From an uncultured Candidatus Poseidoniales archaeon (lineage in GTDB: Archaea > Thermoplasmatota > Poseidoniia > Poseidoniales > Thalassarchaeaceae), in assembly GCA_964645485.1 (NCBI GenBank), contig CAZXZO010000001.1:132161-145767 (forward strand): a stretch of DNA of 13,607 nucleotides, written 5' to 3'. The position numbers were made by a program, and so were the translations under genes. This document shows, in pieces, positions 1 to 13,607 of this stretch. The notes under the pieces are model-generated. The model searched no databases and was not told where the DNA came from. It was given only the letters and a program-made list of their open reading frames with translations. How positions within the stretch are numbered: the first letter of the stretch is position 1; each line of letters starts with the position of its first letter.

Positions 1-40
1 ATGTGGTAGCCCCTTCTAGATGCGAATCCTCGAACTAGCG
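1..40 (-). repeat. Degenerate second copy of the tRNA-Gln 3' end (T-arm, acceptor strand, CCA); att-like scar
   Basis: 1-26 atgtggtagccccttctagatgcgaa matches 118-143 atgtgatagccccttccagattcgaa with 3 mismatches. The minus strand reads CTAG-TTCGA-[GGATTCGC]-AT-CTAG-AAGGGGCT-A-CCA. Confidence 0.75.
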
Positions 41-123
41 CTTGCAAACAATTGAGTTCGAGGACGCGAAGCATCTTTGATGCTGACGCGCTTTCGAATC
101 TGGAAGTTTAGAAAGCAATGTGA

Positions 124-196
124 TAGCCCCTTCCAGATTCGAACTGGAGTCCTATGATCCAGAGTCACAGATGATGGACCGCTACACTAAGGGGCT
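124..196 (-). tRNA. tRNA-Gln (anticodon CTG), intronless, CCA not encoded
   Basis: The reverse complement folds as AGCCCCT/AGGGGCT acceptor stem, anticodon arm TGTGA-CTCTGGA-TCATA, T arm TCCAG-TTCGAAT-CTGGA and discriminator A. The A1-U72 pair is typical of archaeal tRNA-Gln. Confidence 0.96.
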
Positions 197-224
197 GTGT
201 GTAGGCTTGGCGAGTAGCCTCAGT

Positions 225-232
225 TATTTCAA
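225..232 (-). promoter_or_regulatory. Possible TATA box for tRNA-Gln
   Basis: TTGAAATA on the minus strand, 29-36 nt upstream of the mature tRNA 5' end. It is one mismatch from TTTAAATA. Confidence 0.35.
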
Positions 233-257
233 GCCAACCGATAAGGATTCTGTGTTT

Positions 258-473
258 TTACTCATCAAGTTCCACTATTGAGTCCTGCTCGGTGAAATCT
301 CGTGTTTGTCCTGCATCACGTAATTTGGCATAGCGTTCTTTACTAATATCAGACCCCTTTTCGTCAAATTCATTAAACCATTTATCAAGAAGCCAGGCAA
401 AAAACATGCTAATTGGGTCAGGTAAAATGATTATGAGCCCAACAATAATCGCTGCCCAATAATACCATTCCAT
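258..473 (-). CDS. Small hypothetical membrane protein (71 aa)
   Basis: ATG start and hydrophobic N-terminus (WYYWAAIIVGLIIILPDPISMFFAWLL) followed by a charged tail. It fills the gap between the AKR gene and the tRNA on the same strand. Confidence 0.6.
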   Translation of the reverse strand: MEWYYWAAIIVGLIIILPDPISMFFAWLLDKWFNEFDEKGSDISKERYAKLRDAGQTRDFTEQDSIVELDE

Positions 474-527
474 GCTCTTCCCTCATTCAAAATGTGTGGT
501 CCCTTGGTGCCATTCCATGCTCTCCCC

Positions 528-1388
528 TCATGCCTCGCTAGTCGGGTCCCATCCTGAAATAAAGTGTTCTTCAAGTGCACTAATCTCCCTTTTTTGGGGG
601 CTTAGGTCGACGGTCAATGAACCAAGGTTTTCCTTAATTCTCCCCTCATTACTCGACTTTGGAACAGTGATACATCCGGCATCCAAACACCATTTTATCG
701 CCACTTGGGCCGGTGTGCAGTCGAGTTTTTCAGAAATTATTTTCAGATTTTCATCTTTTACTTTGTCTCCTCTCGCTAGCGGTGAATATGCCATAACGGT
801 TGCTCCTAGGGCTTCTGTAGCAGCGCGCAACCCGTCTCTTTGCAGCCACGGGTGAATTTCTATCTGGTTCACTGATGGCATAAACGTAGCATAGGACCGC
901 ATTTTGTCGAGGTGGTGGGCTCCGTAGTTTGAAACTCCAATTGCCTCTGCCCACCCATTTTTCAAGCATTCTTCCATACCCTTCCATGTTGGTTTTCTAT
1001 GGTATGGGTCTTTTGGTGGTGCGTGCACCAAGTAAAGGTCCACGTATTCAAGTCCAAGATTTTGTAGTGATTCTTGACAGCGTTGTTGCACTTCTTCATT
1101 GCCAACTGCATGCGGGCGGCGCAGTTTTGTGGTGACGAATAATTCGTCGCGTGTGATGATTCCACTGTCAATGGCGAGGCGAATTCCCTCGCCAACTTCG
1201 TGTTCATTTTCATATGCCATTGCTGTATCAATATGCTTGTAACCCAATTTCAAAGCCGCTAAGACGGCATCTCTGCATTCACCCGGCTTATTCATCAGAA
1301 ATGTTCCGAGGCCAAATTGCGGCACTTCAGAAGTGTGCGCCAATTCGCCATTTGAAGTCATGTGGCCGATGCTGAGAGTAGGTCCCAT
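528..1388 (-). CDS. Aldo/keto reductase (2,5-diketo-D-gluconate reductase-like AKR)
   Basis: Motifs GLGT, IDTAMAYENE (Asp/Tyr), FVTTKL (Lys), DLYLVH (His), IGVSNY, NQIEIHPW, AYSPL and VPKS give an intact catalytic tetrad. The ATG at 1388 is preferred; the ORF can extend to a TTG at 1418. Confidence 0.93.
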   Translation of the reverse strand: MGPTLSIGHMTSNGELAHTSEVPQFGLGTFLMNKPGECRDAVLAALKLGYKHIDTAMAYENEHEVGEGIRLAIDSGIITRDELFVTTKLRRPHAVGNEEVQQRCQESLQNLGLEYVDLYLVHAPPKDPYHRKPTWKGMEECLKNGWAEAIGVSNYGAHHLDKMRSYATFMPSVNQIEIHPWLQRDGLRAATEALGATVMAYSPLARGDKVKDENLKIISEKLDCTPAQVAIKWCLDAGCITVPKSSNEGRIKENLGSLTVDLSPQKREISALEEHFISGWDPTSEA

Positions 1389-1424
1389 AAGTCGCAAGAA
1401 AAGGTCATCCGCTTTCAAACCCGC

Positions 1425-1634
1425 TCAAGCGCGGAACTGAGCAAGTAGGTCGGCAAGGTCAGCCTCACTTGGTCACAACTCGTCATTCCAAGTTCCCCAA
1501 AGCCTTGTTCAATCGGTCGTAACAGTTCAAGCGCGGAACTGAGCGAGTAGGTCGGCAAGGTCTTGTTCACTCGGTAGTAACAGTTCAAGCGCGGAACTGA
1601 GCAAGTAGGTCGGCAAGGTCAGCCTCACTTGGTC
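1425..1634. repeat. Three copies of the korB 3' end (1425-1474, 1527-1562, 1585-1634), including a 58-bp tandem unit (1504-1561 / 1562-1619)
   Basis: tcaagcgcggaactgagc(a/g)agtaggtcggcaaggtc starts at 1425, 1527 and 1585. The 1425 copy matches the gene for 50 bp. The two 58-bp units differ at 3 positions. Confidence 0.95.
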
Positions 1635-2607
1635 GCAATTGCTCATCCGATAGTTCGGCAAGGGGCGTATCGCACAACTCAAGCATCTCGTCAAGGGTTT
1701 TAGGTTCGGGGTTGTAGTACAACAGTCCAGTCACGTGTCTTTGGTCTTGTTCAGCCTGATGGATTTGCGAAAGAGCGCCCACCGCATCAGTAGGGTCGTG
1801 GTCTCCCCCAATAGTTTCGAGTCTGAGGGTTGAGCCGTCAAACAAAGTGATATCCTTGAATTCACCTTCTGGAACTTCAACTGCCTCAATGGGTTGGAAT
1901 GTAGGGATGTAATCGTATGCATGAAGTTCTGATTGGTTATCTTTCACATATCCATATGAGCGGAATGATTCGTCATTATTGCTGAAAGTTACACACGGTG
2001 ATATCACATCAATTACAGCCGTCCCACGATGGCTGATTGCTGCCTTCAAAATTGAAGTCAACTGCTTCTTTGAGCCGGAAAATGAACGTGCGACAAAAGT
2101 GCAGCCAAGATTGATTGCCATGGCGCACAAATCTATCGGCGGGCTCTCATTTGCATCTGCTTTTCTTTTCTGAGAGCCCTTTTCTACAGTAGCTGAATAT
2201 TGTCCTTTTGTCAGCCCGTAAACTCCATTATTTTCAATGATGTAAACCATGTTTAGATTTCTGCGAATTGCGTGCACAAATTGCCCGATTCCAATACTTG
2301 CAGAATCACCATCTCCTGAAACCCCGATGTAATGCAAATTTTTGTTTGTGACATTGGCACCAGTTGTTACCGATGGCATTCTTCCGTGAAGTGTATTGAA
2401 TCCGTGTGACTTACCTAGGAAGTATGCAGGGGTCTTTGATGAGCATCCAATACCGCTCATCTTGGCGATTTTTTCTGGTTGAACACCATTTTCCCAAGCC
2501 GCATTGATGACAACATTGGATATTTGGTCGTGGCCACAACCTGGGCACAACGAAGATGGTCCACCTTTGTAGTCATCTTTAGGTAAATCAATAATATTCA
2601 ATTTCAA
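1585..2607 (-). CDS. korB: 2-oxoacid:ferredoxin oxidoreductase subunit beta (TPP-binding)
   Basis: Motifs LCPGCGH, GIGCSSKT, TLHGR, GDGD...NNG (TPP motif), YGLTKGQ and SPC. The TTG start overlaps the alpha-subunit stop (TTGA). Substrate specificity cannot be fixed from sequence. Confidence 0.93.
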   Translation of the reverse strand: MKLNIIDLPKDDYKGGPSSLCPGCGHDQISNVVINAAWENGVQPEKIAKMSGIGCSSKTPAYFLGKSHGFNTLHGRMPSVTTGANVTNKNLHYIGVSGDGDSASIGIGQFVHAIRRNLNMVYIIENNGVYGLTKGQYSATVEKGSQKRKADANESPPIDLCAMAINLGCTFVARSFSGSKKQLTSILKAAISHRGTAVIDVISPCVTFSNNDESFRSYGYVKDNQSELHAYDYIPTFQPIEAVEVPEGEFKDITLFDGSTLRLETIGGDHDPTDAVGALSQIHQAEQDQRHVTGLLYYNPEPKTLDEMLELCDTPLAELSDEQLRPSEADLADLLAQFRA

Positions 2608-4388
2608 GACATCACCTCCAGTAATTTATCACGAATCATATCTGCATATTTTCTTGCTCTTGGGGGAAGGCCATCTGAGAAGGCAACACTATGCACACGC
2701 GGTACTAATTCTATTGGTAATTCTTTGCGAAGAATCCCATACAATTGCCCATCACGATTGACTTCTAGCACAATGATTTGTTCATGATTTTCAACGAATT
2801 CTTCAACAACCGGCGAGATAGGAAGGGATCGTAACCTACACTGACTAACTTTCAGGCCAGTGTCTTCCAAAATATCATCAATTTCTTGAATGGTATTTTC
2901 CATTGAACCATAGTAAATAATTCCAACTTGCTTCTCTGGTTCTTCTCTAAGTATTGGTTGTGGCATAACTGTTCTCGCACCGTCAATCTTCCGCTTTAAT
3001 CGTGCCATGTTGGCAACATAAACCTCTGGATTTTCAGAGTAAACTGCATCTTCATCATGACCGGTTCCACGATAGAGCATCGGTTCAAGTCCACTGCCTG
3101 GTAAAGTTCTGTAACAGATTCCATCACCATCAACATCACGGTATCGGCCAAAATTTTCAATCGCGTCGATTTCTTCTTGAGAATGCAAGACTTTTCCTCT
3201 ATCCATTTTTTCTGGGTAGTCAAAGCCATTACAAATCCAGCGATTCATTCCAAGGTCAAGGTCTGAGAATCCAAAGACAATTGTCTGGAATCTTTCTGCC
3301 AAGTCAAATGCCCGCCATCCAAACTCAAAACACTCATCAATAGTGCCTGGTATTAACACGAGATGTTTCGTATCTCCGTGTCCTACTTCGTAGAGCATGG
3401 AGAGATCACCTTGCTGAGTCCTAGTAGGTAAGCCAGTTGAAGGCCCTACACGGTTAACATCCCAAATTACTCCGGGTACTTCGGAGAAATAAGCCAGTCC
3501 AACGAATTCTGACATTAGTGAAATCCCAGGTCCCGAAGTGCAAGTCATAGCACGCCCACCAGCCCAGCCAGCCCCAACCACCATTCCTGCAGCGGCTAAT
3601 TCATCTTCACTTTGAATCACTGCACAGGTGACTTGTTCCTTTTCGTTACTGCGTAGTCTTGGGAGATAGGATATTATTCCTTCAGCAATAGATGTGGATG
3701 GTGTGATTGGATACCATGATAGCATGGTGATACCACCAAATATGGAGCCTAGAGCAACGGCTTCATTACCGTCAATAATGAAAGAATCAGGATCTTTTTC
3801 TCTTGCTTCAATGGCGTATGGGCACAACTGTTCAAAATTTTCACCAACATATTCTCGGCCAAGGGTGATGGCAGTGGCATTCAACTCAATCGCTTTTTCT
3901 TTGCCATTGAATTGTTTACTCAATGCTTTGTCAAGAATTGTTCCATCGAGCCCAATTAATTCAGCAATTACTCCAACATAGACCATATTTGAAATCATTC
4001 TTGCCAACTTTGGATTCAATCCCCTAGCAATTTTCGTCATAGGAATTGGATATAGAATCAAGTCATCTCTTTCAACGGGCATTTTGACATCGGAGTTGTA
4101 GATTAATACGGTTCCCGATTCAAGTGATTCAATATCTTTCTCCCAAGTAGCTTTATTCATCAAAACTTGGATGTGAGTTCGGTCACCCGGGGCCTGATAT
4201 CCAGCATCAGAAACGCGGATTATATACCATGTAGGTAGGCCAGAAATATTAGAGGGGAATAAGTTCTTTCCACTTACCGGAACACCCATTTCAAACATGG
4301 TTTGGAGAAGTATCAGGTTTGCAGATTGGGAGCCTGTCCCATTTGCTGTGGCGATGTTGAATGTGAAGTCGTTTACGATGGTCTCCAT
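2604..4388 (-). CDS. korA: 2-oxoacid:ferredoxin oxidoreductase subunit alpha (fused gamma-alpha type)
   Basis: N-terminal ANGTGSQS gamma-like domain, then YPITPST, EDELAAA, TSGPGISLM, RVGPSTGLPT and EVNRDGQL. It lies directly upstream of the beta subunit. Confidence 0.93.
   Translation of the reverse strand: METIVNDFTFNIATANGTGSQSANLILLQTMFEMGVPVSGKNLFPSNISGLPTWYIIRVSDAGYQAPGDRTHIQVLMNKATWEKDIESLESGTVLIYNSDVKMPVERDDLILYPIPMTKIARGLNPKLARMISNMVYVGVIAELIGLDGTILDKALSKQFNGKEKAIELNATAITLGREYVGENFEQLCPYAIEAREKDPDSFIIDGNEAVALGSIFGGITMLSWYPITPSTSIAEGIISYLPRLRSNEKEQVTCAVIQSEDELAAAGMVVGAGWAGGRAMTCTSGPGISLMSEFVGLAYFSEVPGVIWDVNRVGPSTGLPTRTQQGDLSMLYEVGHGDTKHLVLIPGTIDECFEFGWRAFDLAERFQTIVFGFSDLDLGMNRWICNGFDYPEKMDRGKVLHSQEEIDAIENFGRYRDVDGDGICYRTLPGSGLEPMLYRGTGHDEDAVYSENPEVYVANMARLKRKIDGARTVMPQPILREEPEKQVGIIYYGSMENTIQEIDDILEDTGLKVSQCRLRSLPISPVVEEFVENHEQIIVLEVNRDGQLYGILRKELPIELVPRVHSVAFSDGLPPRARKYADMIRDKLLEVMS
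2611..2619 (-). promoter_or_regulatory. Shine-Dalgarno site for korB
   Basis: GGAGGTGAT on the minus strand, 3 nt before the TTG at 2607. It is a full archaeal-type anti-16S match. Confidence 0.75.
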
Positions 4389-4652
4389 CTTGTTCTGAGT
4401 CCCCTGTGTCGGGTTTGTCCTACGGACATTAACCTCTCCCTTGCGCTTTCCGGCGTAGCATCAGCCTCTTCATAGTTTGCTTGAATTTTGAGTGCTATTC
4501 TCAAATGAAACGATTTCATTTTATTAATCTTGAAGTGTAAGGCCGAATCCAAAATAATCAACATATTTAGTGATTTTATTACTTTATTTCATTATATTTG
4601 GTGCATTTCGCGGGAGCGAGTGATTCATCAATGAGACGCTTGTCGGCGGTTC

Positions 4653-5705
4653 ATGATTCCGAGTGGATTGAAGGAGGCGTGGGAGACTGCTGAGAAGCAG
4701 ATAGACGCTGGTGAATACGATGATGCCTTGAGAACGTTGAGGCAATCTTGGTCGGAACATGGTGATAAGGCTGACCATGCAAATACATGGACTTTAGTCG
4801 GAGATGCAAAACAAGCGATAGCGGAGAGTAGTACCCCCATTAATCGCAAAATGTTACGAGATGCTAGTAATGCTTACAAAAGTGCATTGAAGAAGGATGC
4901 AAAGCACCGTGATGCACGCCGTGCTTCAAATGCTTTGCAAGTAAAAATGGATGGTTTAGGAATTAGAACATCTAGCCTACCAAAAATGATTGACGATGGA
5001 ACTCCGACAATCTATGGATTAGTTGCAATCATGCTAGTTGGAATGCTTCTTTTGACTAGTATCAAGTATATGCCTGAAATCAAGTCGGCACTGCGTCTTA
5101 CTTCGGAGGAATCTTCTGATTGGGATGCAACTCTTGCAATCGAACTTTACCCAGATGCTGCACCAAAAACTGTTGATTCTTTCAAAGACCATTCTCGAAA
5201 TGGTAGATACGATGGGATTGCATTTCATCGAGTGATTGATGGTTTTATGGTTCAAGGCGGTGATATTTCCTGTTCTGCATATCCTCTAACTCAGTCTAGC
5301 ACTGGTTGTAACCCGGGAACCGGCGGATATTCAGCAATTTGGTATGGTCAAGGTGACCAAAGCGACATGACAACTTGGACAATGCCTGACGAATTCAACA
5401 CCGCTTACCGCCATGCACCAGGAATATTGGCTATGGCTAATTCAGGAGCGAATACCGGTGGTAGTCAGTTCTACCTTGTTGACAAAGACAGCACCCCCTC
5501 TCACCTTGACGACAAGCATACTGTTTTCGGAATAGCAACAGATGATAGCACATATCTTGGTAGTTCAATTGGTGGAATTGAGTTGATTGACAAAATGAGT
5601 GAGTTACCAACAGATGAGGGTGATAGACCTTTGAGTCCTCCTTACATTCACAGCATTGAGATAGATGGTAACATGGCTTACATGCACCTAATCTTCCCAG
5701 CCTGA
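4653..5705 (+). CDS. Membrane-anchored cyclophilin-type peptidyl-prolyl isomerase with an N-terminal TPR-like helical domain
   Basis: Cyclophilin motifs IELYPDAAPKTV, FHRVIDGFMVQGGD, LAMANSGANTGGSQFY and HLDDKHTVFG. One TM helix (IYGLVAIMLVGMLLLTSI) follows a helical N-terminus with a TPR-like pattern (AYKSALKKDAKH). Confidence 0.9.
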   Translation: MIPSGLKEAWETAEKQIDAGEYDDALRTLRQSWSEHGDKADHANTWTLVGDAKQAIAESSTPINRKMLRDASNAYKSALKKDAKHRDARRASNALQVKMDGLGIRTSSLPKMIDDGTPTIYGLVAIMLVGMLLLTSIKYMPEIKSALRLTSEESSDWDATLAIELYPDAAPKTVDSFKDHSRNGRYDGIAFHRVIDGFMVQGGDISCSAYPLTQSSTGCNPGTGGYSAIWYGQGDQSDMTTWTMPDEFNTAYRHAPGILAMANSGANTGGSQFYLVDKDSTPSHLDDKHTVFGIATDDSTYLGSSIGGIELIDKMSELPTDEGDRPLSPPYIHSIEIDGNMAYMHLIFPA

Positions 5706-6192
5706 TGTTGCAACATTTTCAGGAATCAATGTTCTTGATTTTCAAGATTCCCGGCTTAATTTGGTAATTCAATTTTATTTTCAAGAATCAATGCTCTTGA
5801 ATTTCATTGAATTCAGACTTGAGGCAACAAGAAATTCGTGATGGCTTTGCAAATATATCTCAGTCCGCTTTAGCGTGAGATTCAAGGAGGTCACCCTCGC
5901 CCCGTGTACTGGGGAGATGGATGAGCGCCGTTACCGAGTTTGAATTGAGTGATGGAAGCACCGGCAATTTCTACTCGTTGCCAGCAAAAGAAGCTGAGTG
6001 GGGAATCTCACTTTCCAATCTGCCATATTCAATCAGAGTTTTGCTTGAAGCGGCCCTCAGAAATCAAGATGGATTTTTAGTCACAGCAGATGATGTCAGC
6101 CGCATCGCAAACTGGAATCCGGAAATGACTCCAACAGAAATCCCATTCATGCCAAGCCGAGTAATTCTACAAGATTTCACCGGCGTTCCAGC
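5613..6192 (+). repeat. 580-bp direct repeat, copy 1 (PPIase 3' end + intergenic + acnA 5' end); copy 2 at 10608-11187
   Basis: Constant offset of 4995 bp (the acnA ATG is at 5921 and 10916). The only differences I found are at 6121, 6134 and 6142. Confidence 0.97.
5705..5800. promoter_or_regulatory. Cluster of palindromes after the PPIase stop: ATGTTGCAACAT and TCA(A/G)GA-N8-TCTTGA-TTT-TCAAGA arrays
   Basis: Perfect 12-bp palindrome at 5705-5716. Half-sites at 5719, 5733, 5742 and at 5781, 5795. The same layout recurs at 7213-7241. Function unknown. Confidence 0.5.
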
Positions 6193-6268
6193 CACAAATT
6201 CAGTAGGAAATGAACAAAATGTACCTCTTACTATTCAATTTGTGGCTGGTGGTGAAAATGAAATTTAA
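5921..6268 (+). pseudogene. acnA': Chimeric ORF: first 91 codons of acnA fused in frame to the last 24 codons of the 7413-9896 protein
   Basis: 5921-6192 equals 10916-11187 (3 SNPs), then a single C at 6193, then 6194 onward equals 9822 onward. The product ends FTGVPA|TNSVGNEQNVPLTIQFVAGGENEI and lacks all aconitase catalytic motifs. Confidence 0.9.
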
Positions 6269-6587
6269 ATCAATTTTCTTAGTCATCACGATGATGCTCT
6301 CCCAACCGATGTTAGCTGGATGTTTTGAACGTTCATCACCAGGTGATGATCACACTTCGTCAATCATACCGAACTTTGCTGTATGTATACAGATTGAAAC
6401 AAATGTATCTGATTGGAGTATTGTACTACCCGCACCACTATACGAATATGAAAATGGGACATTAAGTTATCACCCATTCTTGAATAAACTGGTCAACGAA
6501 AGCGATGTAGAACCAATGATTATTGATGGGCGTACAGTCGAATTTAGTTACCGCAAATATAACCCTAAGTTCACCATTGAATTGTCT
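6194..6587 (+). repeat. 394-bp identical repeat (end of the HExxH gene + constant half of the lipoprotein); partner 9822-10215
   Basis: Offset 3628. No mismatch was found on reading from acaaattcagtagg to gaattgtct. Confidence 0.95.
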
Positions 6588-6929
6588 GAAAATCAGACGA
6601 TGACAATCAATGGAACAGGCTCAGTCTCAGACCAAACATCTGATATAGATAGGCAGGTATGTTCTTCAATCTCAGGAACATTTGCCTTACCAAAATTTAT
6701 TTGGCAAACATTTTGTGTTGATGACGATTGTAATCTAACTTCTATCGAAGTAAAGGTAATTGGAAATATGTCGGGTGCTTATCTAAATGGAATCCTTTCA
6801 GTTCGTGAGGATCCAATAAGAACAGAATTTGCTACTTGCTGGGGCTCAGGGATTTGGTTTCAACCATTTAATATGACACAGAAATATATTACAAGTGACT
6901 CACTCAATTGCACTTTTGTAAAAAGTTGA
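6258..6929 (+). CDS. Putative surface lipoprotein, variant 1
   Basis: Signal peptide MKFKSIFLVITMMLSQPM with an LAGC lipobox. The ATG at 6258 follows GGTGGTGA and overlaps the upstream stop; the ORF-track start at 6210 is less likely. It has conserved Cys residues and many N-x-S/T sequons. Confidence 0.8.
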   Translation: MKFKSIFLVITMMLSQPMLAGCFERSSPGDDHTSSIIPNFAVCIQIETNVSDWSIVLPAPLYEYENGTLSYHPFLNKLVNESDVEPMIIDGRTVEFSYRKYNPKFTIELSENQTMTINGTGSVSDQTSDIDRQVCSSISGTFALPKFIWQTFCVDDDCNLTSIEVKVIGNMSGAYLNGILSVREDPIRTEFATCWGSGIWFQPFNMTQKYITSDSLNCTFVKS

Positions 6930-7119
6930 TTACTGTTTCTTTTTTTTCTCTCGTAGTTGAGATTTATTTTGAACTGCCGACCGATGAGGGTGATAGACCT
7001 TTGAGTCCTCCTTACATTCACAGCATTGAGATAGATGGTAACATGGCTTACATGCACCTAATCTTCCCAGCCTGATGTTGCAACATTTTCAGGAATCAAT
7101 GTTCTTGATTTTCAAGATT
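6906..7119 (+). repeat. 214-bp repeat (lipoprotein last codons + spacer + PPIase 3' fragment + palindromes); partner 10531-10744
   Basis: Offset 3625, with one mismatch (6944 T vs 10569 G). The sub-segment 6983-7119 also equals 5613-5749. Confidence 0.95.
6971..7075 (+). pseudogene. Start-less 3' fragment of the PPIase gene (last 34 codons + stop)
   Basis: Encodes ELPTDEGDRPLSPPYIHSIEIDGNMAYMHLIFPA*, the same peptide as 5601-5705. The first four codons are recoded (GAA CTG CCG ACC vs GAG TTA CCA ACA). Confidence 0.9.
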
Positions 7120-7412
7120 TACAGACCCAATTTAGTAACTAAATTAGAGTTCATTCTTGATATTATTAGGAAGCTTTCCGAACAATTTAACCCCGTATTT
7201 CTAGAATGGTTTTCAAGAACCACCGTGCTTGATTTTCAAGATTTTCTCCCTCAATTTGTTGATTAAGATAGTAGTTTCGTTTGTTATCATTAGTAATAAC
7301 GTTGAGAAATAAATTTGATGAAATTTGTTTTTGAATCTTAAATTACCTCAAGAAAAATTAAATGAAGTACATGGGGAACTTTAATAAATTGCATAATTTA
7401 GTACTGATAATA

Positions 7413-9896
7413 ATGCCAGTCCATAAAGGGTTAATCATCTGCTTGTTTTTCAGCAGCCTTTTCACACCCTTAGTTTCAGCCCAAGGAGATATCTTGTCTG
7501 ATCCAAGTAGTGACAGTAATTTCTCTGAGTTTCTGGAAGGAACGACCTCAACTGATGCAGTTGACCCAATGGGTTGGAATCAATCTATAAATTTAATTGG
7601 AAATTATCCGACGAGAACCATTGATTTGACAGACTCTATTTCATCAGGTTGGTCTTCAACATTATCAACAATCGCTTCACTTGGACGGTCTGCGGAAATC
7701 ATGTATTCCGGTCATGAGAATATATTCTATTTTTCCCAATTGAATTATCTTAACCCTGTTGTTATTTCTAGCGAGCACGACTCTGATGGGTCTGAATTTT
7801 CTCAAATAACACTGAGGAGTAGTTTAGCACTAGGTATTACTATTGATTCAATGTCGTATGAGAAGAAGGCGGTGTTATCTTGTGATAATGACTATCAAGA
7901 TGAAGTGTCTTTTTGCAAACTATTGATTATCCATGAAAACGACAATGAGACAACAAAATTTATTTTCGAAGAGACTAATGTTTCAGGAGATTATATCCAA
8001 AATTTCTCATTGATTAACACAGAAAAAGGAAAAACTAACTTCTCATGTGATGATATAAGTTTGTTTTCAAGCGATGAACTGGAGTCATTTTCAGCCAAAT
8101 CTGTTTTGGATGTAATTAGTTTTGAAGCTTTAGCAACAGGACAATTGAACTGCTTATCGTCAACATCCTCACAAAGTACGACTACCCCAAATATCGAACA
8201 AGACTCCTTATTTCCATACCAGAGAGAGTATCCACTCGTTCGAGTTCTCTTAATTGCCAGTGAGTGGAAAGGTGTCTGGACCTCCAGCAGTAACTTGCCT
8301 TGTATTCTAACGTATAGTCACCAGACAAGTGATACCACTGAATTTCGTTCATCGAATTGCCTCTCAACTAATTTAGAAAATTCTATTGAAGCGATTAGGG
8401 ATTCGGCGGCTTGGTTCATTAGCAAAGGGATATATATTGAGTATAACTTACAAGTTTTATCAACTGTGAGTATAACTGAAGATCCAGAGAGGTTATGTGA
8501 TGGCTCTAGTGATTCATTGAGCAAATGGTGGAAATCCTTCGTAGAAGATAATTTTGACGAATCCTACAAAAGATCTCATGATTATTATGACATCGTGGGA
8601 TTATTGATTGGTTTTGACGAATTTAAAGTTAACAATAATGGAGAAGACGATGAGACATACAAAGCAGGATGCGCAATAGAAGCATCTGTGGAGAAGGATA
8701 TAGGATCTTTTTGGGTTGAATGGACTAATATTATGCCTCTTAAAGTGAATGATGTTCAAAATAAAGAATTGGTTTTAAATCATGAAATTCTCCACACATT
8801 GTCAACATATGAAACCTCTTGGTTTTTTTTCACAAAAGAACCTTTACACGATGACTCAAAGAAGGATTGTACCAATCCAATCATAGATTCTACTGTCGGA
8901 AACCCAACTCATAATCCCAGTTGTTGGAATGATGAAAATAATATTAATTATCGGGATATTGTCTCTTCAACAAAGACAAAAGTGCAGAATCATGCAATTG
9001 ATTGGCTACCCTATAAGAGGATAATTAGATTTGGGCCTGGCGATTCTACTAACTTTGAATATGATGATGCTAGTAATTCATTAATTTCAGATTCTCTGTC
9101 AGTTTCTGAGTTATGGATTGATATTTCACATGAGCCCATAACTATGTGGGTTGATGAGTTTAGATACATTGAAGTTGGTGATTATCCGTTTTCAAAGCGA
9201 CCATTTTATAATTTCCATTACAAACTCGTAGAGAATGAAAATTATGAGACCGTTGTGTTCAGTATCCCATTTTCTGGCCAAGAATCTTATTCAATAACAT
9301 ATGGATCTCGATGCACTTCAACAATAAACGAATTCTTTGCAGGAATTATGGGTGGTATCACAAATTCTCCAAATCAGCCATTTGATACTTGGTTAGGCTA
9401 TGCATCTAATTATATTCGTGATGGAAAGGATTCAACCATTTATCATTCTAATAGTGAATGGATCTCGTTACCGGTTGATTGTAACAACCCTGCTTATGAA
9501 GAAAGAACCCCTTATGTTTTCGAATATAATTCGGGATTTATTACATCAGTGTGTGGGTTAACCACTCAAGAACCATTTGCATATAAAGTCTGTAAAGATG
9601 GTTCACCAACATTATCTAGAATCAAAAATGATGGTGGTTCAGGCGACCCGATTTCATGGAAAAATCTTGATGTATCAGAAACGAGTGCTCTTCAATATAT
9701 CATGATTTGGCCAGCCTATGAAGTGCAAAACCCCGACGGTTCTATTCGATGGGGAATATACAATTGGAATTCAATTACATATACTCAATGGGACTATACT
9801 GAATTGTTTGTTTCATATAATACAAATTCAGTAGGAAATGAACAAAATGTACCTCTTACTATTCAATTTGTGGCTGGTGGTGAAAATGAAATTTAA
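7413..9896 (+). CDS. Large secreted hypothetical protein with an HExxH zincin motif (putative metallopeptidase)
   Basis: Signal peptide MPVHKGLIICLFFSSLFTPLVSA|Q if started at 7413; the ORF is open from 7362. HEILH lies at 8781-8795, preceded by DIVGLL and AGCA segments. The protein is Ser/Thr/Asp- and Cys-rich. Confidence 0.75.
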   Translation: MPVHKGLIICLFFSSLFTPLVSAQGDILSDPSSDSNFSEFLEGTTSTDAVDPMGWNQSINLIGNYPTRTIDLTDSISSGWSSTLSTIASLGRSAEIMYSGHENIFYFSQLNYLNPVVISSEHDSDGSEFSQITLRSSLALGITIDSMSYEKKAVLSCDNDYQDEVSFCKLLIIHENDNETTKFIFEETNVSGDYIQNFSLINTEKGKTNFSCDDISLFSSDELESFSAKSVLDVISFEALATGQLNCLSSTSSQSTTTPNIEQDSLFPYQREYPLVRVLLIASEWKGVWTSSSNLPCILTYSHQTSDTTEFRSSNCLSTNLENSIEAIRDSAAWFISKGIYIEYNLQVLSTVSITEDPERLCDGSSDSLSKWWKSFVEDNFDESYKRSHDYYDIVGLLIGFDEFKVNNNGEDDETYKAGCAIEASVEKDIGSFWVEWTNIMPLKVNDVQNKELVLNHEILHTLSTYETSWFFFTKEPLHDDSKKDCTNPIIDSTVGNPTHNPSCWNDENNINYRDIVSSTKTKVQNHAIDWLPYKRIIRFGPGDSTNFEYDDASNSLISDSLSVSELWIDISHEPITMWVDEFRYIEVGDYPFSKRPFYNFHYKLVENENYETVVFSIPFSGQESYSITYGSRCTSTINEFFAGIMGGITNSPNQPFDTWLGYASNYIRDGKDSTIYHSNSEWISLPVDCNNPAYEERTPYVFEYNSGFITSVCGLTTQEPFAYKVCKDGSPTLSRIKNDGGSGDPISWKNLDVSETSALQYIMIWPAYEVQNPDGSIRWGIYNWNSITYTQWDYTELFVSYNTNSVGNEQNVPLTIQFVAGGENEI

Positions 9897-10554
9897 ATCA
9901 ATTTTCTTAGTCATCACGATGATGCTCTCCCAACCGATGTTAGCTGGATGTTTTGAACGTTCATCACCAGGTGATGATCACACTTCGTCAATCATACCGA
10001 ACTTTGCTGTATGTATACAGATTGAAACAAATGTATCTGATTGGAGTATTGTACTACCCGCACCACTATACGAATATGAAAATGGGACATTAAGTTATCA
10101 CCCATTCTTGAATAAACTGGTCAACGAAAGCGATGTAGAACCAATGATTATTGATGGGCGTACAGTCGAATTTAGTTACCGCAAATATAACCCTAAGTTC
10201 ACCATTGAATTGTCTAACAATTTGACGATGACCATACGTGGGGTTGACTCAGTATCGCATGACATGGGTCCAAGTTATGAAGCCTGCTCGCACATTAGGG
10301 GGACATTTACTTTGCCAAAATTTATCTGGCAGACTGTATGTATTGAAGAACATTGTAATCAAATTCCTCTCAAGGTTATACTTGACGATGATAGTCCCTC
10401 AGCTTATCTGAATGGGGTTTTATCGGTGAGTGGAGGATTTGTAAACACTGAATATGCTAAATGCGCAGGCTCAGGTATTTGGTTGGAACCATTGAATTTG
10501 ACACAGGAATATGTTAATAGTACCCAGCTTAATTGCACTTTTGTAAAAAGTTGA
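9886..10554 (+). CDS. Putative surface lipoprotein, variant 2
   Basis: Same signal peptide, LAGC lipobox and first 110 codons as variant 1. The ATG at 9886 follows GGTGGTGA and overlaps the upstream gene's stop by 11 nt. Confidence 0.8.
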   Translation: MKFKSIFLVITMMLSQPMLAGCFERSSPGDDHTSSIIPNFAVCIQIETNVSDWSIVLPAPLYEYENGTLSYHPFLNKLVNESDVEPMIIDGRTVEFSYRKYNPKFTIELSNNLTMTIRGVDSVSHDMGPSYEACSHIRGTFTLPKFIWQTVCIEEHCNQIPLKVILDDDSPSAYLNGVLSVSGGFVNTEYAKCAGSGIWLEPLNLTQEYVNSTQLNCTFVKS

Positions 10555-10595
10555 TTACTGTTTCTTTTGTTTCTCTCGTAGTTGAGATTTATTTT

Positions 10596-10700
10596 GAACT
10601 GCCGACCGATGAGGGTGATAGACCTTTGAGTCCTCCTTACATTCACAGCATTGAGATAGATGGTAACATGGCTTACATGCACCTAATCTTCCCAGCCTGA
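10596..10700 (+). pseudogene. Second start-less 3' fragment of the PPIase gene
   Basis: Identical to 6971-7075, including the recoded ELPT codons. Confidence 0.9.
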
Positions 10701-11187
10701 TGTTGCAACATTTTCAGGAATCAATGTTCTTGATTTTCAAGATTCCCGGCTTAATTTGGTAATTCAATTTTATTTTCAAGAATCAATGCTCTTGAATTTC
10801 ATTGAATTCAGACTTGAGGCAACAAGAAATTCGTGATGGCTTTGCAAATATATCTCAGTCCGCTTTAGCGTGAGATTCAAGGAGGTCACCCTCGCCCCGT
10901 GTACTGGGGAGATGGATGAGCGCCGTTACCGAGTTTGAATTGAGTGATGGAAGCACCGGCAATTTCTACTCGTTGCCAGCAAAAGAAGCTGAGTGGGGAA
11001 TCTCACTTTCCAATCTGCCATATTCAATCAGAGTTTTGCTTGAAGCGGCCCTCAGAAATCAAGATGGATTTTTAGTCACAGCAGATGATGTCAGCCGCAT
11101 CGCAAACTGGAATCCTGAAATGACTCCAGCAGAAATTCCATTCATGCCAAGCCGAGTAATTCTACAAGATTTCACCGGCGTTCCAGC
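10608..11187 (+). repeat. 580-bp direct repeat, copy 2
   Basis: Matches 5613-6192 except at 11116, 11129 and 11137. It continues into the intact acnA. Confidence 0.97.
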
Positions 11188-13585
11188 AGTCGTTGACATT
11201 GCGGCGCTCCGCGACGCAATGGTCCAATTAGGCGGCAACCCACAAAAAGTCAACCCGCAAGTTCCAGTCGACCTAGTAATTGACCATTCAGTTCAGGTCG
11301 ATTTTTCGGGTCTTTTCCCCGACGCGCGTGAGCGCAATTTGGAGATTGAGTATGAGCGAAACATGGAGCGGTATCAGTTTCTAAAGTGGGGCCAGCAGAG
11401 CCTTGACAATTTCCGTGCGGTACCTCCGGGAAGGGGGATTGTGCATCAGGTAAATCTCGAGTGGATTGCCAGTGTGGCGCGCCAAGAAAAAGGGGTTTGG
11501 TTGTGCGATTCTTTGGTCGGTACTGACTCTCACACCACGATGATAAATGGCTTGGGTGTTTTAGGTTGGGGGGTCGGCGGAATTGAGGCTGAAGCGGTGA
11601 TGCTCGGCCAGCCGATTTACATGCTTTTACCAGAAGTTGTTGGCTTTGAATTGACCGGCTGTTTGCAGCCGGGGGTGACTGCAACTGATATGACTTTACG
11701 AATTGTTGAGATTTTGCGAAATCATGGATGTGTTGGAAAATTCGTTGAATTTTTTGGGGACGGTCTAGCCAATATGACGCTACCTGACCGGGCCACGATT
11801 GCTAACATGGCGCCCGAATATGGAGCGACATGTGGATTTTTCCCAGTTGATGAAACAACTCTAGATTACATGCGGCTTTCAGGTCGGGATGAAGAACACA
11901 TCGAGAATGTGAAGCGATTTATGACCGCTCAAGGTATGTTCCTGACAGCTAATTCTCCTGACCCTGACTTCACATCGGTTTTGAGATTGGATTTGGGTTC
12001 AGTTGAGCCGGCTTTGGCGGGGCCAAAACGGCCACAAGATTTGGTCAATTTGAGCGAAATGAAAGAGCATTGGGTGGAGAGTTTGACCGCTCCACTTGGG
12101 CATCAAGGTCATGGGCTTGATACTAGCGAAGTTGATGTAAAAATTGACGTTGAAGGCGAAGATTTCTGCTTAACACATGGCGATGTGGTGATTGCTGCAA
12201 TTACGTCTTGTACTAATACCTCAAATCCGTCAGTCATGTTGGCGGCGGGACTAATTGCCAAGAAAGCCAATGCGCTTGGGATGAATATCAAACCCTGGGT
12301 GAAGCCGAGTTTAGCACCGGGGAGTAGGGTTGTAACTGAATATTATGATGCGGCTGGGCTTACCGACGATTTGGCGGCTTTAGGATTCAATAATGTTGGA
12401 TACGGATGTACAACTTGTATCGGAAACTCGGGTCCGCTTGCGGACAATATTGAGTCAGCAATTGAATCTGGAAATCTGATTGTTGGAAGTGTGATTTCAG
12501 GCAACAGAAATTTTGAAGGTAGAGTCCATCAAAAAGTCAAGGGCAGTTATCTTGGTAGCCCACCATTAGTAGTCGCTTATGCATTGGCGGGCACACTCAA
12601 CATTGATCTTCAGAATGATGCATTAGGTCAAGATTCAGATGGAAACGATGTTTTCTTGGCCGATATTTGGCCGACAGATGCAGAAATCCAAGCAACTATT
12701 GCGACTTCAATCAGTCCAGAAATGTTCCAAGAAAGATACTCTGATGCAACCGATGAGCCGCGCTGGAATGCAATCCCCAGTGAGGCTAGCGACCTATACC
12801 CTTGGCAAGAAGATTCTACTTACATTCGTCTGCCTTCATTCTTTGAAGGGATAACTCCTGAACCAGCGCCAATTCAAGAGATTAGTGGGGCCAATGTCTT
12901 ACTGATGTTGGGTGATTCCACGACTACAGACCACATCTCGCCTGCAGGAGCATTTCCACATACCGGCCCGGCCGGAAAATATCTGATGGATAACGGTGTA
13001 AAACCGCGCCATTTCAACTCGTTTGGTAGCCGGCGCGGCAACCACGAAGTGATGATGAGAGGTACTTTTGCCAACGTCAGAATCCGCAATAAAATTGCAC
13101 CAGGAACCGAAGGCGGATATACAACATTCTTCCCGACAGGAGAAGTAACTTCAGTCTATGAGGCAAGCATGAGGTACCAAGAAGCAGGCACGCCTCTAGT
13201 AGTCCTCGCTGGCTCGCAGTACGGCACTGGAAGCAGTAGAGACTGGGCAGCAAAAGGAACACTTTTACTCGGCGTAAAAGCGGTTATCGCTACATCATTT
13301 GAGAGAATTCACCGCTCAAATTTAGTCGGTATGGGGGTACTTCCCCTGACCTTTATTGAAGGGCAAGACCCAGAAGTTTTGGGGTTGGACGGAAGTGAGA
13401 CATTTGATATTCCTGCGCATGGAGAATTTGAACCCATGAGTGAGATGACCGTGACCGCACACAAGGCTGATGGGACAAGCATCACTTTCCAGACAATCGT
13501 AAGACTAGATACACCTGTTGAAGTGGACTATTATGACAACGGGGGAATCCTCCAAACCGTTTTAAGGAACCTCGCTCAAGAATAG
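10916..13585 (+). CDS. acnA: Aconitate hydratase A (AcnA/IRP family), full length 889 aa
   Basis: Motifs SRVILQDFTGVP, DLVIDHSVQVD, GTDSHT, ITSCTNTSNP, GYGCTTCIGNSG (three Fe-S Cys), GNRNFEGR, TTDHISPAG and YGTGSSRDWAAKG. Confidence 0.98.
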   Translation: MSAVTEFELSDGSTGNFYSLPAKEAEWGISLSNLPYSIRVLLEAALRNQDGFLVTADDVSRIANWNPEMTPAEIPFMPSRVILQDFTGVPAVVDIAALRDAMVQLGGNPQKVNPQVPVDLVIDHSVQVDFSGLFPDARERNLEIEYERNMERYQFLKWGQQSLDNFRAVPPGRGIVHQVNLEWIASVARQEKGVWLCDSLVGTDSHTTMINGLGVLGWGVGGIEAEAVMLGQPIYMLLPEVVGFELTGCLQPGVTATDMTLRIVEILRNHGCVGKFVEFFGDGLANMTLPDRATIANMAPEYGATCGFFPVDETTLDYMRLSGRDEEHIENVKRFMTAQGMFLTANSPDPDFTSVLRLDLGSVEPALAGPKRPQDLVNLSEMKEHWVESLTAPLGHQGHGLDTSEVDVKIDVEGEDFCLTHGDVVIAAITSCTNTSNPSVMLAAGLIAKKANALGMNIKPWVKPSLAPGSRVVTEYYDAAGLTDDLAALGFNNVGYGCTTCIGNSGPLADNIESAIESGNLIVGSVISGNRNFEGRVHQKVKGSYLGSPPLVVAYALAGTLNIDLQNDALGQDSDGNDVFLADIWPTDAEIQATIATSISPEMFQERYSDATDEPRWNAIPSEASDLYPWQEDSTYIRLPSFFEGITPEPAPIQEISGANVLLMLGDSTTTDHISPAGAFPHTGPAGKYLMDNGVKPRHFNSFGSRRGNHEVMMRGTFANVRIRNKIAPGTEGGYTTFFPTGEVTSVYEASMRYQEAGTPLVVLAGSQYGTGSSRDWAAKGTLLLGVKAVIATSFERIHRSNLVGMGVLPLTFIEGQDPEVLGLDGSETFDIPAHGEFEPMSEMTVTAHKADGTSITFQTIVRLDTPVEVDYYDNGGILQTVLRNLAQE

Positions 13586-13607
13586 GTTTGATGGCAACGG
13601 GATTTTT

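Follow-up and report, generated by a model that had tools for sequence, protein, structure and literature searches.

When the end of a protein-coding gene recurs downstream of that gene, it could be a landing site at which cassettes accumulate or a by-product of ordinary recombination. We considered this question for a stretch of 13,607 nucleotides (the window) from the genome of a Candidatus Poseidoniales archaeon, where an islet comprising gene C and gene B lies between a cyclophilin PPIase gene and acnA. The ways in which uncultured Marine Group II archaea acquire and rearrange accessory genes are little known, and the locus provides a multiply assembled example in three states. A sequence-only reading had described it as a cassette array docked at the 3′ end of the PPIase gene, with each cassette carrying a tail from a different PPIase allele and the gene end acting as an att-like landing pad. 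Our analysis indicates that the locus is an island shaped by ordinary recombination and not a new cassette-capture system.

Anatomy of the repeats and of unit U1

A block of 137 bp (T) occurs three times without a single difference, at spacings of 1370 and 3625 bp that delimit units U1 and U2 (Table 1), and has no further copies in the 1.94-Mb genome. The last 31 codons of the PPIase gene, orthologues of which were found in 38 of the 41 genomes searched (source genome counted), fall inside T. Ahead of copies 2 and 3 stands GAACTGCCGACC, whereas the PPIase gene reads GAGTTACCAACA at this place; five of these 12 nucleotides differ and all differences are synonymous, as the sequence-only reading had noticed. 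Because the chance of ELPT arising from 12 random bases is only ~1e-5 by our arithmetic, this edge reflects real homology. The homology of the tail copies to the PPIase 3′ end is genuine. Over its 137 bp, the identity looks like a tract of gene conversion within an older tail duplication, with ELPT as its unconverted edge. A parsimony reading of the alignment would place about three of the five differences on the functional PPIase lineage, where only synonymous changes survive.

Table 1. Features of the PPIase–acnA interval, in positions of the window.
Feature	Position	Strand	Description
Cyclophilin-type PPIase gene	4653..5705	+	350 aa, N-terminal membrane segment; Pfam PF00160, E 1.9e-34
T copy 1	5613..5749	+	final 93 nt of PPIase and 44 nt past the stop
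580-bp repeat copy 1	5613..6192	+	T, PPIase-acnA spacer (acnA promoter region), acnA codons 1-91
Two tandem 62-nt units	5716..5839	+	each begins with TTTT-hairpin motif TCARGA-N8-TCTTGA; repeat family D4
Chimeric 115-codon ORF	5921..6268	+	acnA codons 1-91, junction codon, final 23 codons of gene C
Illegitimate junction base	6193	+	differs from both acnA (A) and gene C (T); microhomology absent; frame kept
B1, Cys-rich lipoprotein paralogue	6258..6929	+	signal peptide ends in lipobox LAGC
Diverged ELPT edge, upstream of T copy 2	6971..6982	+	
T copy 2	6983..7119	+	followed by gene C upstream region; spanned by contigs L060 and L141
Gene C	7362..9896	+	844 aa, predicted secreted or membrane-anchored, conserved HEILH motif
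B2	9886..10554	+	orthologue, by position, of the sole B gene in G011
Diverged ELPT edge, upstream of T copy 3	10596..10607	+	
580-bp repeat copy 2	10608..11187	+	T copy 3 (10608-10744), spacer, 5′ end of intact acnA
Intact aconitate hydratase gene acnA	10916..13585	+	889 aa; Pfam PF00330, PF00694

On its right side, T ends where a three-half-site hairpin motif specific to this locus ends. The spacers adjoining T are made up of tandem 62-nt units; more copies of the TTTT-hairpin motif that opens these units lie at 7086, 7210, 10711, and 10773, and all six genomic matches to the motif (6-nt arms, 8-nt loop) fall within the PPIase-acnA locus. A recombinase site would look like the motif at this edge, which counts against the explanation that we favor below.

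The identity extends well beyond T. Positions 5613-6192 match 10608-11187 over 580 bp with three mismatches (at 6121, 6134, and 6142), 6194-6587 are the same as 9822-10215 (394 bp; the final 23 codons of gene C and the 5′ half of gene B), and 6906-7119 match 10531-10744 with one mismatch (a 214-bp repeat). Since copies 1 and 3 are alike over 580 bp, U1 holds a second PPIase-acnA spacer and the first 91 codons of acnA. According to these three repeats, U1 is a circular permutation of 9822-11187: it consists of the right end of U2 and the native downstream flank, joined at a single non-homologous junction at 6193, such that 5613-6192 correspond to 10608-11187 and 6194-7119 to approximately 9822-10744. 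U1 is a locally made partial duplicate rather than a cassette in its own right. Homologous recombination at the repeat most likely put it in place, and the shortest route to it would be a 1.37-kb circle integrating at T copy 1. A possible coincidence of the U1 breakpoint at 11187 with the start of an acnA tract like that of another genome (G004) was rejected, since the tract begins near 11280.

The TAA stop of the chimeric 115-codon ORF overlaps the B1 start by 11 nt, and gene C overlaps B2 likewise. The start of B1 is likely at 6258, after GGTGGTGA; an alternative longer ORF runs from 6210.

Occupancy of the site and its cargo

The PPIase-acnA interval varies among relatives, as had been anticipated. 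In 17 relatives the site is empty, with PPIase directly before acnA at a distance of 61-126 nt; the closest species (G011) has one unit, consisting of C, B, and a decayed, frameshifted tail; and the source genome has two. The occurrence of these three states indicates that the site is variable, and the combination of direct repeats that duplicate part of a target gene with empty sites in 17 relatives is characteristic of integrative elements. A tail duplicate downstream of PPIase was found in none of the 17 empty-site relatives. The unit of G011 is colinear with U2 (82% identity over ~3.7 kb) and is integrated in a 46-kb contig, where its repeats have diverged and cannot be mis-threaded.

The distal tail of G011 begins at KLPT, the same place as ELPT, and is a frameshifted pseudo-tail that is 76% identical. 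Its identity is 68-73% to tails of the close clade versus 57-64% to distant ones. A tail from a different PPIase allele is therefore not needed: the pseudo-tail starts at the same place and is nearest to the close clade. A distant-clade origin of this tail, suggested by three residues (E.PT, GD, and PA-stop), was rejected as unsupported, since the close clade shows the highest overall identity. We also looked for a korB tail copy flanking the korB-AKR insert of G011 and rejected it; the insert is without a tail repeat.

Synonymous divergence between the source genome and G011 is 0.31 for C, 0.74 for PPIase, and 1.37 for acnA. The low value for C could indicate that the islet moved between lineages after their split, unlike a purely vertical history, and in that case would weigh against the explanation favored below; AT-rich codon usage may be an alternative cause of the depressed value. 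The GC content of the islet is 36-39%, compared to 44% for the genome.

Homologs of C and B were detected only in the source genome and G011 among 41 genomes, 5.8 billion proteins, and 1.8 billion cluster representatives. C, B1, and B2 gave no Pfam match at E 10. The HEILH motif of gene C is conserved between the two species, and weak feature-based leads point to zinc peptidases (Atlas feature scores of only 0.77-0.80); the AlphaFold model of C has a pLDDT of 30. The Atlas model of gene B has a pLDDT of 0.36, and all of its structure matches lie below TM 0.35. By motif inspection, the lipobox MKFKSIFLVITMMLSQPMLAGC is conserved in B1, B2, and the B of G011, as in lipoproteins. The cargo is a lineage-restricted pair of a putative secreted HExxH protein (C) and a translationally coupled, predicted lipoprotein (B).

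No tyrosine or serine recombinase domain was found among the ORFs of the window, and the island of G011 comprises only C and B. The idea of an att-like landing pad thus lacks an integrase in the window and in the island of either species. Within the 82%-complete genome, the tyrosine recombinase family PF00589 has a single match, on another contig (C2), and the serine recombinase family PF00239 has none. Neither intI, attI, nor an attC-like site was detected at the locus, where the repeat is a coding tail. The differently filled versions of the interval that the cassette reading called for did not appear: no alternative cargo was identified in 41 genomes, protein databases, viral contigs, or the one metagenome contig with a T-specific 25-mer match, and the viral contigs contained neither relatives of C or B nor a T-specific 25-mer.

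Assembly and the mosaic of B1 and B2

The source genome derives from a k=55-type assembler, judging from its 100-N gaps with 55-nt flanking overlaps, and in such an assembly repeats longer than k come out identical by construction. The order of the parts is confirmed by independent assemblies, two of them k141-named and deposited at ENA and the third a contig from JGI. Two contigs (L151 and L152) run from PPIase through T copy 1 into the native spacer as far as 5768. Two others (L060 and L141) read, in order, acnA′|B1-ELPT-T-C-B2-ELPT-T-spacer, include the junction at 6193, and carry one SNP in T copy 3. Independent contigs cross all junctions, leaving aside the inside of the 580-bp repeat as a trivial case; the junctions at 6982/6983 and 10607/10608, which the cassette reading had named as a test, are both spanned. 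Word depth of contigs specific to B1, B2, and C was about that of PPIase in three runs, a rough hint only. The k=31 contigs of the runs cannot bridge 137 bp, and the only joints that they gave were the variant block of B2 and, in a marine run, a single spurious match of 21 nt. In run X1, one contig exits the window at 5781; this loose end had no match in 21 genomes of the genus, and its 30-mer had none among viral contigs.

In the source assembly the 5′ half of B2 (to 10215) copies B1, whereas L060 and L141 show a diverged 5′ half. The 394-bp identity of B1 and B2 is thus probably an assembly chimera from a mis-threaded path. Compared to the independent-contig form of B2, B1 has 65% amino acid identity. 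Synonymous divergence in the variable blocks is 0.92 between B1 and B2 and 0.74-0.86 to the B of G011, whereas in the constant blocks it is 0.12 between B1 and B2, and in the flanks only 3 positions out of 580 are different. Near-identical and old, diverged tracts thus alternate, as expected for segmental duplication with gene conversion, and this alignment pattern would be what conversion produces. The variable blocks of B1 are as diverged from B2 as from the B of G011, suggesting either that U1 is old with heavily homogenised flanks or that allele segments were imported into B1. Each option adds steps to our preferred explanation and counts against it.

A history of the locus and its alternatives

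On balance, we favor a history in which an old, lineage-restricted C-B islet was bracketed by a duplication of the PPIase tail and then modified by conversion and by local duplication of U1 at the tail repeat. The 3′ end of PPIase (~35 codons and ~45 nt) would have been directly duplicated around the islet, a structure common to G011, either through a circle with a captured tail or through insertion into a pre-existing tandem repeat of the tail. Gene conversion or crossing-over between tail copies could then have made 137 bp (nearly) identical, leaving the 12-nt ELPT as an older, unconverted edge. A 1.37-kb segment (the final 23 codons of C, B, a tail copy, the spacer, and acnA codons 1-91) would subsequently have been copied and closed by the non-homologous junction at 6193, and homologous recombination within the tail repeat may have put this copy beside PPIase. 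As a result, B1 would stand behind a copy of the acnA promoter, with the in-frame acnA′-C′ leader ORF keeping the native stop/start overlap, while conversion could have kept constant blocks and flanks of B1 and B2 alike and left two variable blocks strongly different. The anatomy, the three occupancy states, and the junctions are seen directly in the sequences, while the order of events, the conversion, the promoter capture, and the origin of the first tail duplication are inferred. The tail repeats would have acted as portable homology for the general recombination machinery of the cell rather than as a demonstrated recombinase site.

Local duplications of gene tails are frequent in the genome, with nine other loci compared to zero duplications of gene heads, and this agrees with the favored history. 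The pattern, in which a gene tail and spacer recur two to three times downstream with periods of 45-91 nt and longer, also raises the alternative that a local tandem of tail and spacer came first and the C-B islet was inserted between its copies later, with the repeats unrelated to its arrival. One of these arrays, at korB, was confirmed in an independent contig (L149), and the 62-nt units next to T are themselves tandem. Yet a tail duplicate is absent downstream of PPIase in 17 of 17 empty-site relatives, and the same place would have to have been struck by two independent events, so that we regard this order of events as rather unlikely. Distinctly less probable, in our estimation, is that the PPIase tail is att-like and that U1 and U2 were added serially by a recombinase encoded elsewhere, each with a tail copy of its former host. 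Serial integration at one site that leaves partial-target remnants is documented for tycheposons (bioRxiv 10.1101/2020.12.28.424599), and the three occupancy states among relatives, the direct repeats of the target 3′ end (whose left edge is shared by two species), the locus-specific hairpin motif where T ends on the right, the low value of synonymous divergence for C (a hint at later exchange), and the one tyrosine recombinase of the genome would all be accommodated. Against it stand the composition of U1, a local permutation in which the native spacer and 91 codons of acnA are included; the lack of an integrase in the window and in the island of G011; the lack of other cargo in the genomes, protein databases, matched metagenome contig, and viral contigs searched; the decaying distal tail of G011, which is nearest to the close clade; and the korB-AKR insert of G011, which has no tail repeat. 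The cassette array originally proposed thus survives with respect to its variable site and homologous tails, but not with respect to U1, which is not an incoming cassette.

We consider it highly unlikely that the array is an assembly artefact or that the islet is a free circle of 4,995 bp beside an empty chromosomal site. The repeats do exceed the k of the assembly from which the genome was binned, the B1-like 5′ half of B2 was not reproduced elsewhere, each version has single-copy word depth, and because the repeat spans 580 bp, integration and a circle beside an empty site look the same in short-read graphs, a point that also counts against the favored history. However, the two k141-named ENA assemblies and JGI contigs cross the junctions save for the interior of that repeat, the islet of G011 is integrated in its 46-kb contig with diverged repeats and without mis-threading, and a circle of this size would have no replication gene.

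Known systems resemble the locus to differing degrees. In Campbell-type integration, a circle enters by a single crossover through homologous recombination. Such integration, together with segmental duplication followed by gene conversion, matches the locus in having the shared homology as the repeats on either side of the added segment, in the one novel non-homologous junction, and in the mosaic of identical and diverged paralogue blocks. Recombination between the direct repeats could also remove the unit again, and no defining feature that we examined was found missing. Here it would involve a circle intermediate and a recombination protein (RadA). ICEs can accrete in tandem with defective elements. 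The likeness to integrative elements that target tRNA or protein genes, and to their integrase-less remnants, lies in an insert between direct repeats of a target 3′ end that leaves the gene intact, in the empty sites of relatives, and in more than one unit at a single site. Differences are that neither species' island has an integrase, that the repeat is long (~150 nt originally, 137 nt now identical), and that the second unit was put together from sequence at the locus itself, part of the downstream gene among it. For the tycheposons of marine picocyanobacteria, remnants that hold only cargo and partial copies of the target have been described (10.1101/2020.12.28.424599), and protein-coding integration targets are known, for example dusA (PMC4482086). 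The resemblance to integrons (IntI, attI, attC) is only pictorial, being limited to promoterless-looking head-to-tail units that end in the same repeat: IntI, attI, and attC were not found, the repeat is a gene tail, and in one unit there is a separate copy of a promoter along with a piece of the neighboring gene. A tidy repeat pattern can mimic a cassette system, and paralogues can be given a false identity by a k=55 metagenome assembly. The locus appears to illustrate how short direct repeats of a gene tail shape an island, together with gene conversion and a duplication that would put a surface-lipoprotein paralogue under a housekeeping promoter.

A broader reading, which we find very doubtful, is that gene-tail repeats are general landing pads, with tail-bounded units that circularise and re-insert at any copy of the same tail. 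This would operate via a trans-acting recombinase or very efficient short-homology recombination. If true, integron-like arrays that are additive and reshufflable would exist at the ends of protein-coding genes, and the nine other tail-repeat loci of this genome would be empty arrays.

Repeat structure of the PPIase-acnA interval

The sequence-only reading had described a cassette array docked at the 3′ end of the PPIase gene, based on a triplicate 137-bp block (T; the PPIase gene tail plus nucleotides after its stop) and a recoded 12-nt edge (ELPT) before both internal copies. Both observations were borne out. The three copies of T are identical, no further copies were detected elsewhere in the genome (G000), and GAACTGCCGACC precedes copies 2 and 3 where the intact gene has GAGTTACCAACA. 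No similarity to PPIase was found 5′ of this edge in either copy. However, that map missed a 580-bp repeat, the match of 6194 to 9822, and the junction at 6193. The 580-bp repeat spans the entire PPIase-acnA spacer and codons 1–91 of acnA, while the sequence from 6194 (= 9822) onward comprises the last 23 codons of C, an 844-aa gene, followed by the lipoprotein gene B. Taken together, these two matches and the join at 6193 establish that unit U1 (5613–6982) is an exact circular permutation of 9822–11187. The ORF that crosses the junction stops at the TAA that also closes C, with an 11-nt overlap with the start of B, which lies behind GGTGGTGA.

Coordinates of repeats and associated features (positions are those of the window unless a contig, C1 to C46, is named)
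Feature	Position	Description
T copies 1, 2, and 3	5613-5749, 6983-7119, 10608-10744	137 bp, identical
580-bp repeat	alike to 6192 = 11187	copy 1 versus copy 3; 3 mismatches
Junction base	6193	matches neither parent; no microhomology; frame kept
115-codon ORF	across 6193	acnA codons 1-91, one junction codon, C-terminal 23 residues of C
GC-rich element	~10870-10915	directly 5′ of acnA start; CCACCC..GCCCCG-N8-GGGG
Duplicate of GC-rich element	~5875-5920	in U1
korB tail, three copies	1419-1646, minus strand	korB to AKR; 58-nt tandem unit
tRNA-Gln	124-196, minus strand	
Diverged partial copy of tRNA-Gln 3′ end	1-26 versus 118-143	88%; 117 nt downstream of gene, at extreme contig edge
Examples of other tail-repeat loci	C1:97221, C3:12325, C3:102604, C13:3811, C17:18993, C46:1797, C2:58150	
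tRNA-like 3′ end	C2:58150-58650	181-nt repeat 319 nt downstream
Sole tyrosine recombinase gene	C2:25768-26280	amid several short repeats (C2:23087-26280)

The GC-rich element before acnA is conserved in every relative examined and could function as a leader or as a regulatory hairpin. The right edge of T carries a hairpin motif that is confined to this locus within G000 and may represent a terminator or protein-binding site.

Support from independent assemblies

The window (C1:132161-145767) is a single contig within a scaffold of G000 (1.94 Mb, 55 contigs, 82% complete), and both of its ends are 100-N gaps. Such gaps in G000 scaffolds are flanked by exact 55-nt overlaps, indicating that the assembler used k = 55. 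The many exact 55-nt repeats spaced 155 nt apart (e.g., C1:82148, C1:132006, and C1:145713) are unmerged contig overlaps across these gaps and are non-biological.

Sources independent of the MAG comprised two ENA assemblies (contigs with k141 names) and one JGI contig. The repeat arrangement is real, since contigs from these sources cross every junction except the interior of the 580-bp repeat. Contigs L060 and L141 (4.8 kb) are colinear from acnA codons 1–91 through 6193, B1 (the U1 copy of B), ELPT-T, C, B2 (the copy in unit U2, 6983–10607), and ELPT-T to the spacer, and cross both junctions on which the sequence-only reading depended (6982/6983 and 10607/10608). Contigs L151 and L152 extend from korA across PPIase and T to 5768 in the native spacer. 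We read the ends of these contigs as forced branch points of a k = 141 graph, because repeat copies differ by few SNPs. A 4,995-bp circle accompanied by an empty chromosomal site is formally inseparable from integration by a short-read graph; however, the islet is integrated in the closest species (G011), and such a circle would have no replication gene.

In the MAG, the 5′ half of B2 (9822–10215) is identical to B1 (6194–6587) over 394 bp, whereas L060 and L141 carry their own, strongly diverged sequence at 9948–10152. The B1-type and B2-type versions of this block each occur at approximately single-copy word depth in three sequencing runs, and it is flanked by shared blocks of 126 and 63 nt, both longer than k = 55. 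Mis-threading during assembly thus most likely produced the 394-bp identity, and comparisons of B history used B2 as found in the independent contigs.

A contig from sequencing run X1 tracks the window to 5781 and then continues into unrelated sequence (TACATGCTTTTGG...), for which neither 21 genomes of the genus nor viral contigs gave a match. In a 2024 marine run (X4), a contig with 96% identity ends at 5783. These contigs may represent another strain with different content past the first 62-nt unit.

History of the tail copies and cargo genes

Comparison of the interval across relatives, as had been proposed, identified empty versions. The acnA gene lies 61–126 nt downstream of PPIase in 17 relatives, of which 16 are congeneric and one belongs to a different genus. 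G011 (95% PPIase identity) has one unit, in the order PPIase, T, C, B, distal tail copy, spacer, and acnA, which aligns colinearly with U2 over ~3.7 kb (82% identity). Its distal tail copy starts with KLPTDEG, the same edge as ELPT, is frameshifted and 76% identical to 5604–5705, and extends ~45 nt beyond the stop. The shared edge and colinear layout indicate that the tail-copy bracket is one old event common to both species. The distal copy, which is dispensable, is undergoing decay in G011, and the tail copies in G000 have been homogenised over 137 bp.

The recoded edge had been attributed to a different PPIase allele. A parsimony reading of aligned codons assigns approximately three of its five differences to the lineage of the functional gene, where synonymous changes alone persist; thus, a foreign functional allele is not required. 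The G011 distal copy is likewise closer in overall identity to close-clade tails (68–73%) than to distant tails (57–64%).

Relatives of C and B were not detected outside of G000 and G011 among 41 genomes, a 5.8-billion-protein collection, and 1.8 billion cluster representatives, nor were any found in viral contigs. Their GC content is 36–39%, versus 44% for the genome. The N terminus of C includes a hydrophobic, signal-like segment, and its HEILH motif is conserved, but C matched no Pfam family; feature-based leads to zinc peptidases were weak, and the structure model was unusable. The B product has conserved cysteines and a signal peptide that terminates in the lipobox LAGC. By position, B2 is orthologous to the single G011 B gene; it shares 65% protein identity with B1. 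The dS between B1 and B2 reaches 0.92 in two variable blocks (0.74–0.86 to the G011 gene) but is 0.12 in constant blocks. This leaves two explanations: an old U1 whose flanks (580 bp, 3 differences) were kept alike by conversion, or import of the variable blocks of B1 from another allele.

Between G000 and G011, C has a dS of 0.31, compared with 0.74 (PPIase) and 1.37 (acnA). These values hint that the islet was exchanged later or that composition has affected dS. In addition, acnA is mosaic (5′ part, 10916–11700): its first 180 nt are ~77–79% identical to all relatives, whereas from ~11280 onward it is ~97% identical to another relative, G004, whose PPIase and korA are merely ~80–89% identical to those of the window. 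This pattern points to recombination between species, which may thus be common at this locus.

Possible origins and other repeats in the genome

The shortest route to U1 would be a single illegitimate join that circularised 9822–11187 as 1.37 kb, after which the circle would have integrated at T copy 1 by a single homologous crossover. The same product would arise if a tandem duplication preceded excision of the C-B unit and its re-insertion through T. B1 would thereby have been placed behind a second acnA promoter, a putative promoter capture, with the leader ORF retaining native translational coupling. Candidate sources of the first tail duplication are a circle that had picked up a tail, a recombinase event, and insertion into a local tail-plus-spacer tandem repeat. 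Recombinase genes are absent from the window, consistent with the earlier claim that it lacks an integrase, and from the G011 island. The only tyrosine recombinase of G000 (82% complete) is encoded on contig C2, and a serine recombinase was not detected.

In tycheposon-bearing islands, cargo-only remnants lie between partial target copies and newer arrivals push older ones inward (10.1101/2020.12.28.424599); the PPIase-acnA layout resembles these cargo-only integrative-element remnants. Protein-coding integration targets are also known, for example dusA (PMC4482086). The layout likewise resembles Campbell-type integration and segmental duplication with conversion. The locus is not an integron, and membership of the islet in an integrase-driven family was rejected since no integrase accompanies it. 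Empty sites in relatives lend the cassette-array interpretation partial support, but U1 is a permutation of local sequence, and we consider that interpretation improbable.

Stop-containing gene tails with a short spacer are repeated two to three times downstream of nine other G000 genes, with periods of ~45–91 nt and longer, versus no comparable duplications spanning start codons. Filtering by selection or a genuine mechanism could account for this bias. The korB tail array is confirmed by an independent contig (L149, 99.9%). At this site, G011 instead has a ~770-nt insert that encodes a PIN-domain (VapC-like) protein, preceded by a small ORF, and that lacks a tail repeat. A partial copy of a tRNA 3′ end also lies beside tRNA-Gln (Table). 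On C2, the regions of the tRNA-like 3′ end (GGTTCGAATCCTGCTCCCTGCA) and the tyrosine recombinase may represent a true integrated element.

Follow-up and report, generated by a model that had tools for sequence, protein, structure and literature searches.

Interlocus (ectopic) gene conversion is known for the opa genes of Neisseria and for duplicated tuf genes, while Borrelia vlsE/vls, Neisseria pilE/pilS and Treponema tprK each combine one expression site with many silent partial cassettes and a rapid turnover of variants. In the tandem lpl lipoprotein cluster of the Staphylococcus aureus nuSa-alpha island, 5' and 3' variable regions are split by a highly conserved block (Tsuru & Kobayashi 2008, PMC2568036); this block is a site of homologous recombination, and strains differ by their shuffled variable regions (PMC2568036). 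In archaea and aquatic prokaryotes, replacement or flexible genomic islands can encode proteins of the cell surface, one example being the cell-wall island of Haloquadratum walsbyi (PMC4535781, PMC4033161). The lipoprotein locus analysed here is likely to be a small segmental duplication that was reshaped by ordinary homologous recombination, with no dedicated diversification machine.

The window, that is, the whole stretch of DNA analysed, is a 13.6-kb contig flanked by 100-N scaffold gaps in a 1.94-Mb metagenome-assembled genome (MAG) that is 82% complete; all features described below lie on its + strand. It contains a cyclophilin-type PPIase gene (4653..5705; 350 aa with an N-terminal membrane segment; Pfam PF00160, E 1.9e-34) and an intact aconitase gene (10916..13585; 889 aa; Pfam PF00330 and PF00694). 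A synteny comparison showed that the gene order OFOR-PPIase-aconitase is kept across the order, and in ~30 genomes the aconitase gene starts ~90 bp past the PPIase gene, the island-free arrangement among the relatives. Only in this MAG (G000) and in one sister species (G011) does an island lie between the two; it is low in GC (36%), 3.6 kb long and carries two genes, encoding an 844-aa protein and a lipoprotein. The sister species has one lipoprotein gene, in the order P-H-U-lipo-H'-acn, where U is the 844-aa gene and H a repeat described below. The island entered the cyclophilin-aconitase interval in an ancestor common to the two species, and its insertion left a duplicated cyclophilin tail (H) on either side. 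Among the strains sampled so far its gene content is nearly invariant. With regard to a viral origin, no relative was found among IMG/VR sequences.

Self-comparison of the window revealed that the cyclophilin tail is present three times. Repeat H (5607..5749, ~142 bp) comprises the PPIase tail and a hairpin, its first 99 bp being the 3' end of the PPIase gene; further copies are located at 6977-7118 (H*) and 10602-10744 (H'), from which H differs at 5609 and 5612 only. Region R (5775..6192), made up of the aconitase upstream region and the first 272 bp of the aconitase gene, matches 10770-11187 (R') with 3 differences (SNPs 6121, 6134 and 6142), and by self-BLAST 5607-6192 and 10602-11187 are 99.1% identical. 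The lipoprotein repeat (6194-7145 versus 9822-10769; 87% identity overall by self-BLAST and pairwise alignment) starts 64 bp before the ATG, within the final 23 codons of the 844-aa gene. At the junction 6192/6194 a chimeric 115-aa ORF (5921..6268) joins 91 aconitase codons to these final 23 codons, and its stop overlaps the start of the first lipoprotein gene (L1) with the same geometry as the stop of the 844-aa gene overlaps the start of the second (L2). The duplicated unit, 1370 bp in length, combines the end of the 844-aa gene with the lipoprotein gene, H, the aconitase promoter and 272 bp of aconitase coding sequence. It is a circular permutation of 9822-11187 and lies between the cyclophilin gene and the island. 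The preliminary description of this DNA had used coordinates that left out part of this repeat structure.

The junction 6192/6194 was found in five independent metagenome contigs (L004, L005, L010, L047 and L048). A simple tandem duplication, with the order P-H-U-L2-H-R-L1-H-R-acn, is ruled out by three of them (L010, L047 and L048), which read R-junction-L1-H*-U-L2-H'. A circle closed by the illegitimate junction 6192/6194 may have integrated through one crossover within H. L1, as the new copy, would then probably be driven by the duplicated aconitase promoter via the chimeric leader ORF. A promoter/terminator scan stayed at chance level; its model is bacterial and the host archaeal, so it is not applicable here. 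The complete order H-R-junction-L1-H*-844-L2-H' was reproduced by three independent contigs (one from JGI and two from MEGAHIT, k141). Since L1 and L2 stand together on single contigs in three independent assemblies, in unchanged order, they are not a merger of two alleles from different strains, a possibility that the preliminary description had raised.

L1 (6258..6929) and L2 (9886..10554) encode proteins of 223 and 222 aa from MKFKS, as delimited by ORF and family alignment. Each has the lipobox LAGC, in agreement with the pattern [LVI][ASTVI][GAS]C, and the N-terminus MKFKSIFLVITMMLSQPMLAGC is unchanged in 6/6 family members; both are thus predicted lipoproteins with a signal peptide ending in a lipobox. 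Both genes are complete, with an ATG, a GGTGGTGA ribosome-binding site, a coupled upstream ORF and an upstream promoter region, and L1 is identical or 1 nt different in 5 independent contigs. Beyond the lipobox, L1 has 6 conserved Cys and 9 N-x-S/T sequons, and the N-glycosylation sequons differ between the lipoprotein variants. The 844-aa gene (7362..9896), which is translationally coupled to L2, encodes a secreted orphan with a signal peptide, 15 Cys and an HEILH motif at 8781 (from the ORF and comparison with the ortholog). With regard to a putative zinc metalloprotease, HEILH is kept in the ortholog of G011 and in a paralog on C10 that is 26% identical, and this HExxH protein matches no Pfam or NCBIfam family. 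The two lipoproteins would probably be its partners at the cell surface, carrying glycans and disulfide bonds.

Neither the lipoprotein nor the 844-aa protein has a match in Pfam, NCBIfam or PADLOC, and a search for remote homology via the ESM Atlas gave no usable match. The lipoprotein family consists of 5 protein clusters among 5.8 billion proteins, and a profile search of 1.84 billion representatives returned no genuine member outside the family itself. Two candidates were rejected as spurious, one being a translated tandem repeat (P0006) and the other a Cys-rich EB-module repeat protein (P0007). The AF2 model obtained from the 6-sequence lipoprotein alignment (pLDDT 38.5, pTM 0.39) was too poor to use.

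The constant-variable-constant architecture first noted for the two genes was reproduced in this MAG. By self-BLAST and pairwise alignment, the left constant block (6194..6587, 394 bp) is 100% identical to 9822-10215. It is followed by a divergent middle, block B, of 106 codons in L1 (V1, 6588..6905) and 105 codons in L2 (V2, 10216..10530, delimited by alignment and metagenome contigs), with 51/106 aligned residues identical. Near-identity resumes at NCTFVKS* and continues through 7118/10744 with one mismatch, including an identical run of 174 bp (6945-7118). In copy 1 this right flank (6906..7118) covers the final 7 codons with the stop, a non-coding stretch of 47 bp and H*; in copy 2 (10531..10744) it covers the gene end, non-coding sequence and H'. 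Block B has four fixed Cys as well as the fixed motifs LPKFIWQT, AYLNG and GSGIW; in its three changed patches 0/10, 3/20 and 0/6 residues are identical. When the 124 differences were permuted 20000 times, no run of at least 394 identical positions arose, the longest permuted run being 98; the mosaic pattern of L1 and L2 far exceeds chance.

Both copies are mosaics of blocks with ~0-1% difference (R, H, 6194-6319, 6525-6587 and 6906-7118) and of two old blocks, A and B, between them. Block A differs by 29% of nucleotides in its population state and block B by 39%, with a saturated dS of 1.4 and a dN/dS of 0.29. In 100% of bootstraps, the L1-L2 distance in block B is greater than the distance of L2 to its G011 and P0003 homologues. 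Conversely, 6525-6587 has 0 differences and 6906-6996 has 0-1, synonymous and non-coding sites included, whereas the sister species is 23-43% different there. Identity that extends to such silent positions requires gene conversion or recombination, and the earlier suggestion of an old C-terminal block between young flanks is borne out. Conserved blocks that are identical beyond the reach of selection adjoin old divergent ones, as in an lpl-like mosaic. The mosaic may have arisen by gene conversion between the paralogs and/or by import of a divergent allele, with the identical anchors as points of entry; with four-taxon data there are two options, namely old paralogs that were homogenised later, or a recent duplicate that imported foreign blocks.

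The 5' half of the genes, which had been described as constant, is not so in the population. All seven contigs covering L2, from seven assemblies, diverge from the MAG over 9881..10158, a 278-bp patch in which the MAG's L2 has L1 sequence and the contigs show 64-65 differences and a 3-nt insertion; the constancy is therefore specific to this MAG. The combination A1+V2 is found in this single MAG contig, as against N'+V2 in 7 contigs. The 394-bp identity stems either from a recent conversion of gene 2 by gene 1 or from a mistake in assembly. In the former case, block A of L2 would have been overwritten by L1 sequence in a tract of 278-394 bp (at most 9822-10215), yielding a new A1+V2 protein together with the 394-bp identity, an event known from this scaffolded MAG alone. 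An assembly error would leave the same trace.

According to the second explanation, the true L2 has the divergent patch, and the assembler threaded the L1 patch into both copies via the identical stretches, just 59-66 bp long, that flank it; the mosaic of two genes would stay real, but with two variable blocks. This is quite possible, though on balance we doubt it. It fits the scaffolding of the MAG with 100-N gaps and the finding that a G000-type L2 protein (P0002) is known from one contig, the other patch occurring in seven. Furthermore, over 4.76 kb all differences between the MAG and contig L010 fall within the patch, except for one SNP at 10622, and both the patch and the SNP make the repeat copies more alike. 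Against it, the same assembly kept apart, as haplotypes at 1:1 copy number, the 3 R/R' SNPs, the two differences at the leading edge of H, and V1 and V2, and three or four separate bubbles (9881, 9948/9959 and the patch) would all need to collapse in favour of L1. Nor do the MAG's other contigs contain the divergent patch, although a short leftover contig would escape binning. As the 394-bp identity exists in the MAG only, claims drawn from perfect repeats in MAG contigs need read-level support.

The preliminary description had proposed a cassette-swapping system resembling antigenic variation, and had held that the proposal would fall if only two alleles existed between the same anchors. In public data, the search for distinct middle blocks yielded just two B-block alleles in this species, and one in each of two related lineages; by that measure the cassette idea fails. 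Across 9 contigs from 7 assemblies, site 1 invariably has V1 and site 2 invariably V2. Neither a third copy nor a silent cassette was found by blastn and tblastn in the 82%-complete MAG, which has only the two full-length genes, and just one locus came out of a pattern scan of metagenome contigs. No pool of silent partial donors was seen in this MAG and no multitude of variable segments per population in the public data, and instead of a single expression site there are two genes, both complete as read from the sequence.

It could still be argued that the anchors direct frequent cassette replacement, a programmed surface diversification evading viruses or grazers. The layout itself, the conserved Cys, the many sequons differing between variants, the one block-shuffling event (A1+V2) and, in one strain, a mosaic loop of 45 bp in the gene for the 844-aa partner are compatible with such a program. 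The lack of donors in the 82%-complete MAG and the attachment of each allele to its own site across 8 or more assemblies speak against it, as do the dN/dS of block B at saturated dS, the lack of a recombinase-sized ORF within the window, and a family that has no PADLOC or Pfam match and occurs in 2/401 genomes of the order. The dN/dS of 0.29-0.54 for the blocks gives no diversifying signal for them as wholes. We consider programmed diversification very improbable and, by its own criterion, close to refuted.

Targeted hypermutation of the variable blocks, for instance by a diversity-generating retroelement, could account for differences that are clustered in patches within a conserved scaffold, but its probability is negligible. 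No third copy of the block that could act as template was found in the 82%-complete MAG, and no unexplained RT-sized ORF within the window. The substitutions in block B hit all four bases with an excess at third codon positions, and many are synonymous; neither a template repeat, an RT nor adenine-specific substitution, the marks of a retroelement target, was observed. Among 7 assemblies the only variation in V2 is SNP 10236, present in two, and 5 assemblies share an identical V1, which indicates that the variable blocks are stable.

A more speculative and very improbable scenario is that the conserved blocks (6194-6319, 6525-6587 and 6906-7118) and H are maintained as recombination anchors, reshuffling two lipoprotein modules and docking further cassettes at the cyclophilin tail. 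The two sites would in that case be differently promoted, one by the aconitase promoter and the other within the HExxH operon. If true, an uncultured archaeon would have a minimal locus for surface variation that resembles an integron.

Under the preferred reading, a duplication reshaped by homologous recombination, the locus opens no new mechanism. For an uncultured marine archaeon, it provides a clean population-level example of the evolution of a tiny surface-protein island, the steps being insertion at a gene tail, re-insertion of a 1.4-kb piece in circularly permuted form, by which a housekeeping promoter is captured, and recombination of the paralogs block by block.

In comparison with the known systems, the locus shares with vls, pilS and tprK the conserved anchors on both sides of the variable segments of a surface protein, but it has two complete genes with two stable alleles, and no silent copies in the 82%-complete MAG. 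As in opa and tuf conversion, blocks identical at synonymous and non-coding sites stand beside old divergence, in tracts of a few hundred bp; here, however, import of a foreign allele is inseparable from conversion between the copies. With the surface-protein islands it has in common low-GC, lineage-restricted orphan genes for secreted or surface proteins, a fixed site and alleles shaped by recombination, although at 3.6 kb and two genes it is tiny (PMC4535781, PMC4033161). The closest analogue is the set of lpl lipoprotein paralogs of S. aureus. Unlike in these, there are only two copies, which are not strictly tandem, the 844-aa gene lying between them, the host is an archaeon, there is no sequence relationship to Lpl, and the one shuffling event is possibly assembly-derived. 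The likeness lies in the arrangement: paralogous lipoprotein genes in a genomic island, here two full-length genes with LAGC, and a 57-63-bp block (6525-6587) that separates A from B, to which the A1+V2 combination of this MAG may add a shuffling of variable regions.

The two lipoprotein genes of the window, L1 (6258-6929) and L2 (9886-10554), had been described from the sequence as having a constant-variable-constant architecture, and self-BLAST and alignment, in which 6194-7145 matches 9822-10769, bear this description out. In G000, the MAG to which the window belongs, the two copies are exactly identical over 394 bp (6194-6587 = 9822-10215), then diverge over one block (6588-6905 versus 10216-10530); identity resumes at NCTFVKS*, the last seven codons of both genes, extending to 7118/10744 with one mismatch. 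The copies agree at 51 of 106 residues of the divergent block, with four cysteines and the motifs LPKFIWQT, AYLNG and GSGIW fixed, while the three patches singled out as almost fully changed retain 0/10, 3/20 and 0/6 identical residues. The longest identical run between the paralogs, 394 positions, compares with at most 98 in 20000 permutations of the 124 differences. The genes are best read as encoding proteins of 223 aa (L1) and 222 aa (L2) with the start MKFKS. GGTGGTGA precedes this start, which overlaps the stop of the ORF before it. The signal peptide closes with a lipobox, LAGC, that is invariant across the family, and six cysteines are conserved beyond it; N-x-S/T sequons number nine in L1, seven in the L2 of G000 and five in the population form of L2.

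The pair is embedded in a nested repeat. The cyclophilin (PPIase) gene (4653-5705) ends in the repeat H (5607-5749), consisting of the PPIase tail and a hairpin; this is followed by R (5775-6192), which holds the aconitase upstream region and 272 bp of aconitase, and, after an illegitimate join at 6192/6194, by the L1 unit (6194-6976: the tail of an 844-aa gene, L1 and non-coding sequence) and a second H copy, H* (6977-7118). Further downstream lie the complete 844-aa gene (7362-9896), encoding an HExxH protein, the L2 unit (9822-10601: the tail of the 844-aa gene, L2 and non-coding sequence), the third copy H' (10602-10744), and R' with the intact aconitase gene (10916-13585). Three positions separate R from R', and two set H apart from H* and H'. 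The additional 1370 bp (5607-6976) are a circular permutation of 9822-11187. The 6192/6194 junction joins aconitase codon 91 to the final 23 codons of the 844-aa gene without a shift of frame, giving a chimeric ORF of 115 aa (5921-6268), whose coupling to L1 exactly mirrors that of the 844-aa gene to L2. Exactly the order observed would arise if a circle, closed at this junction, had integrated through one crossover in H.

Smaller repeats were also found. A 62-nt family with the perfect hairpin TCTTGA-TTT-TCAAGA is present in six copies (5716-5839, 7086-7271 and 10711-10834), located where each H copy ends on the right and also ahead of the 844-aa gene; the repeat could act as a terminator, or as a site of recombination or binding. 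Immediately downstream of the OFOR beta-subunit gene (1585-2607, minus strand) come two or three repeats of its 3' tail (1425-1646, 58-62-nt units, 79-94% identity), the same downstream gene-tail duplication signature as that of the cyclophilin gene. The H copies (5607-5749, 6977-7118 and 10602-10744) are at least 98.6% identical in the G000 species, and the two copies in G011, a sister-species MAG (locus L009), are only 73% identical, a contrast suggesting that in the G000 lineage the repeat is still being homogenised or was re-created recently.

Nine contigs from seven assemblies (JGI 3300009481, 3300009703, 3300011013 and 3300024344; ENA ERZ27249630, ERZ27251151 and ERZ27251152) were recovered via exact-protein look-ups and a pattern scan. 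Three of them, L010 (4759 bp), L047 (4850 bp, MEGAHIT k141) and L048 (5139 bp, spanning H to H'), carry both genes in the G000 order; the pair is therefore not a merge of two strains, and a plain tandem order is excluded by the same contigs. The loci L004 and L005 reproduce the junction and L1 with 0-1 differences. Relative to G000, each of the seven contigs covering L2 shows 64-65 differing positions and a 3-nt insertion, all within 9881-10158; outside this interval G000 and L010 are identical over 4.76 kb except for a SNP at 10622. At that position G000 has A, as in H and H*, and the six other contigs reaching it have G in H'; this is the second G000-specific change that brings a repeat copy closer to the others. 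The MAG-type L2 protein (P0002) was found on one contig only, versus several for the population type (P0004 and P0014), and the 394-bp identity is therefore specific to G000. The proposed constant 5' half is seen in the G000 contig, but gives way to a divergent 278-bp patch in the seven L2-covering contigs. The population form of the pair has two variable blocks, block A (~6320-6524 in copy-1 coordinates) and block B (the variable block of the preliminary description), around an identical block of 57-63 bp (6525-6587).

The window is exactly one contig between 100-N scaffold gaps (G000:C1 132060-132160 and 145767-145867); C1, of 162 kb, is a scaffold, and the MAG contains 44 gaps, each of 100 N.

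The perfect 394-bp block, the most striking feature of the locus, rests on one MAG contig. It is likely, although far from certain, to be real and to result from L1 having recently converted 278-394 bp of L2. The competing explanation, an assembly error, has an appreciable if lower probability: both G000-specific differences raise the similarity between repeats, G000 otherwise equals L010, and the scaffolding of G000 with 100-N gaps bounds exactly this window, but the same assembly held apart R and R', the leading edge of H and the two variable blocks, V1 (L1) and V2 (L2), at equal copy number, and several separate bubbles would have had to collapse in the same direction.

The OFOR, PPIase and aconitase genes lie next to one another in about 30 relatives spread over the order, with aconitase starting ~90 bp past PPIase. 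The 844-aa gene together with the lipoprotein gene was found only in G000 and G011 among 41 close relatives, and the lipoprotein gene alone only in the same two among 401 genomes of the order. G011, which belongs to the same genus as G000, has a single lipoprotein gene in the order PPIase-H-844-lipoprotein-H'-aconitase. The GC content of the island is 36%, versus 44-48% in its flanks. Given the conserved PPIase-aconitase adjacency, the simple arrangement in G011 and the low GC, the island is a lineage-specific insertion at the cyclophilin tail, with the second lipoprotein unit as a later addition in the G000 species.

Nei-Gojobori estimates for L1 versus L2 in block B gave a saturated dS of 1.4 and a dN of 0.41 (dN/dS 0.29); for block A, L1 versus the population L2, the values were 0.58 and 0.32 (dN/dS 0.54). 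The paralogs show 0-1 differences in the signal-peptide block, the 6525-6587 block, the gene tail and 47 bp of non-coding sequence. G011 is 23-43% different there, the signal peptide excepted, and the identity of these stretches reflects recombination or recency rather than constraint. For block B, L1 and L2 lie farther apart (0.38) than L2 does from its homologues in G011 and in another related lineage (P0003; 0.25-0.29) in 100% of bootstraps, and block A places the three lineages at equal distances; blocks A and B therefore have different histories. The four taxa cannot decide whether these are old paralogs whose flanks were repeatedly homogenised, or a recent duplicate (~1% divergence in R, H and the constant blocks) that imported old foreign blocks through identical anchors. 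Substitutions in block B fall on every one of the four bases, with an excess at third codon positions, and are therefore not DGR-like.

The 844-aa protein has a signal peptide, 15 cysteines and a conserved HEILH motif, common to its G011 ortholog and to a 788-aa paralog (26% identical) on G000 contig C10. The latter is followed by a 193-aa protein in a paralogous two-gene module (34309-37303); this small protein has an N-terminal membrane anchor and is weakly similar to lipoprotein block A (pairwise E 6e-4). Judging from these sequence features, the lipoprotein is probably a membrane-anchored partner of a secreted metalloprotease-like protein. An AF2 model of the lipoprotein had a pLDDT of 38.5. 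In the strain of ENA ERZ27249630 (L048), the 844-aa gene carries a 45-bp mosaic patch with 20 differences (8310-8354) between nearly identical flanks, changing a loop between two cysteines from TSDTTEFRSS to TSGTPPYDSS; patchy allelic exchange therefore reaches the partner gene too.

A search of 5.8 billion proteins found the lipoprotein family to be an orphan of 5 clusters, and profile searching in 1.84 billion representatives revealed no relatives beyond it; no match was obtained in Pfam, NCBIfam or PADLOC, nor any relative in IMG/VR. In the G000 species, V1 and V2 are the only middle blocks in the nine contigs and the protein search, the aconitase-leader site invariably carrying V1 and the site behind the 844-aa gene V2, and neither block varies appreciably between assemblies. 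A third lipoprotein gene, complete or fragmentary, is absent from the 82%-complete G000, as is any recombinase-sized ORF from the window. The suggested cassette-swapping system fails on the refuting condition stated with it, the existence of only these two alleles between the anchors; the likeness to antigenic variation is not supported either, the alleles being stable and a donor copy absent from the MAG. The reading as gene conversion or a mosaic is right in part: the locus comes down to two copies of two modules arranged as a mosaic, in which a single shuffling event may have occurred. Closest in kind to this locus are the lpl lipoprotein paralogs of S. aureus, in which a central conserved region is the crossover site that shuffles the 5' and 3' variable regions (PMC2568036).
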